Origin: a virus | Taxonomy: Duplodnaviria; Caudoviricetes | Length of the DNA stretch: 64,000 nucleotides | IMG/VR virus record: IMGVR_UViG_3300037762_000184 | Span: 19,653-83,652 of that record | Direction: 5' to 3' (one strand) | In this document: positions 1-64,000 of the stretch, piece by piece | Position numbering within the stretch: position 1 is the first letter of the stretch | Layout: the number at the start of each line of letters is the position of its first letter | Translations under genes and position numbers: made by a program | The notes under the pieces: model-generated | The model's database searches: none | Told to the model about the DNA's origin: nothing | What the model saw: the letters and a program-made list of their open reading frames with translations, nothing else

Positions 1-2
1 AC

Positions 3-1526
3 GGGCCAGTCGCCGTGTCCATTGCTGTGGTCTGCGGGCTCGTGCCCGGCGAACTTGCTGCACGGGTAGGCGGACCCATTCGGATCGGCGGCGCCGCACA
101 GCGGCTTGGGCGGCCCGAACCCGGCGCGAAGGGCGATCTCGGGCGCGGAAAACTCGCACCGGGAGACGGTCAGGTGTCCATAGGGGAGAAGGCAGACCCA
201 GGACGACAACACAGGGTGCCGCATGCCGCACTTCGGCCTTGGCGGCTCCCCGGCCGGCGGCTCGGGGGTGGAGACCTCCTCGTCAACGTCCTCCACCAGC
301 ATTCGCCCCGGCAGCTCCTCGTTCGGGTCGAGGTTGAAGCGGCGGCAGAGATTCACCGCGTAGCCAGATCCGACAGCCAGGGCCTCGACGACGGCGTGCC
401 ACCGGACGCCTCCCGCGGGATGGCGAGGTCGGGCGTTCCGCACCGCCCGCCTCACCAGCTCTTCGTCGCTGATCTCCGGTGTGGCGCTCTCGGCCTCCCC
501 CGTCTCCGGTGACGGAGGCTCGGCGTCACCCGGCTCCTCGAAGGGCGCTCGCTCGGGGTCAGGCTCGACCGCTTCGATCTCCGCCTCCGGTGACGGTGCG
601 GGCGGGGAGGCTTCAGAGGGATCGGCGCGTTCGCGGTGCCACTGATCCACGAGCCGCTCAACGCCCGCGCAGGTCGAAGCCCCAAAAGGGCCGCCCGCAG
701 CGAACTCGGGACGAGCGCCCTCAGCCCTCCAGCCGCCGCCGCGATGCTCGAAGACGCGGAAGCCGCGGTAGACGTTCCAGGGCGCCGCCCCTTCCGTCTC
801 TGCGGGGCGGGCCTCCCCTCGCGCGACTTGGCTGGCAAGCGCTACGGCGCCGCGGAGGCGCAATTGAGCGTGGTGGCTCCCGACGTGAGGCATGGCCGAT
901 TCGGCGGCGACTACCAGGCTCCACAGCGCCGAAACGAGCGCACCGGGCTTCTCTGCGGGGCGGGCCGAGGGCGGCGGCGGAGCGGACGCGGCGCCGCGCT
1001 TCCATAAGACGTTCCCGTGCGGCTCCTTCAGCCACTCGGCGTACTCCTCGAAGTCGAAGCGCGGCGTCTCTGCAGGGCGGGGAGCGGCGAGGTTGAGTAG
1101 CGATACGATCTCGTCGAGTGATCGCCGAGCGTCGCTCAAGGCCCATGCGCCGACGCTGCCTCGACGGTAGATCCCGAAAGGCGGACCGTTCGGAGCTGTA
1201 TCGACGTACCACTCGCCCGTTTCGCGGGCAACCGCGGCCGCCTCTTCGGCTCCAGGGGTGGGGCCGATGCCTGCGTAGCTGCGGGCCACCTCTTCGCGGA
1301 CCTGCGCCTCGCAACCCTCAGCCGGCCGCAGCAGCCCGGACTTGATGAGATTGTCGGCGGCCGCGTAGTCCCGGGCTTGCGGCTGTGGGGCTCCAGGGGT
1401 GGGGAGGGCGGAGCGAAGAAAGTCGGCGAGGATGGCTTCGCGCTCCGACGCGTAGTCATCGTAGCCGGCGGCGGCCAAGGCTAAGTTGTGAACCGCTCGC
1501 GCGATCCGGTCGGCGGGGTCATCCAT
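3..1526 (-). CDS. hypothetical protein, Pro/Glu-rich, runs off the left edge
   Basis: Open minus-strand frame read by hand (MDDPADRIARAVHNLALAAAGYDDY...); start overlaps the upstream stop; absent from the ORF track, presumably because it is truncated. Confidence 0.6.
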   Translation of the reverse strand, partial: MDDPADRIARAVHNLALAAAGYDDYASEREAILADFLRSALPTPGAPQPQARDYAAADNLIKSGLLRPAEGCEAQVREEVARSYAGIGPTPGAEEAAAVARETGEWYVDTAPNGPPFGIYRRGSVGAWALSDARRSLDEIVSLLNLAAPRPAETPRFDFEEYAEWLKEPHGNVLWKRGAASAPPPPSARPAEKPGALVSALWSLVVAAESAMPHVGSHHAQLRLRGAVALASQVARGEARPAETEGAAPWNVYRGFRVFEHRGGGWRAEGARPEFAAGGPFGASTCAGVERLVDQWHRERADPSEASPPAPSPEAEIEAVEPDPERAPFEEPGDAEPPSPETGEAESATPEISDEELVRRAVRNARPRHPAGGVRWHAVVEALAVGSGYAVNLCRRFNLDPNEELPGRMLVEDVDEEVSTPEPPAGEPPRPKCGMRHPVLSSWVCLLPYGHLTVSRCEFSAPEIALRAGFGPPKPLCGAADPNGSAYPCSKFAGHEPADHSNGHGDWP

Positions 1527-2011
1527 CACGCAGCTCCTCCGCCGAGACGCGAGAGCAGCTCACCGAGCGAGGCGGCCCGCTCCGCGTCCACCCCAGCCGG
1601 CAGGTGGCCGTCCGGGGTCGGCTCGTCAGGGTGTAGGTCTAGCTCGATGTCGCCCAGCTCCAGTTCTCTACGCCGGGAGTAGGGCGGCTGGGGGAGCGCG
1701 TCAGCACCCTTCATCCCAGCCCGCTCGGTTACCTCGGCGCCGTGCTTCCGGATGATGAACGCCTCTTGCCGCATGATCGTCGCCGCGTAGTGAAGCGCGT
1801 CGCGGTGGCTGTCGCGCCAACCGGTCGGCCACGTGTCGACGTGTGTTGCGATGCGTGAGGCGGCGGCGACCAGCAGGTGCTCCGCGACCTGCACCAGCTC
1901 GGCGTCTGTCACACGCGACGAGAGCAGCCCGTCGGCCGACAGCCAACCGAGGAGCTGGTAGAGGTACTGCTGTTCGAGGTCTTCGGTGCTAGTATTTCGT
2001 TTGTGGGGCAT
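1526..2011 (-). CDS. hypothetical protein
   Basis: MPHKRNTSTEDLEQQ..., AGAAAGGG RBS-like sequence upstream of ATG 2011. Confidence 0.65.
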   Translation of the reverse strand: MPHKRNTSTEDLEQQYLYQLLGWLSADGLLSSRVTDAELVQVAEHLLVAAASRIATHVDTWPTGWRDSHRDALHYAATIMRQEAFIIRKHGAEVTERAGMKGADALPQPPYSRRRELELGDIELDLHPDEPTPDGHLPAGVDAERAASLGELLSRLGGGAA

Positions 2012-2070
2012 CGGTGTTGCCCTTTCTGCCCCGTCCCGGCTTCCGAGCGCCGGGGCGGGGCGTAGTCGTT

Positions 2071-2484
2071 TCAGACGAATTCCACCTTCGGGCAGAAGCG
2101 CTGCTTGCGGGCGCGGAGGTAGGACAGGACCAGCGGATCGCGGGCGGTCACGTGATCCCAAGCGACGAGGCCGCCGACCACCAGTCCACCGGCGAGAAGC
2201 ACTAACCCGAACGCCACCAGGAAGAGCGAGGGGTCGTCGAGAACAATGACGACGAACAGCGACAAAAGAGATCCGGCCAGACAGGAGCTGAGGGCCAGCC
2301 TCAAGAGCCGCGGCACGCGGTGGCTCCGGATCGGCCATGCGAGCGAGTACAGGAGCAGGCCCCAAAGCATCAAGGGGCTTGCGACAACTCGCCAGAAGAC
2401 GACGCAGAGAGATGCGTCATCCGGCACTTCGTCGGCGCCAAGATAGGCAAGCCGGACCAGCCAAGAGCCTCTTTTCAGTTGCAC
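2071..2484 (-). CDS. membrane protein
   Basis: GTG after GAGGAGGAG RBS; three hydrophobic segments. Confidence 0.7.
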   Translation of the reverse strand: MQLKRGSWLVRLAYLGADEVPDDASLCVVFWRVVASPLMLWGLLLYSLAWPIRSHRVPRLLRLALSSCLAGSLLSLFVVIVLDDPSLFLVAFGLVLLAGGLVVGGLVAWDHVTARDPLVLSYLRARKQRFCPKVEFV

Positions 2485-2509
2485 GTTCTCTCCTCCTCGG
2501 TCAGTCGTT

Positions 2510-2698
2510 TCAGGGGCAGGGCGGCGCCGGCAGTGCCCTGTAACCGGCGTGGTCGCCGCGTTCGTTGAACAGGCTCTCCCGGACCGGGCTGGCGCTCTCC
2601 CGCGGGAGCGGTTCACGTTCCGAGTCGACGGCGTCGAGCAGGCAGTGGCGCCCGCGGCTGAAGGTCGCCTCATCCGGTCCCTTCTCGTCGCGGCTCAT
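2510..2698 (-). CDS. hypothetical protein
   Basis: ATGA overlap with the upstream gene. Confidence 0.45.
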   Translation of the reverse strand: MSRDEKGPDEATFSRGRHCLLDAVDSEREPLPRESASPVRESLFNERGDHAGYRALPAPPCP

Positions 2699-3024
2699 GC
2701 CGCGCTCCTCAGCCCGTCGAGCGCCACCTTCCACCCTCCGAAGGAGTCTCCGAGGCAGGCGAGGTCTTGGCGGGTGATGTACTGGTACCGCCTCCCGTCA
2801 GCGTCCTCCCGCCACACGGTGTCGTGCTGCCCTCCCGGCGTCAGGTGCGGGATGCCGTTCAGCCCCGCCGTCCCGTGCCGCATCCTCCGGCGCTTGCCGA
2901 GGATGGGCGGGTGGGTGCGGCGCTGGGCGTAGCGGCTCTGGTAGCCCGGAAGCAGCATGGCCGCCGCCTTCGCGGCCTTCTTCTTGGCCGCCTGCTGCCT
3001 CCGGCGCTCGCTCTTGTTCGCCAT
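2695..3024 (-). CDS. hypothetical basic protein
   Basis: MANKSERRRQQAAKKKAAK; coupled start/stop. Confidence 0.65.
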   Translation of the reverse strand: MANKSERRRQQAAKKKAAKAAAMLLPGYQSRYAQRRTHPPILGKRRRMRHGTAGLNGIPHLTPGGQHDTVWREDADGRRYQYITRQDLACLGDSFGGWKVALDGLRSAA

Positions 3025-3245
3025 CAGTTGAAGCCTTCGATGAAGTCGCGCATCGACTGCGTGGTCTTGAGGTGCCCGGCGAGGCGCAGGGACGCCATCA
3101 GCGCTTTCCCGGGGTGTGTCACCGTCTCCGGGTGCTTGCCGAGGTATGAGAGCATCGAAGCCATCGCTTGGTCGATGTCATTGGAATCGACGTACTCCAG
3201 CGCCCTGGTCTTGCACCAATCGAGGTGTTCGTTTCTCGTTCGCAC
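3024..3245 (-). CDS. conserved phage hypothetical protein
   Basis: EHLDWCKTRALEY...ASMLSYLGKHPET pattern; GAAGGGAGGG RBS before GTG 3245. Confidence 0.7.
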   Translation of the reverse strand: MRTRNEHLDWCKTRALEYVDSNDIDQAMASMLSYLGKHPETVTHPGKALMASLRLAGHLKTTQSMRDFIEGFN

Positions 3246-3266
3246 AGCGTCCCTCCCTTCGGTCAG

Positions 3267-3370
3267 TCGTGGACTCGACGCTGCCCCGGTGGTATCCCCG
3301 CCTCGGCCTTGCACCGGGTCGTGGGGCTTTTGGTCCCCAGGCGGGCGCCGGAGCAGCGTCCAGTCCACGA
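3267..3370 (-). ncRNA. structured RNA candidate A (strand inferred)
   Basis: 17-bp terminal inverted repeat TCGTGGACT-GACGCTGC / GCAGCGTC-AGTCCACGA enclosing internal helices (CCCGCCT/AGGCGGG, GGGGAC/GCCCC). Confidence 0.5.
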
Positions 3371-3380
3371 GTTGTCAAAT

Positions 3381-3427
3381 CCGAGGCGGCACCGCAGCGG
3401 GCGCCGGTCTTCGCCCTGCCGCCTCGG
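3381..3427. other. GC-rich hairpin (terminator or processing site)
   Basis: Perfect 11-bp CCGAGGCGGCA/TGCCGCCTCGG stem with an inner GGGCG/CGCCC stem. Confidence 0.5.
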
Positions 3428-3502
3428 CCCTGCTACCGAGTCCGGGACTCCCCTGTTAGAACGGCCCCGTAGTCCGCTGCTGCGGCGCAGGCTTTGGGGT
3501 TG

Positions 3503-3687
3503 GAGCGGTGCTCCAGAGAGGGCGGGGCGCCCGGCATCGTCCCGAAGGAGTTTCCAGCCGAGCCCGTCGCGTGCGCGTCCCTTGCGGGCCGTCGCATGTC
3601 CTAGCGATCCGGGTGAAGTCGGTGCATCCGAAGACCACCGCTGTCGGAATCCCGCAATCGGTTCCCGCCCTCACTGCAGCACCGCTC
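3503..3687 (-). ncRNA. structured RNA candidate B (~185 nt)
   Basis: About 22-bp interrupted closing stem; internal hairpins with cUUCGg (x2) and GCAA loops on the minus strand; CCCGGAUCG/CGAUGCCGGG inner helix. Confidence 0.6.
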
Positions 3688-4000
3688 AAGGTTCTCTCCT
3701 CAGTCGTTCCTCGCCTCCACAGGCCGCCCCGACGACGGGGGACGTGTGGGATGTACTGCTGGGCTGCTGTTGGCGGGCCGGCTCACGAACGACAGCCGGA
3801 TCGTTGGTGGCGTTGGGATACGCCGAGGCAGCCTGTGCAGGCGAGGACTTGGAGCGCGAAGCGAGGTAGCGGGTGACGAGCAGCCGCGCCCGTGCGATCT
3901 CAGCGGCGAGCCGGTAGCGGTGCTCTTCCGCCGGCATGCCTTCGACCAGCACGATCCACGGAGAGTCCGGGTGGCGACGGCCGGAGAAGAGGGAGGTCAT
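3686..4000 (-). CDS. hypothetical protein
   Basis: ATGA-coupled start; C-terminus uncertain. Confidence 0.45.
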   Translation of the reverse strand: MTSLFSGRRHPDSPWIVLVEGMPAEEHRYRLAAEIARARLLVTRYLASRSKSSPAQAASAYPNATNDPAVVREPARQQQPSSTSHTSPVVGAACGGEERLRREP

Positions 4001-4380
4001 GCGGACCTCCGGCGGCGCTCTAAGTGAGCGGTCTTGTAGGGCGCGCAGTAGGCGGTGTGCGCTCGCGTGCAGGGCCGACAGCGGCAGCCGTAGTTCGTGT
4101 AGGTGCTGGTCGTCCCGTGCGTCGGGTTTGCCTCGCCGCGGAGGAAGCTCTCGCGCAGGTCGGCTACATGTTGAAGCTGTGCTTCCCGGCAGTCGGCGCA
4201 GCGGCATCCATGGTTGGCGTAGCCGGCGTGCGTTCCGTGTGGGACGCGGCTGAGGTCCCCCTCGGCGACTCTTTGTCGAAAGCGTTGGCGGCGGGCGCGG
4301 GAGTCGGCTGCATGGGCACCACGGCAGGCGTCACACCGGCACCCTTGCTGATAAAGCGAGTCGGTCCCGTGCTCGCTCAC
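3997..4380 (-). CDS. protein with three HGTxxxYxxxGCRCxxC repeats (putative Zn-binding)
   Basis: Repeats visible in the translation. Confidence 0.75.
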   Translation of the reverse strand: MSEHGTDSLYQQGCRCDACRGAHAADSRARRQRFRQRVAEGDLSRVPHGTHAGYANHGCRCADCREAQLQHVADLRESFLRGEANPTHGTTSTYTNYGCRCRPCTRAHTAYCAPYKTAHLERRRRSA

Positions 4381-4562
4381 CGCTGGCCTCCCTTCGCCTC
4401 GACGATCGCCGTCATGAGCGCCCGCCTCAGCCCCTCAGCCGTCTCCACCGGGATGGTCGCCACCATCGACAGAGGAGGAGAGCCGGAGACCACCAGCACG
4501 CCTGAGAGCGCGACGGTGACGGTGCCTGCCTTGGGGTCAGGGGTGACCGAGAGGGCGGTCAC
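4377..4562 (-). CDS. hypothetical protein
   Basis: Coupled start/stop overlaps. Confidence 0.6.
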   Translation of the reverse strand: MTALSVTPDPKAGTVTVALSGVLVVSGSPPLSMVATIPVETAEGLRRALMTAIVEAKGGQR

Positions 4563-5335
4563 ACCGCGCTCCGAGCGCGAGCCGCGGCATCACTCAGGAA
4601 GGCGAGGGGGAGCCGCCGCTCCTTGGAGGCATGGTTGTAGACCTGCTCCAGGCTGAGCACGTAGTCGCGGATGCTGCGCTGCCTTTCCAGCAGGTGGTTC
4701 CACTTGCCGAGCCTCCTCTCCAGCTCGGTGAGGTCAACTTCCTCGACGATCACGACGCGGGAAGCCGCCTGAACGAACGGCGTCGTGGTGGCGAACGCGC
4801 TGCCCGCCTCCTTGGCGGCCGCGACGAGCCGGGCCACCGCCTCCGCGTGTTGGCGGCCCGCAGGAGTCACTCGGTAGTTGCCCGCCTTGAACCCGGGGTA
4901 CTTGTTGTGACTGGCGGCAAGCTCACCGGCGAGCATCCCGATGCAGCAGCCGAGCGGGAGGTCCGTGCGCGTCCAAAACTGCTTCACCTCGACGTAGTAG
5001 CCGCGCCCCTCGCGAACGTAGGAGGTGAGGTAGTCGGCCAACGACCACGGCTTCGTGGCGGCCTCCAGCTCGTGAATGCCGATATCCCCGTCGTCGGCGA
5101 GGACGTAGTAGACCGGGATGCCAAGCTCGCGGGCGACGGCGAAGCGGTGGTGTCCGGCTTTGATCTTCAGCTTCGTGCCGTTCGGGACGCAGTGGAGTGG
5201 GTACTGCGGCAGGAAGCCATACCGCTCCATGCTCTTGCGCAGCTTGTCGGGCTCCGTGTCCCGGTTCTGTGGGTTCAGCTCGAACTTGTCGTAGTCGCGG
5301 GTCGACAGCAGCTTCGGTGCGGCGGCGGTGGTCAT
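4559..5335 (-). CDS. ParB/Srx N-terminal domain protein
   Basis: NPQNR...LRKSMERYG...KIKAGHHRFAVARELGIPV. Confidence 0.75.
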   Translation of the reverse strand: MTTAAAPKLLSTRDYDKFELNPQNRDTEPDKLRKSMERYGFLPQYPLHCVPNGTKLKIKAGHHRFAVARELGIPVYYVLADDGDIGIHELEAATKPWSLADYLTSYVREGRGYYVEVKQFWTRTDLPLGCCIGMLAGELAASHNKYPGFKAGNYRVTPAGRQHAEAVARLVAAAKEAGSAFATTTPFVQAASRVVIVEEVDLTELERRLGKWNHLLERQRSIRDYVLSLEQVYNHASKERRLPLAFLSDAAARARSAV

Positions 5336-6063
5336 GCGGTCTGCTCCTCCCTGTTCAGCTCATTGGCGATCCAGTCGTTCACCCGGAAAAGCGCAGCCAC
5401 CCGATGGGGGTCGGTGCGGCTGATGCGTTCCAGTTGGCTGATCGCGGACTCGGCGAAAGCCATCGCGTCGGAAATCTCGGCGGGGGGGATGCGCTCGGGA
5501 AGCCGCAACGGTTCCGGCGCCGTCTCCGCTCGCCGCCCGATGTTCGTGGTGTCCTGCTGGTAGGTGGTCCCGCCGCGGGTCACTTCGCGAATCGCGGGCC
5601 GTTCTATCTTAGGTTCGTCCTGAGATAGCACCTCGTCACGGCGCAAGCGGCTGACCCATGATTGGTCGACGCCGCAAGCCTTCGCGATTTCGCTGTCGCT
5701 CAAGGACACCCACTCGAAATCGTTGAGAAGGGTGAAAACAGCCTTCCGCTTGTCGGCATTGGAGCGGCGCAGCCCGTGGGCTTGATTCGCCCCCACGCTG
5801 TAGAGGATCGCGTCCCGCCGCGTGCCGCTCTTGACCTCCGGCCGGCAGCTCGTCAGCCCTGCCCGCTTCATCGCGTGGTACCGGTGGAAGCCGTCCGCCA
5901 GCCAGTACTCGGCGCCGTCGTGGAAGACGACCACCGGCGGGAACTCGGCGTCACCCTCCATCGCCTCGGCGTACTCGGCGACGGTGGTTTCGTTGATCTC
6001 CGCCCGCGGCTGCGTGTCGCCGTCCAGGCGGATCAGGTCGAGGTGAAGGGGCTTGCCGCTCAC
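5332..6063 (-). CDS. ParB N-terminal domain plus HTH protein
   Basis: TQPRAEI...FPPVVVF...YWLADGFHRYHA; GTGA overlap with the Cro-like stop. Confidence 0.8.
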   Translation of the reverse strand: MSGKPLHLDLIRLDGDTQPRAEINETTVAEYAEAMEGDAEFPPVVVFHDGAEYWLADGFHRYHAMKRAGLTSCRPEVKSGTRRDAILYSVGANQAHGLRRSNADKRKAVFTLLNDFEWVSLSDSEIAKACGVDQSWVSRLRRDEVLSQDEPKIERPAIREVTRGGTTYQQDTTNIGRRAETAPEPLRLPERIPPAEISDAMAFAESAISQLERISRTDPHRVAALFRVNDWIANELNREEQTA

Positions 6064-6335
6064 GCTGCCGCTCCAGCCTTCCGCTCGCCGGAGTCGGCGG
6101 GCTCCAACTCCCACCCATCTGCCGGCGAGTTGAAGAGCCGCTGCAAGATGCCGGTGTTTGCGCCATCCGGGCGCCCGGCCTCGCATAGCCAGACGCGCAC
6201 GGTTGAGGCGGCGAGTGGTCCCTTGTCGATCTTCCGGCGCTCCGCCGAGACCATCGCCGCCACGTCCTTGTCGGTGAGTCCGCGCGCCCGCATCGTGTCG
6301 CGAAGGTGGCGCGCCGAGGGTCGGTAAGTTGCCAT
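6060..6335 (-). CDS. Cro-like HTH regulator, probably leaderless
   Basis: HLRDTMRARGLTDKDVAAMV...STVRVWL; divergent from the XRE repressor. Confidence 0.65.
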   Translation of the reverse strand: MATYRPSARHLRDTMRARGLTDKDVAAMVSAERRKIDKGPLAASTVRVWLCEAGRPDGANTGILQRLFNSPADGWELEPADSGERKAGAAA

Positions 6336-6342
6336 GCGCAGC

Positions 6343-6371
6343 ACCATAGCGTCTTGCGGCTTACCTGTCAA
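6343..6371 (-). promoter_or_regulatory. sigma70-like promoter TTGACA-17-TATGGT
   Basis: Direct sequence; predicted TSS at or near ATG 6335. Confidence 0.75.
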
Positions 6372-6390
6372 GCCCCTCCGCGCATGCTGC

Positions 6391-6419
6391 TTGACACAGC
6401 AAGCCAGCGCGGCTAACAT
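6391..6419 (+). promoter_or_regulatory. sigma70-like promoter TTGACA-17-TAACAT
   Basis: Direct sequence; back-to-back with the leftward promoter. Confidence 0.7.
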
Positions 6420-6429
6420 GCGCGATGCT

Positions 6430-6873
6430 ATGGGCGTAGAGCGCACCATTGCGCTGCACAGCGCAGCGGAGTACCCTGGGAGGGTGACTCACCCTTTGGC
6501 CGGCTTGGGGCCGGCGCTTGCTGTGCTGCGGAACCGCCGCGGCATGACTCAGCGGGAGCTAGAGGAAGCCGCCGACGTGGCCGAGAACAGCGTCAGTCGC
6601 TTCGAGAACGGCAGGCACATGCGGCTGGACATTCTCAGCCGTCTCCTTGCAGCGCTTGGTGCCGACCTGTGCGACCTCGGAGTCGAGGCGCGAAGGGCGG
6701 TGGAGGTGGGCGAGGGCGAGGCAGCCGAGCCTCGCAGCCCCTACCACTACATGGCGGTGGAAACCGGGGCCGTATCAGAGCGCCGCCGGCTGGCGCTACT
6801 AGAGCAACGGCAGGCGGAGCTGGAATTGAGGCTGGCGGGTCTGGAGGACAAAGGCATAGCGGGGCGGGAGTGA
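6430..6873 (+). CDS. XRE/CI-like HTH repressor
   Basis: LAVLRNRRGMTQRELEEAADVAENSVSRFENG; C-terminal coiled coil; start uncertain (6430 or 6484). Confidence 0.85.
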   Translation: MGVERTIALHSAAEYPGRVTHPLAGLGPALAVLRNRRGMTQRELEEAADVAENSVSRFENGRHMRLDILSRLLAALGADLCDLGVEARRAVEVGEGEAAEPRSPYHYMAVETGAVSERRRLALLEQRQAELELRLAGLEDKGIAGRE

Positions 6874-6877
6874 ACTC

Positions 6878-7717
6878 ATGGGATTTGAAGAGCTAGCGCA
6901 GCGCGCGAACGACTGCCGGGTGGCCGGCAGGCACGAGGAGGCGGCGGAGCTGTTCGCCAGGGCGGAGGACGAGCTTTCGCCGGACGTCGAGGACCGGCGC
7001 CGGGCGCTGCTCCTGTCGTTGCAGGCGACGCTCGACCGGGACATGTGCCGCTACGGCTCGGCGCTCGACAAGCTGACCCGCGCCGCCAGGCTCTACCGCC
7101 TACACGGTGACAGCGACGGGCTCGCCCGGTGCGATATCAAGCGCGGCATCGCCCTCGACGACATGGGCGAGCACGAGGCGGCGAAGGCGGAGTTCGGCTC
7201 GGCCTGGAAGCGGGTGCCTCCAGACTCCGACCTCCGGGTCATGGCGGTCTACAACATCATCAACGCCGAGGTGTGCCAGGGGAACATCGCGCAGGCGCGG
7301 GCGATGTTCGAGGCGATGCGCCCGGCCGCAGATCTCATGGTGGAGCAAGGCGACCCGCTCGGCCATCATCTGCGGGTGCACTGGACCGAGGCCGAGATTC
7401 TGCTCGGCGAGGATCGGGTCGAGGAGGCCCGCTCAATCCTACGGGAGGTGTCCAGCCACTACGCGGCGACGGGCTCGGCGATCGACGCGTGCCGTGCCCT
7501 GACGGACTTGGCGGAGTGCGCGGTGCGGCTCGGAGAGTTGCCGGAGGCCGACGCGACCGCCTTGGTTATCGCCGGCCTGATGGCGAGGATCGGCCCGCGG
7601 GAGTCAGAGACGGTGCGGAAGATAGTACTGGCGCGGATGTCTCGGCGCCAGTACTCCGAGGCCGTGTTGAAGATGGTCCTGCTACGGAAGGGTCCGGCCC
7701 GTGTCCTGCGAGGCTAG
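6878..7717 (+). CDS. tetratricopeptide-repeat (TPR) protein
   Basis: Repeated helical A/L/G/Y patterns (YGSALDKLTRAARLY, HEAAKAEF, VEEARSILREV); no HTH. Confidence 0.7.
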   Translation: MGFEELAQRANDCRVAGRHEEAAELFARAEDELSPDVEDRRRALLLSLQATLDRDMCRYGSALDKLTRAARLYRLHGDSDGLARCDIKRGIALDDMGEHEAAKAEFGSAWKRVPPDSDLRVMAVYNIINAEVCQGNIAQARAMFEAMRPAADLMVEQGDPLGHHLRVHWTEAEILLGEDRVEEARSILREVSSHYAATGSAIDACRALTDLAECAVRLGELPEADATALVIAGLMARIGPRESETVRKIVLARMSRRQYSEAVLKMVLLRKGPARVLRG

Positions 7718-7983
7718 CCGTCAGGGTCCATTGAAGGATTCGCTTCCGTGCCGTTGTCGCATGCGGCGCAGGCGTCGCTCGTCGCGTCTTCCGGCACCGG
7801 CTCGACGGCCGGCTCCGGTTCCTCAGAGCTCGCGCTCACCCCGACCACCTCGAGCACGTCTCCCCAGGCAGCGGAGAGCCACCCCCACCAGCCCGCCGGC
7901 CCGTCCATCGGCCCCGCCATCGCCGGCGAAGCCAGCAGCAGAGACAGGAGCAGGCACCCCGTGAATCTCTTGGTCCTCAGCAT
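7714..7983 (-). CDS. secreted small protein/propeptide ending NPSMDPDG
   Basis: GAGGGAG RBS; basic N-terminus, hydrophobic core, AMA cleavage site; acidic linker. Confidence 0.75.
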   Translation of the reverse strand: MLRTKRFTGCLLLSLLLASPAMAGPMDGPAGWWGWLSAAWGDVLEVVGVSASSEEPEPAVEPVPEDATSDACAACDNGTEANPSMDPDG

Positions 7984-8046
7984 CTTCGACTCCCTCATCA
8001 GAGTGCGTCAGAGCGCCGTTGCCCTGGCGCACCTGGAGTCTACTCC

Positions 8047-8250
8047 ATGCGGGTGACAGAGGAGGGCGCCAGTGCTCTGGCAGGGGTGGCCGTCGTGCTC
8101 GTCATCGTCGCTGCAGGGATGATCGGCTGGTCTGCGGAGAGCGAGGGGATCGGCAAGGTGCTGGGGTTCCCGGCGGCTGCGGCGGCGCTGTTCGCGGCGT
8201 TGGTGTGCGGCGGGCTGGCGGTGGGGTGGTGGTGGCGGAGCAGGGAGTAG
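8047..8250 (+). CDS. small two-TM membrane protein
   Basis: Hydrophobic translation. Confidence 0.55.
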   Translation: MRVTEEGASALAGVAVVLVIVAAGMIGWSAESEGIGKVLGFPAAAAALFAALVCGGLAVGWWWRSRE

Positions 8251-8288
8251 GGGCGGCCGGCCGGACGGAAAACCGCCCCCAGGTCACG

Positions 8289-8435
8289 GACCCCGCCGCA
8301 AGGCATTTGGGATCTGCTGGGGGCGGGCGTCCCCCGAATCTGGTAGACTCGGGGTGTGATGGACGCGGCAACTGCTGTACCCAATCCCGAGTATAGCACC
8401 GGCACGATTCGCAACCTCTCCGGCCTAGAGGTTGG
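8289..8435. repeat. conserved non-coding element, copy 1
   Basis: 27-nt GACCCCGCCGCAAGGCATTTGGGATCT and 18-nt GGCACGATTCGCAACCTC...GAGGTTGG, both repeated at 49982-50162. Confidence 0.75.
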
Positions 8436-8724
8436 AGCACCCCTTTCGCGAGGAAGGGCTACAGGCGCGCGTCCACGCGGTCTTCAGAACGCCATCTCTC
8501 AAATCCGGGACACCGCCGACCCTGTGGACCCGGTCCTGACTGCCGAGGGGCGGGTGGCGGGCGTGCGAACACGCTCAGGCGCCGAACTAAGCGGCGCAGC
8601 ACACGGTCTGAGCTAGACGGATTCCACCGCGCTCCAGGGGCGCACGCTCTGAACGGCCTGTAGGGCTGTAAGGCCCTCTCCTCTAACATCAGGGGAAATG
8701 GGTAGGCTTTGGACTTACGCCCGG

Positions 8725-8985
8725 TTACCTCTGATGCCCCGTTCCCGCCTCAGCGCCCCGCAGCCACCGCAAGAAGCGGCGGAGGCGGGAGGGGCGAGCG
8801 GCGTACCGCTCCCGGAACTCGGCCCACTCGGCATCCTCCGCCAACCGATTCTGCGCCAGCATGTTTCGCATGCTCTCCGGGCCCGGCTGCGCCAGCGGGT
8901 GCATGTTCCGCATCGCCTCCGGGTCCTGGCAGTTCATCCCCGCCAAGCTCGTGAGCCTTCCGCAGTGGCATCGTTGGGTCGTCAT
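8725..8985 (-). CDS. hypothetical protein
   Basis: ATGA-coupled ORF. Confidence 0.55.
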   Translation of the reverse strand: MTTQRCHCGRLTSLAGMNCQDPEAMRNMHPLAQPGPESMRNMLAQNRLAEDAEWAEFRERYAARPSRLRRFLRWLRGAEAGTGHQR

Positions 8986-9170
8986 GGTTTCCTCCTCTCC
9001 TCGTCGTACATCCTCCGCACCGCCAGGTCCACCACGCGGCTGACCGGCAGGTCCATGACCTCGGCCAACGCGGCCAACAGCTCATGGGTGTCCGCGCCAA
9101 GGGTGAGCACCTTCACCGGCCGGGTGCGCTTGTAGGTCGGCTTCGGGGGCTTCGGGCGGCGGCTAGCCAC
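8982..9170 (-). CDS. ribbon-helix-helix (CopG/Arc-like) regulator
   Basis: VKVLTLGADTHELLAALAEVMDLPVSRVVDLAVRR. Confidence 0.7.
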   Translation of the reverse strand: MASRRPKPPKPTYKRTRPVKVLTLGADTHELLAALAEVMDLPVSRVVDLAVRRMYDEERRKP

Positions 9171-9396
9171 GGCTGGCCTCGGCCTTCGACAGGCGCGCCC
9201 ACACCTCGGCGTCGGTGGTCAGCAGGTGTTCGTTCGCCAGCGTGACCCTGGTGGACGCCATCACGACCACGACATTCCCCGCCTCCGGGACCACAACCAG
9301 CTTGCCCGGATGCGTGCGGATGCGCAGGCCGTCGCCGTCGCGCTCGGCGTGGATGTAGCGACCGTCCGGCAGGTCGATTCTCAGAAATTCAGCCAT
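9163..9396 (-). CDS. hypothetical protein
   Basis: Strong AGAGGAGAG RBS. Confidence 0.65.
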   Translation of the reverse strand: MAEFLRIDLPDGRYIHAERDGDGLRIRTHPGKLVVVPEAGNVVVVMASTRVTLANEHLLTTDAEVWARLSKAEASRG

Positions 9397-9488
9397 CGCT
9401 TCTCTCTCCTCTCTTCGTTCGGGACTCCGTTGCCCGCTCCACCCCGCCGACCCGGGAGCCGACGGGGTGGCACTGGAAACGGAGCGGG

Positions 9489-9749
9489 TCAGGAGCGGTC
9501 CAGGGCCGACCAGCGCTCGGCCTCCGAAAAGTCCTCACGCAGCGCCTTCAGCGTCGGGTACGTCGCGGCGTGTGGCTCCCTGGAGGCGGCCCTCATCGCA
9601 GCGTAGCCGTGCGGCTGGTAGAAGTAGGTGCCCACCGCGTCGTCGGCGGCAGGGGTGGTGACTTGGTTGCGGTCCGGGTCGACGGTAATGGCCTGCCAGC
9701 GGGACTTCCGGCGGATCGCGTAGGTCGTCATGGTCGTCATGGTCGTCAT
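9489..9749 (-). CDS. hypothetical protein with MTTMTTMTT start
   Basis: GAGGAGAG RBS; 9-bp tandem repeat ATGACGACC x3. Confidence 0.6.
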   Translation of the reverse strand: MTTMTTMTTYAIRRKSRWQAITVDPDRNQVTTPAADDAVGTYFYQPHGYAAMRAASREPHAATYPTLKALREDFSEAERWSALDRS

Positions 9750-9837
9750 GGTCGTCTCTCCTCTTCTCAGATTCCGGTCCATCCGGGCTCTGCCGCTGCC
9801 CGCCATCGAGTGGACGGGCAGAGACCGGGGTCGGGGG

Positions 9838-11427
9838 TCAGGTTGCCTTCTTGTCCACCGTCAGCAGCACGACGTTGACGTTCGTCCCGCACTCCCGGAA
9901 GCTCCCCTCTGGCAAGTCCTGGAACCGGCCGCCCAGCTTCTCGACCTGCGCTCGGAACGCTTCCGCCTTCGGGGTGCTGGCGTACTCCGCCGAAGCGCTC
10001 ATGATCGCCACCAGGCGCCCGCCCGGCTTCACGAAGCGCAGAGCGTGGTGGGCGTGGTCGATGTCGCGGCCTCGGTCGAACGGCGGGTTCATGACGACTC
10101 GGTCGTAGATCGGTTCGGCTGGCATCGCCAGGAAGTCCCGCGCCAGCACCCGAGCGCAGTAACCGGCCCGGCGCAGGTCGGCGGCCAGCTCGGGTTGAAT
10201 CTCGACCGCCGTCACGCGGTGGCCGGCGGGCTTGGTTTCCCTACGGTCGCGCCGACCGTTCGCCGCCACCTCGTAGCCCGCCACCCGCCGCGCCAATTGG
10301 CCCGTGCCGGCGCTCGGCTCTAGGACTTGCAGGGGGTCGTCGCTGTAGAGGTGCGCTTCTCGGATGACCCAATCGGCCAGCGAATCCGGTGTCGGGAACA
10401 GCCCGAAGTTGCGGGCGGGTGCGCGTTCGATGGCGCCGGAGAACGGCTTCTCTGGGTCCGGCTCCCGCTCGGCCTTCCCCCAGCCCAGCCCCGCGCCGTA
10501 GTAGTCGGCCAGAAGCCTGTTGACCTTCGCCAGCAGGTCGTTGCGCCGAAACCACAGGTGAGCGTTTCCGTTCTTGAAGACGCGAATCTCGAAGTAGTCT
10601 CCAAAGTGGCGACTCTGCCGGCGGTCGAAGCCATTGCGCCGGCCCGCTTCGATGGCGCCGACGATGCCGCCATAGGCGGCGGTCGGCTTCTTGCCGTCGA
10701 GAATCAGAAACACGCGCTCGATGTCGAGGATGGTGTCACGCACGCCGTCGTAGTGGTTCCACGATCCCCAATCGTTGAACGCATAGGTCAGGATGAGGCG
10801 GGTTCCGATCTTGAAGCCGTCGTGCGAGCGGAAGCGCCGGTCAAGCTTCGAGAACGCCGTCGCAATGCCGCGCTTCCAGATCTCCCCGGCGTTTTCCCGG
10901 AACGTCTCCAGCGTGGCGAGGATGTTGTCGACGGTGACCGGCGGCAAGCCGCGGGCGGCCTCGGCGTTGTCGATCAGCCTGCCGGTGTTCCGGTCGACCT
11001 CCTCCGGGACGTAGGCCATCTGCTTGCGCAGTTTGTCCTTCGCCGTCCGGTCCATCAGGACTTCGAGCTCGGTGTGGGCGATGACGGCTCCCCACACTTG
11101 CAAGTCGGTCAGCCGCCGGGCGACGCGCTTGTGCGCCTCTACGTTCGGCGGCTCGACAGCCTTCTGAAATTCCTCGATTTCCCGAGCGTGGCCCTCGACG
11201 TAGGGCGCTGAAAAGGCTCCGTCTCCGCAGGCCAGCGCCACGCTCTTCTGCGCCTGCCGGAGCGTGACGTGGGCGGCCTCAAGCTGGTCAAAGAACTCCT
11301 CATAGAGCCGGACCGCGTCGTCCCTGCGCGCCACGATGTTGGCGATGGTGTCGCGCGGGATGAGCTGCCCGCCCGGTTCCGGCTCGTCGTCGAACGACCG
11401 TTGCTGCATCGGCTCGGCCGGCATCAC
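9838..11427 (-). CDS. DUF4942-type domain plus SAM-dependent N6-adenine DNA methyltransferase
   Basis: FEIRVFKNGNAHLWF, FGLFPTP, VLEPSAGTG, VVMNPPF motifs. Confidence 0.85.
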   Translation of the reverse strand: MMPAEPMQQRSFDDEPEPGGQLIPRDTIANIVARRDDAVRLYEEFFDQLEAAHVTLRQAQKSVALACGDGAFSAPYVEGHAREIEEFQKAVEPPNVEAHKRVARRLTDLQVWGAVIAHTELEVLMDRTAKDKLRKQMAYVPEEVDRNTGRLIDNAEAARGLPPVTVDNILATLETFRENAGEIWKRGIATAFSKLDRRFRSHDGFKIGTRLILTYAFNDWGSWNHYDGVRDTILDIERVFLILDGKKPTAAYGGIVGAIEAGRRNGFDRRQSRHFGDYFEIRVFKNGNAHLWFRRNDLLAKVNRLLADYYGAGLGWGKAEREPDPEKPFSGAIERAPARNFGLFPTPDSLADWVIREAHLYSDDPLQVLEPSAGTGQLARRVAGYEVAANGRRDRRETKPAGHRVTAVEIQPELAADLRRAGYCARVLARDFLAMPAEPIYDRVVMNPPFDRGRDIDHAHHALRFVKPGGRLVAIMSASAEYASTPKAEAFRAQVEKLGGRFQDLPEGSFRECGTNVNVVLLTVDKKAT

Positions 11428-11966
11428 TCCACCCCCATGGCGAGCCGGGCGAAGTGCGCGGCGTCCGTCGCCACCGCGGCGACGAGGCGAACTTGACGCT
11501 CGGTGAAGTCGGCCCGGTCTTCGGTGGCAGCTCCCACAACGCGCCCGCCGAGATCAGCGGCATTCATAGCGGCTTCCAGCGCATCAGGCGTGCTCAGCCG
11601 GATCACCCTCACCGGCGGCGGGAAGGTGTCGCAGATTACGCATGTCGCGCAGAGGTAGGCGTTGTCGTAGAGGTCGCGGAAGGCGGCTGGCTCCCCGCAG
11701 TGGCGGCAGTCGTGGCCTTCCTCGGCCTCGACAACGGAGGAGGGCGGCAGCGGGTGGACCTGCGGGGCGGTCATCGGTCCGGCTCCAGGGTCGCGGAACG
11801 AAACGGGAAGATCGACGCCGGCGGCCTTGGCTTCGATGCGCTCCTGGAGCTCGGCGCAGGCGCCGCACAACTCCGGGTAGGGACGGGCGGGCACATAGAA
11901 GATCTTGGCGACACACCCGGCGGTGGCGCAACTGATGAGCTGGGCGGTGTGCTGCGGGGCGGTCAC
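11424..11966 (-). CDS. Cys-rich hypothetical protein
   Basis: Several CxxC pairs; coupled overlaps. Confidence 0.6.
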   Translation of the reverse strand: MTAPQHTAQLISCATAGCVAKIFYVPARPYPELCGACAELQERIEAKAAGVDLPVSFRDPGAGPMTAPQVHPLPPSSVVEAEEGHDCRHCGEPAAFRDLYDNAYLCATCVICDTFPPPVRVIRLSTPDALEAAMNAADLGGRVVGAATEDRADFTERQVRLVAAVATDAAHFARLAMGVE

Positions 11967-12190
11967 GAGCGCACCTCGCCTTCCTGCCGCAGACGCGCGC
12001 CGCGGGCCGTCGTCAGGTAGAAGCCGTGGCCGTCATACCGCACCTCTCCCAGCAGGTCATCGGACCCGCCGAGACAGGCGAGCAGGTCGTACAGGCGAGG
12101 CCATGCAGCGCCCGAAACGCCGAACTCCAGCAGGTCGATCGCGAGCAGCCGCACCTTCGCGGGGTCGGGCTTCCAGGCCGGGGCGGTCAC
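11963..12190 (-). CDS. hypothetical protein
   Basis: GTGA-coupled ORF. Confidence 0.55.
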   Translation of the reverse strand: MTAPAWKPDPAKVRLLAIDLLEFGVSGAAWPRLYDLLACLGGSDDLLGEVRYDGHGFYLTTARGARLRQEGEVRS

Positions 12191-12477
12191 TTCAACACCT
12201 CGGCGGCGAAGGCGCTGGCGACTTCGCCGCCGACCTCCGCAAGCGCGGTCCCCTCGGCAGTGAAGTACAGACGCTCTATGCCGTCCCCGTCGCCCGCCGT
12301 GTAGACGAGTCTGGCCGACTCCAGATGCGACAGCAAGCGGCGGTCTGCGCGGGCGCCGAGCAGTTCGACATCGCCAACTTCGAGCGGCAGCAGGTCTGCC
12401 CAGTCGCGAGCGGCCGCGTGGTAGAGGGACAGCAGGCGGAGGGCGTTCGGCGGCAGGTTGGCGGCGGTGGTCGTCAT
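12187..12477 (-). CDS. hypothetical protein (possible winged helix)
   Basis: GAGAGGAG RBS; first gene after a consensus promoter. Confidence 0.65.
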   Translation of the reverse strand: MTTTAANLPPNALRLLSLYHAAARDWADLLPLEVGDVELLGARADRRLLSHLESARLVYTAGDGDGIERLYFTAEGTALAEVGGEVASAFAAEVLK

Positions 12478-12508
12478 GGGTCTAGCTCCTCTCGGTCAGT
12501 GTGCGACC

Positions 12509-12536
12509 ATTATACACGGTGTGGAGACGGTGTCAA
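12509..12536 (-). promoter_or_regulatory. promoter TTGACA-16-TATAAT
   Basis: Perfect hexamers; two ACGGTGT copies overlap the spacer and -35. Confidence 0.8.
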
Positions 12537-12715
12537 GTGCCTGGACGAACTTTCTTCGGCTTCGTCTCGGCCAGCCACCGCCGGTGGTACTCGGCCACCG
12601 CGAGTTCGATGACGGCCGTCCGCGTCCGCTTCGTCTCGGCCGCCAGCTCTGCCAGTTGCTCCGCTGCCTCCGGGTCGAGGACGACTCCGATTCGCACTCC
12701 CTTGCGGCTACCCAT
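12533..12715 (-). CDS. ribbon-helix-helix regulator
   Basis: VRIGVVLDPEAAEQLAELAAETKRTRTAVIELAVAEY. Confidence 0.8.
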   Translation of the reverse strand: MGSRKGVRIGVVLDPEAAEQLAELAAETKRTRTAVIELAVAEYHRRWLAETKPKKVRPGT

Positions 12716-12760
12716 GCGCTATCTCCTGTCGTGATATTAGAGGGTTGACCAGTCGCCGCG

Positions 12761-12788
12761 ATTATACACCGTATCGGGACGGTGTCAA
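12761..12788 (-). promoter_or_regulatory. promoter TTGACA-16-TATAAT with palindromic operator
   Basis: Perfect hexamers; ACACCGT-N6-ACGGTGT at 12766-12785. Confidence 0.8.
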
Positions 12789-12897
12789 GCGGCCCCTCTC
12801 CTACCTAGGGGGCTGGAGAGCGCCGCCGACCACGGGGACGATTCGGGGATTGGCTCAAGATGTAGTGCAGTTGCTCCGCCCCTTCCCCCGCATCAGG

Positions 12898-12906
12898 TGC
12901 TACAAT
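12898..12906 (+). promoter_or_regulatory. extended -10 TGcTACAAT
   Basis: 7 nt upstream of ATG 12914, no RBS (leaderless). Confidence 0.6.
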
Positions 12907-12913
12907 AGGTGGC

Positions 12914-13219
12914 ATGACTGTCAAAGAGAAGACGCCTGCGCCTGCGAAGCCCCTTGGCTTCTTCGATCTGTTGCTCGCCTCGACGCGCACCTCCGGGACT
13001 ACCATGAGCCCGATGGAGTCGCGCCTCGTAGAGATCGCCGTGAAGCTGATGCAGAACATGGTCTTGCAGGTGCGCTGCGCAGAACCGTCGCGGGAGCCGC
13101 TACCGCTCTCTGCCGAGGTGGTCGAGTATGCCGCCCGCCTGTCGCTGGTAGGGGCTGCCGAGATGGAGTCCCAGCTTCACCGGTTGCGGGATGCGGCGAC
13201 GAGTAGGCAACACGAGTGA
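12914..13219 (+). CDS. hypothetical protein
   Basis: First gene of the rightward operon. Confidence 0.65.
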   Translation: MTVKEKTPAPAKPLGFFDLLLASTRTSGTTMSPMESRLVEIAVKLMQNMVLQVRCAEPSREPLPLSAEVVEYAARLSLVGAAEMESQLHRLRDAATSRQHE

Positions 13220-13419
13220 GGACCGAGCGCATGACGGCCACGAAGGGCGGCGACGAGCGCGAGCGAACGGCGGCCGAGTTCATCGCCCACCTGCTCGAAG
13301 TAGGGGATTGGTACGCCAGCGCTATCGAGCTAAACCCCTACGCGCCGCGCGGTGAGTCCGGCGAGGCCCTGAAGCGGGAAGCCCTGGAGATAGTGGCGCG
13401 GGAGAGGGCGAGGCCATGA
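13216..13419 (+). CDS. hypothetical protein
   Basis: Coupled overlap. Confidence 0.55.
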   Translation: MRTERMTATKGGDERERTAAEFIAHLLEVGDWYASAIELNPYAPRGESGEALKREALEIVARERARP

Positions 13420-13700
13420 CACGAACCGAGCTGTTGCGGCGGCTGGAGAGGCTGGAAGATCCGCTCGCCCTACTGGCGATCCGGCTGGAGCGGGGGTGGC
13501 ACCGGGCCATGCTCTTCCTCGGCGTGGACGCCTTCGACCCGGAGGCGACCCGCGCGCGCACCCGGAGGATCGGCGAGCTGACATCCAAAGCCCTGCCAAT
13601 CGTGGAGAGGCGAGTGGAAGCCGCTTTCAAGAGGATGGCGCGGTCGGCCGCCGAGTGCGGGGCCGCCCTCAAGTCGTCGGCTGAGGCGGCAGAGAGCTAG
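13416..13700 (+). CDS. hypothetical protein
   Basis: ATGA overlap. Confidence 0.6.
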   Translation: MTRTELLRRLERLEDPLALLAIRLERGWHRAMLFLGVDAFDPEATRARTRRIGELTSKALPIVERRVEAAFKRMARSAAECGAALKSSAEAAES

Positions 13701-13702
13701 GC

Positions 13703-14053
13703 ATGAACCCCACCGCGAACGAGAGCAAGGTAGCCCGCAGCCTGCTCGGCGTCTACGGCTACTCCGCCAAGTGGCAACCCGAGAACCATCGGCCGCCGAT
13801 TGGAGGGACGGGAGAGAGTCGTCCCGTCGTCGGCCGCGTCACCTTCGGCCTTCCAGACTGGACGCGCAGCCGAACTCACGCGAACCCGCCTCCCCGGTCA
13901 GCCCCGCCTCTCGCGAACGGCGCACGTCTAACCCCTGAAGAGCGTGAGACGGTAGCGATCGCGAAGGTAGGCGCTGTATCTACGCTGTCAGACAAGCTGG
14001 TCGCCATCATCGAACGGCTGGCCGGCGAGACGGTGAAGGCGGCGGACGAATGA
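13703..14053 (+). CDS. hypothetical protein
   Basis: Operon context. Confidence 0.55.
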   Translation: MNPTANESKVARSLLGVYGYSAKWQPENHRPPIGGTGESRPVVGRVTFGLPDWTRSRTHANPPPRSAPPLANGARLTPEERETVAIAKVGAVSTLSDKLVAIIERLAGETVKAADE

Positions 14054-14292
14054 AACGCCCTAGCCGGCTGGCTGGAGGGCGGTTTGTGAGCTACGCGGTC
14101 AAAGCCAATAACGAGTTCCACGCGGGCTGGGTCGCCTGCCTCTTGGGGGAGCCGCGCAAGAAGGGCGCGTCATGCGAGGCGTGGGGTGAGGGCTGGGACA
14201 TGGCTTCTGAGTCCCTCGATCCCTTGATGCTCGCCGCCATTAAAGGTATGCGCAAACTCGGACAGCTCATCGTCAAGACGGCGGACGAATGA
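14050..14292 (+). CDS. hypothetical protein
   Basis: ATGA overlap; GWVACLLGEP...AWGEGWD. Confidence 0.6.
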   Translation: MKRPSRLAGGRFVSYAVKANNEFHAGWVACLLGEPRKKGASCEAWGEGWDMASESLDPLMLAAIKGMRKLGQLIVKTADE

Positions 14293-14501
14293 GCTGCGAG
14301 CACCGCTGGCACGAGCTAACGTTCTCCTTCCTCCGCGTTTGCGAGTATTGCGAGGCCGAAGAGACTACGCCTGAAATGGCGGCCTTTCAGCGCGCAGCGG
14401 CCGACCTTAAGGCCGCGCTGTTGGCGGAAGTCGAGCCGCTGGTAGACAGGCTCACCCCGGCCATCCTGTGGCTGGACAGGCTGCTCCGGAGGGTGGTATG
14501 A
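14289..14501 (+). CDS. hypothetical protein
   Basis: ATGA overlap; CEHRW...CEYC. Confidence 0.6.
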   Translation: MSCEHRWHELTFSFLRVCEYCEAEETTPEMAAFQRAAADLKAALLAEVEPLVDRLTPAILWLDRLLRRVV

Positions 14502-14668
14502 GCGCCGTCCGGACGATCCCCTGGGAGCGCTGGAACCGCATGACGGACGCGGACAAGAGCGCCGAGTTGCGCAAGCTGGCCGAAGAGACGCGCGGCTCGG
14601 GCAAGGTGATGGTGCGCAGTGAGTCGCTGTGGAGCTACCTGCTACGGCTGTTGCGGAGGGCGGCATGA
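14498..14668 (+). CDS. hypothetical protein
   Basis: GGAGGG RBS, ATGA overlap. Confidence 0.55.
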   Translation: MSAVRTIPWERWNRMTDADKSAELRKLAEETRGSGKVMVRSESLWSYLLRLLRRAA

Positions 14669-15135
14669 CGCACCCGATGCAGCCGGTAGACCTCGACGCC
14701 GAAGGGGTTGTGCGCTTCCACGGGAACGCGATCGTCCGCCACCTTTTGGATGTCGCCACGATCGGCCTGAACGAGATCGCCGCCTTGCCATTCGAGCGCG
14801 AAGACCACGAGCAGCTAGCCCAGCTCCTCGGCTACAGCGTTGACGGCTTCTGTGACCTGCCCTATGCGAGCGAGGAAGCGCGGGAGAGGGCGATAGCGCT
14901 CGCCGAAGAGCTGAGTACCGGACGCCAGAAGGCGGGTCGCGTTGGGTGGTCGGCCGATACGATAGTTTTCGCTAGCGAGGAGGATAGAGAGGAAGCTGTG
15001 GCCCTAGTCGAAGCGCTCTCTAAGGCGCTCGGACGCGACCGACCGGAAGCTGAGACACTGGCGCGAATCGAAGCCACGCTGCTGCGGATGGAGCGCCTAC
15101 TGGCGCGAGCCGTTCCGCACGAGGGGCCGTGCTGA
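14665..15135 (+). CDS. conserved phage hypothetical protein
   Basis: HPMQPVDLDAEGVVRFHGNAIVRHLLD...EQLAQLLGYSVDGF. Confidence 0.7.
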   Translation: MTHPMQPVDLDAEGVVRFHGNAIVRHLLDVATIGLNEIAALPFEREDHEQLAQLLGYSVDGFCDLPYASEEARERAIALAEELSTGRQKAGRVGWSADTIVFASEEDREEAVALVEALSKALGRDRPEAETLARIEATLLRMERLLARAVPHEGPC

Positions 15136-15575
15136 TGCTCGCTTCCTCCCCACCCTTCGGCTGCAACCTCTGCGGATGGACCGGCGACCGGAGCGCCACA
15201 ACGCTTCACCCTTCCGGCGCCCGCGGCTGCCCGGCCTGCACTGCTACAGAGGGCCTTACGCCCATCGCCGTGACTGGCGCGAAACTCGTGAAGGAGAGCG
15301 GGCTTGATGAACGGTTTTTCTCTCCTGCGATGCCTCCGGACACGCACCCTCTACGGTTAGAAGCGTGCCGTTCGTGCGGCGGGCCAACATGCCTAGACGG
15401 CGTGCGATACTTCTTCGCCTGGCCGTTCGGTGGCGTCGGCGAGACGGTAGCGCCAGGCCTCCAGGCGGAGCCTCTGTGCGATGGTTGCGAAAAGACTCTA
15501 AAGGCCAATGAAGTGCTCGCCGCGCTGCATCCCGACCACCGCATGCGCTTTCCTCAACGGGAGCATTCGCGCTGA
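15135..15575 (+). CDS. Cys-rich hypothetical protein
   Basis: Four CxxC pairs; coupled to the MTase start. Confidence 0.55.
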   Translation: MLASSPPFGCNLCGWTGDRSATTLHPSGARGCPACTATEGLTPIAVTGAKLVKESGLDERFFSPAMPPDTHPLRLEACRSCGGPTCLDGVRYFFAWPFGGVGETVAPGLQAEPLCDGCEKTLKANEVLAALHPDHRMRFPQREHSR

Positions 15576-16984
15576 TGCCCTCCCGCCCCACAGCAGGGAA
15601 GACCGACGAGCTGGCCTTGCGCTACGTCCCCCTCGACCAGGTGCAGCGGTGGGACCGCAACCCCAAGCGCCACGACTTCGGCGCTCTCATCCAGTCGATC
15701 CAGCGCTACGGCTTCAAGGACCCGCCGAAGGTCGAGCCGGCCCTGAACGGCGGGGAGGGTGGAGTTGTCGAGGGCAACGGTCGCGCCGAGGCCCTGGCGA
15801 TGATGCAGGCGGACGGCGCCGAGGCTCCCCGTGGCATCGCGGTCGACAAGCAGGGCCGGTGGTGCGTCCCGGTCCTCTTCGGCGTGGACGCTCGATCGAA
15901 GGCCGAGGCGGAAGCCTACGGGGTGGACCACAACAACCTGACGCTCTCCGGCGGCGACCTCGGGATCGACGCGATCCTCGGCATCTGGGATGAAGACCCG
16001 CTGCGCGACCTTCTCGCCAGCCTGGCGGCTGACGGCGAGATGCCGGTGTCTCTCGACGGCGACGACCTCGACGCGCTGCTGAACCATCCGGGCGAGGTAG
16101 TAGAGGACGAAGCCCCCGAGCCTTCGAACGAACTCCAAGAGAAGTGGCAGGTGAAGACCGGCCAGCTCTGGGGCATCGGACGGCATCGGGTGCTGTGCGG
16201 GGACTCGACGAAGGTGGAGGACACGGGGCGGCTGATGGGCGGAGAGCGGGTTGGACTCTGCTTCACCTCGCCACCCTACGCACAGCAGCGCGACTACACC
16301 GCAGAAGCGAAGGCGGGACTGGCGGATTGGGATGCGCTGATGCAGGGCGTCTTCGCGAACGTCCTGATGACCGACGACGGGCAGGTGCTCGTGAACCTCG
16401 GTCTCGTTCACAGGGACGGCGAGTGGCAGCCCTATTGGGACGGCTGGATTGCTTGGATGCGAGAGCAGGGATGGCGGCGATTCGGGTGGTATGTGTGGGA
16501 TCAGGGGGCTGGAATGATGGGCGACTGGAACGGTCGCCTCGCGCCGTCGTTTGAGTTCATCTGGCACTTCAACCGAGCGCCTGTGAAAGCGCGTAAGGCG
16601 CGGGAGTGTAAGCACGCGGGGGAGGCACACGGGGGCAAGGGGCAGCGCGGGGCAGACGGAACAGTCAAGGCGCGACACAGCGGCAAGGCGCCAGTGCGGT
16701 CGCATGCCATTCACGACAGCGTGCTCCGCGTTCCTCGCCAGGGCGCAGCGAGGGGGGCCCTTGGGCATCCAGCGCCGTATCCTGCCGGCCTGCCGGGACG
16801 CATCATCGAGTCCTGGCCCGGGAACGTCTACGACCCCTTCCTCGGCTCCGGCACCACCCTAATCGCAGCAGAGCAGCTCGGCCGCCGCTGTTTCGGCTTG
16901 GAGATCAGCCCGGAGTACGTCGCAGTCATCCTCGAGCGAGCGGAGAGGTTCGGGCTCACGCCGAAGCTGGAGAGCGATGGCTAA
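15575..16984 (+). CDS. ParB-like domain fused to N4-C/N6-A DNA methyltransferase
   Basis: RNPKRHD...SIQRYGF...VEGNGR; LGRHR-like GDST, FTSPPY, HPAPYP, VYDPFLGSGTT. Confidence 0.9.
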   Translation: MPSRPTAGKTDELALRYVPLDQVQRWDRNPKRHDFGALIQSIQRYGFKDPPKVEPALNGGEGGVVEGNGRAEALAMMQADGAEAPRGIAVDKQGRWCVPVLFGVDARSKAEAEAYGVDHNNLTLSGGDLGIDAILGIWDEDPLRDLLASLAADGEMPVSLDGDDLDALLNHPGEVVEDEAPEPSNELQEKWQVKTGQLWGIGRHRVLCGDSTKVEDTGRLMGGERVGLCFTSPPYAQQRDYTAEAKAGLADWDALMQGVFANVLMTDDGQVLVNLGLVHRDGEWQPYWDGWIAWMREQGWRRFGWYVWDQGAGMMGDWNGRLAPSFEFIWHFNRAPVKARKARECKHAGEAHGGKGQRGADGTVKARHSGKAPVRSHAIHDSVLRVPRQGAARGALGHPAPYPAGLPGRIIESWPGNVYDPFLGSGTTLIAAEQLGRRCFGLEISPEYVAVILERAERFGLTPKLESDG

Positions 16985-17354
16985 GAAGAGGCCGGTGGGC
17001 CGCCCTCGCTTCGAGTTCGATCTCGCCCTGGTCGAGCGTCTGGCGCAGATCAGTTGCACGGACGCGGAGATCGCTGCGGCCTGCGGCTGCGCCCTCTCGA
17101 CGTTCACGCTGCGGAAGGCGGAGGACGCGGAGTTTTCGGATGCCATAGAAAGGGCGCGGGAGTCTGGTAAATCCTCGCTGCGTCGCGCTCAGTGGAAGGC
17201 TGCTCTCGGCGGGGACCGGACGATGCTGATCTGGCTGGGGAAGCAGCACCTCGGGCAGAGTGACAAGTCCGAGCTTGCTGGTCATGGAGGCGGCCCAATC
17301 TCCGTCGAGCGGATCGAGCGGGTGATCATCGACCCCGCATCCGAAGCGCCGTGA
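16977..17354 (+). CDS. terS: terminase small subunit
   Basis: GRPR, HTH, SLRRAQW...DRTMLIWLGKQHLGQSD; immediately before terL. Confidence 0.8.
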   Translation: MAKKRPVGRPRFEFDLALVERLAQISCTDAEIAAACGCALSTFTLRKAEDAEFSDAIERARESGKSSLRRAQWKAALGGDRTMLIWLGKQHLGQSDKSELAGHGGGPISVERIERVIIDPASEAP

Positions 17355-17358
17355 TCCC

Positions 17359-18657
17359 GTGGCGGCTCCGGCTCTCCTGCTAGAGACTCCCCGGGCCTTC
17401 CAGCCCCTACTCGCTCCGGCGAGGTACAAGGGCGCCCACGGTGGCCGCGGAGGCGCCAAGAGCTGGTTCTTCGCCGAGCTGCTGGTAGAGCGCTGCATCC
17501 TCCAGCCGGACACCCGCGCCGTTTGCGTCCGCGAGGTTCAACGCTCACTCGACCAATCGGTGAAGCGGCTCCTCGAGGACACCATCGCCCGGCTAGGCGT
17601 CGGCTCCCTGTTCCGCGTCCTGAATACGCATATCGAGACGCTTGCCGGTGGCCGCATCATCTTCCAGGGGATGCAGAACCACACGAGCGAGAGCATCAAG
17701 TCTCTGGAGGGCTACGATGTTGCCTGGGTAGAGGAGGCGCAGGCGCTCAGCCAGCGCTCCCTCGACCTGCTACGCCCCACGATCCGCAAGGACGGCAGCG
17801 AGCTGTGGTTCTCATGGAACCCCAAGAGCCCCGCGGACCCGATCGACTCCTTCCTCCGCGGCGAGAACCCGCCGCCTTCGTCCGTCGTGGTCGAGACGAG
17901 CTGGCGGGATAACCCGTGGCTGCCGGCGGAGCTGCGGACCGAGCTCGAATGGGATCGCCAGCGCGATCCCGGCAAGTACGCCCACGTTTGGGGCGGCGAC
18001 TACCTCCGGCGGACCGAGGCGCGGGTCTTCAATAACTGGACGGTGGAGGATTTCGACACGCCGGACGATGTGCGCTTCTACTTCGGCGGGGATTGGGGCT
18101 TCAGCGTGGACCCGGCGGTCCTTGTGCGCTGCTGGATCGACGGCCGGAAGCTCTACATCGACCGGGAGGCATACAAGATCGGGTGCGAGATCGACTACCT
18201 GCCGTTCCTCTTCGGCGGCATCGAAGATGAAGGGCTACGCCGGTTGAACGCCGAAGCCTGGAAGGCGATGCCTCAGGCGTACCGGGGATGGCAGGGGATC
18301 GATGGCGCGCGGGTCTGGCCGCTGATCGCCGATAGCGCTAGACCGGAAACGATCGACTACCTCAAGCGCCACGGATTCCCGAAGATCGAAGCGGCGCGGA
18401 AGGGGGCGGGGAGTGTCGAGGAGGGCGTCGAGTTTCTGCGTGCCCACGACATCGTGATTCACTCCCGATGCATCCACACCGCTGACGAGTTCGCGACCTA
18501 CAGCTACAAGACCGACCGGCTGACGGATGAGGTACTGCCGGTGCTGGAGGACCGCAAGAACCACGTCATCGACTCGGCACGCTACGCGGTGGAGAAGGTC
18601 CGCCAGGCTCCCAAGAAGGCAGCCGGCGTCTGGGGATCGCGGCGGCGCGGTAGGTAG
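17359..18657 (+). CDS. terL: terminase large subunit (PBSX-like)
   Basis: GGRGGAKS Walker A, CVREVQRS, WVEEAQ Walker B, GGDWGF and NHVIDSARYA nuclease motifs. Confidence 0.95.
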   Translation: MAAPALLLETPRAFQPLLAPARYKGAHGGRGGAKSWFFAELLVERCILQPDTRAVCVREVQRSLDQSVKRLLEDTIARLGVGSLFRVLNTHIETLAGGRIIFQGMQNHTSESIKSLEGYDVAWVEEAQALSQRSLDLLRPTIRKDGSELWFSWNPKSPADPIDSFLRGENPPPSSVVVETSWRDNPWLPAELRTELEWDRQRDPGKYAHVWGGDYLRRTEARVFNNWTVEDFDTPDDVRFYFGGDWGFSVDPAVLVRCWIDGRKLYIDREAYKIGCEIDYLPFLFGGIEDEGLRRLNAEAWKAMPQAYRGWQGIDGARVWPLIADSARPETIDYLKRHGFPKIEAARKGAGSVEEGVEFLRAHDIVIHSRCIHTADEFATYSYKTDRLTDEVLPVLEDRKNHVIDSARYAVEKVRQAPKKAAGVWGSRRRGR

Positions 18658-18870
18658 GCCGTACAATCATGCGGCGGGCAAAACCTACAGAGGCGGAAGT
18701 CAGGCGGCGGGGCGTAACAGGTCGTAAGCGTAACTCTCTGAGGGGCGCAGGCTTACACCGGCAGGGTCCGGGAAGATCATTTATGTCAACCTGGGAGGCG
18801 TAAGTCCGTAAGTATCGGCAGCCTCGCCACTTGCCGCATTACTGACCCGCTTCGGGGGGCGGTGTAGGGG

Positions 18871-19209
18871 CTACATTTCGGTTCTGTCCTCGACCCACAG
18901 CGCTAGTCCCGACTCGCGATAGTCGGCCCCCGCGGACTCTCTTTGGACGCACACGGCGACCAAGGCTTCTAGCGCGGAGGACGCCTCGCGTTTGCTCCTG
19001 CCAACGTAGACCGTTGGGATGTCCGGCAAGGTGTAATCACTCCGGCCGCAGGCGCAGGTCGTCGGGAAGTAGCCGATTTTGATCAACGGCCGACGGGTGG
19101 CGCGGGTGGCCCATATCTCCCACCAGACGGGCCGGTCGCCTCGCTTCGGCGGCGGCTCCGGCTTGACCGCTCCCGGGGGCGGGCGGGTCGGTAGCTTACG
19201 GTTAGCCAT
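18871..19209 (-). CDS. hypothetical protein
   Basis: Last gene of the minus-strand island. Confidence 0.55.
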   Translation of the reverse strand: MANRKLPTRPPPGAVKPEPPPKRGDRPVWWEIWATRATRRPLIKIGYFPTTCACGRSDYTLPDIPTVYVGRSKREASSALEALVAVCVQRESAGADYRESGLALWVEDRTEM

Positions 19210-19633
19210 CGCCGCGCCCCTCCCACTGAGTACAGCCGAAATCATAGCGAGTGGTCAGGCCGGCGCCCTCAACGGCCATGCCGTCTGCCTTACCGTACGC
19301 GCCAGACGCTACTCCGGGGTCGCCTTCCGAGGCCCTGCGCTGTTCGTCGCGGGCCAAGACGCACTCGCCATGGTCTAGCGGGCTCACGGCAAGGCCGCCC
19401 GGACCCCATGACTGTTGCCACCACCGACACATGTCGCAGCGCGGCAGCGGCATCACCGCCAGTGGTTCGCTAGCGAGCGTGAGAGCGTTGCGGGCTACCT
19501 CGTGCTGGCGACCGAAGCCGCTGGCGACGACCACGTACCACGCCTCTCTCCCGTAAGGGACGCCGACCACGATGCCGATCTCCCCGCTCGCCTTGTGACG
19601 CACGCGATCCTCGACCGCTAATTGTTCGCTCAC
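19202..19633 (-). CDS. hypothetical protein (KOW-like N-terminus, CxxC)
   Basis: DRVRHKASGEIGIVV; CDMCRWW. Confidence 0.55.
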   Translation of the reverse strand: MSEQLAVEDRVRHKASGEIGIVVGVPYGREAWYVVVASGFGRQHEVARNALTLASEPLAVMPLPRCDMCRWWQQSWGPGGLAVSPLDHGECVLARDEQRRASEGDPGVASGAYGKADGMAVEGAGLTTRYDFGCTQWEGRGDG

Positions 19634-20007
19634 TGCGCGCCTCCGTTGTCCGCCAAGCAGTCGTAGAAGATCCGGGTGTGCGTCATCTGCTGCCCGCTCC
19701 AGTCCTCGGCCTTCATGAACTGCTCCTCGCTCACCACCTCCCACTCGGCGCCGCCGTGGTTCGCGGTGCACAGCTTGGCGATCCGGTTGTAAGCCTTCTG
19801 CGGGCCGGCCAGCTCTGAGTAGACGACCGCGCCGTCTACGCGCGGGTCCACGTTGGCCGGGGCGTTGCGCATGTTGGCTGGGGACGGCTCGGCGGTGACG
19901 CAGGCAAGCGCCAGCACCAGCAGAGCCGGGAGCAGCAGGGCTGCGCACCCGTAGCGGACCTCGACATTCGGGGGTGCGGTGGGGAGGGGTGGCTTGGTCG
20001 GCGTCAC
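19630..20007 (-). CDS. putative lipoprotein
   Basis: LLLPALLVLALAC lipobox-like. Confidence 0.6.
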   Translation of the reverse strand: MTPTKPPLPTAPPNVEVRYGCAALLLPALLVLALACVTAEPSPANMRNAPANVDPRVDGAVVYSELAGPQKAYNRIAKLCTANHGGAEWEVVSEEQFMKAEDWSGQQMTHTRIFYDCLADNGGAQ

Positions 20008-20270
20008 GATGCCTCCTCTTCGGTAGTCCATCGTTCGGCGAACCCTGCCGGCATGCCATCCGGCCAGCCGTACTCCGCCCAGCAGAACGCGGCCAAGCTG
20101 CGGATGGCGTCCGCGCTGGGCGTTTGGTGGTCGATCCGGGCGAGTTCCGAGATCTTGGCGTTGAGGCAGGCGTCAGCAGCGGTCCTGTTGCCTACCGTGC
20201 CGGTTGGGGCGCCCGCGCCATCGCAGCCGAGCAGCAGGGCGGGGAGTAGGGCGAAGAGGGGGAGCTTCAT
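20004..20270 (-). CDS. putative lipoprotein
   Basis: MKLPLFALLPALLLGC lipobox. Confidence 0.7.
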   Translation of the reverse strand: MKLPLFALLPALLLGCDGAGAPTGTVGNRTAADACLNAKISELARIDHQTPSADAIRSLAAFCWAEYGWPDGMPAGFAERWTTEEEAS

Positions 20271-20515
20271 GCGCGACCTCCTGAGTCGGTAGCGATTCGC
20301 GCCTCCAGCGCGGCGACCCGGTCCTCCAGCGCCCAGAAGTCCCGCCACATCGGAGCGTGCGAGGCCATCAACCGCTCGTCTTGACGGGGGACGAACTCGT
20401 GCTCGGGTTCGGTGTAGCCGCTGCCGCCTTCGGGGGCTTGCTTGTAGTGCGCCGCCGCGACGTGCCCGCAGACGGCGCAATGGTTGTAGTAGCCGGGGAG
20501 GTCGGCGAGCGTCAC
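20267..20515 (-). CDS. hypothetical protein
   Basis: Coupled overlaps; CAVCGH. Confidence 0.55.
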   Translation of the reverse strand: MTLADLPGYYNHCAVCGHVAAAHYKQAPEGGSGYTEPEHEFVPRQDERLMASHAPMWRDFWALEDRVAALEARIATDSGGRA

Positions 20516-20883
20516 CGCTTCACCTCCACCACGAGCCCCTTGGGGCAAATCGACAAGCGAAACACTGTGTAGCCAAAGGTGAGCCCGTCCTCTTCGAACT
20601 CCACACTTCCCTCGATAGTCACATCCTTGACTTCGTGGTACCCCGGAGCAGACAACGCCTCAGAGGGCTCCAGAACGCGGCCGAATTGCGCTCTCGGTAA
20701 TGGAGCCACCCAGTGCTCGCGAAAGCCGTTGACTTGCACCGGAGTGACGAGGACGCGATCCTCTAGCGCTTCGCGCTCCCATTGCAGTGTCTCTTCGTCG
20801 ATCGGGGTGGTAATGGGAATGCCGCCCCGGTAGACGTAGCCAGGGGCCGGCTCGGCGGCGGTTGCGGTTGGGGTGCTAGGCAT
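20512..20883 (-). CDS. hypothetical protein
   Basis: CAGGAG RBS. Confidence 0.6.
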   Translation of the reverse strand: MPSTPTATAAEPAPGYVYRGGIPITTPIDEETLQWEREALEDRVLVTPVQVNGFREHWVAPLPRAQFGRVLEPSEALSAPGYHEVKDVTIEGSVEFEEDGLTFGYTVFRLSICPKGLVVEVKR

Positions 20884-21043
20884 GGGGTGTCTCCTGGTGG
20901 GTTGTGGTGGCGACTAGCCTCCGCGCCGCGATCTCTACGGCTGCGGAGCGTGAGAGTCCGTTCGCCTTTGCGTAGGCGTCGAGGATGCGCAGGGCCTCCT
21001 CGGTCAGCGTCAAGCTGGTTCGCCGCTTCGTGTCCTTGCTCAA
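20876..21043 (-). CDS. ribbon-helix-helix regulator directly downstream of the pentamer array
   Basis: AAAGGAGG RBS plus TTG; KRRTSLTLTEEALRILDAYAKANGLSRSAAVEIAARR. Confidence 0.8.
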   Translation of the reverse strand: MSKDTKRRTSLTLTEEALRILDAYAKANGLSRSAAVEIAARRLVATTTHQETPHA

Positions 21044-21073
21044 GTCGTCCCTCCTTTCAGGGTGGTTCATAGG

Positions 21074-21734
21074 ATGCCTGCCTAGCGACGTCTGTCCCCG
21101 CCTCGCCCTTCCGCTCCGCGCCTCGCCATTCCTGTCTAGCCTTGCCCGGGCTTGCCTGTCCAGGCCGCGCCACGCCTGCCGTGATTGCCACGCCCGGCCT
21201 AGGCTAGCCCGGCGATGCTCAGCCCAGCGACGCCTGCCTTGCCTTTCCAGTGCTCGCCCCGCCGTTCCGCGCCTTGCCTGCCGCGCCGTACCGGCTGTGC
21301 CTTGCACCGCCTAGCCGGGCCGATCCCTGCCGCCCCTCACCCCGCCTAACCGGTCCGCGCCTGCCGCGCATCTGCCTTGCCTCGCCTTGCCGCGGCAGGC
21401 CTGTACTAGCCCATTCTCGCCCTGCCTCGCCTGTCACGCCAACCCTTGCCTCGCCGCACCATGCCCCGCCCCTCCCTGCCTCGTCTAGCCTGCCTTGGCC
21501 GGCCAGTCCTCGCCTGTTCGCGCCGCGCCAAGCCGGGCGACCCCTTGCCTGCCGCGCCTTGCCTGTCCGAGCCTGTCGTGCCGAGCCCGGCCAAGCCACT
21601 CTGTGCCTAGCCCGTCCTAGTCATGCCTGCCGTGCCTATCCGGGCCGCGCCCCGCCTAGCCGGGCCTTGCCTGCGATGCCGCACCGTTCCCTACCGAGCC
21701 AGGCGGCGCCGGGGCTAGCCGGTCCCCGCCTGCC
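21074..21734 (-). repeat. GG(C/T/A)NN pentamer array, about 12 units (putative guide-RNA array)
   Basis: Minus strand parses as about 120 pentamers (ggcta ggcgg ggcgc ggccc ggata...) broken by 4-nt GGCA/GACA linkers roughly every 25-85 nt. Confidence 0.9.
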
Positions 21735-21743
21735 GCGTCGACT

Positions 21744-22244
21744 TTAGTGAATCGCCTTCACTGCCGAAGCCGCCGCGTCCATCGCTCGCATCGCGAGAGC
21801 GATCCTCGCCATGCGCTCGCTGTCCAGCGTACCGGCGGCGGCTGTCTCCAGATCCGCCAGCGCCCTGGCTGCTGCGTTCATCTTCGCGTTCAGCTCGCCC
21901 ACCGCCGCCGTGAACATATCCGGCGACCGGATCACCTGCTCGACGGGGTGGTAGGCGTCCTGGACGTGGACGTAGACCTTCGTCGCCAGCGGTTCCTCGC
22001 CGTCGCGATCCTCGACGACTTCGATGCTGCGGATCAGCTTGCGGGCCTGATGCTCCCGCCACTTCTCCCCGGCCACGCCGTTGTTCCACTCGAAAGCCGG
22101 ATGCAGGGCGGCCGTCTTCGGTCGCGCCTCCTCGACGACCTCAGCCGGCCGCAGCCCTTCGCGCTCCGCGTGGATGCGCTCCAGCTCTACGCCTACCGCC
22201 TCGGCGTCCACTCCGGCGGGACACCTCTTCAACCGAAACGTCAT
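21744..22244 (-). CDS. partner protein of the RAMP-like gene
   Basis: AEAVGVELERI...EVVEEAR...LHPAFEWNN...WREHQARKLIRSI; ATGA-coupled to the RAMP gene. Confidence 0.75.
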   Translation of the reverse strand: MTFRLKRCPAGVDAEAVGVELERIHAEREGLRPAEVVEEARPKTAALHPAFEWNNGVAGEKWREHQARKLIRSIEVVEDRDGEEPLATKVYVHVQDAYHPVEQVIRSPDMFTAAVGELNAKMNAAARALADLETAAAGTLDSERMARIALAMRAMDAAASAVKAIH

Positions 22245-22906
22245 GCTGCCGCCTCCTCTTCTTCGTTGACGATCTTGAACGTGCCGAACCCCATGCCGTT
22301 GCTCGACTTGGAGAACGGGCGACCTTCGCCGATGCCGACCTGTTCACCCGCACGAGCCACGAGGTTCGCCACGTCCTCGATAGTGAACTGGTCGGCGTCA
22401 TACCGGACCACGATGTTGAGTACCCACTTCCGCCACATGGGGCGGACCCGAATGTCGGCCACGCCGGTCGCGTTGCGGGTCGCCATTTCGGTACGCTCCG
22501 GCTCCCCGGCGTCGAGCTTGACGAGCGGCGCGCCGTCCACCGCGTCGAAGCCGTCCGCCTCGACGAAGACCGACATCTTCGCCCGCGTCATTTGGAAGCC
22601 GACCATCCGGCACACGTCGATACAGGCGTTCCGCAGCGCCGCCGCCGGGACGCCGATCCACCCGTCCGTCGAGCGGTGGAGTGCGCCCTCGAAATCGGCG
22701 TCGAAGTCGCGCGCCTCTCGCTTCGACCCCTTCTTGGCGGTACTGCCCGCCAGCATCTTCGTCTTCATCGCCTGCATCGCCTTGGCGCTGAACCTCGCCT
22801 GCATGAACGGCGCGGTGCCTTCGATGCGGAGCGAAAGACGGTGAAACTTCGGTGGGGTGATGCCGACGGCCGCCGGGGTGCTGGACTTCGTTCCTGCTGC
22901 TGCCAT
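22241..22906 (-). CDS. Cas7/RAMP-like (RRM-fold) protein, Vipr-like
   Basis: N-terminal strand LRIEGTAP, helix IGVPAAALRNACI, C-terminal Gly-rich loop AGEQVGIGEGRP...GMGFGTFKI. Confidence 0.75.
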   Translation of the reverse strand: MAAAGTKSSTPAAVGITPPKFHRLSLRIEGTAPFMQARFSAKAMQAMKTKMLAGSTAKKGSKREARDFDADFEGALHRSTDGWIGVPAAALRNACIDVCRMVGFQMTRAKMSVFVEADGFDAVDGAPLVKLDAGEPERTEMATRNATGVADIRVRPMWRKWVLNIVVRYDADQFTIEDVANLVARAGEQVGIGEGRPFSKSSNGMGFGTFKIVNEEEEAAA

Positions 22907-22959
22907 GAGAAATGCCTCCCTCGTTCACGTTCACGCACGGAATGCACGCGACGGGGCGC

Positions 22960-22988
22960 ACTATACGCGAATTCGGGCAGCATGTCCA
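22960..22988 (-). promoter_or_regulatory. promoter TGGACA-17-TATAGT for the RAMP operon
   Basis: Direct sequence; GAGGGAGG RBS before ATG 22906. Confidence 0.7.
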
Positions 22989-23019
22989 TGGTCGGGTCCA
23001 ACCATGGAAGCCGTGACCC

Positions 23020-23529
23020 TCACCACCTCTCCAATCCGAGGGTGATCGTTTCCGTCACCTGTTCATAGGTCAGGCCGAGCGCAACCGCTGTCGTGACCAG
23101 ACGATCTCGACCCGGCAGCCTCAAGCCGTACAGAACCGCCCACACGTCATCAGCGCTCATGTGGTCGAGACGCGACGCGATCTCGGCGCTTGTCGTGCGC
23201 GACGCGCGGGCTTGCTGCCGAACGAGTCGGCGAAGAGAGCGGCGCCCAATTCGCTCAGGGTCGTGCCGCGGCCTGGCCCTGTTGTAGCGCGGGTGTTCGT
23301 TCGTGATGGCTCGCTGCTCGGCGATAAGCGCTGCCGGCCGGCTCGACAGCCAATCGATGGCGATTGAGGCGACATCGGGCCACCAGAACTTCTCGTGCGA
23401 GTGAAGCGCGAACCGCGCGGAGGGATCGCACGAGATGCCGACATAGAGAAGGTTCCCGGCGGCGTCTACGGCGCGGTAGAGCGCCGTCGGACGCAACTCT
23501 TGGAGCGCTTCGCTGGCCCCGGCAATCAC
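23020..23529 (-). CDS. GIY-YIG domain plus C-terminal HTH protein
   Basis: ALYRAVDAAGNLLYVGIS...RFALH...E...AI..EHPRYN. Confidence 0.75.
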   Translation of the reverse strand: MIAGASEALQELRPTALYRAVDAAGNLLYVGISCDPSARFALHSHEKFWWPDVASIAIDWLSSRPAALIAEQRAITNEHPRYNRARPRHDPERIGRRSLRRLVRQQARASRTTSAEIASRLDHMSADDVWAVLYGLRLPGRDRLVTTAVALGLTYEQVTETITLGLERW

Positions 23530-23786
23530 CAAGGCGCCAGCCCCAGACCTTCCGGCGAGATGACAGTGCCGGCGATCTCTTCGTATCCGATCCCCAGCTC
23601 GACCGCCACCGCCCGCAACTTCTCTGGATCGGGCGGTCGTCGGCACCTAACTTCAATGTGCCGAATATCTTCGGAGTCCACGACGACTCCGGCCGCGGTG
23701 CAGTGTGACGCCAGTTCGTCACGACTCATCCTCGCCCGGAGGCGGCGGCCTTCAATCAGAGTGCGTAGTCGGTAGAAATGGTCCAT
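23526..23786 (-). CDS. XRE-like HTH protein
   Basis: LIEGRRLRARMSRDELA...IRHIE. Confidence 0.6.
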   Translation of the reverse strand: MDHFYRLRTLIEGRRLRARMSRDELASHCTAAGVVVDSEDIRHIEVRCRRPPDPEKLRAVAVELGIGYEEIAGTVISPEGLGLAPW

Positions 23787-23856
23787 TGCGGTTCCAATAG
23801 TACCGCATCGGTGCTTGTGCGCGCAACAAGCACCGGCCACCCTCATTTCGGGACTA

Positions 23857-26800
23857 GTGCGCGTGCCGAAAACCACAACCAACGGAAGCGGCAACGGCGC
23901 GGCCGAACCTCGCCTGCCGACCAGCCGTCTGCGCGCCATGGGCTCAGCGCTGGTGGCGCGCGCACGGCTTGCCTCACGGGCCGGGCTGAGCTTCGGCGGT
24001 AAGCGCGACTTCTACACTGCGCTCGGTTACGAGCGCGACCTCACAATTCAGCACTACCGCGAGCTATACGAACGCGGCGGTATCGCTCGAAAACTGGTCG
24101 ACCTCATCCCGACCCTGGCATGGACAGCCGGCGGCGCCGACATCGTGGAAGACCCGGACCCCGGCGAGCTCACGGAATTCGAGACGCAGGCTGCCGAGCT
24201 GTTCGCGCGCGTCGACGCCTGGCCTCGCTTCCGCCGCGCGGACATCCTTTCTCGTCTCGGCCGCTACTCCGTTCTGCTGCTCGGTACGTCAGACCTTGAA
24301 ACGCAGGCGGACTTCGCGCAGCCGCTGTCGAAGCTCTCCGGTCCGGACGACATCCTCTACCTCACGCCGAGAGCCGAGAGCCACGCGAAGATCTGCTCTC
24401 TCGTCAAGAAGCCTTCCGACCCGCGCTTCGGCCTGCCTGAGTTCTACAACGTCGATCTGGGGCACGACGAAGACAGCAAGGCGCTCCTCTCCGGAGGGAC
24501 GCAGAAAACCCACTGGACGCGCGTGGTCCACATTGCCGGCGGGCTGCTCGATAACGACGTGTACGGCGAGCCGGCCCTGCGTGCGTTGTGGAACCTCCTC
24601 TTCAACCTCGAAAAGCTGCTCGGCGGCGGCTCAGAGGCGACGTGGAAGCGGATGAACCCGCTGACGCTCTTCGACCTGAGCCCCGATGCCGTACTCGGCG
24701 ACACGCCCGCGGAGATCGAGGAAGCCGAAGAGGCGTTGGAGGACGAGATCGAAGAGCTGGTGCATGGGTACCGTTCCTATGCCCAGGCCACTGGTCTCGA
24801 AGTAAAGAGCATCAGTCAGGCGGTGCCCAACTTCGGGCCGAACGCGGCGGCAATCGAACGCCATATCGCGGGCACCGGAAACATCCCCCATCGCGTCCTC
24901 TTCGGAACGGAGCGCGGCGAGCTAGCCAGCGCGCAGGACCGCTCGAATCTCAGCGACAACGTCCAGGGCTACCGGGACAGCCACTGCAACGTGGTAGTCC
25001 GCCAGTTCCTCGCCCGCTTGATTGAATACGGCGCTCTTCCCGGGCCGGTCAAGCATGAGCTGGTATGGCCTGAGATGGAAGAGATGAGCGAGCCCGAAAA
25101 GGCCGACGTGGTCAGCAAGATGGCGACCGCGAACAAGGCCAACGTCGACGCAGGCGGCGGCCTGATCGTCGCCGCGAACGAGTTGCGGAACGACGTACTC
25201 GGCAAAGGGCCTATCGAAGAGATCGAAAACTCCGGGGTGGCCGAGGGAGGCGGCGACGGTGGTCCCTCCTCTGCCGTCGCCGCCTCCCTCCGGGCTGCGA
25301 AGCTCAGGCTGTGCCGGAAGCGCGGGCTGGACTTCGGGCCTGACTCTCCGGCCGCGCTTGCCGGTAACGAGGAGCCAGAGTGGCGCGCAGTCCACCGTGC
25401 TGCCGACTTGCACATGGAGTCTCTGGCGCGGGCTGTCGTCGGCGCCTGGGATGACGGAGCGGCGGAGATCGACGACGGCGCCCTTGAGGACGCGCTCGCC
25501 GCCGGCAACTTCGGTGCCGCCGAAACCGTCGCGCTCGCCGGTGTCACTGCCGCCGAGCAACGTCTCGCCGAGATCCTGCCTGACCGACTACTCGCCACCC
25601 TGGTAGATGGTGGCCTCGCCGCTCTGCGGTCCGCTCGGTCGCGCGGTTCTTTCTTCCGCCGCGCCGCGGGATTCTCGGCGCAGTTCGATGCGACCAACCC
25701 GCGCGCCGTCACGTGGGCGGAGGAGCGTTCCTCGCTGCTGATCACGGAGATCGGCGTCGAAACGGTGTCGGCGATGCAGGCGCTCATCGCGCAGGGCCTC
25801 GCCGAGGGCATCCCGCCCCGGAAGCTGGCGCAGCAGATTCGGGCTGCGGTAGGGCTGCGCTCGGATCAGGTGTCGGCCGTCCAGAACCTCATCACGGAGT
25901 TGCAGGCGGCGAAGCCCGGCTCGCTGGTGACGCGCTTCCCTCCGCGGGAGGGCCTGCGTGGCTCTGCCGGCTTCAAGGCTCGCATTCCGAAGAGCGGCAT
26001 CACGCAGGAGTGGTTGGACCGGCAGGCGGCGCGGTACTCGACGATGCAGCGGAACTACCGAGCCAGAACAATCGCTCGCAGTGAAACAATGAGAAGTGCG
26101 AACGAGGGTGTCCGCGAGCTTTGGAGGCAGGGCCAAGAGTCCGGTCAGCTCCCAGCGGATATCAAGCGGGTCTGGCTTCACAACACTGATCGCCACGCAG
26201 ACCGGGCCGGGGTGGCGGTAGGCATTGACGAGCCTTGGCCGTGGGGAACCGAGCCGGGCGAAGAGGTGAACTGCTTCCTACCTGGAACGGATGTCAGCGG
26301 CGCGTTCGTGGCTGGCCTAAAAACCCTCTATGCGGGGCCGGCTATCGAAGTAGCCACCCGGCAGGGTCACCGGCTGCGCCTCACGCCCAATCACCCCGTA
26401 CTGACTTCGCAAGGTTGGTTGCCGGCGAAGAGTCTCCGCAAGGGCCAGCAGCTTGTCTGCTGCCTTCCGGAGGTTGATCTTCTGTCGAGCGGAGCCCTGC
26501 TCGGGGGCGAACGTCCCGCCAGCGAGGCGTTCTCTCGGCCGAGTCCATCCGTGCCGCGAGCCGTTGGGCGACGTGGCGCAGACGACGATCAGGGACCAAC
26601 CCTGATTGAGGACGTATTCGAAGCGCTTGCGTCTCAGGGCGCCTTGGCGCGCAAAGGCTGTACTGGTCTCGATCTCCACGGCGATGCGAAGTGGTCGGAT
26701 GGCGAGGTCCAGATTGTAGGGGCCGAGAGGGAACTGGTGCGTTACCTTGATTCCGCCGCGTCTCAGGAGAGCAGCGAGCTCATGTTCGAGAGGGCTGGTG

Positions 26801-27222
26801 TGATTCGCGCGCTCGCAGTTGGTGCGAGCCCTGGCAATCCTGGCTTCCAGAGGGTCGACGCGCCCCCGTCTGGCTTTCCACGCGGCGCTGAGTTGGCGGC
26901 GGACAGCCTCCCCGCCCTGCGCCTTGATGGACCTCCACTTCAGCCTCTGCGCGTCGGCCCTGCCGCGTATCTGGACACCGTTAAGCCGAAAGCGCCTCTC
27001 GATACACCTGCGGCTGAGTCCCGTTTCGTCGGCGAGCTGCTTCATGGAGGCGCCGGCCTTGTAGCGTTCGATGAGGTTGTGCAGGTTCGGGATTTCTCGT
27101 TCCGCGGACACGTCTTCGATCTCCAGTCTGTGACGGGTTGGCTTTCCGCTGGCAACATTATCACAAGCAACTGTGGCTGCGCACAGGGCATCGAAGATCC
27201 CGCGCGGGCGGAGGCGGCGTGA
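23857..27222 (+). CDS. portal protein (DUF1073-like) fused to head morphogenesis MuF domain, intein-containing
   Basis: YERGGIARKLVD, ADILSRLGRY, IPHRVLFG portal motifs; RARTIARSE and EEVN|CGC MuF motifs; single open frame; start uncertain. Confidence 0.85.
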   Translation: MRVPKTTTNGSGNGAAEPRLPTSRLRAMGSALVARARLASRAGLSFGGKRDFYTALGYERDLTIQHYRELYERGGIARKLVDLIPTLAWTAGGADIVEDPDPGELTEFETQAAELFARVDAWPRFRRADILSRLGRYSVLLLGTSDLETQADFAQPLSKLSGPDDILYLTPRAESHAKICSLVKKPSDPRFGLPEFYNVDLGHDEDSKALLSGGTQKTHWTRVVHIAGGLLDNDVYGEPALRALWNLLFNLEKLLGGGSEATWKRMNPLTLFDLSPDAVLGDTPAEIEEAEEALEDEIEELVHGYRSYAQATGLEVKSISQAVPNFGPNAAAIERHIAGTGNIPHRVLFGTERGELASAQDRSNLSDNVQGYRDSHCNVVVRQFLARLIEYGALPGPVKHELVWPEMEEMSEPEKADVVSKMATANKANVDAGGGLIVAANELRNDVLGKGPIEEIENSGVAEGGGDGGPSSAVAASLRAAKLRLCRKRGLDFGPDSPAALAGNEEPEWRAVHRAADLHMESLARAVVGAWDDGAAEIDDGALEDALAAGNFGAAETVALAGVTAAEQRLAEILPDRLLATLVDGGLAALRSARSRGSFFRRAAGFSAQFDATNPRAVTWAEERSSLLITEIGVETVSAMQALIAQGLAEGIPPRKLAQQIRAAVGLRSDQVSAVQNLITELQAAKPGSLVTRFPPREGLRGSAGFKARIPKSGITQEWLDRQAARYSTMQRNYRARTIARSETMRSANEGVRELWRQGQESGQLPADIKRVWLHNTDRHADRAGVAVGIDEPWPWGTEPGEEVNCFLPGTDVSGAFVAGLKTLYAGPAIEVATRQGHRLRLTPNHPVLTSQGWLPAKSLRKGQQLVCCLPEVDLLSSGALLGGERPASEAFSRPSPSVPRAVGRRGADDDQGPTLIEDVFEALASQGALARKGCTGLDLHGDAKWSDGEVQIVGAERELVRYLDSAASQESSELMFERAGVIRALAVGASPGNPGFQRVDAPPSGFPRGAELAADSLPALRLDGPPLQPLRVGPAAYLDTVKPKAPLDTPAAESRFVGELLHGGAGLVAFDEVVQVRDFSFRGHVFDLQSVTGWLSAGNIITSNCGCAQGIEDPARAEAA
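26272..27171 (+). mobile_element. intein (300 aa) in the MuF domain
   Basis: CFLPGT start, LTPNHPVLT block B, VFDLQS block F, TSN|C end; splicing restores GEEVNCGC. Confidence 0.9.
26317..27111 (-). CDS. HTH plus DUF559/Vsr-like endonuclease, antisense within the intein
   Basis: SPLEHELAALL...QFPLGPYNLDLAI...IAVEIE...GWSLI; N-terminal YKAGASMKQLADETGLS HTH; GGAG RBS before GTG. Confidence 0.75.
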   Translation of the reverse strand: MSAEREIPNLHNLIERYKAGASMKQLADETGLSRRCIERRFRLNGVQIRGRADAQRLKWRSIKAQGGEAVRRQLSAAWKARRGRVDPLEARIARARTNCERANHTSPLEHELAALLRRGGIKVTHQFPLGPYNLDLAIRPLRIAVEIETSTAFARQGALRRKRFEYVLNQGWSLIVVCATSPNGSRHGWTRPRERLAGGTFAPEQGSARQKINLRKAADKLLALAETLRRQPTLRSQYGVIGREAQPVTLPGGYFDSRPRIEGF

Positions 27223-28895
27223 CCACTCCCCGCTTCACCATCCTCGCCGCGCAGGTCAACCCGGCGCAGATCCATACGGCGAGAGCCGAAGACCGCGACT
27301 ACCTGGTTCTGCCGGTCGTCGCGCTGGTCGGCGACTCCGTGGTTCGTCCTCTCAACTCTGACGGTCCGGAGTTCGTGCCGCTTCGCGAGCTTGCCGTGGC
27401 TCCCGGTCAGTGGGCTGGGCGCCCGATCGTCGCCGATCATCCGGCCGGCGGAACCGGCTCCGCCAACGACCCAAAGGTGTTGGAGGCGCAGCGCTACGGC
27501 TGGGTTTACTGCTCGGATATTCAGAACGGGAAGCTCTGCGCCGAGGGCTGGCTCGACCCCGAGCGCGCCGAAAAGATCGGTGGCGATGCCGTCCGCGTCG
27601 TCGATGTCGCCCGTCGAGCGATGGCTGGCGAGGAGGTCGACCCGGTCGAGGTGTCGGTCGGCTGCTGGGTGACGCTGATCCGCGAAGACGGCGTCTCGCC
27701 CAGCGGCGTGCCCTATGAGTACCGATGGACAGGCGTCGCCAGCGATCACCTTGCCGTCGGCCTGAACGGGGCCACAGGGGCATGCAGCGTCGACTCAGGG
27801 TGCGGAGCGCCAAGAGCGGCGCAAGCCCTTGAGGCGGCCGCACTTTCCGGCGAGAACGCCACGAGCCCGCAGCCCCCGATCCAGATCAACGAACCGAAGG
27901 CGGTGCTCCGCGCTGCCGAGCAGGAGAAAAACACGATGAAGCTTCCGAAGCGAATCCTCGACGCGCTGGCCGCGACGCTGGGTTTCCGAGCCTCAGCCGA
28001 GGACGAAGGCCCATCCGATGTCGACCTCCGCGACGCCCTGTACGCAGCTCTTCGCGCCATCGAGGCGGGTTTTGACTGGATTGCGGAGGTCTATCCGGAC
28101 AGCTCGACCGTGATCTACACCACGTTTCCGGAGGACGCGATGCTCTGGTGGCGCCGGAGCTACGCCGTGGCCGAGGACGGGACGGTGACGCTCGCCGACG
28201 ACCGCGAACAGGTCGAGCCGGTGACGCGGTACGAGCCGCTCGCCGCGAAGACGGACGGCGACCCTGAGCCCGAGCAGAAGCCTACCAATCACCCCGCGAC
28301 CGCGAAGGCGGCTTGCGGATGTCCGACGAAGGGCGAAGGGCTTGCCGCCCCCGCCCCGAAACAGAGCGAAGGAGTGACCATGGAGAAGGTCAAGGAACTG
28401 GTGGGGCGGCTGATCGCCAACGAGGCGAGCCCCTTCACTGACGAGGACCAGGCGGGGCTGGAGGCGCTCAGCGAGGCGAAGCTGGAGGCTCTCGACGCAG
28501 CGCTCCAGCCGGGCGAGTCCGCACCCGAGCCGGAGCCGGCACCCGCGCCGACGCCGGTGGCCGAAGAGCCGGCCGACGACGACGACACCGTCAAGCTCTC
28601 GCGAGAGGAGTACGACGACATCAAGGCGTCCGCCGCAGCCTACAAGGCGCAGCAGGCCGCGATGAAGGCGAAGCTCGTGGCCCAGCTCAAGGGCGCGCAG
28701 GACGCCTACAGCGAGGCCGAACTGGCGGCGATGCCCATCTTCGCGCTGGAGAAGGTCGCCAAGCTGGCGAAGGTCGAGCCGGCGCCTCAGCCGAGCTATG
28801 CCGGGCGTGGTCTGGCGAGCGACGAAACCGACAACCGCGTCCCGCCGCCGCCCGACTTCGGCGAGGCCGTCCGCGCTCTCCGTAGCGTGGCGTAA
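27219..28895 (+). CDS. prohead protease/scaffold (DUF2213-like)
   Basis: EVSVG, DHLAV...GACS..GCG motifs; acidic scaffold C-terminus; before the capsid genes. Confidence 0.85.
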   Translation: MTTPRFTILAAQVNPAQIHTARAEDRDYLVLPVVALVGDSVVRPLNSDGPEFVPLRELAVAPGQWAGRPIVADHPAGGTGSANDPKVLEAQRYGWVYCSDIQNGKLCAEGWLDPERAEKIGGDAVRVVDVARRAMAGEEVDPVEVSVGCWVTLIREDGVSPSGVPYEYRWTGVASDHLAVGLNGATGACSVDSGCGAPRAAQALEAAALSGENATSPQPPIQINEPKAVLRAAEQEKNTMKLPKRILDALAATLGFRASAEDEGPSDVDLRDALYAALRAIEAGFDWIAEVYPDSSTVIYTTFPEDAMLWWRRSYAVAEDGTVTLADDREQVEPVTRYEPLAAKTDGDPEPEQKPTNHPATAKAACGCPTKGEGLAAPAPKQSEGVTMEKVKELVGRLIANEASPFTDEDQAGLEALSEAKLEALDAALQPGESAPEPEPAPAPTPVAEEPADDDDTVKLSREEYDDIKASAAAYKAQQAAMKAKLVAQLKGAQDAYSEAELAAMPIFALEKVAKLAKVEPAPQPSYAGRGLASDETDNRVPPPPDFGEAVRALRSVA

Positions 28896-28910
28896 GGGAG
28901 GACACAGAAC

Positions 28911-29321
28911 ATGGCAAGCAAGGTCATCGCACTGCGGGGCGAGCCGATCATCGACGAGCAGCACACGGCGTCGGAAGCGATCACCCCGGGACACCTGATC
29001 GAACTCAACGCCGGGCAGTGGCGCAAGCACGCCGGTTCCGGTGCCGCGGCTGCGGCCGTCTTCGCGATGGAACGCGACGAGATCGGCAATGGCATCGACG
29101 TCGCCTACGCCGCCGGCGATCACGTCAAGGCCGGTTACTTCGCGAAGGGCGACCGCGTGAACGCTCTCATCCCCTCCGGTCAGGACGTCGACGACGGCGC
29201 CGAGATCGAGTCAGATGGCGCCGGACGTCTCAAGGCCGGAACCACGAAGCCAGTGGCCCGCGCAGCAGCCGACAGCGGCGCCGTCACCGCCGACACCCGT
29301 CTCCCGGTGATCATCGTCTAG
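28911..29321 (+). CDS. head decoration/cement protein
   Basis: ASEAITPGHLIE; position before the MCP. Confidence 0.7.
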   Translation: MASKVIALRGEPIIDEQHTASEAITPGHLIELNAGQWRKHAGSGAAAAAVFAMERDEIGNGIDVAYAAGDHVKAGYFAKGDRVNALIPSGQDVDDGAEIESDGAGRLKAGTTKPVARAAADSGAVTADTRLPVIIV

Positions 29322-29352
29322 GCGCCCGCCTAGCCAAGGAAAGGAAACAGAA

Positions 29353-30375
29353 ATGGCAAACGAACAGGGCGGCGCCCGGGTCGATACCGGCAAGACCGTA
29401 TTCAAGTCCGCTGGGCGGTGGGCGGGTGAGCGACTGCTCGCCGCGCACCAGGCCGGCCGATCGATCAGCCCCAGCGAGCTTCGTACGCTCGCCACTCTCC
29501 CGCGCGACTCGTGGAAGGCCATCGACGAGGCCGTGGTCCGTGAAGGCGTCATCCGGGCGCCACTGGTCGGCGATTTGATCGCGGCCGGCCTCACCATCCC
29601 GATCGCGAACGCGATGGGACGGACGATGTTCAGCTTCGAGCTGACGAGCGACATGGACCCGGCCGTGGTTTCGCTCGACGGTCGGGCACGCGGCGACAAC
29701 GACGCAGTCGACTTCATCGAGGGCAACGTCCCCCTGCCGCTGACGCACAAGGATTTCAACATCCCGCTGCGTAAGCTGGAGGCGTCGCGTCTCGGCGGCC
29801 AGCCGCTCGACACGACGCAGGCAGAAACCGCGTCCCGCCTCGTCATGGAGAAGGTCGAGGAGATGACGATCGTCGGCGGTCCGACCTTCGGCGGTGTGCC
29901 GATCTACGGGCTGCTGAACCATCCCAGCCGGAGCAGCGGCGACTTCGGCGCCAACGGCAACTGGCTCCAGACCGCGAAGACCGGGGCGAACATCTTCAAG
30001 GATGTTTCAACGGCGATCTCGGCGCTCCGTGCGTCCCGACGCTACGGTCCTTACTGGATGATCATCCCGGGCGACTACGGCGCTGTCATCGACGACGACT
30101 ACAAGGCGCAGGGCGACCGTACGATCCGGGATCGGCTGCTCCAGATCGAGGGCATGACGAAGATCCTGGTGTCCGACCAGATGCCGGCGAACAACGTCGT
30201 GATCTTCGAAGCCAGCAAGGAGGTGGTCGCCATCGCGAACGGCGAGCAGGTGCAGACCGTTCAGTGGGAGATCGAGGCGTTCGAGGTCGGCATGAAGGTG
30301 TTCGCTATCCAGGTGCCGGTCATCCGCGCGACGCACGCCGGCCGCAGCGGCATCTATCACATGGTGGCGCCGTAA
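29353..30375 (+). CDS. major capsid protein (HK97 fold, encapsulin/linocin-like)
   Basis: WKAIDEAVV, PLPLTHKDF, IYGLLNHP, RRYGPY; 340 aa; synteny. Confidence 0.9.
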   Translation: MANEQGGARVDTGKTVFKSAGRWAGERLLAAHQAGRSISPSELRTLATLPRDSWKAIDEAVVREGVIRAPLVGDLIAAGLTIPIANAMGRTMFSFELTSDMDPAVVSLDGRARGDNDAVDFIEGNVPLPLTHKDFNIPLRKLEASRLGGQPLDTTQAETASRLVMEKVEEMTIVGGPTFGGVPIYGLLNHPSRSSGDFGANGNWLQTAKTGANIFKDVSTAISALRASRRYGPYWMIIPGDYGAVIDDDYKAQGDRTIRDRLLQIEGMTKILVSDQMPANNVVIFEASKEVVAIANGEQVQTVQWEIEAFEVGMKVFAIQVPVIRATHAGRSGIYHMVAP

Positions 30376-30404
30376 CCCGGCGCTTTTGGATAGGGGGGGG
30401 TCTG

Positions 30405-30791
30405 ATGCCGAGGTATCGACTCAAGCCGGGATTTCAGCACTACTCGGGTGGCGCGCTGCTGGCGGAAGGCAGCATCGTCGAGATGAGCCCGGAGGGCGCT
30501 GCGGCGCTGTCGGATCGATTCGAGTTGGTCAGCGGCGGTGCGCCACCGCCTCCCGAACCGGAGACGGTGTTCCGCACGATGCCGGCGGCACCCGCTGCGC
30601 CGCCGGTTACGTCGCCGGCCGGGGAGCCGCTGGGAGACCTTCATTGGGCGAAGGCGGCCGCTCAGGTGTCTTCGCTCGATTCCGTGGCCGCTCTCGACGC
30701 CGCGGAAGCGGAAGAGAGGGCCGGCAAGGCGCGCAAGGGGGTGCTGGATGCCATCGAAGCGCGCCGGGCGGAGTTGGAGGCCGGCGAGTAG
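30405..30791 (+). CDS. head-associated hypothetical protein
   Basis: C-terminal E..GKARKGVLDAIEAR motif typical of post-MCP genes. Confidence 0.7.
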   Translation: MPRYRLKPGFQHYSGGALLAEGSIVEMSPEGAAALSDRFELVSGGAPPPPEPETVFRTMPAAPAAPPVTSPAGEPLGDLHWAKAAAQVSSLDSVAALDAAEAEERAGKARKGVLDAIEARRAELEAGE

Positions 30792-30794
30792 AGC

Positions 30795-31370
30795 ATGAGC
30801 GTCGTCATTGTCCATGAGGCGGGATCGCCCACGGCGAATTCCTACAATAGCGAGGCGGGGCTGGCAGCCTATATGGCGACCCGTCTCCCTTTGGTCCCGC
30901 CGTGGTCCGCTGCCGCCGATCCGACGGCAGTCATGGTGATGGCGACGCGCCTGCTCGATTCGATGGCGGTGGCGCGCAGGGTGTTGCGCTTCGACCGAGC
31001 CGCGCCCTACTACGTGACGAGTAGGTCGCTGACCGGGACTATAGCGACCGATACTCAGGCGCTCGCTTTCCCGCGGGTTGGGATGTACGACCGCCTTGGC
31101 CGTCTGATCCCCAGCAACGTTATTCCCGTCGAGCTCAGGGAGGCCCATGCAGAGCTTTCGGGCCAACTACTCGCTGCCGATCGCACGCTCGACAACGCCG
31201 CCGATGCAGCCGGCATTGAGGCTGTAAAGGCCGGCAGCGTCGAGGTGAAATTCCGCGCCTACATCGAAGCTCGCGTGCTCCCGGATGCGGTTTGGGCGCT
31301 GATGCCGGACAGTTGGTTCACGCCGGAAATCTACTCACCAGCTCGCCAGGCGACGTTCAGGGCGCTATGA
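30795..31370 (+). CDS. head-tail adaptor (DnaT-like)
   Basis: ANSY, QALAFPR, IPVELREAHAEL, KAGSVEVKF. Confidence 0.75.
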   Translation: MSVVIVHEAGSPTANSYNSEAGLAAYMATRLPLVPPWSAAADPTAVMVMATRLLDSMAVARRVLRFDRAAPYYVTSRSLTGTIATDTQALAFPRVGMYDRLGRLIPSNVIPVELREAHAELSGQLLAADRTLDNAADAAGIEAVKAGSVEVKFRAYIEARVLPDAVWALMPDSWFTPEIYSPARQATFRAL

Positions 31371-32101
31371 GAAACGGAGTCGCAGTGTACGCGCTATGCG
31401 AGCCGGTGACCGGTGAAGTCCGCTACATCGGATACAGCCAAGACCCCGCAGAGCGGCACGGGAAACACCTCCGTGACAGATCGAAGACTTACAAGTGCCA
31501 CTGGATTAAAAAGCTGCTGCGCAGCGGGTTAGCTCCACAGTTGAGGGTCATGTGTGTTGTGGAGGACGCAGCAGAGGCGAAGAGGGTTGAGGTGGCACTG
31601 ATCGCCATGCATCGGCGGCGCGGGGCGAGGCTGACTAACGGCACGTCTGGCGGCGATGGGTTGGTCGAACCAACGGCGGAAGTTCGCGCGAAGATGAGCG
31701 CGGCCCAGATGGGAAATTCGAAGTGCTTGGGATTTAAGCACTCAGAGGAAACCAGGGCCAAGCTGCGCGGGAACCAGAACGCCGCTGGACATGTCCACAC
31801 TGGGGAGTGGAAGGCTCGCATCAGCGCCAAACTCAAAGGTCGCGGGTTGGGCGTCAAGGCCTCGGACGAGACCAGGAGGAAGCTGAGCGAGTCGCATCTC
31901 GGAAAAATCCCCTGGAACAAAGGGAAGCTGGGAACGCTCGGCGCTCCATGCGCTCCCGACTGCACCTGTGGCCGGCACCGCGTTGCCTGGAACAAAGGCA
32001 TGAAGCGGAGCGGAACCCCGTGCCCGCCCGGGTGCTCCTGTGGCAAGCATAAGGATGCCTGGAACAAAGGGCACCGAGGAGGGGTGAAATGTCCCTCTTG
32101 A
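31367..32101 (+). mobile_element. GIY-YIG homing endonuclease with NUMOD3 repeats
   Basis: VYAL...RYIG...R..H; HSEETRAKL, ETRRKLSESH, PWNKG repeats. Confidence 0.85.
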
Positions 32102-32472
32102 ATGTCGTGCGCTCGGCAGTGAAAACGGCTGATCTTGCGACTCGACCCTTGCAGGCCACGGTCTCCTACCAGCGGTACACCGGACAGGATGCATTTGGTG
32201 ACCCCTCCTTCGCCGCGTCCGTCTCGCTGCTGGCGATCGTGGACTGGCGCGCGCGGCAGCGCCGCACAGCAACGGGCGTGTTGACCGTCAGCCGGGCGAT
32301 GGTCACCTTTCTGGACGCTTCTGCGCTGGCCGCCGCAACCGCCGGCAACGGTATCGACGACAAGGACGTGCTGACGCTTCCCGATGGGACCACCGGCCCG
32401 ATTTTGGACCTCGGCGGCTTCGTGGACGCGGGGACCGGGCTGCCGATCGCCACTGAGGCGTTCCTAGGCTAA
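32089..32472 (+). CDS. head closure/joining protein
   Basis: YTGQDAFGDPSF; DVLTLPDG; synteny. Confidence 0.7.
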   Translation: MSLLNVVRSAVKTADLATRPLQATVSYQRYTGQDAFGDPSFAASVSLLAIVDWRARQRRTATGVLTVSRAMVTFLDASALAAATAGNGIDDKDVLTLPDGTTGPILDLGGFVDAGTGLPIATEAFLG

Positions 32473-32479
32473 CTCTAAA

Positions 32480-33232
32480 ATGCTGCCACCTAACACTGCC
32501 GCCGTCGAGAAAGCCAAGTATCAGCACGCGCGGGCCGAGGCGCGGCCGGCGGTCCTGATGTCGGCATGGAGGGCGGAACGGTGGATTCTTGCCGCTGTTG
32601 CCTCCGTGCGCCGTCAGGCGGTGCCCGTGGACCTCAGGGTCGGTGTGGACGGGTGTGAGCGCACTGCGGAGGCTCTGCGGGCCGCGGGTGAGCCGTTCTA
32701 CTGGAGCCCCGAGAACGTCGGCCCCTACCTCGTCCGCAACTCTCTGGCGGCTGTCGCGCCGGCTTCGCACTTCCTCATCTTCGACGCCGACGACGTGATG
32801 GACCCGGACTACGTCCAGCGCCTGACCGAGGTGGCGGGTGACGACGGACTCGCCGGGTGCGGTCGCCGGCTGTGGCGCGACGAAGACGGGCCGATCCCTG
32901 CCGATCCCTCTGGCCTACGTACCGCGCCCTTCGACACCGGGCGGCCGACGATCTCGGCTGCGGCATGGAAGCGCCTCGGCGGCTTCGGGGACTATCGGGT
33001 CAGCGGTGACACGGACCTGTGGTGGAGGGCTCGTGACATGGGCCTGCCGCTGCGGGTGCTCAAGAGTGCTCACCTGACGGCGAGGCTACACCCCGGCTCG
33101 CAGATGGCCGACCCGGAGACGTGCCTGACCTCCCCGCTGCGATCGGCTGCCTTCGCGGAGATCTTCGAGGGCCTCGTCGCTGGCCGGCTGGTGGTCGAGC
33201 CGGCGACTGTCCCGCTCGAGGAGGCGGCATGA
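32480..33232 (+). CDS. glycosyltransferase family 2
   Basis: GPYLVRN, FLIFDADD, GGF...SGDTDLWWR. Confidence 0.85.
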   Translation: MLPPNTAAVEKAKYQHARAEARPAVLMSAWRAERWILAAVASVRRQAVPVDLRVGVDGCERTAEALRAAGEPFYWSPENVGPYLVRNSLAAVAPASHFLIFDADDVMDPDYVQRLTEVAGDDGLAGCGRRLWRDEDGPIPADPSGLRTAPFDTGRPTISAAAWKRLGGFGDYRVSGDTDLWWRARDMGLPLRVLKSAHLTARLHPGSQMADPETCLTSPLRSAAFAEIFEGLVAGRLVVEPATVPLEEAA

Positions 33233-33969
33233 GTGCGCTCGTCGACTCCCTGGTCGCCTGTGGCTACGCAGGGCCGGTGCGCCTGTTCGCCGAGCGGGAA
33301 GCCTCGCAAGTTCTGGAGGCATGTCGCGCTCCGCATCCGCCGTGCTGGTTCAAGGGTCTGGCAACGGTGAGCCCGGCAGCGGCGGCAGTCGCTACGGCGC
33401 CGGCGGTCGTGGACTTGCTGCGCGAAGCTCTCGGCGATGACGTGATCCTCTGGGGCGCCCACCTCCTGAGCCGTGGCCCCGGAGACGTACACCCCTGGCA
33501 CACGGACATGGAAACGGCCGACCCGACCGGGCGCACGGTCAGCGTCTGGGTCGCGATGGAAGGCGGCGGTGACGGTTCCGGGATGCGCTTCGTCGCCGGC
33601 TCTCACCGCCTTGGCGTCTCGGTCCAACAGGCGCGCTCAGAGGCCGGCGTCTCGCGATCCGGCGCGACGGATGACGTGATTCTACGACTGGCACGGGGAC
33701 GCGCCCCTGCGGCTGATATCGGCGAAGTCTGCGCCACTGACGGCGAGGCGGTGCTGTTCGACGGCCGGACGTGGCATGCCAGCCGGAACGACACCGGCGC
33801 CACCCGCACCGCCCTGATCCTCCAGTACGCAGCGGCCGACTGCCCGATGCGTAAGGCCGACCTCGGTCATCTGGAGTGGCCGTTCCGTTACCGCGGGCCG
33901 GCTCCGTGCCTACTCATCAGCGGCTCGGCACCCGTAGGCGTCAACACGATCGGCGAGGCTCCGCGATGA
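33229..33969 (+). CDS. 2OG-Fe(II) dioxygenase (PhyH-like)
   Basis: WHTD...VSVWVAM...MRFVAGSH...WHASRN..R. Confidence 0.85.
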   Translation: MSALVDSLVACGYAGPVRLFAEREASQVLEACRAPHPPCWFKGLATVSPAAAAVATAPAVVDLLREALGDDVILWGAHLLSRGPGDVHPWHTDMETADPTGRTVSVWVAMEGGGDGSGMRFVAGSHRLGVSVQQARSEAGVSRSGATDDVILRLARGRAPAADIGEVCATDGEAVLFDGRTWHASRNDTGATRTALILQYAAADCPMRKADLGHLEWPFRYRGPAPCLLISGSAPVGVNTIGEAPR

Positions 33970-34664
33970 CGGGCGTCTACCCCTTCGCAGCGAACCTGTC
34001 GGCCGGCCAGACGAAGGCTTGGGTGCCGCACTTCCTGCTCGATCGCGAGACGGCGACGTGCGAGCGCCTGTCGGTCCACGTCTCGGGTCTGCTATCCGGC
34101 AAGTGTCCGCACAAGCCGCACGTCCACCAGGAAGAGGAGTTCCTGATCGTCATCAAGGGTCAGGCAAGCTTGGTGATCGCGGACGGGCCTACCGAGGACG
34201 GGTCGAGAGTCGAGAGGGTCACTGCCGGAGGGGGCGTCTACTACCCACCGACGCAGTACCACACCATCCGCAATGACAGTGCGGAGCCGATCGAGTACCT
34301 GATGGTCAAGTGGGTCGGCCGGGGATCATCCGAGGGCGAGGCGCGGACGACGCAGTTTTTCCGCTACTCGGATCGCCGCGATTCAACAGGGTTCACGCCG
34401 CTCTGCGCTCTCGATGGACCGGCGCTGCGGCTCCAGCGGATGCACACCCACCTGACGCTGCTCGGGATCGGCAAAGGCTACGCGCCGCATGCGGACCCCT
34501 ACGACGTGGCGCTCGTTATCTTGGAGGGGACCGTCGAGACGCTGGGTCAGATGGTCGAGGCACCGGCGCTCGTCTGGTACGACCAAGGCGACCCGCACGG
34601 GATCAAGAACGTCGGCTCCGAGGTGGCCCGCTACGTCGTCTTCGAGTTGGAGGCGGCGGCATGA
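33966..34664 (+). CDS. double cupin protein
   Basis: PHVHQEEE...YHTIRN; second cupin PHAD...HGIKN. Confidence 0.8.
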   Translation: MTGVYPFAANLSAGQTKAWVPHFLLDRETATCERLSVHVSGLLSGKCPHKPHVHQEEEFLIVIKGQASLVIADGPTEDGSRVERVTAGGGVYYPPTQYHTIRNDSAEPIEYLMVKWVGRGSSEGEARTTQFFRYSDRRDSTGFTPLCALDGPALRLQRMHTHLTLLGIGKGYAPHADPYDVALVILEGTVETLGQMVEAPALVWYDQGDPHGIKNVGSEVARYVVFELEAAA

Positions 34665-35194
34665 GAGACCACCTCGCGACGACCGACGTCGAGCTCGAAT
34701 GGGTCGCCGAGCGTGCGGCAGGCTGCCGCTACGTGGTCGAGGTCGGCGTCTGGCTCGGCCGCTCGCTCAAGGTCTGGGCCGACAACATGCGCGGAGACGG
34801 AGTGGCGATCGGCGTCGACGCTTGGAATCCGGAGGTCGTCGGCACGCCGTCGATGCGCGACAATCTGCTACGGGTCGGCCCAGAGGAAGCTCTGCGCCGG
34901 TGTCGGGAGACTCTGGCCGACCACATCTCCGCGGGTCACGTCCAGCTCGTGCGCCTGCCGGCCGTCGAAGCTGCTGCCAAGCTCCACCCTGGCGCCGATC
35001 TCGTCTACCTCGACGCGGCGACAGAGGAGGGCGAGACGGCGCGACAACTCGCCGCCTACGAAGCGCTAGTCAAGCCGGGTGGGCTGATCTCCGGCCACCA
35101 TTACCTCCGGCGTCCCGGCGCACGCGCCGCGATCGACGCCCGCTACGGCGCCCGCGTCCAGAGCGACGGTCAAATCTGGTGGGTGGCGCTGTGA
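34661..35194 (+). CDS. class I SAM methyltransferase (Methyltransf_24-like)
   Basis: VEVGVWLGRS, GVDAW, DLVYLDA, LVKPGGLISGHHY. Confidence 0.85.
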   Translation: MRDHLATTDVELEWVAERAAGCRYVVEVGVWLGRSLKVWADNMRGDGVAIGVDAWNPEVVGTPSMRDNLLRVGPEEALRRCRETLADHISAGHVQLVRLPAVEAAAKLHPGADLVYLDAATEEGETARQLAAYEALVKPGGLISGHHYLRRPGARAAIDARYGARVQSDGQIWWVAL

Positions 35195-35934
35195 AGCTCT
35201 CCGCCGCGATCATCACCGTGGACCGGGAGGGCACCAACTTCCTCGGTCAGACGCTCCGCAACCTGGAGCGGTCGGGATGGTTCAGGTCGCCGGAGGTCGC
35301 GGCTCTCTGGGTGGTCGACTCCGGCTCTCCCAAGGGCTACGTCGAGCAAGAGGCGGGGGAGTTGGTGAGCCGCTGCCGGGTCGACATCCCGGAGGAGCAG
35401 CGGACGCTTAACGGCAACGCCTGTCGAGCGCTCCAACTGGCTGCTGCCGAGGACGCCGACTTCGTCCTGATGATGCAGGACGACATCGACGTGTGCGACG
35501 ACTTCGCCGGCAGCGTCTGCCGCTGGCTGGTCGAGCACCACGACGAGGCGCATCTCCTCTATTCGTTCGGCACGACGTGGCCGGCGATCCAGGCCGCTGC
35601 CGCCGCCGGGTGGACCTCGGCGCCATACCCAATCGCTCAGTTCTACGGGACGCAGTGCTACGCGCTGTCGATCACGCGGGCTCGTCATTTGGCTGAGTGG
35701 TTCGAGCGGTCCTGGCCGCTGCTCTCGCTCGATCATCACGGGCGGAACGTTTACGACGACATCCTGCTTCACCGGTGGGCGGCTGAGACGGACCCGGATG
35801 CGACGCACTTTCTCGCCTCTGCGCCGAGCTTCGCTCAGCATGTCGGGACGGTGTCTTCGATTAGGAGCAAGCTCTTCACCTTCCCGAGCTGGCCGGGTCG
35901 CGAGTGGAGCTACGGCGAGCGGAGGGCTGCGTGA
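35191..35934 (+). CDS. putative glycosyltransferase (GT-A fold)
   Basis: LMMQDDIDVC, YGTQCY, SFAQHVG. Confidence 0.7.
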   Translation: MKLSAAIITVDREGTNFLGQTLRNLERSGWFRSPEVAALWVVDSGSPKGYVEQEAGELVSRCRVDIPEEQRTLNGNACRALQLAAAEDADFVLMMQDDIDVCDDFAGSVCRWLVEHHDEAHLLYSFGTTWPAIQAAAAAGWTSAPYPIAQFYGTQCYALSITRARHLAEWFERSWPLLSLDHHGRNVYDDILLHRWAAETDPDATHFLASAPSFAQHVGTVSSIRSKLFTFPSWPGREWSYGERRAA

Positions 35935-36140
35935 CCGGACTCGACTTATTGCGCCGCGTCTTCATCCCTCGGGAGCTTCCGGTGGCGGAGGGCGGCAGCG
36001 TCTTCCGGACGATCGACGGGCAGACCTATCGCCGGATGGCTGACGGTTCGATTCGGCGCCACCCGCCGAAGGTGAACTGCAAGGCGGCGAAGCGGGCGCG
36101 GCTCAAGGCCCGGCGAGCAGCGGAGGTGGCATGCGTCTGA
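35931..36140 (+). CDS. hypothetical protein
   Basis: Coupled overlaps. Confidence 0.5.
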   Translation: MTGLDLLRRVFIPRELPVAEGGSVFRTIDGQTYRRMADGSIRRHPPKVNCKAAKRARLKARRAAEVACV

Positions 36141-38641
36141 TTTTCGTGGGCGACTCGCCGACGGTGGACACCGGATTTTCGCGTTGCACCCGCGCGGCCT
36201 GCGCCGAGCTTCACAACGCCGGCCATGAGGTCCACGTCCTCGGCATCAATGAAAGCGGCGACCCGCACGACTATCCGTATCCGATCTATCCGCCGCGGAG
36301 CTTACGGGACCGCTCCCGTAGCGCGTTCGGCATGGATCGGCTGCCTGCGCTCTCGGCACGCCTAAAGCCTGACGTGGTGGTTCTGCTCACGGACCCGTGG
36401 CACGTCCCCGCGTACCTCGCCGCATTCGAGGACGCCGGGGTGGAGTGCCCGCCGATGGTCGCGTGGCTGGCGGTGGATTCCAAGAACCACCCGAACAGCG
36501 CGGAGTTGAACCCACTCGCTCACATCGTGACCTGGACGCAATTTGCGCAGGATCAGCTGCGTGCTGGTGGCTACACCGGGCCGGCCTCCATCGTGCCGCT
36601 CGGCGTGGATACTTCGCTCTTTTACCCACGCGATCGCGCTGCCGCCCGCGCTGAGCTGCGGGCCATCAGTGGCGCCGAAGTCTTCGGGCCGGAGGATTAC
36701 ATCGTCGGATATGTGGGAAGGAACCAATCGCGCAAACGAGTAGATTTGCTGATCGGTTACTTCGCCGAATGGATCACCCGCTACAACATCCGTGACGCCT
36801 ATCTCTACCTCAAGGTGGCGCCGACAGGGGAGTCAGGGTGTGACATCCGCAGCGTCGCCACCTACTACGGCAAGGCGGTGGAAGGCCGCCTGCTGGTGTC
36901 CGCACCGCCGGCCGGATTCGGCGCTCCCGACGACCTCATGCCGCTCGTTTACAGCGCGATGGACGTGTATCTCACCACCACGCAGGGCGAGGGCTGGGGC
37001 CTTTGCGTCAGCCCCGACACACTGATTCAGACTCCGCAGGGTGCCCTCCCGATGCGCGACATTTCGTCCGGCGACCGGGTGATGACTCAGGACGGATCGT
37101 TCCATGACGTGCGCGCAAAGATCACGCGCGAGGACGAGGTGATGCGGGTCAAGGTCGCCGGATCGCCAGCACTGACGGTGACGCCGCAGCATCCGTTCCT
37201 GGTCTTGCCGCGGCGCTCTGCTCCGCAGGACTACTACCGACGGCATCCCGAGGCGCCGCGCTGGACCCGCGCTGACGAGTTGCGCGAGGGTGATCTGGTG
37301 GCTTGCCCTCGCCCTCCGTGGTCTGACTCTTTACCCGACTCCTTTGATCTTGCCGAAGCCGCCGACTCGCGCACGAAGATGGACGAGGACGCGATCTGGC
37401 ACCCCATGGGATTCTCGCCCCGTGACCGACGGCAGTCCCTGTCTGCGATCGCGGCCACTCATGGCGTTTCTAGTCGCGTTGCCGAGGACGCCGTGGCGTT
37501 CGCGAACGGGTCAGCCACGCCGGTGCGCGCGCAGTCGGCGTCCCGCGCCCTTGCCGAGACGCTCGGTCCGATGCCGAAGGCACAGCCGGTCAAGCTCTGT
37601 CGCCGGGTGCCGGTCAACGCGCGAACCTTGGAGTTGCTCGGCTGGTTCCTTGCTGAGGGCTCGACGGGAGGCGGGAACAGGGTCGAGATTGACCTGCACG
37701 CGCGCGAGCTGCCGGTCGCCGAACGCCTCGCTGAAACCTTCCTGACCGCATTCGGTGCCGAAGCGACCATCGAGCGCAACGGCCCGAACAAGTGCCGGGT
37801 CCGTGTCTGCTCAACGCTGCTTGCCCGATGGTTTCGCCAAATGTGCGGCAACGGTGCGCGTAACAAGAGGTTATCCCCCGCGCTCTGGCGTAGCGCGGCC
37901 CATCTCGGACCGCTGGTCGCTGCATACTTCCGCGGAGACGGCTACTGGCAAGGTAACGGGTGGCGGGTGACGACGGCCTCTACCGACCTCGCTTGGCAGA
38001 TCCGCATGGTGCTAGCCGCGGTCGGTATCCACGCGTCGGTCCGCAGGCTTTCGCGTGAGCGGGCGTGGGCGGTCGATGTCTGCGGTGCGCCGGCAGAACG
38101 GTTCTCTCAGTGGTGCGGGCTACCAACGCGAGCGGACCGTACTCGCAAGGCGGGGAAGACAGCCCTCACCCGCGAAGACTTCATCTTCGTTCCGGTGCGG
38201 AAGATTCACAGGACCGGCGAGCGCTCTGTGGTGATGGACATCGAGGTGGACAGCGTCCATAGCTTTGTCGGTGCTGGCGTGATCCTTCACAACACGACTC
38301 ACGAGGCGATGGCGTGTGGGGTTCCGTGCATCGTGCCGGACTGGTCGGCCCTCGGGGAGTGGACGGAGGACGCGGCGATCAAGGTCCCGTGTACCTCGAC
38401 GGCTCTCACGGCACCGCTGAATCAGTTCCCCTACACCATCGGCGGGGTGCCGGACAAGGAAGCGACCATCGCGGCCCTGCATGCCCTCTATTCGAGCCGG
38501 GAGCTGCGCGACGAGCACCGCGAGCGAGGACTGGCGCTGACGGCGCGCCCGGAGTACCAGTGGAGCAACGTGGGCGTGGCCTTCCGCGAGACGCTGGAGC
38601 GGGTGCTGGAGCCCGCGGCTGCCGGTGAGGTGGCCGCCTGA
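36131..38641 (+). CDS. glycosyltransferase family 4, intein-containing
   Basis: TGFSR, VGRNQSRKR, EGWGL|TTHEAMACG after splicing. Confidence 0.9.
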   Translation: MRLIFVGDSPTVDTGFSRCTRAACAELHNAGHEVHVLGINESGDPHDYPYPIYPPRSLRDRSRSAFGMDRLPALSARLKPDVVVLLTDPWHVPAYLAAFEDAGVECPPMVAWLAVDSKNHPNSAELNPLAHIVTWTQFAQDQLRAGGYTGPASIVPLGVDTSLFYPRDRAAARAELRAISGAEVFGPEDYIVGYVGRNQSRKRVDLLIGYFAEWITRYNIRDAYLYLKVAPTGESGCDIRSVATYYGKAVEGRLLVSAPPAGFGAPDDLMPLVYSAMDVYLTTTQGEGWGLCVSPDTLIQTPQGALPMRDISSGDRVMTQDGSFHDVRAKITREDEVMRVKVAGSPALTVTPQHPFLVLPRRSAPQDYYRRHPEAPRWTRADELREGDLVACPRPPWSDSLPDSFDLAEAADSRTKMDEDAIWHPMGFSPRDRRQSLSAIAATHGVSSRVAEDAVAFANGSATPVRAQSASRALAETLGPMPKAQPVKLCRRVPVNARTLELLGWFLAEGSTGGGNRVEIDLHARELPVAERLAETFLTAFGAEATIERNGPNKCRVRVCSTLLARWFRQMCGNGARNKRLSPALWRSAAHLGPLVAAYFRGDGYWQGNGWRVTTASTDLAWQIRMVLAAVGIHASVRRLSRERAWAVDVCGAPAERFSQWCGLPTRADRTRKAGKTALTREDFIFVPVRKIHRTGERSVVMDIEVDSVHSFVGAGVILHNTTHEAMACGVPCIVPDWSALGEWTEDAAIKVPCTSTALTAPLNQFPYTIGGVPDKEATIAALHALYSSRELRDEHRERGLALTARPEYQWSNVGVAFRETLERVLEPAAAGEVAA
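37004..38293 (+). mobile_element. intein (430 aa) with LAGLIDADG endonuclease
   Basis: CVSPDT start, VTPQHPF, LLGWFLAEGS and AAYFRGDG motifs, ILHN|T end. Confidence 0.9.
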
Positions 38642-39021
38642 TGGCCAACCCCGGATTCAAGCTTCGCGGGACGAAGGCGATGCAGCGCAAGATCGAGCGC
38701 ATCGCCCGCGACTTCCCGAACAAGGCTGAGGGCGCCTTGCGTGTCGAGGCAGAGGTCATCAAGACCGTGTCTCAGCGCGACTTCGTGCCGGTCAAGGAAG
38801 GCATTCTTAGGGGCAGCGCATTCGTCAGCCCTGTCGAGCGGAAGGGCAATGAGATTTCCGTCACCATCGGCTACGGTGGAGCGGCGAAAGATTATGCCCT
38901 ACGCCAGCACGAGGAACCCAGCTACAAGCACAAGGTCGGTTCGTGGAAGTACTTGGAGCTACCGCTCCGAGCAGCCATCCCCGGCATGGCCGAGCGCATC
39001 GCGGCGAAGGTTAAGGTATGA
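38641..39021 (+). CDS. HK97 gp10-like neck/tail protein
   Basis: VPVKEGILRGS, YALRQHE, KYLE.P. Confidence 0.8.
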   Translation: MANPGFKLRGTKAMQRKIERIARDFPNKAEGALRVEAEVIKTVSQRDFVPVKEGILRGSAFVSPVERKGNEISVTIGYGGAAKDYALRQHEEPSYKHKVGSWKYLELPLRAAIPGMAERIAAKVKV

Positions 39022-39422
39022 CCAAGTACCTCGAAATCCTCGCCGTGCAACGCCCCTTTTCCGTCGGCGTTGACGAGCAGGACCGCACGATGTTCAGCGC
39101 GAACTACGAAGCGCTGGCGAAGGCCCCGGTGAATCAGTGGGAAGAGGAGATTGTGAAGATCCTCAGCACCGCCGGGCTTGCCACGCTCGGAACCGACACC
39201 TTCGTCGGCCAAGCGGCCGCTGTGCCGACTGGAAACGGTCCATTCCTTCTAGTCCTCGACTCGGGCGGTACGACTCCGCTCGAAACCCATGGCAGTTCTG
39301 TCTACGAGCGGCTGAGTGCGCAGCTCGTGGTGAGAGCAAAGAGTTACGCCGTCGCCAGGACCCGAGCGCTCGCATGTTGGCGTGCGCTGCATGGCGTCAG
39401 GAACCAAACAGTGACGGCCTAG
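39018..39422 (+). CDS. tail completion/terminator protein
   Basis: Synteny; Q.VVRA..Y..A...A. Confidence 0.65.
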   Translation: MTKYLEILAVQRPFSVGVDEQDRTMFSANYEALAKAPVNQWEEEIVKILSTAGLATLGTDTFVGQAAAVPTGNGPFLLVLDSGGTTPLETHGSSVYERLSAQLVVRAKSYAVARTRALACWRALHGVRNQTVTA

Positions 39423-39447
39423 CCGTCCGCACAAGAAGGAGAAAGCG

Positions 39448-39918
39448 ATGAGCAGCGCCGACAGTGGTCACAATGCAACGATCGCGGTAGAGCTGGGCAC
39501 GCCGCCCGTCAGCGGCGTCTGGACCAACATCCCGGAGTTGATGGGCGACCTCAAGGGGTTCTCCGGAACGCGCGCGGTGACTAAGTTCACGCCGCACGGA
39601 GAGAACATCAACTCGGCGGTCACGGGTCCGATCGAGCGAAACTCGTCGAGCTTCACCCTCAACTTCGACCCGAACGACGCGACGCACCTCGCCCTCCGCG
39701 CCGCCTTCTTCGCGCCGCTCAAGGTCAACCGCCTGCGCGGCTGGCGGTATTGGGGGCCGGCCGGCTCCGCTGGCGTGGACGAGGTGATCCAGTCGGGCGA
39801 GATCGTCGAGTGGGATGACACCGCTCCCGAAGGCGCCGGCATCCGGCAGGTCGCGGTGATGGTCGAGTTCAGCAAGCAGGCGAAGATCGACGGCGTGCTC
39901 CACGGGACCGCCGCGTAG
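39448..39918 (+). CDS. major tail (tube) protein
   Basis: FTLNFDP..ATH; synteny. Confidence 0.75.
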   Translation: MSSADSGHNATIAVELGTPPVSGVWTNIPELMGDLKGFSGTRAVTKFTPHGENINSAVTGPIERNSSSFTLNFDPNDATHLALRAAFFAPLKVNRLRGWRYWGPAGSAGVDEVIQSGEIVEWDDTAPEGAGIRQVAVMVEFSKQAKIDGVLHGTAA

Positions 39919-39957
39919 TTCAACGCAGCCCTTACATGAACGAGAGGGAGTGAACCA

Positions 39958-40338
39958 ATGACGGCCAAGAAGACGAGAAAGCTGCTCACCAGCGCGGACC
40001 TGCGCGAGAGCGGCAAGAAGCTGACGGAACTGGAGGTCAAGGACGGCGAGGACGTGCTGGGGGTCGTCTTCGTGCGGCAGATTCCGGCAAGCGTCATCCT
40101 CGATTACAAGGAGAACACCGACAACAAGGAGGGCACGGTCGACCTCATCCACGTTGGCATCGCTGACCACGAAGGTAATGCGTTGTTCGCCGACAAGGCT
40201 GAGATCAGAGAGCTCCCGCTGGCCCTCTTCGGCGCCCTGTCGAAGGCGGTCAATGAGCAACTCAAGGTGCTCCAGGGAGGAGAAGACAAGGGAAACGCCT
40301 CCGGCGAAGCGGTGACCGCCGCTTCGCCTACCGCTTAG
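39958..40338 (+). CDS. tail assembly chaperone (G)
   Basis: Between the tail tube and tape measure genes; carries the slippery site. Confidence 0.8.
   Translation: MTAKKTRKLLTSADLRESGKKLTELEVKDGEDVLGVVFVRQIPASVILDYKENTDNKEGTVDLIHVGIADHEGNALFADKAEIRELPLALFGALSKAVNEQLKVLQGGEDKGNASGEAVTAASPTA
40290..40296 (+). other. -1 ribosomal frameshift site G GGA AAC
   Basis: In-phase XXXYYYZ; the -1 frame stays open into RRFAYRLALHLGRWDVDAML. Confidence 0.9.
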
Positions 40339-40655
40339 CGCTTCACTTGGGGAGGTGGGACGTGGACGCGATGCTGGCGGAGATGCCGTGGGAGGCGTTC
40401 CAGGAGTGGCGGGAGTATGACCGCCTGGAGCCTTTCGGCGAGGAGCGGGGAGACCTGCGTGCCGGCATCATCGCGTCCACGATCGCCAACGCCAACCGAG
40501 GCAAGAAAACGAAGCCGTTCAAGCCGGCCGACTTCATGCCGGACTTTCTGCGCGTGATTGAACCGCCGAAGCCGATGTCCGCAGCGGAGTTCCGGGTTGC
40601 GTTCGATGGCTTCAAAGAGATGGTGCGCGCGACGGCGGGGGCGCCCGCGGCGTAG
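40290..40655 (+). CDS. tail assembly chaperone frameshift extension (GT)
   Basis: EW..YDRLEPFGEERGDLRAGIIAS. Confidence 0.85.
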   Translation, partial: GKRLRRSGDRRFAYRLALHLGRWDVDAMLAEMPWEAFQEWREYDRLEPFGEERGDLRAGIIASTIANANRGKKTKPFKPADFMPDFLRVIEPPKPMSAAEFRVAFDGFKEMVRATAGAPAA

Positions 40656-40658
40656 ACG

Positions 40659-43600
40659 ATGGCGAATATCGGCACCGTTGAAGGCGTACTGCGGCTCAAG
40701 GATGAATTCACATCCAAGCTGAACGCCGCTGCGTTTCAACTCGAAAAGCAGGGCAAGCGGATGGAAAAGGTTGGCCGCCAGATGTCTGATATCGGCAGCC
40801 AGCTCACCCGCTCTCTAACGCTGCCATTGGCCGCCATCGGCGGTGTCGCGGTTAAGTCCTTCGCCGACTTCGACGGCGCGATGAATAAGTCACTCGCGAT
40901 CATGGGGGACGTCTCGGAGACATTGCGTAGCGAGATGACCTCGGCCGCGCGCAAAATGGCGACGCAGTCCGTCTTCTCTGCCAAGCAAGCCGCAGAGTCG
41001 TATTTTTTCCTCGCGTCAGCGGGCCTGGACGCCCAGACGTCTATCGCTGCGCTGCCGACGGTAACTAGTTTCGCGCAGGCCGGCATGTTCGATATGGCTC
41101 TAGCGACAGACCTGTTGACCGACGCGCAATCAGCGCTAGGTCTAACCATCCGCGATGACGCCATCAGAAACATGGAGAACATGGTCAGGGTCAGCGACGT
41201 ATTGGTTAAGGCCAATACTCTCGCCAATGCTACAGTGCATCAGTTCTCCGAATCGCTAACCAGCGAGGCTGGCGCGGCGCTGAAGTCGTTCGGCATCGAC
41301 GTCGAAGAGGGTGTAGCCGTGCTGGCCGCCTTCGCCGACCAGGGCGTTAAAGGGCAGGTGGCTGGCACCAGCCTGTCACGTATTCTCCGGATGATGACCT
41401 CGGCGGCAGTAAATAACTCTGAAGCTTACAAGCGGATGCGCGTTGAGGTTTTCGACGCCGGCGGAAATATCAAAAACATGGCTGACGTTGTCGCCGACCT
41501 TGAGCGAGCGCTCGGCGACCTTTCGGATGAGCAGAGAGTTGCAGCGCTTGAGACTCTAGGGTTCCAGGCGCGAATTCAGGGCGTGATCTTGCCGCTGCTC
41601 GGCACCTCGGACGCTATTCGCCAATACGAAAAAGGAATCCGTAGCGCCAGCGGGATTACCGAGGAGGTGGCCAACAAGCAGCTCCAAGCTTTCGGCGCTC
41701 GGATGGGACTGGTCAAAGATCAGATTCTAGACGTTGCTATTACGCTAGGAGAATCTCTTGCGCCCTCAATCGAGGGATTCGCTAGAAATATTGTCGTGCC
41801 GGCGACCAAGGCCCTGGCGGCGCTAGCCGGATCTTTCGCGCAACTGCCGGGCGTAGCTAAAGTCGTCGTCGTGGCTGTGGGCGCACTCGCCGCCGCCATC
41901 GGCCCGGCCCTTTTCGTCACCGGCCAGCTCATCACCGCGTGGGGAACCTTAATTACCACGGCGCCACGAGTGGCTGCCGCGATCAAGCTGGTCACCGTCT
42001 CTATGCAGGCGATGGCGACGCTCGGCGTTGCCGTCGCCGTCGTGGCGATCAACCATTTGATCACCAAGTGGGGCGAAGCGTCGGAAGCGGCGATGAAGTA
42101 TCACCGCGAATCGAGCCAGGCGCTCGGGATCACGAAGCGGTTGATGGACGAATCACGGGCGGGGGAGGGCATCGTCTCGGCCGCAACGTTCGCCGAAGGC
42201 AAGGAAGAGCTGGCGCGCGTCACCGCCGAGATCAAGCGGATGGAGGCGCAGGTCTCCCGGACGAAGCAAGCGATGGACGCCTCCATTCGCGACCCGGACG
42301 CATGGGCAAGGCTCGTGCCGGTGCTCGATAAGCAGGTCAAGGCGCTGCGGGAGGCCGAGCAGCGCTTCATCCCGCTGTCGAACATCCTGGACAAGGTGGA
42401 CGTGGCGGCGGGCGCTGCAAGCGAGTCGCTAGAGGGCGTACCGCCGACGGGGGTCATACCCAACGTCGAGGCGCTGACCGACGCTCTACAGCGGCAGCTC
42501 TCCGCTCTGAGCGCTGTTCTCGACCCGCTGGTCAACATGCGGGACCAGTACGCAGCCCTCCGGGAGCAGCTGGTAGCTACCGAGCTTGCGGCGACTGAGG
42601 AGGATCTTCGCCGGATCGCCAAGGCGCTGGAGCTGGGGCTGGCGCCGATGCAGGCCATGGAGGGAGCGACGCGAGCGTATCTTGACGAGCTGCTGGCTGT
42701 GGACGATGCTCTCGCCGCCACCGAACAGGCGATCCGCGACATGGGGGAGGCGCTCGTTCGCGAGCACACCATGCCGACGATCGAGGCGCCGGCGGTGACG
42801 TTTGACGATTGGATTTTCAGCGACGCCTTCATTGACGAGCTAACCCGGCGGTACAACCAACTGTTCGAAGTCGACCTCAAGGCGATTCACGAGAACTACC
42901 TGCGCGGCTTGCAGTCGGCGTTTTCTAGCACCTTCCGCGAGCTTCTCTCCGGCGAAGAGGTGGAGTTCCGAGACTTCTTCCAGTCCATCGCCGACGTGGG
43001 CGCCGCGATCATCGCCGAGCAGATCGGGGCCGCACTGACCAAGGCTCTGAGTGGTCAGGCCGGCGCGTGGAAGGACATGACGAAGTTCTTCAATTCGGCG
43101 GTAGGTCAGGCTACAGCATGGTTAAGCGTGGTCAACACTATTTCCGCCGCCTCCAATACTGGTTATGCAATCGCTGGGGCGGCGATCGGTGCCATAGTTG
43201 GAGGAATCGCAGCGGGAGCTGTGAGCGGTGGCATGGGGGCGCCGGCGGGGGCGGCTCTCGGCGCTCAAATTGGCGCGTGGCTCGGGTCGATGATCAAGCA
43301 CGGCTCCCCGGAGTTCTTCGGCGCGATCTCGGCGGAGCTTGGGAAGGTTGACATTGGCGGGAAGCTGGGCGAAGTCGCCAAGGGTCTCGGGACCGACATC
43401 GCCGCCGCCGTTCAGCGCATTATGGACGCCCTCGGCGCGGAGTTGGAGTCGATCGGTGAGGGCATCAAGCTGAAGATGAAGGACGACAAGTTGTCGGTGA
43501 TTGTCGACGGTGACGAGTTCCGCTTTAAGGACAAGATCGAGCAGGGCATTTCGTTCGCCATCGCCGAGGCTTTGAAGCGTGCCGAGATCAGCGGGATTTC

Positions 43601-45377
43601 CGAAGAGGCCAAGGCGGCGCTCGCCAACACGGTTGGCGACTCGGTCGAGGAGATTCTTTCCGACCTCGACTTCGCCCGGTTCATCGAACAGCTTGGTCTG
43701 ACCGATAGCGCCCGCGCCCTGGACGATTTTGTCGATCAGTTCCGCATCACATGGAACCGCATGGTCGCCCTTGGAATTGATGGGGCCGAGCGGCTGGGAG
43801 CGTGGGCGGTCAAGACTCTGGAGGCTCAGCGCAACGCCATCCTCGGGATCGAAGAGACGGTAGAGGAGCGCATCCGCCGGGAAGCCGAAGGGTGGCAGCA
43901 ACAGAAGGTTCTGATTGAGGCGGAGGCCCTGCTGCGCAAACTGGACCTAGAGCAGCGCGCCGCCGCCCTGCGCGTCGAGGCCGAGCAACTCCGGGCCAAG
44001 CTCGAAATGAGCAAGGCTTCGATGGATCTCGACCGCCTGATGCTGGAGGCCGGGTGGGAGTTGCTAAGCGCCGAGGCAGCGATGCTCAGTACGGTATTGC
44101 AGCAGCTCGCGTTGGTACAGGGTGCGATTGCCGGCCTGGACGCGATGCTAGATGCGCTGAGCAAGACCTTGGACATCACAGAGAAGGACATTCAGGACGC
44201 GATCAGGCGCGCGCGCGGGGGCGGCGGCGGACAGAGGAAAGCGGATCAAGAGCGACTGAATGACCTGTTGGCCGCGTCGCTCATGGCGTCCCTACCGGAT
44301 GTTGCGCGATCGCTCGCCGAGGTCAACAAGAAGTTTGATGATGCAGCGTCCCTCGCCCACAAGAACGCCGAGATGTTGGACGAGTTGGCAGCGGCCCGCG
44401 AGCGTGAGATCGAAGCTGTCCGCAATAACGTGCGCCAGACCTACTACGACGCCATCGCGCAGGCGCAGGGGCTGTCAGAAATCTGGGGCGTGCTCGACAG
44501 GTTCCGCGACCTTAGCCAAAGCATCCTCGACGCCGGTCTGTCGGCAGAGGAAACGGCGGAGCGGTTGGCGGGCCTCGAATGGGCGGAAGGAATCGAAAAG
44601 CAGAAAATCGAATTCGGCATCGTAGACAAGCTCTTCGGATACCTGTCAGAAAGCGCGCAGTTCGCGGCCCAGGGCGTCGAGTTTGCGCGCATGAAGGTAG
44701 AGTTGGAGTTCGGCATCATGCGGGCGCAGTTGGAGCTGCTCGGGGTCTTCGCTAAGTACGCTGAGATCTTCGACGCTGCTTTTGATGCCGCCATGGAGGC
44801 AGCCAGCGTGATTCCTGATCTCGTGCTGCCGACAACGCAGATCCGCGACAACTTCAACCATGCTCGCGACGCCGCGGCGGCGATGGCAGAGCGACTCGTG
44901 CGCGCAAAAGAGAGCATCTCCGACCTACTGGTCTCGATGGATCAGGGGGGGTTTGGCGGAATCTCCCCGCGGGAAGCACTGGCGAACGTCCTCGCTCAGT
45001 TCCGTTCAGTGCGAGACGCTGCGCGTACCGGCGCGATCGGAGCGGTCGAGCAGTTCCCTGAAACCGCGCGCGCCCTCTTGGATATCGCTCGCCGGTTCGG
45101 CGCTAGCGGCCCCGAGTTTCAAGCGATTTTCGATGAGATCCGCGCCTCCGGCGTGGACCTCCTCGGCCTCACCCAGGCGCGCGAGGGCAACGTCGTGTTC
45201 GATCAGCGGTTCTTCGATCAGCAGGAAGGCCAGACGGACGTGCTGTCGCGCGGCTTTGAGGCCAACAGCGAGGAACAGGCACGGATGCGGCGGGAGCTGG
45301 AGCTGTTGCGCAGCGAGGTTGTAGCCATGCGTCAGGCGTTTGAGGCTGCCGAAGCGGCAGCGGCTAGGGCGGCGTGA
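40659..45377 (+). CDS. tape measure protein (TP901-like)
   Basis: 1572 aa, Ala-rich helical; SLTLPL, FDGAM, GVKGQVAGTSL. Confidence 0.95.
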   Translation: MANIGTVEGVLRLKDEFTSKLNAAAFQLEKQGKRMEKVGRQMSDIGSQLTRSLTLPLAAIGGVAVKSFADFDGAMNKSLAIMGDVSETLRSEMTSAARKMATQSVFSAKQAAESYFFLASAGLDAQTSIAALPTVTSFAQAGMFDMALATDLLTDAQSALGLTIRDDAIRNMENMVRVSDVLVKANTLANATVHQFSESLTSEAGAALKSFGIDVEEGVAVLAAFADQGVKGQVAGTSLSRILRMMTSAAVNNSEAYKRMRVEVFDAGGNIKNMADVVADLERALGDLSDEQRVAALETLGFQARIQGVILPLLGTSDAIRQYEKGIRSASGITEEVANKQLQAFGARMGLVKDQILDVAITLGESLAPSIEGFARNIVVPATKALAALAGSFAQLPGVAKVVVVAVGALAAAIGPALFVTGQLITAWGTLITTAPRVAAAIKLVTVSMQAMATLGVAVAVVAINHLITKWGEASEAAMKYHRESSQALGITKRLMDESRAGEGIVSAATFAEGKEELARVTAEIKRMEAQVSRTKQAMDASIRDPDAWARLVPVLDKQVKALREAEQRFIPLSNILDKVDVAAGAASESLEGVPPTGVIPNVEALTDALQRQLSALSAVLDPLVNMRDQYAALREQLVATELAATEEDLRRIAKALELGLAPMQAMEGATRAYLDELLAVDDALAATEQAIRDMGEALVREHTMPTIEAPAVTFDDWIFSDAFIDELTRRYNQLFEVDLKAIHENYLRGLQSAFSSTFRELLSGEEVEFRDFFQSIADVGAAIIAEQIGAALTKALSGQAGAWKDMTKFFNSAVGQATAWLSVVNTISAASNTGYAIAGAAIGAIVGGIAAGAVSGGMGAPAGAALGAQIGAWLGSMIKHGSPEFFGAISAELGKVDIGGKLGEVAKGLGTDIAAAVQRIMDALGAELESIGEGIKLKMKDDKLSVIVDGDEFRFKDKIEQGISFAIAEALKRAEISGISEEAKAALANTVGDSVEEILSDLDFARFIEQLGLTDSARALDDFVDQFRITWNRMVALGIDGAERLGAWAVKTLEAQRNAILGIEETVEERIRREAEGWQQQKVLIEAEALLRKLDLEQRAAALRVEAEQLRAKLEMSKASMDLDRLMLEAGWELLSAEAAMLSTVLQQLALVQGAIAGLDAMLDALSKTLDITEKDIQDAIRRARGGGGGQRKADQERLNDLLAASLMASLPDVARSLAEVNKKFDDAASLAHKNAEMLDELAAAREREIEAVRNNVRQTYYDAIAQAQGLSEIWGVLDRFRDLSQSILDAGLSAEETAERLAGLEWAEGIEKQKIEFGIVDKLFGYLSESAQFAAQGVEFARMKVELEFGIMRAQLELLGVFAKYAEIFDAAFDAAMEAASVIPDLVLPTTQIRDNFNHARDAAAAMAERLVRAKESISDLLVSMDQGGFGGISPREALANVLAQFRSVRDAARTGAIGAVEQFPETARALLDIARRFGASGPEFQAIFDEIRASGVDLLGLTQAREGNVVFDQRFFDQQEGQTDVLSRGFEANSEEQARMRRELELLRSEVVAMRQAFEAAEAAAARAA

Positions 45378-47092
45378 CGGCCTACGGCCTCAGTCACGGC
45401 TCGGAAGCAGGGTCGGGAACCACCGTGTCGGTGGCCTCTGCTGATCCGATTACGATCCTGCGCACGAATCCCATCGCTCGGCGCACATTCCTCGCGGTCG
45501 CCACCCCCCGCGACCCAGCCACGGGGTCCGAGGTCACAATCAGGTTGTCTTCCGACGGATATACAACCGGGCCAACCGACCCGACGCATCCCAGCGAGAC
45601 GTTTTACGAGTCTCTGGTCAGGCCCTACAATGCCGAAATCAGCATCTTTCGGGGCGGAGTGTCATCCGTTGCCGGCGGGGTCGCTCGCGGGAGTAATCCG
45701 GTATCGGGCGTCGCCGTCCCTGGATTCGGCGACATCGAAATCAAAGACGCTGAAATCCCGACCGCGACCCATTCAACGGGCCGCCTGCTCGATTATCTGG
45801 CGACGCTTGATTGGGCGGGGCGGACGATCAAAAGCTTCGTCGGTCTGTCCGACCGGACGTTCCCAGAGTTCGCGCAGATCGCGCAGGTCACCTCGGATGG
45901 TCTGGCCTGGGATCTCGACGCTGCCCGTATTCGAGTGCGCGACTTAAGGTACAAGCTCGACATTCCGATTCAAACGACCCTGTACGCCGGCACGGGCGAG
46001 GCTGAGGGCGGCGATGCAGTCAAGGGGAAGCCGAAGCCGATCCTCTATGGGCAGCGCCGCAAGATCGAGCCCGTGATGGTCGACACCACCAACCTGGTGC
46101 TCCAGTTTCACGACGCGGCAGCGCACGCAGTGGACGAGGTGCTCGACCAGGGCGTGGCCCTGGCTTTCGCCGCCGATTACGCAAGCTATGCGGCACTGAT
46201 AGCTGCGACGGTTGGCGGTTCTCAGTATGCGACTTGCCTAGCCGAGGGGCTGATCCGCCTCGGCGCGCTGCCGGCCGGCGTTATCACCATCAGCGCCCGC
46301 GGGGATGCCACCGGACCGGGCTATGTGAGCAACGCGGTCGACATTGCGGAGCGGATCATTACCGACCGTGGCGGCTTCACCGATTTCGATATTGCCGGCC
46401 TGGCCGCCCTTGAGGCGGCAAACTCCTCGACCACGGGCGTCTACGTTCGCGGCGAGCAGTCGACGACGATCTCCGACGAGGTAGCGAAGCTGCTCACCAG
46501 CTACGGCGCCTGGATGGTGCTCGACCGCGTCGGCGTTGTCACCATGGACCGTCTGGTCGACCCGGACTCCGTGGCGGCCGCCTTCAGCTTGACCGCTGAC
46601 GATCTCCGCGAACCTACCGCGGGAGGTGTTTTCGAGCGGGTTCCCGCCGGGGTGCGCACCTACCGCGTCCGCCTCGCGCACCGGCCATACCAGCGGGTCA
46701 TGTCGGCCACTGATCTTGCGGACGGTGTGTCGGCCGCCGACCGCGCTGACTTCGGCGAGTCGTTCCGGTTCGTCACCGAATCCGACCCGACAGTTCTTAC
46801 CGAGACGCCCGTCGCACAGGTTTTGGAGGTCGAGACCTTACTCGACGACGCTGCGGAGGCGACGACCGAGGCGGCGCGCTTGCTCGACCTCTTCAAGACC
46901 GAGCGCAGCCTGTACACGGTGAGCCTGGAGTCTGGTCTCTTCAGCTACTTCCTTGGCGACGTGGTGGGGGTCTCACTGGTAGGAAACCAGTACGGGCTCG
47001 GGACAGCGAAAAACTTTGTGGTGGTCGGTCTGGTCGAAAATGCATCGGTCGACGGTTCGCCCGACGAAATCAAACTGGTGCTTTGGGGCTGA
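45374..47092 (+). CDS. tail tip/hub protein
   Basis: YAGTG..EGG...KGKPKPILYG; synteny. Confidence 0.75.
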   Translation: MTAYGLSHGSEAGSGTTVSVASADPITILRTNPIARRTFLAVATPRDPATGSEVTIRLSSDGYTTGPTDPTHPSETFYESLVRPYNAEISIFRGGVSSVAGGVARGSNPVSGVAVPGFGDIEIKDAEIPTATHSTGRLLDYLATLDWAGRTIKSFVGLSDRTFPEFAQIAQVTSDGLAWDLDAARIRVRDLRYKLDIPIQTTLYAGTGEAEGGDAVKGKPKPILYGQRRKIEPVMVDTTNLVLQFHDAAAHAVDEVLDQGVALAFAADYASYAALIAATVGGSQYATCLAEGLIRLGALPAGVITISARGDATGPGYVSNAVDIAERIITDRGGFTDFDIAGLAALEAANSSTTGVYVRGEQSTTISDEVAKLLTSYGAWMVLDRVGVVTMDRLVDPDSVAAAFSLTADDLREPTAGGVFERVPAGVRTYRVRLAHRPYQRVMSATDLADGVSAADRADFGESFRFVTESDPTVLTETPVAQVLEVETLLDDAAEATTEAARLLDLFKTERSLYTVSLESGLFSYFLGDVVGVSLVGNQYGLGTAKNFVVVGLVENASVDGSPDEIKLVLWG

Positions 47093-47889
47093 TCGTGGCA
47101 TCTATCGTCATCGCAAGAGCCGACCTCCCGAGCGCTGCCGTGCTCACTCCGAGCTCGCAGGCGTCAGCCTCGCTTGGGGTCGGCAACCTGCTGACGTTGA
47201 ATCCGCGACAGAAGTGGCGTACGGTCAACCTGACGGTCTCGGTTGTCGTCGATCTCGGCGCGGCGCTGGCGCGGAACACGGTGGCGATGCTCTACAGCAA
47301 CGCAACCTCTGCCGCGACCTGGCAGGTGCGGGCTGCAACCTCGGAAGCGAACCTCACGGCGTCCCCGGGTTACGACTCCGGGAGCCTGTCGCACTTCCCC
47401 GGTGGCGCTGACCTTTCGACGTGGGAGGAAACCCACGCGCGCCTGCATATCGGTTCCGACCAGACCTTCCGGTGGTGGCGGGTGGACGTGACCGACGCAG
47501 CCAATCCGGACGGCTATTACGAAGCCGGCCGGATCGTGATCGCTGATCGCTTTCAACCGGAGTTCTCGGCGACGCGAGTCGAGCCGATCTTCAGCGAGCC
47601 GGCCGTGCGCACGAAGAGCCAGGCGGGGGGCGTGACACCGCGAGCGCAGACGAAGCGGCGCGGAGTGCGGTTCACTGTCTTCGCCATGAGCGAGGCTGAG
47701 GCGTTCGGTTCACTCTCGCCGCTCTACCGGGACGCAGGGTCGAGCCGGGCCGTCCTGGTGGACATCAACCCCGCCGAGGTCGCCTATCCGATGGATCACC
47801 TTTACTACGGCCTGATGGCTGCGGACCGCCCGCTGCCGAACCTGTTCACCGGCAGATACTCGGCCGATTTTGAGATTGAGGAGCCCTGA
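47083..47889 (+). CDS. tail protein (distal-tail-like)
   Basis: FRWWRVDVTDAANPDGYYEAGRI. Confidence 0.7.
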   Translation: MGLIVASIVIARADLPSAAVLTPSSQASASLGVGNLLTLNPRQKWRTVNLTVSVVVDLGAALARNTVAMLYSNATSAATWQVRAATSEANLTASPGYDSGSLSHFPGGADLSTWEETHARLHIGSDQTFRWWRVDVTDAANPDGYYEAGRIVIADRFQPEFSATRVEPIFSEPAVRTKSQAGGVTPRAQTKRRGVRFTVFAMSEAEAFGSLSPLYRDAGSSRAVLVDINPAEVAYPMDHLYYGLMAADRPLPNLFTGRYSADFEIEEP

Positions 47890-49034
47890 TGGCTGTCAAA
47901 TGGCTTCCGCTGGTACACGAGGGCACCTCCACCTCCGGCACCGGGGCATTGACCCTCGACGGTACTCCGCCAACCGACCGTCGGAGCTTCGTCACGGCTC
48001 AAGGTAACGCCGAGATCGCAGCGAGCGGCGACGAGGTGTACTTCATAGTGTCGGATCTCGGCGCCAACCCGCCCGGCACGAATTGGGAGCTGAACCGCGG
48101 CGTCTGGACCGCGGCCGGCAACACGCTGACCAGGACGAACCCTCCAATCGCCAGCTCCAACGGCGGCGCCTTGGTCAATTTCCCTTCCGGCGGCAAGCGC
48201 GACGTCTACACGGTGGTCGACCCGATTCTGTTCGCGCTGCTCGCCTCGGCCCAGACCTTCACCGCCGCGCAGACCATCTCGGCGTCGGGCACCGCGCTTT
48301 CGCTGACCGGCGCAAGCAACCCTGAGATTCTGATTGATGAAGGCGGATCGGGGACAAGCTACCTCCGTCTTCAGGATACGTCCAACCTTCTCGCGGATAT
48401 CTCTAAGACAGCGGCGGCGGGCTCCGCGATACTGAACTTGAGCGTCAACCCTTCCGACGGAGCCGGTGCCGCGACGGTGCGCCTTTTCCGTGCGACCAAC
48501 ACCACCGGCAACAAGAACTTCGATGTGCACGCGGGCGACGGGTCCGCAACGGTCGCGCAGCGTCTCTCGAATTCCGGGTGCACGCTTACCGGGACCGTCA
48601 CCGTCAACGGGACGGCCGTCGCGCTGCAGGGGGTGTTGAGCGCGCCGAGTGGTGGGAAGCTGTTGTGGGGCTCGACCACCTTGCCGACCGGATGGAGCGT
48701 GATCGCTAGCACTTCCGACCGCACCATCCTCACCACCGAGACGGCGGCAGAGGGCGGCTCGACGGGTGGGAGCTGGACCGTCTCGGGGATCACGGCGGCC
48801 GGGACTTCGATCACCATCAGTCAGATGCCGGACCATGACCACACCGTCTTTCATGGCGTGGCGGTCGCCGCCGCCGGCAGCGACTTTGCGACTGGCCGCG
48901 TGCTACCCGTTACCGGGGGGGACGATCAACTGACCGCTGTCACCGGAAGCGGCAACACACACACGCATACGCTTTCGTCGGATGGCACCTGGAAGGGAAA
49001 ATGGATCAAGGCTCTGTGGATCGTAAAGGCATGA
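47889..49034 (+). CDS. tail fiber/receptor-binding protein
   Basis: ETSTSGTG-like N-terminus, LTRT...SSNGGALVNF.SG.KRDV; C-terminal LPTGW...T...MPDHDH collar-like motif. Confidence 0.8.
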   Translation: MAVKWLPLVHEGTSTSGTGALTLDGTPPTDRRSFVTAQGNAEIAASGDEVYFIVSDLGANPPGTNWELNRGVWTAAGNTLTRTNPPIASSNGGALVNFPSGGKRDVYTVVDPILFALLASAQTFTAAQTISASGTALSLTGASNPEILIDEGGSGTSYLRLQDTSNLLADISKTAAAGSAILNLSVNPSDGAGAATVRLFRATNTTGNKNFDVHAGDGSATVAQRLSNSGCTLTGTVTVNGTAVALQGVLSAPSGGKLLWGSTTLPTGWSVIASTSDRTILTTETAAEGGSTGGSWTVSGITAAGTSITISQMPDHDHTVFHGVAVAAAGSDFATGRVLPVTGGDDQLTAVTGSGNTHTHTLSSDGTWKGKWIKALWIVKA

Positions 49035-49498
49035 GCTGCGCCGGCCGCTGCGATCGGTGCGAAACGACCACAGCCGAGGCGCTGCTGCGCGCTGCTGGGG
49101 CCGATGCATCGCACCTTGAGGGGAAGCCTTGTCCCTGGTGGTGGGGCGTCGAGGAAACGCGGGATAACGCTGAGACGGGGCAGGTCGAGACGAGGCGGCG
49201 GTGGGCGTGTGGCAAAACCATCTTGCCGCGGTATCTCGGCGACTACGGCAGCGCGATGGAGCAAGCGGCAGCGGGGGTGCAACGGCAGGCGGCGGTTGCC
49301 GAGGTCGCCGTCTCGGCGGCTTTGGCGAGCGCGGCGCGGGTGGGGCCGGAGGGATGGGGCCGGCGGCTGGTGCGGCGCCTAGGAGGCAACCGCACCAGCA
49401 CGCGCCCGGTGTTACTCGGCGGCGGGAGCGATCGTGTGCGCCAGCACCAAGTTCTGACCGAGGCCGAGGCGCAGGCACTGCTGGCACGGGATGATTGA
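49031..49498 (+). CDS. hypothetical protein after the tail fiber
   Basis: ATGA overlap; CPWWW...CG. Confidence 0.6.
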   Translation: MSCAGRCDRCETTTAEALLRAAGADASHLEGKPCPWWWGVEETRDNAETGQVETRRRWACGKTILPRYLGDYGSAMEQAAAGVQRQAAVAEVAVSAALASAARVGPEGWGRRLVRRLGGNRTSTRPVLLGGGSDRVRQHQVLTEAEAQALLARDD

Positions 49499-49750
49499 GG
49501 CGGAGACGGACACGTGATCCCCCACCACGACCTCGGCGCACTGCTCGCTGATCCGCTGATCGCACACGACGGCGATGCCGGAGATCTTGACCTCGACCTG
49601 CGCGTAGGTCTCGGGGGAGGCGTTGCTGTCGGGGGCGCCCCACGTCACGCGAACCGCCTCGACCTCGCCGACGAAGTTGAAGGGATCGGCGGCGAGCGCC
49701 CAGGTGGCGGCGAACAGCGAGAGCATGGCGAACACGGCGATCTTACGCAT
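49412..49750 (-). CDS. secreted protein (moron-like)
   Basis: MRKIAVFAMLSLFAATWALA signal peptide; AAGGAG RBS. Confidence 0.7.
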   Translation of the reverse strand: MRKIAVFAMLSLFAATWALAADPFNFVGEVEAVRVTWGAPDSNASPETYAQVEVKISGIAVVCDQRISEQCAEVVVGDHVSVSASIIPCQQCLRLGLGQNLVLAHTIAPAAE

Positions 49751-49889
49751 GGGTCTTCTCCTTGGTGGCTTCCCGAATCAGCCGGCGCACGACTGCTGCC
49801 CATGGCACGTCGCCCTGCTCGTGGGCGAGCTGGCGCAGGCGCTCGCGGTCCTCTTCGGAGAGCCGGATGGTTAGGTGCGGCGTCTTCAT
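49743..49889 (-). CDS. ribbon-helix-helix regulator, leaderless
   Basis: HLTIRLSEEDRERLRQLAHEQG..WAAVVRRLIRE. Confidence 0.8.
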   Translation of the reverse strand: MKTPHLTIRLSEEDRERLRQLAHEQGDVPWAAVVRRLIREATKEKTHA

Positions 49890-49895
49890 GCGGTG

Positions 49896-49925
49896 ACTGT
49901 ACACCGCCGCGGCGTCGCGTGTCAA
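49896..49925 (-). promoter_or_regulatory. promoter TTGACA-18-TACAGT
   Basis: -10 lies 6 nt upstream of ATG 49889. Confidence 0.7.
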
Positions 49926-49981
49926 GGGCGAAGGTGGGGCGGCATCGCGGGGGAGGGGAAGAGTGCCGGCCCCGGATCAGC

Positions 49982-50162
49982 GACCCCGCCGCAAGGCATT
50001 TGGGATCTCCCCGGGACCGGCTGCGTCCCCGAAGCTTGACGCCGCGTTACCGCCTGTGTCAAGATTCGGGTCGATGCGACGCCGGAAGCTCCTCTTCCAG
50101 AGCCACTCTAGCACACCTTGTGGAGCAGGGCACGATTCGCAACCTCACCCTCTTGAGGTTGG
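49982..50162. repeat. conserved non-coding element, copy 2
   Basis: Same 27-nt and 18-nt blocks as 8289-8435. Confidence 0.75.
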
Positions 50163-50199
50163 GCGGACCACCCGCGTCAGTGGTGGTACATCCAGGCAC

Positions 50200-50440
50200 C
50201 GCATCGACTCTCCCGAACGGCCGACGCGGGCAACGCGCAGGTGGTCGATCCTGCATGGGACAGCGCCCCGCTCCAACGTGGCAGCCGAAAGCTGACGGTC
50301 GGCCGGCTCTGCAGGGGAGCCGGTTGGGATGGGTCGCGAGGACAGGCGGGCTGCAAGGCAAGCACCCCTGCCTCCCGTATCCCCTACTGCCACAGGGGAT
50401 GTCCCGGCATGGAAGTAACCCCACCGCTGGCCACCTATCT
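50200..50440 (+). ncRNA. structured RNA candidate C
   Basis: Several hairpins with GNRA-type loops (GCAA, GAAA, GCGA, GCAA) plus GCAGG/CCTGC and CCGGCTC/GAGCCGG stems, upstream of the RBS of 50452. Confidence 0.45.
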
Positions 50441-50451
50441 GGAGGATACGC

Positions 50452-50736
50452 ATGGCCGAGCTGACTTTTACCGTTCCGCAATCCGCTACCGTCACCGCTG
50501 CCGATGTGATCGCCGCCGCCGCCGAGCGCGCCGGCTACACCGCCGAGCACGAGGGCACGGCCGAGCAGTTCCTCGCCCGCCACCTCGCCGAGCACGTCCA
50601 CACGCTCTACCGCTCCGCCCTGATCGACCGGGCGGCGAAGGCGTCGGACGAGGAGCTGCCGCCTCCGGAGCGCCAGAGGGTGCTGGCGACCGAGACCGCG
50701 ATCGCGCCCGGGAACGGCAACGGCGGCACCCGGTGA
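50452..50736 (+). CDS. hypothetical protein
   Basis: GGAGG RBS. Confidence 0.65.
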   Translation: MAELTFTVPQSATVTAADVIAAAAERAGYTAEHEGTAEQFLARHLAEHVHTLYRSALIDRAAKASDEELPPPERQRVLATETAIAPGNGNGGTR

Positions 50737-50839
50737 CTCGTCTCCGCAGCCTGCCGGCGGCGCGCCCGCCTAGCCGAATCCCTCCCGGTGACGGTAAGGC
50801 TGCGTCTTTTTTCTCGCACGTCCTTTCCCGGAGGCCCAG

Positions 50840-52186
50840 ATGAGCCTACGCGACCACCTCGCCGCCCTCGCCGCGCTGTCCAACGGTCGGCGCCCCAAGG
50901 TCGTCGGCACCTACAAGCGCTGGACCGTAGAAGCCTTCGCAGCCCACGGCGGCTCGAAGAACGCCGACATGATGGGCTACGCGAGCGACAGCGACTTCCG
51001 ATGGATCGCCGACCTTGCCCGCCACCAGGTGGGGGCCGCCGGGTTGTGGATGGATGAGGCGATCCCGTTCGACTTCTACGTGGACGGCCCGCTGGCAGCC
51101 TACGCGGTGTCGCTGAAGCTCGCCCGCGATGCCGGCGACCAGGCGGCGGCGCGTTGGATCGAGCGGCCCATGCGCTCCATCCTCCACCTGCATGCCATCG
51201 CAGCCGTGCCGGTGACGATGACCCGGGGCTGGCAGATGCTCGGCGTTGGCAACGCTCCCGGCCGCGTCACCACCTCGACGGCCGTGCGCCACCGAGGCGC
51301 CTCGACTCCGGTAGTGGGCGACCGCTTCCACCCTAACCGGGCGGTGTCCGGGGCTTCGATGGGGCTGTGGCTGTCGTGGGCTGCAGCGTTCCCCGGCCGG
51401 AGCGCCAAGCCCCCGCGCCTCGGCTCGACGGTGCGGACCGACGACAAGTGCGGGGAGGCGGACATCTTCGCCAATCTCGGCGGGGTTCGCAGCTTCTCCG
51501 AGGACGTAGACCCCGCGATCTTCGGGCTTCACCCCGGCGACCGGGAACGGCTGCTGGCTGCCATCCACGGCGACCACGATGCCGCCACCGAGTGCGCCGC
51601 CATCGTGGTCCAGGAATGCCCGCTAGGCCACCGCTACGACTTCATCCGCATCCTGACTGACCGCGGCGGTGAGGCGTTCAGCGTCGGCTCGCGGCACAAT
51701 GGGAACAAGCCCCACTGCGTTGCCAGCTCCACCTCGCTGGCGGGCGAGTGGCGCCTGCTGCTGCCGGGCGTCGGGGTCAAGGTGGGCGCCAACGTGGGGC
51801 TGTGGGTCAAGGTCGGCGACACACTGACCGAGGCCGGCGCCGAGAACCGCAGCGGCGGGCCGAGCACGGTCAGCATGCCGCGTCTCGGCGGGCGAATGAT
51901 CTACGGCTTCCGGTTCCGCAACCGCGGCGTCGAGCGTATGAACGGAGGGACCGTGGCGCCCGGGCCCCAGCCGAAGCCCCCCGAGCCCCCGGTGGAGCCC
52001 CCGGTGGAGCCCCCGGTGGAGCCGCCGGTGGAGCCGCCAGCACCGAAGCCGCCAGTCAGCCCGCTCGGCCCGCAGCGCTACGTTGTAGACGCCGCGAACG
52101 CGAACACCGGTGCGAAGGTTGCGCTTCTGATCGGGAACGACAAGCACGGCGTCCTGACCATCTTTCGGGAGTCGCGTCGCCGCTAG
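50840..52186 (+). CDS. hypothetical protein with PPVE linker repeats
   Basis: GGAGG RBS; 12-bp tandem repeat near 51975-52040. Confidence 0.7.
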   Translation: MSLRDHLAALAALSNGRRPKVVGTYKRWTVEAFAAHGGSKNADMMGYASDSDFRWIADLARHQVGAAGLWMDEAIPFDFYVDGPLAAYAVSLKLARDAGDQAAARWIERPMRSILHLHAIAAVPVTMTRGWQMLGVGNAPGRVTTSTAVRHRGASTPVVGDRFHPNRAVSGASMGLWLSWAAAFPGRSAKPPRLGSTVRTDDKCGEADIFANLGGVRSFSEDVDPAIFGLHPGDRERLLAAIHGDHDAATECAAIVVQECPLGHRYDFIRILTDRGGEAFSVGSRHNGNKPHCVASSTSLAGEWRLLLPGVGVKVGANVGLWVKVGDTLTEAGAENRSGGPSTVSMPRLGGRMIYGFRFRNRGVERMNGGTVAPGPQPKPPEPPVEPPVEPPVEPPVEPPAPKPPVSPLGPQRYVVDAANANTGAKVALLIGNDKHGVLTIFRESRRR

Positions 52187-52197
52187 GAGGCGCACCT

Positions 52198-52596
52198 ATG
52201 ATCTTCGCTGAGATTGCAATCTGGGGACGAAGAATGACCAACGAAGAACCGCAGCGCCGCGCAGGCCGGGATTTCGTTGATCTCTCGGCTTCCTATCTTC
52301 CTACTCTGAAAGTGGTTGCGATCTGCTGCGCTGTCGCTGCTGGCACCTGGTGGGCCAGAGGGCTGTCGATCAACGTCGAGAGCACGATGCACCAAGTGAC
52401 AGCGCTGAGTAAGTCCATCAGCGAGGGTCAGACCAAGGCGACAGAAGAGCAACTCAAGCTCATGGTTGAGATCGAGAAGCTCAAGGACAAGTTCGAGGAA
52501 GCCGACAACGAGTTCCGCCTGTTCAAGGATTTTACCGAGGGCCGCATTGGGTCGATGCCCTACAGGCCCTCACAACCCGAAAGGAGACCGCAGTGA
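52198..52596 (+). CDS. single-TM coiled-coil protein (lysis module)
   Basis: TM segment followed by coiled coil; AGGAGG RBS. Confidence 0.6.
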   Translation: MIFAEIAIWGRRMTNEEPQRRAGRDFVDLSASYLPTLKVVAICCAVAAGTWWARGLSINVESTMHQVTALSKSISEGQTKATEEQLKLMVEIEKLKDKFEEADNEFRLFKDFTEGRIGSMPYRPSQPERRPQ

Positions 52597-52775
52597 GCAA
52601 CGGAGAAGAGGAAGCGCGACGCAAGATCATCATCGACAATGGCCTGATCCAAATGGCCGCCGAGTGCAGCACCATGGCGGCTCGCGGAGAGTTGTCGCGC
52701 GAGCAGCTCGACGCGATGGTCGAGCTTGACCAGGACTGGATGCAGCGGACCAAGCGCGTGATGGGCCGCGAGTAG
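52593..52775 (+). CDS. hypothetical protein
   Basis: AAGGAG RBS, GTGA overlap. Confidence 0.55.
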   Translation: MSNGEEEARRKIIIDNGLIQMAAECSTMAARGELSREQLDAMVELDQDWMQRTKRVMGRE

Positions 52776-52783
52776 AAAAAGCC

Positions 52784-53191
52784 GTGACCGCCGACCCCCT
52801 CACCCGCCTCCGCGCCATGGAGGACACCTTGCTCTCGCCGGAGCTGTACGTTCGCCTTCCGGACGCGGTCCCGTACGCCTTGGTGGTAGCTGGTGAGGAC
52901 GGCAGGATCGTCGTCTTCAATCGGGAGGCCGAACTTTTGTTCGGCTACCACCGAGCAGAGGTGATTGGAAGGCGGCTGGAGCGCCTGATGCCGGAACGCT
53001 TCCGGAAGCGCCACCGCGAGCATCGCGCGACCTACGCGGAGGAGCCTCATGCTCGACCGCTGGGGGTCGATCTCGACCTCGTGGCGATGACGAAAGCTGG
53101 TGAGGAGATCCCGGTAGAGATTGCGATCTCGCCAATCCAGACGCCTGACGGGCGGTTCGATGCCGCCATCGTGCGGCGGAGAGGGTCATGA
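52784..53191 (+). CDS. stand-alone PAS domain protein
   Basis: DAVPYALVVAGEDGRIVVFNREAELLFGY..AEVIG..LE.LMP...TKAGEEIPVEIAISP. Confidence 0.85.
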   Translation: MTADPLTRLRAMEDTLLSPELYVRLPDAVPYALVVAGEDGRIVVFNREAELLFGYHRAEVIGRRLERLMPERFRKRHREHRATYAEEPHARPLGVDLDLVAMTKAGEEIPVEIAISPIQTPDGRFDAAIVRRRGS

Positions 53192-53430
53192 CTACCGGCG
53201 GCGGGCTCGACGGGTGGACGGTCGTTCGCCAGCTCCTGACCGAGGCCGCAGAGAGCCAGGACAAACGATTGACCAACGTCGAGCGGCTGCTCGATCAGCT
53301 TCGGGTCGAGATCATCGGAGAAATCCGCGTCGAGATCGCGTCCCTGAAGGCCAAGGCCGGGTTGTGGGCGGCTCTGGCCGCTGCGGTGCCGGCGGCGATC
53401 GCGGCGCTGGTGTGGCTACTGACGAGGTAA
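53188..53430 (+). CDS. coiled-coil plus C-terminal TM protein
   Basis: Translation; lysis-module context. Confidence 0.6.
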   Translation: MTTGGGLDGWTVVRQLLTEAAESQDKRLTNVERLLDQLRVEIIGEIRVEIASLKAKAGLWAALAAAVPAAIAALVWLLTR

Positions 53431-54539
53431 TGGCGATGAGCGAACAGCGCGCGTGGTGGCAGGGGTTGCGTAACGAGCCTCTGCGAATCGTATCCGTTTT
53501 GCAGGCGCTGCTGGCCGCGGGCGTGTCCTTCGGCCTGGACATCACGGTCGAGCAACAGACGAGCATCCTTGCCGCAGCCGGCGCCGTGGTGGCGATGCTG
53601 GAGGTGGCTCGGTCGAAGAGCGTCCCGGCGAGGAAGCTGACGGGCGCCGAGCTGGAAGTGGTGGCCGAGCGCCGGGACGCGCCGCTACCCGCCACCTCTA
53701 ATCGAAGGAGCAACTCCATGAAGCACAAGATCGGAATCTTCCTCGCCCTCCTCCTCGCCCTACCGGCGGTCCAAATCCAGGCCGAGGTGGTTATCGACTG
53801 GAATGCGGCAGCCGCGAACCTCTCTCGCTCGCGCTGCGGCTGCTCGGCGGCGGAGGTTCGCGCGTGGCTGCGCGGCGCTACTCCACAGGCGCCGCCGCCG
53901 TGCTACTCGGCGGCCGCCTGCGTGCCCTTCAATAACTGTTATGGGCACGGAATGTCCGACACTTGGCACCTGTACGCTAGGGGGGCGGGGGTCAAGATTT
54001 GCAGCAACGAGGAGACGAAAGAATTCCTGCGCGAGTTTCCCGTGTGGCTAAACGTGATCCTGTGGAACAGCACCTGCGGGGACCGTCGCCCGTGGTGGCC
54101 CCAGGATTGGGTCAACCGCGACCCCTGCACATGGGAAAAACGGTCGCCCAATCTGCCGGATCAGCCAGGCGACGGCTGCGACATCGCAGGGTGGACGGGG
54201 CGTGCGGTGGAGCGGGATTCGTGCAGGTTCTTCCGGCCTGCCAGCTTCAGCGCGACGTGCTGCGCGGGACCGCTCCCGGTGCGCGTCTGTGTGAACCGCC
54301 CGGAGTGCTTCGCCGGAGAGATTGCACCCCCACCCCCACCACCGCCGCCACCGCATCCGCCGGCCGTTTGCGGGGACAAGGTTTGTGACCTCATGGAGCC
54401 ATGCTCTTGCCCGGAGTGTGGCGCTCGCGAGGACTGCCGGCCGTCTGAGCCACCGGCCGAGCCGACCCGCGAGGACTTGATCGAGCGCCTGCTGGAGCGG
54501 CTCCGGGTGGTCCTGGAAGAAGAGGTGCCGCGTGACTGA
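53430..54539 (+). CDS. holin-like N-terminus in frame with a secreted Cys-rich protein (internal start 53718)
   Basis: EPLRIVSVLQALLAAGVSFGLDIT holin-like; AAGGAG RBS plus MKHKIGIFLALLLAL signal at 53718; no in-frame stop between them. Confidence 0.65.
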   Translation: MAMSEQRAWWQGLRNEPLRIVSVLQALLAAGVSFGLDITVEQQTSILAAAGAVVAMLEVARSKSVPARKLTGAELEVVAERRDAPLPATSNRRSNSMKHKIGIFLALLLALPAVQIQAEVVIDWNAAAANLSRSRCGCSAAEVRAWLRGATPQAPPPCYSAAACVPFNNCYGHGMSDTWHLYARGAGVKICSNEETKEFLREFPVWLNVILWNSTCGDRRPWWPQDWVNRDPCTWEKRSPNLPDQPGDGCDIAGWTGRAVERDSCRFFRPASFSATCCAGPLPVRVCVNRPECFAGEIAPPPPPPPPPHPPAVCGDKVCDLMEPCSCPECGAREDCRPSEPPAEPTREDLIERLLERLRVVLEEEVPRD

Positions 54540-55020
54540 GATCCTCGCGCTCTTCGCCGTCATTCTGCTGGTCGTCACTGACGGTGTTGCCTGGCTCTCG
54601 CCGATACTGATCTTCGTCGGCCTCTGCCATGTCGCGGAGGAGTGGTGGTGGCCTGGTGGTTTCCCCCGATGGCGGGCGGCACGGCTTGGCCGGCGGGCGC
54701 CCGCGCTCCTACGGGTGGTGGCCGAAGCGGGCGGGCTCACCGTCCTCCTTGTCACGCTGGCGACGCTCGCCGGCCGTCACCCGGAGGCGGGCGCTGTGCT
54801 CGCCGGCCTGCTGTTCGCCGACGTCATCACCCACCTGCCGTGGGGCAGGACCTATTCGCCGGGATGCCTGACCGCCGCCGCGCTGTTCCCTGCCGCAATC
54901 GTGGCCCTCGCCCCATCCGTCGACAGCGTGTCGCCGTGGTGGGCGCTGGCCGGTGTCGGGATCATCGTGGCGTCGTGGCTGTTCGCTAGGGGCGGGCTGC
55001 GGGGGCGGCCGGGGCGGTGA
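54532..55020 (+). CDS. HXXEE-domain membrane protein
   Basis: CHVAEEW..PGGF, YSPG..TA; multi-TM. Confidence 0.75.
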   Translation: MTEILALFAVILLVVTDGVAWLSPILIFVGLCHVAEEWWWPGGFPRWRAARLGRRAPALLRVVAEAGGLTVLLVTLATLAGRHPEAGAVLAGLLFADVITHLPWGRTYSPGCLTAAALFPAAIVALAPSVDSVSPWWALAGVGIIVASWLFARGGLRGRPGR

Positions 55021-55032
55021 GGGTGGGGATGT

Positions 55033-55106
55033 TGGAGCCAGCGCCCGGAGTCGAACCGGTGGGGCCGGTTTACAGGACCGGCTGCGCCCCGCGGCGCTTC
55101 GCTGGC
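55033..55106 (-). tRNA. atypical tRNA (Tyr-GTA-like with a 9-nt loop, or Thr-TGT with C33)
   Basis: GCCAGCG/CGCTGGC acceptor, TTCGA T-loop, encoded CCA; irregular anticodon arm. Confidence 0.6.
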
Positions 55107-55118
55107 TGGAAGGACCGC

Positions 55119-55194
55119 GGGGAGGGCGGGGCTGGAAAACGCCGGCTGTGCTCGACGCCACCCCGCCTCGCGGTAGGGGCCACCCGCCCTCCCC
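55119..55194 (-). ncRNA. three-way-junction RNA, copy 1
   Basis: 12-bp GGGGAGGGCGGG/CCCGCCCTCCCC stem, GCGA tetraloop hairpin; covaries with copy 2. Confidence 0.65.
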
Positions 55195-55211
55195 GAAGCC
55201 TCCCGGAAGAT

Positions 55212-55282
55212 TGGGAGCAGGGGGCGGATTTGAACCGTCTCTACAAGGGTTATGAGCCCTCGCTGTCTCCAAGACTCCCTGC
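55212..55282 (-). tRNA. degenerate tRNA-Met/Ile2 (CAT)
   Basis: GAGGG-CTCATAA-CCCTT anticodon arm, TTCAAAT T-loop; 3-nt D-loop, stem mismatches. Confidence 0.6.
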
Positions 55283-55289
55283 GAAAGCG

Positions 55290-55298
55290 ATTCTACCA
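55290..55298 (-). promoter_or_regulatory. extended -10 TGgTAGAAT for the small-RNA cluster
   Basis: 7 nt upstream of the tRNA 5' end. Confidence 0.55.
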
Positions 55299-55516
55299 TG
55301 ACCAGAAAATCCGCCAACCTCCCGCCGAAGCTCGCGGCTGTGCTGGCCCGTCTCGCCACGCAGAATGGCGGCTCCTTGACCATCGCTCAGGCCGCCGTCC
55401 TGCCGTATCTGGTCGACGTGGTGGCGATGCGAGTGCTCGGCCGTCCTATCACCGGCGCGACGCACGTCTGCATCGCGGATGAAGAGTGGGAGAGCGTGAC
55501 GGGAGGTGCCAAGTGA
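55298..55516 (+). CDS. hypothetical protein
   Basis: ORF coupled to the next gene. Confidence 0.5.
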   Translation: MTRKSANLPPKLAAVLARLATQNGGSLTIAQAAVLPYLVDVVAMRVLGRPITGATHVCIADEEWESVTGGAK

Positions 55517-55704
55517 CCCGCCAGCCACCGATTCCGCAAGCCGCGCAGGACTACGCCGAGTGGCACAAAGCGGCTTACGGCTGGTCCCCGTTTGAGTCGC
55601 GGCCATGCGGACGATGCGGAGGGCCGGTAGCTCTAAACGAAATCTACCGCTGCTACGAGTGCCAGCTCGGTATGCAACCGCGATTGTTGCCGAGCGCACT
55701 GTGA
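55513..55704 (+). CDS. hypothetical protein (CxxC pair)
   Basis: GGAGG RBS, GTGA overlap. Confidence 0.5.
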
Positions 55705-55868
55705 AGAGAGCCGCGAAGGAGCAGGCGCATGACCCCCGACAGCGCAGGGACGCGATGATGAGCGGCTTGGCGGGCGTAAATCAGGCGCGAACTGGTGTAG
55801 AATTCGGGGTGAAGCGGAGGTTGCGACTCCGCCACACCCCTGACCGCCGCCCCCACGAAGGAGGGACG

Positions 55869-56408
55869 ATGGCTGCAAGAACTCTACTCCAGCTCGCTCG
55901 CGCCGCCGAGCTCCGATTTTGGCCGAAGGTGGATATACGCGGCCCGGATGAGTGTTGGGAATGGACCGCCGCCACGGACGGGGACTGCTACGGAAAGATA
56001 GGAATCGGAAGGCGCCCCCCTAACACCTCCATAACGGAACGCTCGCACAGGCTGTCGTGGTGCCTCGACAACGGACGCAGTATCCCCGGCGGGATGTGCG
56101 TCCTCCACCGCTGCGACAACCCGCCGTGCGTCAACCCGCGCCATCTATTCCTCGGAACCAGCGCCGACAACATGGCCGACAGGGAGGCAAAGGGCAGGGG
56201 GCGGCGTCCATCGAGCCGTGGCGAAGCTAACCCGCAGGCGGTCCTGAGCCGCTACGCGGCGCGAATCGTGTGTCGCATGGCTACGTCTGGGAAGTGGGAG
56301 CAGGAGGTGATCGCTACCGCGTTCCGCATTTCGCAGCCGCTGGTTTCAAAGATCAAGCACGGTCTGCGCTGGGCGTCCGCCACGGCGGACATTCGGGGGG
56401 CGACTTGA
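55869..56408 (+). mobile_element. HNH homing endonuclease
   Basis: RFWPKVD...CWEW...YG...HRLSW...[21 protein letters not shown]. Confidence 0.9.
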
Positions 56409-57172
56409 GCCTCGCCGATCGCCGGCAGGCGGCCCCCGACGCCGCCAACGGCGCCCTCGTCGGCGCCCTTCAGCGCGGCCTTGCCGAGCGCAAGCTCTAC
56501 GACGGCCCGATCGACGAATGGGCATCCCCGGGAGGGCCGACGCAGCGCGCTCTCGAAGCGGCGCTCGGGTGGAGTCTGCCGGAGCCGGGCCATCCCGAGC
56601 TGCCCGGCTTCCGAGGCTCGCTCGCCCGCGTCCACGAGTGGGAAGCCCACGCCGGCAAGCCCTACTGGCCAACAGGCGATAGCGGGGTGACTCTCGACCC
56701 CGGCTTCGACCTCGGCCACCAGACCGAGGCCACGCTGCGTCGGCACTACCTCGACACCGGAATCCTGACCGAGGCGGAGATCAAGGTACTGGTGCCGCTG
56801 CTAGGAGTGCAGGGGAAGACGGCCAAGGGGGCGGCGAAGCTGCCGGATGTCGCCAAAATCAGAATCTCTCGCTCCGCAGCGACCAAGGCCATGCCGGCGA
56901 TCGCGGCCCCCTACTGGCGGGATATCGTCAAGCGGTTCCCCAAGCTGCTCGACGCCGACGTGCCGGACGCGGTCCACACCGTCTTCCTGTCGCTGTCCTA
57001 CAACCGCGGGCCGAACAACCGCGAGCTCGGGCCGCTCGCCGTACAGTTGGCGACGAAGGACTGGAGCACGCTGGCGGACACCATCGGCAAGATGCAGCAG
57101 GCCCACGCGACGCCTGGTATCCCGGTCAGGCGGCGGGAAGAGGCGGCGCTGATTCGGGAAGCTATCGCGTGA
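56405..57172 (+). CDS. endolysin (pesticin/T4-lysozyme-like muramidase)
   Basis: [21 protein letters not shown]; LSLSYNRG; RRREEAALI. Confidence 0.8.
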
Positions 57173-57413
57173 GGTTCCCTCGCACCTACTGGAGGTCCAG
57201 GGTGAACGGGGAGCATCGCCGAGCCCGCCTCTGGCGCGTCAGGCCGCGCGTCCACTGCCCTCGCTGGCACCGCCTCCAGAGCAGCGCCAACGTTTGGCGC
57301 CGGGCGACGCCGCCGGACCGCGAGGAGGCTTCGTGACCGCCCGCTTCCGCTGCTGGTCCTGCCAGCACGAGTGGGTTGATTCTAGGACTCACCCCTAACC
57401 GAAGGAGCACCAC

Positions 57414-57764
57414 ATGAAGCACAAGATCGGAATCATCCTCGCCCTCGCCGCTCTCTCCCTCACCACCGCCTCGTGCGGAACGCTCGGCGCCCTCGGCATC
57501 GGAGGCAGCAGCGACGGTCAGGACGTTGCCCGCGCCCTGGCGCTCGCCGCTGCGCTGCAATCAGGCGACACCTCGGCAGTTTGTAATCTCGTCGTCGGCG
57601 CCGGGAAGAAGGGCGCCGACGCAGAGCTGCTCCGTAGCCTGTGCGCCAACCTCGCGGGCGCAGGGCCGTCGTCTCAAGCGGCGCCGTCTTCGCTGTTTAG
57701 CATGAACGCCGACTCATGCGAGGACTTGTGCACGGTGGCGGCGAAGGTCTGCGGCGGCACCTAA
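57414..57764 (+). CDS. lipoprotein
   Basis: AAGGAG RBS; MKHKIGIILALAALSLTTASC lipobox. Confidence 0.75.
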   Translation: MKHKIGIILALAALSLTTASCGTLGALGIGGSSDGQDVARALALAAALQSGDTSAVCNLVVGAGKKGADAELLRSLCANLAGAGPSSQAAPSSLFSMNADSCEDLCTVAAKVCGGT

Positions 57765-57776
57765 CCGAGGCGGCGC

Positions 57777-58232
57777 TTAGAGGGACGCCAGTTCGCCGAG
57801 CGAGGCGAGGGGCCGGTAGGCGGTGCCGGGAGCTCCGGAGGCTCGGAACCGCCACCGCACCTCCGCCCGCTGCGTCGCCCGTCGCTTTCGCACCTGTCGC
57901 GCGGTCAGCGTCTTCCCGATCGCCCCGCGCACGTCCCGGTGATTCAGGCAGCGATAGCCGCCGAGTCGCCGGAGGGCGTCGCGCATAGCAAACTTCTCGG
58001 CCAGTCGAGCGTCAGCCGCGAGACCGTTGCACCGCCCGTGAGCGAGAACCAGGTTCCAGTCCGCCCAGCGGGGGCCGCCGGCCGCAATGGGAATCAGGTG
58101 TTCAACCGTACAGCGCCGTTCGCCGATGCGCGCGAACCCCTCGCCGCAGTACCAGCACCCCTCACCGTCGCGAGCCACAAGAGCCGCCACGACAGCGTCG
58201 CGAAAAGCGGAGTTGGCTTTGTCGAGGCGCAT
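57777..58232 (-). CDS. HNH endonuclease
   Basis: RDG..CWYCG...TVEHLIP.A.GG...NLVLAH.RCN. Confidence 0.85.
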   Translation of the reverse strand: MRLDKANSAFRDAVVAALVARDGEGCWYCGEGFARIGERRCTVEHLIPIAAGGPRWADWNLVLAHGRCNGLAADARLAEKFAMRDALRRLGGYRCLNHRDVRGAIGKTLTARQVRKRRATQRAEVRWRFRASGAPGTAYRPLASLGELASL

Positions 58233-58253
58233 CACGTTAGAGAGTAGGACCGC

Positions 58254-58333
58254 GGGGAGGGCGGGGCTGGGAAGCGCTGTCCCCCGGGCGCCAGCACCGC
58301 CCCGCCTTGCGGTGGGGGCCACCCGCCCTCCCC
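58254..58333 (-). ncRNA. three-way-junction RNA, copy 2
   Basis: Same closing stem and flanks as 55119-55194; GCAA loop; different but pairing second arm. Confidence 0.65.
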
Positions 58334-58412
58334 GAAGCCTCTAGCCGCTACCAGCGGGAAATGTCGTCGAACATGGCTCTCTCCTTTCGGGCAGCGGCGA
58401 GTGGCGCTGACC

Positions 58413-58688
58413 CTAGGGATTATACCCTCTGCGGACGCCCTGTGTCCATCTGGCAACGGCACCTTCGACGGTGCCCGAGATTGGCCCGGAGGCACCGCAA
58501 CGCCAGCACTCGACCCGCCAGGAACCGTCCACCTCCAGCGGTTTGGCGCGGTGAGTGGCCGTGCCGCCGCTCCGCCCGGCGCCGCAGTAGCGACAAGGAA
58601 CAATGGTGCTCCCGGGAGGAATCGAACCCCCGACCCTGCGGATAGGAACCGCTCGCTCTGTCCCCTGAGCTACGGGAGCGCTTTTCAT
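58413..58688 (-). CDS. Lar-like (restriction alleviation) Zn-ribbon protein overlapping tRNA-Arg
   Basis: PCRYCG...WRVECWRCGASGP...AVARW; ATGA-coupled start. Confidence 0.5.
   Translation of the reverse strand: MKSAPVAQGTERAVPIRRVGGSIPPGSTIVPCRYCGAGRSGGTATHRAKPLEVDGSWRVECWRCGASGPISGTVEGAVARWTQGVRRGYNP
58419..58448 (-). promoter_or_regulatory. promoter TGGACA-18-TATAAT
   Basis: Direct sequence. Confidence 0.55.
58604..58679 (-). tRNA. tRNA-Arg (CCT)
   Basis: Canonical 76-nt cloverleaf GCTCCCG...CGGGAGC-A-CCA; anticodon loop TTCCTAT. Confidence 0.9.
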
Positions 58689-58927
58689 TCTATCGCCTCC
58701 AGCTTTGGGCCGAAATACGCCCCCAGCGCCACCGTCAGGGGCCGAGACGTACTTCGCCTCGTCTCTCGGGGTGGCGCGAGCACAGCGGCTCTGTGGCGCC
58801 GCGGGTCAGGCACGATTCGGCCGTCCCTCAGCACCCTGTAGGGCCGGCGCTCGTCTAGGACGCCGGCGGGGCCGTCTGCGGTGGGCCAGCGACAGCTACT
58901 AACAGGAGCGAAGTCGGTGTCGGCCAT
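58685..58927 (-). CDS. hypothetical protein
   Basis: Start coupled to the HNH stop. Confidence 0.4.
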   Translation of the reverse strand: MADTDFAPVSSCRWPTADGPAGVLDERRPYRVLRDGRIVPDPRRHRAAVLAPPRETRRSTSRPLTVALGAYFGPKLEAIE

Positions 58928-59436
58928 CAGCTCGGCTCCCGGATGTCTGCCGTCACGGATGCCCAGAACTGACCGTGCTTGATCGCGGAGACATGCGGTC
59001 GGCATATGCGAAACCCGGCGGCAATCTCCCGCTGCTTCCACTTTCCCGACACAGCCATCCGGCAGATGATACGCGCCGCGTAGCTAGCGAGGGCCGCTCG
59101 CCCGTTCGCTTCGCCGCGGTTGGACCGCCCTTTGGCGGTCATGTCGGCGGCGTTGTCGGCGTTGGTGCCGAGGAAGAGGTGCGCGGGGTTGACGCAGGTC
59201 GGGTTGTCGCAGCGGTGGAGGACATACAGGCCATCAGGGATCGGGCCGTTCGCCAACGCCCACGCAACGCGATGAGCCCCGGACGTCCGGCCGGCAACCC
59301 ATAGCTTGCCGTAGCCTCCTTCTCGGTTCGTGGCGCCGAGCCAGGGCCAGCACTCATCCGGGCTGCGCTTGTCCACCTTCGGCCAGAAACGGTGCTCGGC
59401 GTCGCGAGCGAGTTGGGGTACAGTCTTGGCAGCCAT
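58927..59436 (-). mobile_element. HNH homing endonuclease (paralog of 55869-56408)
   Basis: [23 protein letters not shown]; AAGGAGG RBS. Confidence 0.9.
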
Positions 59437-59549
59437 CGCTTCCTCCTTGGGGATGCGTTGGTAGGGGTGGGGGCGGGCCACCAACCCGCCTTCGCCCCGA
59501 TTCTATCAGAACTTACGCTCATCTTTCGCCTCTGTCCCCTGGGCTCTCC

Positions 59550-59821
59550 TCAGAAGCGGTCATCGGTGTCGTCCTCCGTGGCTGGCGTGATGCAGCCCGG
59601 CTCCTTGACCCTCACCCGCATCAGCGCCTCTGCCGCCTGTTGCAGAGTCCTCAGTTCGGCAGCGTTCTCGGCGAACCGGCGGCGGAGACGGTCGAGCGCG
59701 ACACCAGCCGGCTGGTCGCCGCCGCAGGCGGCGTGGATCGACACGATCTCGCCCGTGTGCCGGTTCCACGTCACGGTCGTCTCTCTGTCGATGTCGAGGT
59801 GCCTGTTGTCACCTAGAGGCA
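59550..59821 (-). CDS. hypothetical protein
   Basis: ORF in the leftward operon; start uncertain. Confidence 0.45.
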
Positions 59822-60135
59822 TCGGCGTCCTCCGGGGCTGGGGAGGGCCAGAACTGGCGCTCGACGCGGAAGTCGATCCCAACCTTGCACACTTCGCAGC
59901 GGCCCCCATAGGTCACCTTCACCGTTCCGTCCTGCGCCCCGTAGATCTCGTAGTCCTCTCGGAATGTCTCCGAAGGCATATCTTTCGCGGCGTCGCGGGC
60001 GCGCTCCATGGCCGCTTCGTAGTCGGCGGCCGGAACCTTGCCGTACAACGCCGCAGCCTCGACCATGAGCGCCGCCGCCGCGTCTTCGGCCAGCTTCCGG
60101 CAGTTCGGGCACACCCTCCAGTTTGACGCGCTCAC
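59809..60135 (-). CDS. conserved phage hypothetical protein
   Basis: MSASNWRVCPNC...TFREDYEIY...Y.G.C..C. Confidence 0.7.
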   Translation of the reverse strand: MSASNWRVCPNCRKLAEDAAAALMVEAAALYGKVPAADYEAAMERARDAAKDMPSETFREDYEIYGAQDGTVKVTYGGRCEVCKVGIDFRVERQFWPSPAPEDADASR

Positions 60136-60498
60136 TTACGGCACCTCCTTTTCGGGGGAGGGTGGGGCAGGGAGGACATACACCGGGGGCTCTCCTTCTG
60201 GCAGCACGATCGGAATGCCACAGGCGCCGTAGGGAGCAAGCCAGCAGCGGGCGAACGAGCGCATGACGTAGTCGCCGCCCTTGTACCCGGAGAACGTCCG
60301 CCCGAGAGCGCCGCGAGCGGCAGCCAACATGCTGCCGACCGTCACGCCTGCGGCCGGCTCGAAGGCGAGGTCTTCGTAGTGGCCTCGATACGAGTGAGGA
60401 TTTCCGAACCCATCCTCGGCCACCATGTCGAGCGGTAGCGTCTCTAGATGGGCGATGATCTCGCCGAGGGTCGCGTTGCCTGCCTCGCCGAAGCTCAC
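60136..60498 (-). CDS. conserved phage hypothetical protein
   Basis: TLGEIIAHL...GFGNPHSYRGHYEDLAFEP...GYKGGDYVM. Confidence 0.7.
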   Translation of the reverse strand: MSFGEAGNATLGEIIAHLETLPLDMVAEDGFGNPHSYRGHYEDLAFEPAAGVTVGSMLAAARGALGRTFSGYKGGDYVMRSFARCWLAPYGACGIPIVLPEGEPPVYVLPAPPSPEKEVP

Positions 60499-62102
60499 CG
60501 CGGCACCTCCTCTTCCAGAATCTCCCTGATGCGCTCCATCAGGCGCTCGATCAGCGCCTCTCTGCTCGGTTCGGTCGGCGGCTCCACCCGGCAGTCCTCG
60601 CGAGAGGCGCATTCCGGGCAGGTACACGGCTCCATCAAATCGCAGGTCTTATCCCCGCAAGCGACCGGCGGCGGCGGGGGTGGAGGTGGCGGGGGAGGTG
60701 GCGGCTCCGGCGGGCAGAGCTTGATCAGCTCCGCGACAACCGTTTCGCTCTTGTCGGTGTCGGTCTCTTCCAGCGGCGTTGGGTCTCGCCCCTGGTAGCA
60801 GCGGACCAGCCGATTCGTGGCTGTGCCGTGGGGATTCCCCTTCTGATCCGTAGTGGTCCCGGTTCCAGCACACCGGAGCGGGCCGTAGCGCCTTTCGTAA
60901 AGGGTGAGAAACCGCGCCCGCTGCACAGGATCGAAGGGAAACGCCCCCGCAAACGGCCACCCTGTTTCGACCCATGGATCCGCTGACAGATCCATGATGT
61001 AGGACTCACCATTGCAGACTCCTCTGCAACAGTATGCGACCCAATGCCGCCCTCCCCGCGTCGGTGGCGGCCACGGCTTCGACGCTGCTGCCGCCAGGCT
61101 CTCGGAGAAGGCTGACGCTGGGCCGCCTGGTGGCACCGTCTCCAGCGAGGCCGGAGGGATCGACGGGTAGACGTCGCCCTCCAAGCGGAGGACGCGCTCC
61201 TCCAGCAACTCGATGCGATCGAGCAGCGTCTCGTTCTCCCCGGTGCTGGGGATGTCGGGACGGAATGGCGTGTCCTCCGCGCTCGCCGGGAGGGCGAGGA
61301 GGGCGAGGAGGAGGGCTCCCGCCACGGCCCGCAGTCGGGGCGACCAGCCTGCGCCGCCGTGCTGCTTCCGCCGTCGGAGCACGCTCGCGACCATCGCCGC
61401 GACCCCATCTTCGATTGTGTCCGCCGGGCAGGTGATGCCGAAGGTGGCGTCGTCGTCGCAGTCCCAGGAGTTCTCGCCCTTGCCGGGCGTCGGGATGCCC
61501 CGTTCGACGTTGATCTCACAACGCATCAGGTGGCGGGTGAACGGCCACCACGGCCAGCTCGCCCGACGCCACGTCGAAGAGAAGAGGCGGGCGGTGCCGT
61601 CGTACGTACCTTCGGGCATCGGAACCACCACGCCGCGCTCCTCGACCGTCTCCGTCGCGTAGTCCGCCTTGCCGAGCACGAAGCGGCGGTAGTCGAACAT
61701 TCCTTGCCGCCAGTCGCCCCGGTGCGACTCGCCGTCGTCGCGCCAGAGGCACCACGACAGGAACTCGTGGTTCACCGACAGCTCAAGGCGGCGGGGCAGC
61801 GCGTAGCTGAACGCCTTGCCGTTAGGGAAGACACCTCTGTGAAGCGGCATCCGAGACCTTACCCACCCCGGCATCGGCAGCGTCAGGTAGAAGGAGGCGG
61901 CGATGGGTGAAAAGCTGAAGGTGATCTCTCCTTCGCCGGGCTCGAACGCGGCCGCGACGCCGAGCGCCCACTTGAAAAGAGACCACTCGAAGCCCACGCT
62001 CTCCTCGCCAATGCGCAGCCAGCAGCGACCCCACCGCGGCCAACGGTGACGCTTCGTGCGCTCCCGCTCCTGCGTCAGGTTTTGCCATCTAAATCGTCTC
62101 AT
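60495..62102 (-). CDS. phage hypothetical domain fused to a signal-anchored Cys-rich domain
   Basis: Internal ALLLALLALPASA; C-terminal module shared with 53718-54539. Confidence 0.65.
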   Translation of the reverse strand: MRRFRWQNLTQERERTKRHRWPRWGRCWLRIGEESVGFEWSLFKWALGVAAAFEPGEGEITFSFSPIAASFYLTLPMPGWVRSRMPLHRGVFPNGKAFSYALPRRLELSVNHEFLSWCLWRDDGESHRGDWRQGMFDYRRFVLGKADYATETVEERGVVVPMPEGTYDGTARLFSSTWRRASWPWWPFTRHLMRCEINVERGIPTPGKGENSWDCDDDATFGITCPADTIEDGVAAMVASVLRRRKQHGGAGWSPRLRAVAGALLLALLALPASAEDTPFRPDIPSTGENETLLDRIELLEERVLRLEGDVYPSIPPASLETVPPGGPASAFSESLAAAASKPWPPPTRGGRHWVAYCCRGVCNGESYIMDLSADPWVETGWPFAGAFPFDPVQRARFLTLYERRYGPLRCAGTGTTTDQKGNPHGTATNRLVRCYQGRDPTPLEETDTDKSETVVAELIKLCPPEPPPPPPPPPPPPPVACGDKTCDLMEPCTCPECASREDCRVEPPTEPSREALIERLMERIREILEEEVPR

Positions 62103-62135
62103 CGTCGCCTCCTTCTGCCGCCCTCCGGCGGCGGG

Positions 62136-62345
62136 TCAGTCGTCACCTTCCATTGCTCGGTTGATCTCGCCGATGATGCGCGCCAGCTCCGGCGAGTCCT
62201 CCTCGGCGTAGTCGCGTGCGTCGTTGGACAGCCCATCCCAAGCGTCGAGCAGTGGTCCTATCAGTGGCATCACCGCCTCAGCCTGAGAGCGCCGGTGCGG
62301 TTCGTACAGCTCTCGCTCGGCAGCGGCGATTTCGTCTCGGGTCAT
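62136..62345 (-). CDS. hypothetical protein
   Basis: GAGGAGG RBS. Confidence 0.6.
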   Translation of the reverse strand: MTRDEIAAAERELYEPHRRSQAEAVMPLIGPLLDAWDGLSNDARDYAEEDSPELARIIGEINRAMEGDD

Positions 62346-62495
62346 CCTTCCTCCTCGGCGTCCGAGGACGCCAGCACCGGCTCGTGCTTTGTGTGGAACA
62401 GCCAGTAGTACATGGCCTCGGTCCAGGCGCGGTTCTCTTCGCCACCGATCCCGTCGTCTACGCAGCGGCGCGCTGCCGCTCGGCACTCGGCGCAG

Positions 62496-62696
62496 TCAGC
62501 CAACGCGGGTCTCCTCCGGGGGCGCCAGCAGCTCGCGACGGACTTTTTGACACGCTTCGCACTGACAACTGTTTAGCCGCTGCTTTCGTTCTTTGTAGTA
62601 GGCCCTCATCGCGGCCCGACAATCGGAGCAGCGGCAACGGCGATTCGTGTATCCGCTCATCGTTCCGTGGCGCATCGGTCCCGCTTTTCTACCCAT
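62496..62696 (-). CDS. HGT..Y...CRC repeat protein
   Basis: RHGTMSGYTNRRCRCSDC, same motif as 3997-4380. Confidence 0.6.
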   Translation of the reverse strand: MGRKAGPMRHGTMSGYTNRRCRCSDCRAAMRAYYKERKQRLNSCQCEACQKVRRELLAPPEETRVG

Positions 62697-63177
62697 CGCT
62701 CGGCTCCTTCGGGGGCGCCAGCAGCGAGCGGATGTACTCAGCCGCGATGCTTCCGACTTCGCCGATTTCTCCCTCTGCCTCGGGGCTCTCCAGCCACCGC
62801 GCTACGGCCTCGACGACCCGCCGATCCCGCTCGGCGATCTGCTCCTCGGCGGCGAGGCGCAGGAACTTGCTCGCCCGCTTATGAGAGATCCAGTTGGCGA
62901 GATCGGCGGCCGGCTCCAGCCCCAGCCGCTCTCCCTTCTCCGGGCGCCCCGGACCCGCCCAGCGCGCGACTTGATTCAGCGTCGGCCCGTGCGCCGCGCA
63001 GTCGTCGAAGTGGTCGAGCGCTCGGTCGCAGAACAGACGAGCGCCGCGCACCGCCCCCCTGTTGATCGGCGGCGAAGGGGCCTCGCAGGGGTCTTCGTCC
63101 TCCCTTGCTGGGGACAGGTAGCGGGGATCGGATGGGCCGATGCTTCCCTCTTTGAGATGCACCTCGAAGTCAGCCAT
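62689..63177 (-). CDS. hypothetical protein
   Basis: Coupled overlaps. Confidence 0.6.
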   Translation of the reverse strand: MADFEVHLKEGSIGPSDPRYLSPAREDEDPCEAPSPPINRGAVRGARLFCDRALDHFDDCAAHGPTLNQVARWAGPGRPEKGERLGLEPAADLANWISHKRASKFLRLAAEEQIAERDRRVVEAVARWLESPEAEGEIGEVGSIAAEYIRSLLAPPKEPSDG

Positions 63178-63436
63178 CGGTGGAGTCTCCTTGCGCTTCC
63201 CGCATCGCTTGGCGAATCAGCTTGATCCGCTGCCACGACTCTTGACTCGTTTCGGTGACCAAGTGCCGGTAGCTCTCCACTGCTGCCGCGGCGACCATCC
63301 GCACCGCTTCCGGGTCGCCGTAGCGAAGCGCCCACTCCAGCTCCGCGGTCGGTGCTGTCATCTGCGCGCCGCCGCCGACCTGAACGACCAGATACTCGTC
63401 TGAGAGCGTCCACGCTCCGGGCGTGCGGTCAGCCAT
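63170..63436 (-). CDS. hypothetical protein
   Basis: LEWALRYG...VAAAAVESYRHLV. Confidence 0.6.
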   Translation of the reverse strand: MADRTPGAWTLSDEYLVVQVGGGAQMTAPTAELEWALRYGDPEAVRMVAAAAVESYRHLVTETSQESWQRIKLIRQAMREAQGDSTDG

Positions 63437-63884
63437 CGGTGTCTCCCTGTAGCGCCCCGGTGCGGGCGCGGTAGGCGCGGAGGGCCACGTCGCTACGCTC
63501 GAAACTACCGATGATCCCGATGCCGTACTTGTTGGGCGCCTCCCATGTGAACTCGTCGTCGGCTGGGTCTTCGGGGCGGCCGGGGACGTGCCGCGTCCAT
63601 CCCTCCCGACCCCATGTCAGGAAGTACCCGGAGCCGTGCGGGCAGCCGTCACCGTCGGTCGCGAACGAATACTTGAGCCGCCCGTCTCGCGCCATCCGGC
63701 GGGTCTCCCGCTTCACCGAACCAACCGGCTCGCCAAGCTCGGCCGCCAGCTTGTCGAAGCTCTTCCAGCAGTTGCCGTCGCCGTCCGCCCACTGCCAGAC
63801 GTGGCGCAGGTGCCAGATGATCCGACGGCGCAGGCGCTCGCTCTTGGTCATGCGCTCAGACGGCATCGGGTACCTCCTCGACAC
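63429..63884 (-). CDS. hypothetical protein (possible winged helix)
   Basis: FDKLAAELGEPVGSVKRETRRMARDG. Confidence 0.6.
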   Translation of the reverse strand: MSRRYPMPSERMTKSERLRRRIIWHLRHVWQWADGDGNCWKSFDKLAAELGEPVGSVKRETRRMARDGRLKYSFATDGDGCPHGSGYFLTWGREGWTRHVPGRPEDPADDEFTWEAPNKYGIGIIGSFERSDVALRAYRARTGALQGDTDG

Positions 63885-64000
63885 TCACCAATTCAGGCAG
63901 CGCGTCGTCTGCCGCCAAGTCCGTCATCGGGAACCACGCCCCCTCTTCGGCCATGTACCAGCGCACCGCCTCTTCGTAGGTGCCGAGGTCGTCGAGGAGG

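Follow-up and report, generated by a model that had tools for sequence, protein, structure and literature searches.

A complete 84-kb phage carries a TPR gene and a small secreted-peptide gene at its lysis-lysogeny switch, with the TPR gene lying behind the repressor gene. By homology, this pair derives from a large acidobacterial family of peptides and sensors that had not been described, and, on balance, we favor the interpretation that it is a peptide-sensing module attached to the switch of an Acidobacteriota phage, with an arbitrium-like outcome. Since the pair comes from an undescribed acidobacterial family, it may be the first arbitrium-like phage system outside Gram-positive hosts.

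All positions refer to the window, the 64,000-nucleotide stretch of phage DNA that was analyzed, in which the region from 6060 to 7983 is probably the lysis-lysogeny switch of a complete and probably temperate phage. An integrase is only weakly indicated, which counts against the temperate and arbitrium-like reading. An earlier note on this DNA had listed a Cro-like gene, an XRE gene, a gene for a 279-amino-acid TPR protein, and a converging gene for an 89-amino-acid peptide, together with back-to-back promoters at the first two. The four genes lie where they had been placed, and a promoter scan with a shuffled control recovered both promoter sites at the same positions. The regulatory and sensor part of the region comprises the following features:

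6060 to 6335, minus strand (ORF open to 6449): Cro-like early regulator, 91 amino acids from the likely ATG start at 6335.
6343 to 6371, minus strand: leftward promoter-like site, TTGACA-17-TATGGT, 10/12 matches.
6366 to 6396, no strand: perfect 8-nt inverted repeat, TGTCAAGC / GCTTGACA, with arms at 6366-6373 and 6389-6396, 15 nt apart, and both −35 boxes inside.
6391 to 6419, plus strand: rightward promoter-like site, TTGACA-17-TAACAT.
6430 to 6873, plus strand (ORF open from 6334): XRE-family (CI-like) repressor candidate, 147 amino acids, matching HTH_31 (1.8e-11) and HTH_3 (1.3e-9).
6878 to 7717, plus strand: soluble TPR protein, 279 amino acids, matching Pfam TPR_12 (2.5e-9) and TPR_19 (2.8e-9).

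The scan of positions 6000 to 8500 (2.5 kb) found exactly two sigma-70-like sites, compared with a mean of 0.1 in shuffled sequence, and recognized no promoter for the peptide gene. The two sites stand back to back, one facing the Cro-like gene and the other facing the XRE repressor gene, and the inverted repeat between the two genes is a candidate operator. The Cro-like mRNA may be nearly leaderless, because the leftward −10 box ends at 6343 and the ATG at 6335 lies ~1 nt from the predicted transcript start. The Cro-like gene heads a leftward early operon in which two ParB-like genes come next. Its product, which had no Pfam match, aligns with the products of the divergent genes of four other loci (L001, L004, L014, and L015) and has in common with them the C-terminal motif W-W-x-x-P-A-E-S-G-E; the L001 copy matches Pfam HTH_3 at 1.1e-13.

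The XRE protein, which likely starts at 6430, combines an HTH and the conserved motif P-R-S-x-Y-H with a helical tail, is without an S24 peptidase domain, and matches PHROG transcriptional regulator/repressor families. Its homologues lie directly upstream of the TPR gene in the same four loci, and the whole switch module is kept wherever the locus includes that DNA, with XRE upstream of TPR in 5/5 and a divergent Cro-like gene in 5/5. No prophage copy of the module was found in 401 Acidobacteriota genomes, where the XRE profile matched generic HTH domains only.

The TPR gene begins 4 nt past the XRE stop codon and has a third-codon-position GC content of 0.89. We propose that its product is the peptide sensor of the module; it has an invariant N11/R14/W169 region. 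The protein sequence has no signal peptide and no membrane segment, and AlphaFold2 gave a model (pLDDT 93.5) of 14 helices in which the TPR spans residues 3 to 269. By fold, the nearest neighbors of this model are TPR superhelices that bind peptides, among them NprR-NprX (Z = 20.6) and the Rap proteins (Z of ~20), within a set of fold matches that is generic (Z ≥ 8 for 871 of 968 chains). Among these neighbors are both peptide-bound RRNPP receptors and readers of C-terminal peptides (Hop-MEEVD and the APPBP2 C-degron). In profile comparisons with the PDB, the best match of a first profile (A1) was a weak one to Rap105 (E = 9e-4); with a deeper profile (A5), generic designed TPR/PPR proteins led and RapH, at 1e-8, did no better than generic TPRs. 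The TPR protein matched no RRNPP-specific Pfam or NCBIfam family, PHROGs and Pfam gave no AimR-like match, and neither it nor the peptide belongs to a PHROG or NCBIfam family. The protein also carries no DNA-binding or other effector domain, the HTH sitting in the separate upstream gene. The description of the module as RRNPP-like in the earlier note is apt as an analogy, but membership in RRNPP is unsupported, because the receptor has no fused effector domain and its sequence similarity to RRNPP receptors is weak and apparently not specific.

The remaining features belong to the peptide gene:

7714 to 7983, minus strand: pre-pro-peptide gene, 89 amino acids, convergent on the TPR gene.
7915 to 7983, minus strand: putative Sec-type signal peptide, residues 1 to 23 (by inspection and hydropathy), with a predicted cut after A-M-A.
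7837 to 7893, minus strand: Trp-rich amphipathic helix of the pro-region, residues 31 to 49, conserved in all phage-type and cellular precursors.
7759 to 7770, minus strand: cysteine pair C72-x2-C75, with a Cys pair in 7/7 phage-type peptides.
7717 to 7740, minus strand: C-terminal unit N-P-S-M-D-P-D-G, the proposed mature signal, with D, P, and G invariant in 7/7 copies.

The stop codons of the TPR and peptide genes overlap in one CTAG (7714-7717). The peptide gene has an AGGGAG Shine-Dalgarno sequence 6 nt ahead of its ATG and a third-position GC content of 0.85. The signal region consists of a K/R n-region and a Leu-rich core (hydrophobic maximum at residues 7 to 17), with A-M-A before G-P, and the Trp-rich helix is followed by an acidic/Pro linker, the C-x2-C pair, and a C-terminal S-M-D-P-D-G. 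This ORF is a real gene and not a high-GC artifact, since each of the homologous TPR genes that were found has a neighbor of the same build; in a peptide profile search, the relatives adjoined homologous TPR genes only. A plus-strand ORF (7748-8056) whose third codon positions coincide with those of the peptide gene was rejected, as other loci conserve the minus-strand product only. We likewise set aside a RiPP precursor as the main explanation, given the Sec signal of the precursor and the lack of modifying enzymes in the phage.

We counted seven phage-type loci (the window, L001, L002, L004, L014, L015, and L016), whose TPR proteins are 29 to 63% identical; one of them, L015, is clearly phage, with RecT, terminase, and portal genes. 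A convergent peptide gene abuts the TPR gene in all seven, at −60 to +3 nt from the TPR stop, and the seven peptides have the same build, with the Cys pair spaced by 2 to 6 residues and an end that reads [STA][MIL]DP[DN]G. The separate inheritance of peptide and TPR genes that the earlier note had regarded as telling against its interpretation was therefore not seen. Phage-type TPR proteins (n = 8) are 269 to 289 amino acids long, and all begin with the TPR domain, without an N-terminal zf-HC2. In a tree, the phage TPRs fall on one side of a single split (SH-aLRT support of 100), as one long-branched group apart from the cellular TPRs. The TPR protein had no match in 50,697 phage records, and the phage-type TPR alignment found no further loci in the viral, genome, or metagenome contigs searched.

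Homology of the phage TPR to the C-terminal domain of soluble, zf-HC2-bearing, anti-sigma-like proteins of Acidobacteriota extends along its entire length. HMMER matches ran in a single stretch over approximately positions 5 to 270 of the TPR query (E values of 1e-14 to 1e-8), and BLASTP of the phage TPR against one such protein (P0012) gave 27% identity (E = 7e-8). The TPR family has 949 representative matches, among which proteins of ~450 amino acids match along all of the TPR domain and have zf-HC2 at the N terminus. The host homologues have an N-terminal H-x3/4-C-x2-C domain and no membrane segment, their source names are Thermoanaerobaculia, Acidobacteriota, and Holophagales, and there are 111 matches in one genome and 50 in another. 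The 20 homologues scanned had either zf-HC2 or no N-terminal domain, and none was an HTH-TPR fusion; compared as profiles, the XRE proteins and the long host proteins showed no similarity. The two genomes with the closest terminases are without the TPR family. A literature search found no published description or name of a zf-HC2-TPR/DPxG-precursor system.

Precursors with a Trp-rich helix and [DN]PxG adjoin TPR genes in loci L005, L007, L011, L013, L027, L028, L030, and L036. In a Holophagales genome, 12 of 20 copies of the TPR gene have next to them a secreted precursor that bears a single [DN]PxG unit or two, compared with none of 20 control regions (Fisher p = 2e-5). That DPxG peptides stand beside TPR genes in Thermoanaerobaculia had been suggested in the earlier note, and the source names and loci bear this out. 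Cellular precursors carry one to six [DN]PxG units, separated by variable spacers and preceded by a signal peptide, and most are missing the Cys pair. Repeated units within one precursor are identical in protein sequence, while their synonymous sites differ and the spacers diverge, so that the units, being under purifying selection, stand out as the functional element; the residues before D-P vary between paralogues. In one host locus, the order is precursor, ECF sigma, zf-HC2-TPR, and the zf-HC2-TPR gene overlaps the ECF sigma gene. The pair is convergent in phages and co-directional in cells. We infer that the host of the phage is probably a diderm member of the Acidobacteriota.

One alternative makes the small protein an unrelated product that is secreted or acts on membranes, for instance an exclusion factor or a Trp-rich peptide resembling a bacteriocin, and makes the TPR protein its regulator or chaperone or no more than a conserved neighbor. 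Such a product would fit the fact that the Trp-rich amphipathic helix is conserved as much as the C-terminal unit, and an M23 peptidase and an ABC exporter lie downstream in one host locus. However, the pairing holds in both orientations and across 27 to 63% TPR identity, the phage locus is without modification, immunity, or export genes, and no part of the precursors is more constrained than the short units that they repeat. We consider an unrelated product very improbable.

In the peptide-sensing module that we propose instead, the pre-pro-peptide would be exported by Sec and trimmed to ~6 to 9 residues, whose end, hydrophobic-D-P-[DN]-G, would have a free carboxylate, and the peptide would build up with the density of phage-carrying cells. 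It would then re-enter the cytoplasm via an oligopeptide permease and bind in the concave groove of the TPR protein, which would act as a peptide-controlled co-repressor or anti-repressor of XRE. We propose the TPR protein as the input device of XRE because XRE has no RecA-sensitive S24 domain; their putative functional link is one to which gene order alone points. In the host, the same TPR domain would analogously control a zf-HC2 anti-sigma domain. The level of peptide would bias lysogeny or induction, as in arbitrium, and could do so in either direction. Import is permitted, on weak evidence, by the presence of OppA/DppA-type (SBP_bac_5) binding proteins in 4/4 host-type genomes. Against an arbitrium-like reading, the peptide would have to cross the outer membrane twice.

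Between 50 and 100 paralogous pairs per genome is, to our knowledge, far above any known quorum-sensing family, and, because of this number, the host systems may do something other than cell-cell signaling. Sensing could also be cell autonomous, with the TPR protein binding the precursor C terminus before export, or binding a peptide that stays in the periplasm or the cell, and reporting the state of secretion or of the envelope rather than population density. The TPR proteins lie in the cytoplasm, and the peptide motif sits at the extreme C terminus, as in the clients of chaperone and degron TPRs (Hop-MEEVD and the APPBP2 C-degron); the ECF sigma/anti-sigma partner in one host locus is typical of envelope-stress sensing, and so high a paralogue number fits quorum sensing poorly. 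We nevertheless judge this alternative quite unlikely: multi-unit precursors, with units under purifying selection and K/Q-P-type junctions after each, argue for several diffusible peptides, and the diversification of the residues before D-P between paralogues suggests insulated signaling channels.

Phages are known to eavesdrop on host signals, as VP882 does through VqmA, and such precedent favors a further alternative, in which the phage TPR hears host DPxG peptides, or the phage peptide acts on host zf-HC2-TPR anti-sigmas and so reprograms ECF-sigma regulons, and the module does not form a channel reserved for phages. In core and length, the phage unit matches the host units, and a host genome holds tens of such systems. 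Yet the TPR gene has its own peptide gene beside it in 7/7 phage loci, as a self-contained cognate pair would predict, and the phage TPRs form their own long-branched group, both of which make cross-talk with the host unlikely.

Peptide quorum sensing via intracellular TPR receptors, and arbitrium with it, has been framed as a Gram-positive Firmicutes trait (RRNPP_detector survey, PMC10075063). The module proposed here would follow the same logic with proteins of another family, both in a phylum of soils and sediments that is abundant, poorly cultured, and bounded by an outer membrane and in the phages of that phylum. If this is true, phage-phage communication extends to diderm hosts, anti-sigma factors read gene-encoded peptide signals that make up a very large family, and hundreds of natural cognate peptide/TPR pairs exist for studies of specificity. 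A bolder reading, which is quite possible but falls short of probable, is that this is the first peptide-based phage communication outside Bacillota, with which phages of diderm Acidobacteriota set lysogeny or induction, and that it was captured from a hitherto undescribed host family of dozens to ~100 secreted D-P-[DN]-G peptides per genome, often multicopy and each read by its own soluble TPR anti-sigma factor, and that it constitutes an independently evolved Gram-negative counterpart of RRNPP.

Among known systems, arbitrium (AimR-AimP-AimX of SPbeta-like Bacillus phages) likewise places a phage-encoded intracellular TPR sensor and a propeptide, here putatively Sec exported, in a lysogeny-control region. 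In both, a conserved, hexapeptide-sized C-terminal end is the likely signal and the residues ahead of the core vary. However, AimR is an HTH-TPR protein, whereas here the HTH resides in the separate upstream XRE gene, and AimP is ~43 amino acids long and encoded downstream in the same direction, whereas the phage peptide is twice as long at 89 amino acids, is encoded by a convergent, abutting gene, and includes a conserved Trp-rich helix as well as a Cys pair. Sequence homology to AimR is absent, nothing like AimX was identified as an output, and the host is probably a diderm acidobacterium.

The likeness to RRNPP systems as a whole lies in an intracellular TPR superhelix sensor with an adjacent small gene for a putative exported propeptide; the fused effector of those systems (an HTH in PlcR, PrgX, NprR, and AimR and a 3-helix bundle in Rap) is absent from the phage TPR. 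Rap-Phr, found in Bacillus and its plasmids and phages (phi3T, phi105, and pLS20), also joins a TPR sensor without a DNA-binding domain to an adjacent secreted propeptide, with Rap acting on a partner protein, and its cognate pairs, too, have multiplied and diverged both on chromosomes and on mobile elements. The phage TPR differs in being without the Rap N-terminal 3-helix bundle, and the acidic, turn-forming D-P-[DN]-G unit, with up to six in tandem in some host precursors, differs from the basic Phr pentapeptides.

The host homologues resemble the ZAS (zf-HC2) anti-sigmas that pair with ECF sigmas (RsrA-SigR and ChrR-SigE types) in being soluble and having an N-terminal zinc-binding domain. 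Known ZAS proteins use the zinc site or a cupin to sense redox or singlet oxygen, whereas the host homologues carry a TPR and are accompanied by a dedicated secreted-peptide gene, and from the phage protein zf-HC2 has been lost entirely. With their 2 to 6 tandem short units, variable spacers, and signal peptide, the host precursors also recall multicopy precursors such as yeast α-factor and multicore RiPPs, from which they differ in being bacterial, in their putative Sec export, and in having no modifying enzymes nearby, the phage version being reduced to a single unit.

The switch comprises a leftward early operon, a rightward operon that carries the XRE and TPR genes, and a peptide gene that converges on the latter.

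Genes of the switch and of the leftward operon
4559-5335, minus strand: ParB-like gene (PHROG ParB-like, 3.8e-14), following 5332-6063 in the leftward operon
5332-6063, minus strand: ParB-like gene (PHROG ParB-like, 3.8e-16), whose GTG start overlaps the stop codon of the Cro-like gene
6060-6335, minus strand: Cro-like gene (91 aa), first in the leftward early operon
6430-6873, plus strand: XRE gene (HTH_31, 1.8e-11), rightward operon
6878-7717, plus strand: TPR gene (279 aa), 4 nt after the XRE gene in the same operon
7714-7983, minus strand: peptide gene (89 aa), convergent on the TPR gene

The XRE, TPR and peptide reading frames are all backed by codon-position GC. In the 2.5 kb scanned we found just two sigma-70-like sites (0.1 expected), placed back to back between the operons, with the -35 boxes forming a perfect inverted repeat of 8 nt. 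Because the predicted transcripts begin within a few bases of the Cro-like and XRE start codons, both operon mRNAs are probably nearly leaderless. The TPR and peptide stop codons overlap in the palindrome CTAG (7714-7717), and a scan of the region found no terminator-like site between the two genes. Divergent from the peptide gene is a small gene (8047-8250, plus strand; 67 aa, two hydrophobic segments). Its product has a near-identical counterpart in the same position (4219-4380) at L004, the locus of another phage-type TPR protein; elsewhere among the phage-type loci the neighbours differ.

The TPR protein is rare. A word-indexed search of 5.8 billion proteins returned three relatives and an exhaustive profile search four more (269-280 aa); searching with the peptide profile then uncovered an eighth, P0015 at L004. 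We compared the DNA of six relatives and the window, seven loci in all; one of them, L015, is plainly phage, with RecT, small and large terminase and portal genes. The earlier note had paired the peptide with the TPR protein, and the two genes are indeed co-inherited, the pair being kept in all seven loci: in each, a small gene on the other strand runs up to the TPR gene, and its end falls from 60 nt inside to 3 nt past the TPR stop codon. As identity to the TPR protein of the window falls from 63% to 29%, this synteny is not explained by near-identical phages. All seven peptides share a Trp-rich amphipathic helix, an acidic Pro-rich linker, two Cys 2-6 residues apart and a C-terminal [STA][MIL]DP[DN]G, followed in one copy by two additional residues, and a signal peptide, judged by eye and hydropathy, is found in every one whose N-terminus is present. 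Wherever upstream sequence is available (five of five loci), an XRE homologue directly precedes the TPR gene and a Cro-like gene diverges from it.

An AlphaFold2 model of the TPR protein is an all-helical superhelix of 14 helices (pLDDT 93.5, pTM 0.90). Peptide-reading TPRs lead the VIA-align ranking (TONSOKU bound to the H3 tail, Z 22.6; APPBP2 bound to a C-terminal degron, 21.0; NprR/NprX, 20.6; RapH, 20.2; phage phi3T Rap with its pheromone, 19.9), and the top Foldseek TM-scores (0.67-0.68) are to Rap-pheromone complexes. The predicted fold thus fits a peptide-binding role, though non-specifically, since nearly every TPR chain scores high. In sequence the protein is marginally similar to Rap proteins, and with a deeper profile this similarity is lost among generic TPRs.

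The exhaustive profile search gave 949 matches. Below the phage-type proteins these were mostly of ~430-470 aa, with an N-terminal zf-HC2 (ZAS-type anti-sigma) zinc finger and a C-terminal region of ~250 residues that covers the whole query in one stretch; no membrane segment was seen in those inspected. By name, their sources are metagenome-assembled genomes (MAGs) of Acidobacteriota, Thermoanaerobaculia and Holophagales. At E <= 1e-40, a sample of 401 Acidobacteriota genomes has the family in 15. The 8.8-Mb Holophagales MAG G002 contains 111 profile matches and a Thermoanaerobaculia genome 50. Several members in G002 stand in tandem (e.g., 295464-300337), and the expansion is unusually large for a regulator family. 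A quick maximum-likelihood tree places the eight phage-type TPRs together on a long branch (SH-aLRT 100), which is compatible with one capture event accompanied by loss of the zf-HC2 domain.

Genes for secreted precursors with the build of the phage peptides adjoin the zf-HC2-TPR genes. They usually lie on the same strand, 40-380 nt upstream, and each encodes between one and six x-G-x-x-hydrophobic-D-P-[DNS]-G units. At L007 (3901-9873), from a Thermoanaerobaculia MAG, a precursor with six identical nine-residue units precedes an ECF sigma gene, which overlaps the zf-HC2-TPR gene; next come an M23 peptidase and an ABC exporter, which could serve the host system for processing and export. In the Holophagales genome a precursor was present in 12 of 20 paralogue regions versus 0 of 20 equal-size control regions that we chose, non-randomly, at spaced coordinates (Fisher's exact p = 2.3e-5); some of the "TPR" calls in this survey fell on opposite-strand ORFs, of which the precursor count is independent. 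Within a precursor the units have identical or almost identical amino acid sequences despite synonymous differences in up to seven of nine codons, whereas the spacers diverge, and the residues preceding D-P vary from paralogue to paralogue. Thus, the unit is the selected element and is paralogue specific, a pattern that would be expected for cognate signal-sensor pairs. A variant precursor adjoining a family member (L021, 2997-3152; L032, 1770-1925; ~25 aa from an inner ATG) lacks a clear signal peptide and has the C-terminus I-N-P-N-G.

The virus record is complete (83,652 bp, direct terminal repeats), and the window (bases 19653-83652; GC ~67%) belongs to a phage with large terminase, portal and methyltransferase genes and three tRNAs. 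A tyrosine-recombinase-like match outside the window is weak (E = 3.3e-5, under the family cut-off). The portal (23815-27222, plus strand) and a family-4 glycosyltransferase (36131-38641, plus strand) both contain intein-like insertions, the latter also a LAGLIDADG domain. One 529-aa protein (9838-11427, minus strand) has both DUF4942 (2.9e-41) and a small methyltransferase domain, another DNA methylase lies at 15575-16984, and a 127-aa protein (3997-4380, minus strand) has three G-C-R-C-x-x-C motifs with a weak treble-clef hint. From the distribution of the TPR/peptide family, GC content and terminase relatives, we infer that the host is a member of the Acidobacteriota, and so diderm. Terminases 68-71% identical occur in two Acidobacteriota genomes (best phage record, 58.8%); both genomes lack the TPR family, so this evidence supports no more than the phylum. 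A search of the 401 genomes revealed no prophage copy of the module. The closest prophage terminase genes (L086, L087 and L089, in genomes G044 and G087) are each split by a TGA between query residues 290 and 316, which could reflect a frameshift, read-through or insertion.

Around the observed genes, their order and conservation, the fold class and the selection on the unit, a mechanism can be proposed. The precursor would be exported by Sec and trimmed to a peptide whose C-terminus is D-P-[DN]-G and bears a free carboxylate, an end that internal units of host precursors would also gain if cleaved after G; the peptide would then be re-imported and bind the TPR groove. The XRE protein consists of an HTH and a short helical tail, without an S24 autoprotease domain, and so should be unable to answer RecA by itself, which makes the co-transcribed TPR protein the obvious candidate to supply its input signal; in the host proteins, analogously, the TPR domain is fused to an anti-sigma domain. 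The abutting convergent genes at all seven loci, with no terminator, may also let the peptide gene and the repressor operon affect each other through antisense or transcriptional interference, for which prgQ/prgX of pCF10 is a comparable case. All precursors share an invariant core, an Asp-Pro bond joined to an Asn-Gly or Asp-Gly pair. Asp-Pro bonds are acid labile, and Asn-Gly and Asp-Gly are the sequences most prone to succinimide formation; we speculate, from this general peptide chemistry, that the core gives the signal a built-in chemical lifetime.

A literature search found no description of the acidobacterial zf-HC2-TPR/precursor family, and the ECF reclassification paper makes no mention of such a partner in the passages searched (PMC7826278). 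The earlier note had likened the module to RRNPP/arbitrium systems. The likeness holds for how it would work but not for membership, since its TPR protein has no fused effector domain, the sequence similarity to their receptors is marginal and apparently non-specific, and both its peptide chemistry and its gene arrangement are different. Its true family is the acidobacterial one.

What the first reader, a model, noticed from the sequence alone, without database searches (positions are those of the whole stretch)
21074..22988. Phage Cas7/RAMP-like gene, partner gene and GG(C)NN pentamer array: candidate RNA-guided system without CRISPR
Seen: a TGGACA-17-TATAGT promoter precedes a 221-aa gene, a translationally coupled 166-aa gene and then a 660-nt array of GG(C/T/A)NN pentamers, all on the minus strand. 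The 221-aa protein has RAMP/Cas7 hallmarks (first strand LRIEGTAP, helix VPAAALRNA, C-terminal Gly-rich loop GIGEGRP...GMGFGTF). No cas1, cas2, cas3 or repeat-spacer array is present in the window. Knowledge: Cas7-family RAMPs polymerise along a guide RNA with a fixed nucleotide period. Inference: the protein binds each constant triplet and presents the variable dinucleotides, giving a programmable gapped recognition code, plausibly against competing phages. From memory this matches a recently reported phage system called VIPR (RAMP protein with GGY/NN RNAs); that link needs checking. The host lineage, GGC bias and partner gene may be new.
Basis: partly seen in the sequence, partly recalled or inferred. 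Interest (0 to 1): 0.95.

Follow-up and report, generated by a model that had tools for sequence, protein, structure and literature searches.

The report
VIPR RNA-guided system in a phage
This complete 84-kb phage genome carries a VIPR system (a small Cas7-like protein, a partner gene and an array of about twelve GGC/NN pentamer guide RNAs), a kind of CRISPR-independent RNA-guided DNA silencer first described in 2026, so it is a new example of a known system rather than a new kind.

Summary
The minus strand carries a sigma-70-like promoter (22988-22960), a 221-aa gene (22906-22241), a 166-aa gene that overlaps it by ATGA (22244-21744), and a 650-nt array of YNNGG pentamers (21733-21082). This is the only such array in the 83.6-kb genome.

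The 221-aa protein folds as a single-RRM RAMP (pLDDT 93; Csm3/Cas7, Z 11.4). It is homologous over its full length to the experimentally characterised SUSP1 Vipr protein (hhalign 95%, E 2.7e-8).

Across 83 homologous loci, 76 have a same-strand pentamer array beside the gene. A homolog of the 166-aa partner sits downstream wherever sequence is available.

VIPR was published in bioRxiv preprints from April 2026, with follow-ups in October 2026.

Local particulars:
- The array is tail-less and "staggered": 12 units, mostly of length 5n+4, delimited by GGCAGGC.
- The base after GG is A in about 20% of units.
- The stacking Trp of SUSP1 Vipr is an invariant Gly in this clade.
- The partner protein is unrelated to SUSP1 Vap1.

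No natural target was found, and there is no self-target above background. The host is unknown.

Verdict: a new member of a known kind. Earlier notes of this scan on the same DNA described the same array grammar.

The parts
22960..22988 (-). Sigma-70-like promoter, TGGACA-17 nt-TATAGT, upstream of vipr. A 7-bp inverted repeat (CCATGGT-N8-ACCATGG, 23007-22986) overlaps the -35 element.
   Evidence: the only hit in the region, 10/12 matches, shuffles give 0.3. The inverted repeat was read. Function is inferred, not shown.
22241..22906 (-). vipr: a 221-aa single-RRM RAMP protein with a thumb hairpin (about 137-158, containing R155) and a Gly-rich loop (191-209, GIGEGRP...GMGFG).
   Evidence: AF2 pLDDT 93.4. 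Csm3/Cas7 matches with Z 11.4 and Foldseek E 3e-6. SUSP1 Vipr (PDB 36pp) by profile, E 1.6e-6. hhalign to the phiSUSP1 ORF: 95.2%, E 2.7e-8, residues 23-214 against 3-189. phrog_4652.
21744..22244 (-). vap-like accessory gene, 166 aa, translationally coupled to vipr by an ATGA overlap. Conserved motif VVExARP..SPLH..FEWNN..A..YR..QAR.LIR. Function unknown.
   Evidence: phrog_15946. A homolog lies directly downstream of vipr in 15/15 loci and in 64/68 IMG/VR loci, where the four exceptions are cut by a contig end. No Pfam, PDB, NCBIfam or PADLOC family. Unrelated to SUSP1 vap1.
21082..21733 (-). vrRNA array: 12 tail-less units of YNNGG pentamers. Each unit starts with RCAGG and ends with a 4-nt YNNG, so the register slips by one base at most of the 12 unit boundaries. 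Unit starts: 21733, 21674, 21630, 21576, 21552, 21493, 21434, 21364, 21281, 21237, 21179, 21135. A closing GCAGGC lies at 21081-21076.
   Evidence: The array starts 10 nt after the vap stop codon with no terminator between them. No Rfam family or ribozyme. No significant fold, z -1.6.

Best explanation
This is a VIPR (Viral Interference Programmable Repeat) locus of a complete, probably temperate, 83.6-kb tailed phage.

Proposed mechanism:
- One promoter transcribes vipr, the accessory gene and the downstream array as a single RNA (inferred).
- The RNA yields about 12 vrRNAs of 24-83 nt, mostly 44-59 nt, or 9-12 pentamers (inferred from sequence).
- Vipr protomers polymerise one per pentamer. 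They sequester each GGC and expose the two variable bases (by homology to SUSP1 Vipr).
- The filament then recognises double-stranded DNA that matches NNxNNx..., skipping every third base, and silences transcription of a competing mobile element (by homology; no target was found here).

Unlike the SUSP1 type, the vrRNAs have no structured 3' tail. Neighbouring units abut with a one-base register slip at a conserved GGCAGGC. I infer that this slip is what ends one filament and starts the next.
For: RAMP fold:
- AF2 pLDDT 93.4.
- Every top PDB match is Csm3/Cas7, with Foldseek E 3e-6 and VIA Z 11.4.

Homology to the characterised SUSP1 Vipr:
- phmmer E 0.0025.
- Profile E 1.6e-6.
- hhalign 95.2%, E 2.7e-8, over nearly the full length.

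RNA-contact residues (contacts, mapping):
- Thumb R138 maps to R155, conserved in 65/68 relatives.
- R179 maps to R196, conserved in 68/68.
- D177 maps to E194.

Array:
- 5-nt period with fixed GG, a C-rich third base and variable NN.
- It is the only such array in the genome.

Linkage in relatives:
- 15/15 loci and 61/68 IMG/VR loci have a same-strand array next to vipr. Only 1/68 has an opposite-strand array.
- A Vap homolog is downstream in 15/15 and 64/68 loci.
- Delimiter spacing is 4 mod 5 in 78/101 and 284/391 cases, against 20% by chance.

Other support:
- The published description matches: two-gene phage loci, GGY/NN vrRNAs of 9-16 repeats, and staggered arrays with 1-nt overlap.
- NN usage fits codon positions 1+2 or a uniform distribution (lnL -248.6 and -246.8). 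It fits frames containing the GC-rich wobble base much worse (-276 to -288).
- There is no self-target above scrambled-guide background, as reported for other VIPRs.
Against: - No RNA, binding or silencing data exist for this locus or for any staggered array. The preprint says only the ribozyme and single-vrRNA architectures were confirmed by sRNA-seq.
- No natural target was found. Exact NNx patterns from four guides gave nothing meaningful in IMG/VR, and patterns from two guides gave nothing in JGI metagenomes. There was nothing above background in 94 kb of relatives' loci.
- Two SUSP1 guanine contacts are not conserved: W178 is an invariant Gly, and H17 is Ala here.
- The pyrimidine pocket residues E71/M72 are A94/C95 here, and 20% of units carry A where SUSP1 excludes purines.
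- About a quarter of units lack a perfect GG.
- Four of the 12 units are irregular: units 7, 8 and 10 break the 5n+4 length rule and unit 4 has only 5 pentamers (24 nt).
Confidence: 0.9

Rival explanations
1. The array is protein-coding or otherwise not a guide RNA. Several ORFs of 60-165 aa overlap it on both strands, and relatives annotate such arrays as genes. In this reading the RAMP-like protein acts alone, for example as a general RNA-binding protein.
For: ORFs 21219-21599(-), 21250-21747(+) and 20876-21307(-) span the array. In Mycobacterium phage Donkeykong the equivalent array is annotated as CDS gp48.
Against: A strict 5-nt period with one-base register slips cannot keep a reading frame. 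The conserved bases are GG and C while the two bases between them vary freely. The translations are low-complexity Arg/Gly/Ala. The array is on the gene's strand in 76 of 83 loci although its sequence is not conserved. The open frames are what a stop-poor 67% GC sequence gives.
Confidence: 0.02
2. The array works at the DNA level, for example as G-rich repeats forming G-quadruplexes, a recombination hot spot or a packaging or replication signal. In this reading its proximity to the RAMP gene is incidental.
For: GG every 5 nt on one strand could form two-tetrad quadruplexes. The locus sits between the terminase and portal genes.
Against: The same array grammar accompanies Vipr homologs in unrelated genomic contexts, such as early and recombination regions next to RecT or repressors. 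The arrays fill intergenic gaps inside the operon. The orientation is tied to the gene (61 same-strand against 1 opposite). SUSP1 arrays of the same kind are shown to be RNAs bound by Vipr.
Confidence: 0.03
3. The locus is a decayed or inactive VIPR remnant: the protein is intact but the guides are degenerate and no longer direct anything.
For: 30 of 119 units lack GG, four units are irregular, 20% of units have A at the pyrimidine position, and no target was found.
Against: Both genes are intact, translationally coupled and preceded by a good promoter. [quoted passage not shown] A-rich third positions also occur in other relatives (L015 58%, L016 18%). The target search was limited to exact matches for four guides.
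Confidence: 0.05

Closest known systems
VIPR systems (Vipr protein + vrRNAs; bioRxiv 10.64898/2026.04.26.720920, 10.64898/2026.04.26.720927 and 10.64898/2026.10.15.759431), prototype Escherichia phage SUSP1 (type II)
   Same: - Phage-encoded two-gene operon without cas1/2/3 or a CRISPR array.
- A protein of about 200 aa with a single-RRM RAMP fold, thumb and G-loop, homologous to SUSP1 Vipr over its full length.
- The thumb Arg and G-loop Arg are conserved.
- Same-strand arrays of GG-pyrimidine/NN pentamers in units of about 9-13 repeats.
- No self-targeting.
   Different: - 22% identity to SUSP1 Vipr over the aligned columns.
- GGC rather than GGT, with A in about 20% of units.
- W178 becomes an invariant Gly, H17 becomes Ala, and E71/M72 become Ala/Cys.
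- No 3' tail or pseudoknot.
- 12 contiguous units in one array downstream of vap, and none upstream of vipr.
- The accessory protein is unrelated to Vap1 (hhalign probability 0.1%).
'Staggered vrRNA arrays' of the VIPR preprint (fig. [quoted passage not shown]
   Same: Units abut without spacers or tails. The last base of each YNNG(R) unit is the first base of the next RCAGG, which is a 1-nt overlap and register slip. This grammar is conserved across the clade.
   Different: Only the figure legend could be read, so identity with the published architecture is inferred. The GGCAGGC delimiter and the 5n+4 rule are not stated in the text I could read. The preprint reports no sRNA-seq confirmation for this architecture.
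Cas7-family RAMPs of type III CRISPR-Cas (Csm3/Cmr4)
   Same: Best structural matches (Z 10-11.4 over about 150 residues): RRM core, thumb hairpin, Gly-rich loop. These proteins polymerise along a guide RNA with a fixed period.
   Different: - 7-16% sequence identity.
- No partner Cas proteins, crRNA repeat or CRISPR array.
- Period of 5 nt rather than 6.
- By homology the target is dsDNA read through a gapped code, not RNA.

Membership tests
VIPR system | Vipr protein: minimal single-RRM RAMP with thumb and glycine-rich loop | tested here: met
   AF2 pLDDT 93.4. Top PDB folds are all Csm3/Cas7, Z up to 11.4. Thumb hairpin 137-158 and G-loop 191-209.
VIPR system | Sequence homology to an experimentally characterised Vipr (SUSP1) | tested here: met
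   PDB 36pp 'SUSP1 Vipr protein': E 0.0025 with the single sequence and 1.6e-6 with the profile. hhalign to phiSUSP1 ORF 28474-29061: 95.2%, E 2.7e-8, 172 columns.
VIPR system | Adjacent same-strand tandem YNNGG (GGY/NN) repeats, at least 4 units, with NN variable | tested here: met
   119 in-register units: C 74% / N / N / G 89% / G 84%, with 16 different NN. Unique in the genome.
VIPR system | vrRNA-sized units of roughly 9-16 repeats | tested here: met
   Units of 59, 44, 54, 24, 59, 59, 70, 83, 44, 58, 44 and 54 nt. Relatives mostly give 44-64 nt. Boundaries are inferred from sequence only.
VIPR system | Minimal vipr + vap locus, no cas1/2/3 and no CRISPR array, on a virus or provirus | tested here: met
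   Coupled 166-aa gene conserved downstream in relatives. No Cas1. No CRISPR-like repeats. Complete virus record with terminal repeats and head and tail genes.
VIPR system | GGY-contacting residues of SUSP1 Vipr (H17, R138, D177, W178, R179; pocket E71, M72, C173) | tested here: inconclusive
   R138->R155 and R179->R196 are conserved. D177->E194 is conservative. W178->G195 (invariant Gly in 68/68), H17->A37, E71/M72->A94/C95 and C173->V190 differ. The binding mode is probably modified rather than lost.
VIPR system | vrRNAs are expressed and co-purify with Vipr | not testable with these tools
   Needs sRNA-seq and pull-down.
VIPR system | Natural targets under the 1-nt skip (NNx) rule in competing mobile elements; no self-target | tested here: inconclusive
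   No self-target above scrambled controls. No exact target in IMG/VR for 4 guides, the 2 hits found being chance, and none in metagenomes for 2 guides. Nothing in relatives' loci. The collection scans could only take exact matches.
VIPR type II (SUSP1 / P. fulva clade) | vrRNA with conserved structured 3' tail (pseudoknot) and a vap1 accessory gene | tested here: not met
   No tail between units. No significant fold. No Rfam hit. Vap is unrelated to vap1. The locus is therefore not type II. Which of the other six types it belongs to could not be decided because the supplementary data are not held.
VIPR with ribozyme-interspersed arrays (types I/V examples) | Hammerhead ribozymes between vrRNAs | tested here: not met
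   Rfam scan of 20800-23100 at E<=1 found nothing, and units abut directly.
CRISPR-Cas (class 1) | Repeat-spacer array plus adaptation and effector cas genes | tested here: not met
   No Cas1 in the whole genome. No direct-repeat array. The neighbouring genes are RHH, GIY-YIG-like and unknowns.

The most novel reading that the evidence does not exclude
In this large Vipr clade, which includes Cluster F mycobacteriophages, guide boundaries may be set by a one-base register slip at a conserved GGCAGGC and not by a structured tail or a ribozyme. In that case the protein filament itself would act as the ruler that cuts a continuous array into guides. The clade-specific accessory protein (invariant His/Trp/Arg/Tyr, no known fold family) would be the processing or effector partner. 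The relaxed third-base pocket (Trp->Gly, A tolerated) would mark a distinct repeat-recognition mode.
Probability: 0.25. Interest if true: 0.5.

Novelty: new member of a known kind. Interest (0 to 1): 0.35.

Why it matters
The report confirms that sequence reading alone recovered a true VIPR locus, and it adds a complete 84-kb GC-rich phage to the family.

It also gives a quantitative grammar for the tail-less staggered arrays: units of length 5n+4 delimited by GGCAGGC, holding in about 75% of 492 delimiter spacings across 83 related loci. The preprint shows this architecture but does not report testing it by RNA sequencing.

The same clade occurs in isolated, culturable Mycobacterium and Gordonia phages. 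There the array is currently annotated as a protein gene. Vipr-vrRNA processing, the role of the second accessory family and the natural targets could therefore be tested in M. smegmatis.

The finding does not change the picture of VIPR biology.

Tried and rejected
- **Single-sequence AF2:** pLDDT 50, unusable. I repeated it with a 68-sequence alignment.
- **Curated libraries:** Pfam, NCBIfam and PADLOC hold no family for either protein. PHROGs gives only unknown-function families.
- **Vap:**
  - A profile against the PDB gave only noise, E > 0.5.
  - Pfam on 18 members gave nothing consistent.
  - The Atlas gave only viral hypothetical clusters, plus a DUF4494-named cluster at TM 0.66.
  - hhalign to SUSP1 vap1 gave 0.1%.
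- **Own-genome target search:** guides were tested at skip lengths 0-3. Only the array itself matched (at skip 3). The best 1-nt-skip hit was 18/22 for unit 6 in the portal gene, against a scrambled maximum of 17, so it is not significant.
- **Collection target scans:**
  - IMG/VR exact NNx patterns for units 8, 7, 1 and 6 gave 0, 2, 0 and 0 hits. The two hits were low-GC contigs whose flanks do not extend the match.
  - JGI metagenome scans for units 8 and 6 gave 0 hits.
- **Relatives' loci:** our guides against 94 kb of relatives' loci, and 51 relatives' guides against this genome, gave nothing above background.
- **Host:**
  - Relatives cannot be drawn for a virus record.
  - The terminase's nearest isolates infect Xanthomonas and Rhizobium at 47-57% identity, which is uninformative.
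  - Vipr relatives in MAGs come from many phyla.
- **Neighbouring genes:** the RHH, 123-aa and GIY-YIG-like genes were considered as parts of the system and rejected, because they are absent next to Vipr in relatives.
- **VIPR type (I-VII):** could not be assigned because the supplementary data are not held.
Full report
**What is there**

The window is bases 19653-83652 of a complete IMG/VR virus record of 83,652 bp with direct terminal repeats. It is 67% G+C and carries a large terminase, a portal/head-morphogenesis fusion, a capsid protein and a tape-measure gene.

Between terminase (17359-18657, +) and portal (23815-27222, +) lies a block of minus-strand genes. Within it:
- A sigma-70-like promoter, TGGACA-17-TATAGT, at 22988-22960. 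It is the only such site in 3.4 kb, against 0.3 expected.
- A 221-aa ORF at 22906-22241.
- A 166-aa ORF at 22244-21744, whose ATG overlaps the first gene's TGA (ATGA).
- Starting 10 nt after that stop, with no terminator-like site between, a G-rich array that runs to about 21082.
- Then the ribosome-binding site and TTG start of a small ribbon-helix-helix gene (21043-20876; RHH_1, E 1e-7).

**The array**

Same-base autocorrelation on the minus strand is 0.49 at lag 5, against 0.23-0.25 at lags 2 and 3. It stays at 0.44-0.47 at lags 10, 15 and 20.

Parsed in register, the array falls into 12 blocks. Each block begins with RCAGG and ends with a 4-nt YNNG, so the register slips by one base at most of the 12 boundaries. 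Written as GGY/NN, the junction reads GGC-NN-G(G/A)C-A-GGC.

Block lengths are 59, 44, 54, 24, 59, 59, 70, 83, 44, 58, 44 and 54 nt. Nine of the twelve are 5n+4. Blocks 7, 8 and 10 contain irregular stretches.

Over 119 in-register units the five positions are C 74% (A 18%), N, N, G 89%, G 84%, and all sixteen NN dinucleotides are used.

A scan for at least 8 of 10 in-phase GG finds this region and nothing else in the 83.6-kb genome, while shuffled genomes give 0.1 hits. There is no Rfam family or hammerhead ribozyme and no fold beyond shuffles (z -1.6). The ORFs that overlap the array cannot be real, because a 5-nt period with register slips does not preserve a reading frame.

**The 221-aa protein**

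Pfam, NCBIfam and PADLOC have no family for it. PHROGs places it in unknown-function family phrog_4652.

It belongs to a very large family: 3,016 clusters at 90% identity with E <= 0.001 and 2,395 representatives at 50% identity.

With a 68-sequence alignment (A1), AlphaFold2 gives pLDDT 93.4 and pTM 0.86. The single-sequence model had failed.

Foldseek against the PDB returns only type III/VII Cas7-family RAMPs at the top (Csm3, E 3e-6). VIA-align gives Z 11.4, rmsd 3.5 A over 151 residues to Csm3, and all 50 best entries are Cas7-type subunits.

The protein alone hits the PDB chain 36pp_D, 'SUSP1 Vipr protein', at E 0.0025, and the family profile hits it at E 1.6e-6.

I fetched phage phiSUSP1 (KT454805.2). 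Its 195-aa ORF 28474-29061(-) aligns to A1 with hhalign probability 95.2%, E 2.7e-8, covering residues 23-214 of the window protein against 3-189.

Mapping the RNA contacts described in the cryo-EM preprint onto this alignment, and onto column frequencies in A1, gives:

| SUSP1 residue | Role | Here | Conservation in A1 |
|---|---|---|---|
| R138 | thumb Arg | R155 | 65/68 |
| R179 | G-loop Arg | R196 | 68/68 |
| D177 | G-loop acid | E194 | not tallied |
| W178 | stacks on the second G | G195 | Gly in 68/68 |
| H17 | guanine contact | A37 | N or H in most relatives |
| E71/M72 | pyrimidine pocket | A94/C95 | not tallied |

So the fold, the filament-forming elements and the two key arginines are kept. 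The details of guanine and third-base recognition differ.

**What is known**

VIPR systems were reported in April 2026 (bioRxiv 10.64898/2026.04.26.720920). The published description includes:
- Phage-borne two-gene loci (vipr + vap).
- vrRNAs of 9-16 YNNGG repeats.
- One Vipr protomer per repeat.
- dsDNA recognition by the NN bases with one skipped base per repeat, giving transcriptional silencing of competing phages or satellites.
- Seven types and six vap families.
[quoted passage not shown] S18 legend).

A structural companion paper, an in vivo SUSP1-satellite study and a language-model survey that recovers 99 VIPR-like array clusters followed.

**Linkage in relatives**

I examined 15 independent loci:
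- Metagenome contigs with Vipr at 77% identity.
- Cyanophage Cy-LDV1 at 63% and Mycobacterium phage Donkeykong at 33%.
- Eight MAG contigs from many phyla.

Every one has GG-pentamer arrays on the gene's strand within about 1 kb, and none elsewhere. Every one also has a homolog of the 166-aa protein immediately downstream.

In 68 further IMG/VR loci:
- 61 have a same-strand array and only one has an opposite-strand array.
- 64 have the Vap homolog, and the other four are cut by a contig end just after vipr.

The delimiter G(G/A)CAGG(C/A) recurs at spacings of 4 mod 5 in 78 of 101 cases and 284 of 391 cases, against 20% expected. Typical spacings are 44-64 nt. The tail-less staggered grammar is thus a conserved property of this clade.

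In relatives the arrays fill every intergenic gap of the operon: upstream of vipr, between vipr and vap, and after vap. Here the two genes are fused by overlap, and all units lie in one array after vap.

**The accessory protein**

It evolves much faster than Vipr. Only nine clusters are found by word-seeded search, and it is 25-48% identical across loci whose Vipr proteins are 48-77% identical.

The alignment shows a conserved N-terminal motif, VVExARP..SPLH..FEW(N/D)(N/D)..A..YR..QAR.LIR. H48, F51, W53, A58, R63 and Y98 are invariant, and the C-terminal part is helical.

It has no Pfam, PDB, NCBIfam or PADLOC relative. It is unrelated to SUSP1 vap1 (BLASTP E 28, hhalign 0.1%). The ESM Atlas finds only viral hypothetical clusters, plus one DUF4494-named cluster at TM 0.66. 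Its function is unknown, and whether it equals one of the published vap2-6 could not be checked.

The neighbouring RHH, 123-aa and GIY-YIG-like genes are not found next to Vipr in relatives, so they are not part of the system.

**Targets**

I took the NN strings of the 12 units and searched the phage's own genome with 0-3 skipped bases. Only the array itself matched (at skip 3). Under the 1-nt rule the best hit was 18/22, against a scrambled-guide maximum of 17. There is thus no self-target, as reported for other VIPRs.

Collection scans gave no real target:
- Exact NNx patterns of 9-10 repeats from units 8, 7, 1 and 6 found nothing in IMG/VR apart from two chance hits in low-GC contigs whose flanks do not extend the match.
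- Patterns from units 8 and 6 found nothing in JGI metagenomes.
- Nothing exceeded background in the relatives' loci, in either direction.

The collection scans accept only exact matches, so this is a weak negative.

One indirect point supports the skip rule. NN usage is close to uniform and fits codon positions 1+2 of this phage's genes (lnL -248.6). It fits frames that include the GC-rich wobble base (-276 to -288) or genomic dinucleotides (-256) much worse. That is expected if the skipped base falls on the wobble position in GC-rich targets.

**Mechanism: what is shown and what is inferred**

Shown here:
- The gene order, coupling and promoter-like site.
- The periodic array and its grammar.
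- The RAMP fold and the homology to SUSP1 Vipr.
- The conserved linkage of Vipr, Vap and same-strand arrays.

Taken from the literature on SUSP1 by homology:
- One protomer per pentamer.
- GGY sequestered and NN exposed.
- dsDNA recognition with a 1-nt skip.
- Transcriptional silencing of competitors.

My inferences:
- The array is co-transcribed with the operon.
- The vrRNA boundaries lie at the GGCAGGC slips, where the register break ends one filament and starts the next.
- Nucleases trim whatever the protein does not protect.

**Verdict**

This is a true VIPR locus (confidence about 0.9), not of the SUSP1 type II, with a staggered tail-less array and a different accessory family. It is a new member of a known kind.

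The host is undetermined. Earlier first-reader notes on this same DNA describe the same 5n+4/GGCAGGC grammar. I had derived it independently.

Noticed in passing
L007:1965-2310 (Mycobacterium phage Donkeykong NC_051648.1, about 36,885-37,230): A GGC/NN pentamer array with GGCAGGC delimiters lies directly upstream of the Vipr homolog gp49, but it is annotated as protein gene gp48. gp50 is the Vap homolog. 25 Mycobacterium and 5 Gordonia phage records carry the Vipr homolog, so culturable models of this VIPR clade exist and their annotation probably contains a false CDS.
   Followed up: partly
window:22986-23007: A 7-bp inverted repeat, CCATGGT-N8-ACCATGG, overlaps the -35 hexamer of the vipr promoter. 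It may be an operator.
   Followed up: no
window:20512-21043: A ribbon-helix-helix (CopG-type) gene with a TTG start follows the array directly, and a 123-aa gene of unknown family overlaps its stop codon. The pair is not found next to Vipr in relatives and may be a separate regulator or toxin-antitoxin-like module.
   Followed up: partly
window:23020-23646: A 208-aa minus-strand ORF upstream of vipr matches phage endonuclease families (phrog_3312, E 2e-18) and weakly matches GIY-YIG. It is probably a homing endonuclease.
   Followed up: no
window:23815-27222: A 1,135-aa ORF fuses portal (residues 59-476) and head-morphogenesis/minor-head regions.
   Followed up: no
L015:1212-1966 and L016:4079-4268: Arrays next to Vipr homologs in a Peregrinibacteria MAG and a Dehalococcoidia MAG have A after GG in 58% and 18% of units. 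The 'pyrimidine' position is therefore relaxed in parts of this clade.
   Followed up: partly
window:9838-11427 and 15575-16984: Two DNA methyltransferase-like genes, one of them fused to a ParB-like N-terminal domain, lie upstream of the terminase.
   Followed up: no

What the first reader, a model, noticed from the sequence alone, without database searches (positions are those of the whole stretch)
21074..21734. Internal grammar of the array: about 12 guide-like units with decodable dinucleotide strings
Seen: the 5-nt register is reset by 4-nt linkers (GGCA, GACA, CGCA followed by GG), giving units of roughly 4-16 pentamers. The triplet is conserved while positions 4-5 vary freely, unlike a microsatellite. 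Decoded NN strings: unit 21436-21490 = TA GA AG GG GG AT GC GA AA TT GT; unit near 21560-21630 = AT TA CG TA AC GT TT CG TC AC; unit near 21290-21360 = GC CC TA GG GA GC AG TC CC TA GG AA AC; last unit near 21085-21135 = AT GA GC GC AG GA GG CA GT TA. Inference: each unit is one guide specifying a gapped target (for example NNx NNx). Skipping every third base would tolerate synonymous changes. GGCAGGC could be the processing site.
Basis: partly seen in the sequence, partly recalled or inferred. Interest (0 to 1): 0.85.

Follow-up and report, generated by a model that had tools for sequence, protein, structure and literature searches.

The report
Phage VIPR guide-RNA array (staggered type)

Summary
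On the minus strand, 21074-21734 is about 134 GGC-NN pentamers. Positions 1-3 are conserved and positions 4-5 are near random. There are 13 register shifts, all by -1, made by 4-mers (mostly GGCA).

The gene just upstream (22241-22906, minus) is a Cas7-like RAMP. It matches the solved SUSP1 Vipr protein, and the next gene is its conserved accessory partner.

Across 78 related loci, 68 carry same-strand arrays. Units are typically 9-12 pentamers and end in GGCAG, whose last G starts the next unit. This is the "staggered, 1-nt overlapping" vrRNA array already drawn in the VIPR preprint (10.64898/2026.04.26.720920). That preprint also established the NNx one-base-skip code.

Fourteen loci with at least 99% identical Vipr hold 60 different guides, so guide content turns over quickly.

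Two guides give target leads, both in phase with codon wobble:
- One matches 20/20 positions in an excisionase-type gene on an integrase-bearing metagenome contig.
- One spells the conserved portal motif (18/22 in the phage's own portal).

Neither is proven. This scan has met VIPR arrays on other genomes before. Verdict: a new member of a known kind.

The parts
21074..21734 (-). vrRNA array: about 134 GGY-NN pentamers in about 14 register-defined units. Unit spans, minus strand, high to low coordinate: 21730-21671, 21671-21627, 21627-21573, 21573-21549, 21549-21490, 21490-21431, 21431-21372, 21361-21292, 21292-21278, 21278-21234, 21234-21185, 21185-21176, 21176-21132, 21132-21078. Neighbouring units share one G.
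   Evidence: the same architecture occurs in 68 of 78 related loci
21573..21627 (-). Guide unit U3 (10 NN plus the terminal GACAG). On the opposite strand it decodes to V-[DE]-R-[KN]-T-V-Y-R-Y-[IM]. It matches 20/20 positions, in wobble phase, in an HTH_17/excisionase gene of metagenome contig L216.
   Evidence: chance calibration
21431..21490 (-). Guide unit U6 (11 NN plus the terminal GACAG). It decodes in the sense direction to Y-[DE]-[KNSR]-G-G-[IM]-A-[DE]-[KN]-[FL]-V, which is the conserved N-terminal motif of PF06381 portal proteins.
22241..22906 (-). vipr gene: a 221-aa Cas7-like RAMP protein (phrog_4652)
   Evidence: phmmer hit to PDB 36pp 'SUSP1 Vipr protein', E 0.0025, over the thumb and G-loop. 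AlphaFold model pLDDT 83.6. The Foldseek top hits listed are chains of type III (Csm, Cmr, III-D) and type VII CRISPR effector complexes, probability 1.00; reading them as Cas7-family backbone subunits is my inference. More than 3000 homologs.
21744..22244 (-). vap-like accessory gene: 166 aa (phrog_15946)
   Evidence: A homolog lies next to vipr in 65 of 78 loci. Model pLDDT 92.8, with only weak winged-helix-like structural hits. No Pfam family.
22960..22988 (-). Sigma-70-like promoter candidate upstream of vipr (TGGACA, 17 nt, TATAGT; 10 of 12)
   Evidence: a consensus match only
20876..21070 (-). Ribbon-helix-helix (CopG) gene directly after the array. It lies inside the indel cassette but is not conserved with VIPR modules elsewhere.
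20787..23017 (-). Extent of the VIPR cassette (promoter, vipr, vap, array, RHH). It is absent from a close relative whose portal-side flank is 97% identical (its other flank is 86% identical).
   Evidence: L089: flanks align to 19628-20786 and 23018-26060, with 17 bases in between
24067..24098 (+). The phage's own portal codons for YERGGIARKLV: the near-match to guide U6 (18/22 NN positions, 10/11 residues), with the skipped base on the wobble position.

Best explanation
The tract is the guide-RNA (vrRNA) array of a phage-borne VIPR system of the 'staggered' architecture.

Proposed sequence of events:
1. A promoter upstream of vipr drives one minus-strand transcript: vipr, vap, array (inferred).
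2. Vipr protomers bind one pentamer each. They bury the GGY bases and present the two N bases (published for the SUSP1 system; inferred here from homology).
3. A run of about 9-14 pentamers in one register forms one guide filament.
4. Each run ends in GGCAG, whose last G is the first G of the next run. The register therefore slips by -1 at every boundary (shown in the sequence, and conserved in relatives).
5. The slip, with or without RNA cleavage at GGCAG|GC, delimits the guides (inferred).
6. Each filament binds double-stranded DNA that reads NNxNNx..., skipping every third base. This tolerates synonymous changes, and binding silences transcription of rival mobile elements (published; not tested for this phage).

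Likely targets here are an excisionase-type regulator of an integrative element (guide U3) and the portal gene of sibling phages (guide U6).
For: The array:
- Pentamer grammar, with every shift -1 and made through xxCA 4-mers.

The proteins:
- The adjacent 221-aa protein hits PDB 36pp 'SUSP1 Vipr protein' (E 0.0025). Thumb Arg and G-loop Arg align: R155 and R196 correspond to SUSP1 R138 and R179, and E194 to D177.
- Its model's best structural matches listed are chains of type III and type VII CRISPR effector complexes.
- vap is conserved next to vipr in 65 of 78 loci.

Relatives:
- 68 of 78 loci with a Vipr homolog carry arrays on the vipr strand. Of 525 closed units, 339 have 9-12 pentamers (mode 10), and 434 end in GGCAG.
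- Over 392 units, scaffold positions carry 0.6-2 bits. NN positions carry about 0-0.2 bits, except one next to the unit end at 0.6 bits.
- 14 loci with at least 99% identical Vipr hold 60 distinct guides, and only 21 are shared.
- The cassette is an indel relative to a close relative (97% identical on the portal side).

Target leads:
- U6 against the phage's own genome scores 18/22. Base shuffles average 15.1, with 0 of 1000 reaching 18; dinucleotide-order shuffles give P = 0.006. At residue level it scores 10/11, with 0 of 500 shuffles reaching that.
- Across 80 portal-homolog loci, three of U6's four top hits (all three at 18/22) fall on the portal motif under skip 1; skips 0, 2 and 3 stay at null level.
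- U3 matches 20/20 in wobble phase in an HTH_17/excisionase gene on a contig that also carries a tyrosine integrase.

Published mechanism, staggered arrays and targets.
Against: - No RNA data.
- Only 64% of pentamers are strict GGY, so some units may be decayed.
- The G-loop reads GIGEGRP rather than GVGDWRP. The Trp that stacks on G2 in SUSP1 is an invariant Gly in this clade.
- There is no 3' tail or pseudoknot as in type II systems.
- Target evidence is thin. A 20-base exact pattern finds about one chance hit per large collection; the same U3 pattern hit an out-of-phase site in Niastella.
- U6 has no exact target anywhere searched. Its best external hit, 21/22 in a 40% GC phage, looks like chance.
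- Four further guides gave no exact hit and the other five were not sent to any public collection.
- Pooled guides of relatives show no clear skip-1 excess in the small local sets.
Confidence: 0.9

Rival explanations
1. The tract is a VIPR array in origin, but in this phage it is largely decayed or not processed into separate guides. It would be a long leader or UTR-like RNA with few or no working guides.
For: - Strict GGY in only 86 of 134 pentamers, lower than in relatives.
- Irregular short units of 1-5 pentamers.
- Of the 11 guides, four sent to public collections found nothing and five were never sent to one; only two gave leads.
Against: - Junctions are intact: 13 of 14 are xxCA followed by GG.
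- vipr and vap are intact and conserved.
- The preprint reports frequent internal degeneracy in working vrRNAs.
- Two guides give in-phase coding matches.
Confidence: 0.07
2. The tract is a protein-binding scaffold or sponge RNA with no guide role. An oligomeric protein would read the GGC triplets, as TRAP reads spaced triplets or CsrA-binding sRNAs carry GGA motifs, and the NN positions would be mere spacers.
For: This was my first guess from the anatomy alone: triplets with 2-nt spacers and units of about 11.
Against: - Spacers that carried no information would drift by point changes. Instead, whole units are swapped among loci whose protein is 99% identical.
- The partner protein is a Cas7-like RAMP homologous to a solved guide-presenting Vipr.
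- Two NN strings read as in-phase coding motifs.
Confidence: 0.02
3. The tract is not an RNA element. It could be a coding region (the homologous tract in Mycobacterium phage Donkeykong is annotated as gene 48), a DNA-level repeat such as a binding-site array or G-quadruplex tract, or a slippage-made microsatellite.
For: - Long ORFs overlap the tract on both strands.
- GenBank annotates a hypothetical protein over the mycobacteriophage array.
- The sense strand is G-rich, with GG every 5 nt.
Against: - A 5-nt period with -1 slips breaks every reading frame.
- Positions 4-5 are near random, so no protein is conserved.
- Tandem Repeats Finder sees only short fragments, unlike a microsatellite.
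- In all 68 array-bearing loci the main array is on the vipr strand.
Confidence: 0.01

Closest known systems
VIPR systems with staggered vrRNA arrays (bioRxiv 10.64898/2026.04.26.720920, Fig. S18 legend)
   Same: - A Vipr RAMP gene plus a vap gene plus GGY/NN pentamer guides.
- Neighbouring guides overlap by 1 nt, so the end of one marks the start of the next.
- Carried by a phage.
   Different: - The preprint gives the staggered layout as a diagram. It reports sRNA-seq confirmation only for the ribozyme-interspersed and single-guide layouts, so the ends of staggered guides are still inferred.
- I could not find out which of the seven types this clade belongs to; the supplement text held has no table.
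Type II VIPR of Escherichia phage SUSP1 (Vipr structure PDB 36pp; 10.64898/2026.04.26.720927)
   Same: - Homologous Vipr, with thumb and G-loop aligned.
- 9-16 pentamers per guide.
- The NNx code with the skipped base on codon wobble.
- Targets are recombination or regulatory genes of rival elements.
   Different: - SUSP1 guides are separate RNAs of about 100 nt, each with an invariant 3' tail and pseudoknot. Here there is no tail, and 14 units abut directly.
- The G-loop Trp (SUSP1 W178) is Gly here.
- The accessory protein could not be compared with SUSP1 vap1 here: no sequence of it was on hand, and the model found only weak winged-helix-like matches.
Class 1 CRISPR-Cas Cas7 backbone with crRNA
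   Same: A RAMP fold (chains of type III and type VII CRISPR effector complexes are the best structural matches), one protomer per repeat unit of guide, and periodic flipped bases.
   Different: - Period 5 with 3 buried bases, rather than 6 with 1 flipped.
- The guide is non-contiguous.
- No CRISPR repeats or cas genes were noticed in the cassette (this was not tested by a search).
- New guides arise by an unknown route.
TRAP-type or CsrB-type RNAs with spaced triplet motifs
   Same: Short conserved triplets separated by 2-nt variable spacers, read by an oligomeric protein.
   Different: Those spacers carry no information and those proteins are not RAMPs. Here the spacers are the information. 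This was a resemblance only and was rejected.

Membership tests
VIPR system | Vipr protein next to the array: a minimal RAMP with an RRM core, thumb and glycine-rich loop | tested here: met
   - phmmer to PDB 36pp Vipr, E 0.0025, over the thumb and G-loop.
- Model pLDDT 83.6, and the top Foldseek hits listed are chains of type III and type VII CRISPR effector complexes at probability 1.00.
- R155, G191, G195 and R196 are invariant in 35 homologs.
VIPR system | Tandem GGY-NN pentamers, about 9-16 per guide, on the vipr strand | tested here: met
   134 pentamers, with 11 units of 9-14. 68 of 78 related loci have same-strand arrays, with a modal unit of 10.
VIPR system | GGY conserved while NN is hypervariable among relatives | tested here: met
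   Logos over 392 units. 60 distinct guides in 14 loci with at least 99% identical Vipr.
VIPR system | Accessory vap gene in the operon | tested here: met
   A homolog of the 166-aa protein lies beside vipr in 65 of 78 loci. Its DNA-binding nature is only weakly suggested.
VIPR system | Guides match natural DNA targets by the one-base-skip (NNx) rule | tested here: inconclusive
   - U3 matches 20/20 in wobble phase in an excisionase-type gene, but about one chance hit per scan is expected.
- U6 matches the portal motif at 18/22, only with skip 1.
- Four other guides had no exact hit; five were not scanned in public collections.
VIPR system | No self-targeting at 80% or more NN identity | tested here: inconclusive
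   Ten of the 11 guides stay at or below 75% in the phage's own genome. U6 reaches 18/22, or 82%, on the own portal gene; counting its terminal AG it is 18/24, or 75%.
VIPR system | vrRNAs are expressed, processed and bound by Vipr; binding silences the target | not testable with these tools
VIPR, staggered-array architecture | Adjacent guides overlap by 1 nt, with no tail or ribozyme between them | tested here: met
   All 13 junctions shift the register by -1, and the terminal pentamer xxCAG shares its G with the next unit. Rfam finds no ribozyme in the window.
VIPR type II (SUSP1-like) | Each guide is followed by an invariant structured 3' tail with a pseudoknot | tested here: not met
   Units abut directly. 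The only constant part is the 5-nt GGCAG.
CRISPR-Cas | Direct repeats of 25-40 nt separating unique spacers, with cas1/cas2 or other cas genes nearby | not tested
   No dedicated test was run. In passing: Tandem Repeats Finder on 19000-24000 reports only short periods of 14-20 nt in about two copies, and Pfam and PHROGs hits on ten of the cassette's and flanking ORFs name no Cas family. No repeat or cas search of the whole window was made.

The most novel reading that the evidence does not exclude
In this tail-less, staggered class, the one-base register slip itself sets the guide ends. A 4-nt GGCA step would stop the Vipr filament, with no pseudoknot cap or ribozyme needed.

This phage would then use the array in two ways: to silence the excisionase of a resident integrative element (U3), and the portal gene of sibling phages (U6). 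Its own portal would be spared by four changed positions, two of them synonymous first-position codon swaps (Arg CGN for AGR, Leu CTN for TTR).
Probability: 0.3. Interest if true: 0.5.

Novelty: new member of a known kind. Interest (0 to 1): 0.3.

Why it matters
The result shows that sequence reading alone can recover the VIPR code, and it adds a well-delimited example of the least-studied array layout.

What this example offers:
- A staggered array with no tail, sitting in a 2.2-kb cassette that carries its own promoter candidate. That is a compact construct for asking how guide ends are set.
- Two testable guide-target pairs. One lies in a structural gene shared with the phage itself, which gives a natural test of how many mismatches protect self.

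It does not open a new kind of system. The class, the skip rule and the staggered layout are already in 2026 preprints.

Tried and rejected
Readings considered and dropped:
- A TRAP/CsrB-like scaffold, a G-quadruplex tract and a coding region. See the rival explanations.

Searches that found nothing:
- Rfam: nothing in the array.
- Self-target scan with skips 0-3: only U6 stands out.
- 299 guides of relatives against 1.3 Mb of VIPR loci, and 293 guides against 1.0 Mb of portal loci: no clear excess for skip 1. For matches of at least 0.8 identity, 102 against 84 in the null. These sets are small and not the relevant prey.
- Convergent guides in other arrays for the TVYR or GGIA motifs: none.
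- Distant homologs of the L216 excisionase gene: U3 stays below 75%.
- L216 shares nothing with the phage.

Exact pattern scans:
- U6, 9 NN, in IMG/VR: 5 hits in unrelated ORFs; four matched none of the three flanking dinucleotides and one (L085) matched one.
- U6, 10 NN, in metagenomes: 0.
- U6, 3' 8 NN, in IMG/VR: 47 hits, none in a portal gene. The best was 21/22 in an unknown ORF of a 40% GC phage, judged to be chance.
- U3, 9 NN, in IMG/VR: 0.
- U3, 10 NN, in genomes: 1 out-of-phase hit.
- U7b and U13 in genomes, and U5 and U7a in IMG/VR: 0.

Tools that could not be used:
- No complex prediction was sent.

Full report
**What is in the sequence**

Read on the minus strand, window 21074-21734 is a run of GGC-NN pentamers. 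GGC triplets are spaced by multiples of 5 nt, and the phase changes 13 times, each time by -1.

A register-aware parse gives runs of pentamers closed by a 4-mer: GGCA nine times, GACA three times, CGCA once and AGCC once. Put another way, each run ends in a pentamer xxCAG whose last G is also the first G of the next run.

Over 134 pentamers, positions 1-3 carry 1.38, 1.26 and 0.87 bits. Positions 4-5 carry 0.05 bits each.

A five-triplet pattern with up to one mismatch occurs 15 times, all in the array, against 0.28 expected from shuffles. The array is unique in the genome.

Unit sizes are 12, 9, 11, 5, 12, 12, 12, 14, 3, 9, 10, 2, 9 and 11 pentamers, plus a 6+4 nt junction at 21371-21362.

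**Context**

The window is part of a complete 83.6-kb phage genome with terminal repeats. The large terminase (17359-18654, plus strand) and the portal (from 23815, plus strand) are separated by a minus-strand island.

In the sense direction the island reads as follows:
- a promoter-like site at 22988-22960;
- a 221-aa gene (22241-22906; phrog_4652);
- a 166-aa gene (21744-22244; phrog_15946);
- the array;
- a ribbon-helix-helix gene (20876-21070).

A close relative (L089) is 97% identical on the portal side of the island and 86% identical on the other side. It lacks exactly 20787-23017, so promoter, both genes, array and RHH form an indel cassette.

**Identification**

The 221-aa protein has no Pfam family. 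It hits PDB 36pp, "SUSP1 Vipr protein", at E 0.0025 over the thumb and glycine-rich loop. That name led to three 2026 preprints.

What the preprints report:
- VIPR systems pair a minimal RAMP protein, Vipr, with vrRNAs made of 9-16 GGY/NN pentamers.
- One protomer binds one pentamer, buries GGY and presents NN.
- The NN dinucleotides pair with double-stranded DNA that reads NNx, skipping every third base, usually the codon wobble position.
- Binding silences transcription of rival phages and satellites.
- The first preprint lists seven types. [quoted passage not shown] S18 legend). That is the grammar seen here.

**Independent tests of membership**

The Vipr protein:
- An AlphaFold model built on 35 homologs has pLDDT 83.6. 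Its best PDB matches listed are chains of type III (Csm, Cmr, III-D) and type VII CRISPR effector complexes, at probability 1.00. I read these as Cas7-family backbone subunits; that is my inference from the entry titles.
- The SUSP1 residues R138 (thumb) and R179 (G-loop) align to R155 and R196, which are invariant in this clade, and D177 aligns to E194.
- W178 aligns to an invariant Gly, so this clade differs at the residue that stacks on G2.

The related loci:
- I fetched 76 loci encoding relatives of the protein. Two annotated phages came from a DNA search.
- 68 of the 78 loci carry pentamer arrays on the vipr strand, placed directly after vipr, after the next gene, or both.
- Of 525 closed units, 339 have 9-12 pentamers (mode 10).
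- 434 end in GGCAG, and 474 end in xxCAG.
- Over 392 units, scaffold positions carry 0.6-2 bits. NN positions carry about 0-0.2 bits, except one next to the unit end at 0.6 bits.
- A homolog of the 166-aa protein lies beside vipr in 65 of 78 loci. The RHH and the nearby endonuclease are not conserved with the module.
- The accessory protein folds confidently (pLDDT 92.8) but finds only weak winged-helix-like matches.

**Are the units guides?**

Fourteen loci whose Vipr proteins are at least 99% identical hold 60 distinct NN strings. Only 21 of these are shared by two or more loci.

Forty-one have no relative of 80% identity or more among the others. The rest form small families that differ by one or two NN letters. 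Content therefore turns over by whole units, as expected of guides. It does not behave like drifting spacers.

**Target leads from this window**

In the phage's own genome, ten guides stay at shuffle level. U6 (21490-21431) does not.
- It scores 18/22 at 24067-24098, inside the portal gene and in frame, with the skipped base on wobble.
- The site encodes YERGGIARKLV, and the guide decodes to Y-[DE]-[KNSR]-G-G-[IM]-A-[DE]-[KN]-[FL]-V.
- Base shuffles never reached 18 in 1000 trials. Dinucleotide-order shuffles reached it in 0.6%. At residue level, 10/11 was never reached in 500 trials.
- The motif is the conserved N-terminal motif of PF06381 portals.
- In 80 portal-homolog loci, three of U6's four top hits (all three at 18/22) fall on that motif under skip 1. 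Skips 0, 2 and 3 stay at null level.
- Two of the four mismatches in the own gene are synonymous first-position swaps (CGN for AGR, CTN for TTR).
- No exact target was found.

U3 (21627-21573) has one exact 20/20 match in the metagenome collection.
- The site is L216 4205-4233. On the coding strand it reads V-D-R-K-T-V-Y-R-Y-I, with every skipped base on wobble.
- It lies in the recognition-helix region of an HTH_17/excisionase-family gene, on a contig that also carries a tyrosine integrase.
- The same pattern found one out-of-phase site in a Niastella genome. About one chance hit per large scan is therefore expected.
- The weight of the L216 hit rests on its phase and its gene class. That is a judgement made after the fact.
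- Excision and regulatory genes are the published prey of SUSP1 and P. fulva VIPRs.

I put about 55% on the excisionase gene being a real target of U3. I put about 50% on U6 being aimed at the portal genes of sibling phages.

Earlier checks in this scan found that claims built on 80% matches to conserved motifs partly fell. I therefore do not lean on the 82% self-match.

**What is not shown**

No RNA evidence could be obtained. The DNA of the closest relatives could not be fetched. Which of the seven types this clade belongs to could not be read from the text held. For staggered arrays the preprint itself reports no small-RNA confirmation, so how the guide ends are made is open. Either the register slip or cleavage at GGCAG|GC could be the delimiter.

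**Verdict**

The element is a new member of a known kind, and this scan has found the same kind on several other genomes.

Noticed in passing
L001 (Mycobacterium phage Donkeykong NC_051648) 2956-3342, 2243-2989, 1773-2228: Cluster F mycobacteriophages carry the same module. The tract annotated as gene 48 'hypothetical protein' (left unannotated in several relatives) is a GGC-NN array of about 70 pentamers. gp49 is a Vipr homolog (hhalign probability 99.8%, E 1.4e-28). gp50 matches the accessory protein. The main text of the VIPR preprint does not mention mycobacteriophages.
   Followed up: partly
L002 (Cyanophage Cy-LDV1 BK059895) 3206-3347 and 3964-4145; genes g33 and g34: This record carries vipr (64% identical) and vap (43% identical), with two arrays, one between the genes and one after. 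The genes are annotated only as hypothetical proteins.
   Followed up: partly
window 20787-23017 versus L089: A close relative (97% identical on the portal side, 86% on the other) lacks the whole VIPR cassette. The neighbouring endonuclease-like gene (23020-23646) is kept. The cassette behaves as a mobile or deletable unit next to a nuclease gene.
   Followed up: partly
window 22244-22906 (protein residues 191-197): In this Vipr clade the G-loop reads GIGEGRP. The Trp that stacks on the second G in the SUSP1 structure is an invariant Gly here, whereas the mycobacteriophage homolog keeps GVGDWRP. Recognition of G2 may differ.
   Followed up: no
window 21043-21078: The array runs to within 3 nt of an ATG (21070) of the RHH gene. 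A stronger ribosome-binding site precedes an in-frame TTG at 21043. The RHH gene is in the cassette but is not found with VIPR modules elsewhere, so it may be a local regulator.
   Followed up: no
L085 4699-4731 (IMGVR_UViG_3300021791_000001): Guide U6 matches 21 of 22 positions, in frame, in a 163-aa ORF of unknown family in a 40% GC phage. This is about what chance allows in a collection of this size, and the GC content argues for a different host.
   Followed up: partly
L218 (Vicinamibacterales MAG) 4608-4799: The nearest genome-borne relative (47% identity) of the excisionase-type protein matched by U3 lies in an Acidobacteriota MAG. This fits the host guess in earlier notes but is weak evidence.
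   Followed up: no
window 55033-55283 and 58604-58679: Three tRNA genes (Thr-TGT, Met-CAT, Arg-CCT) lie on the minus strand of the phage genome.
   Followed up: no
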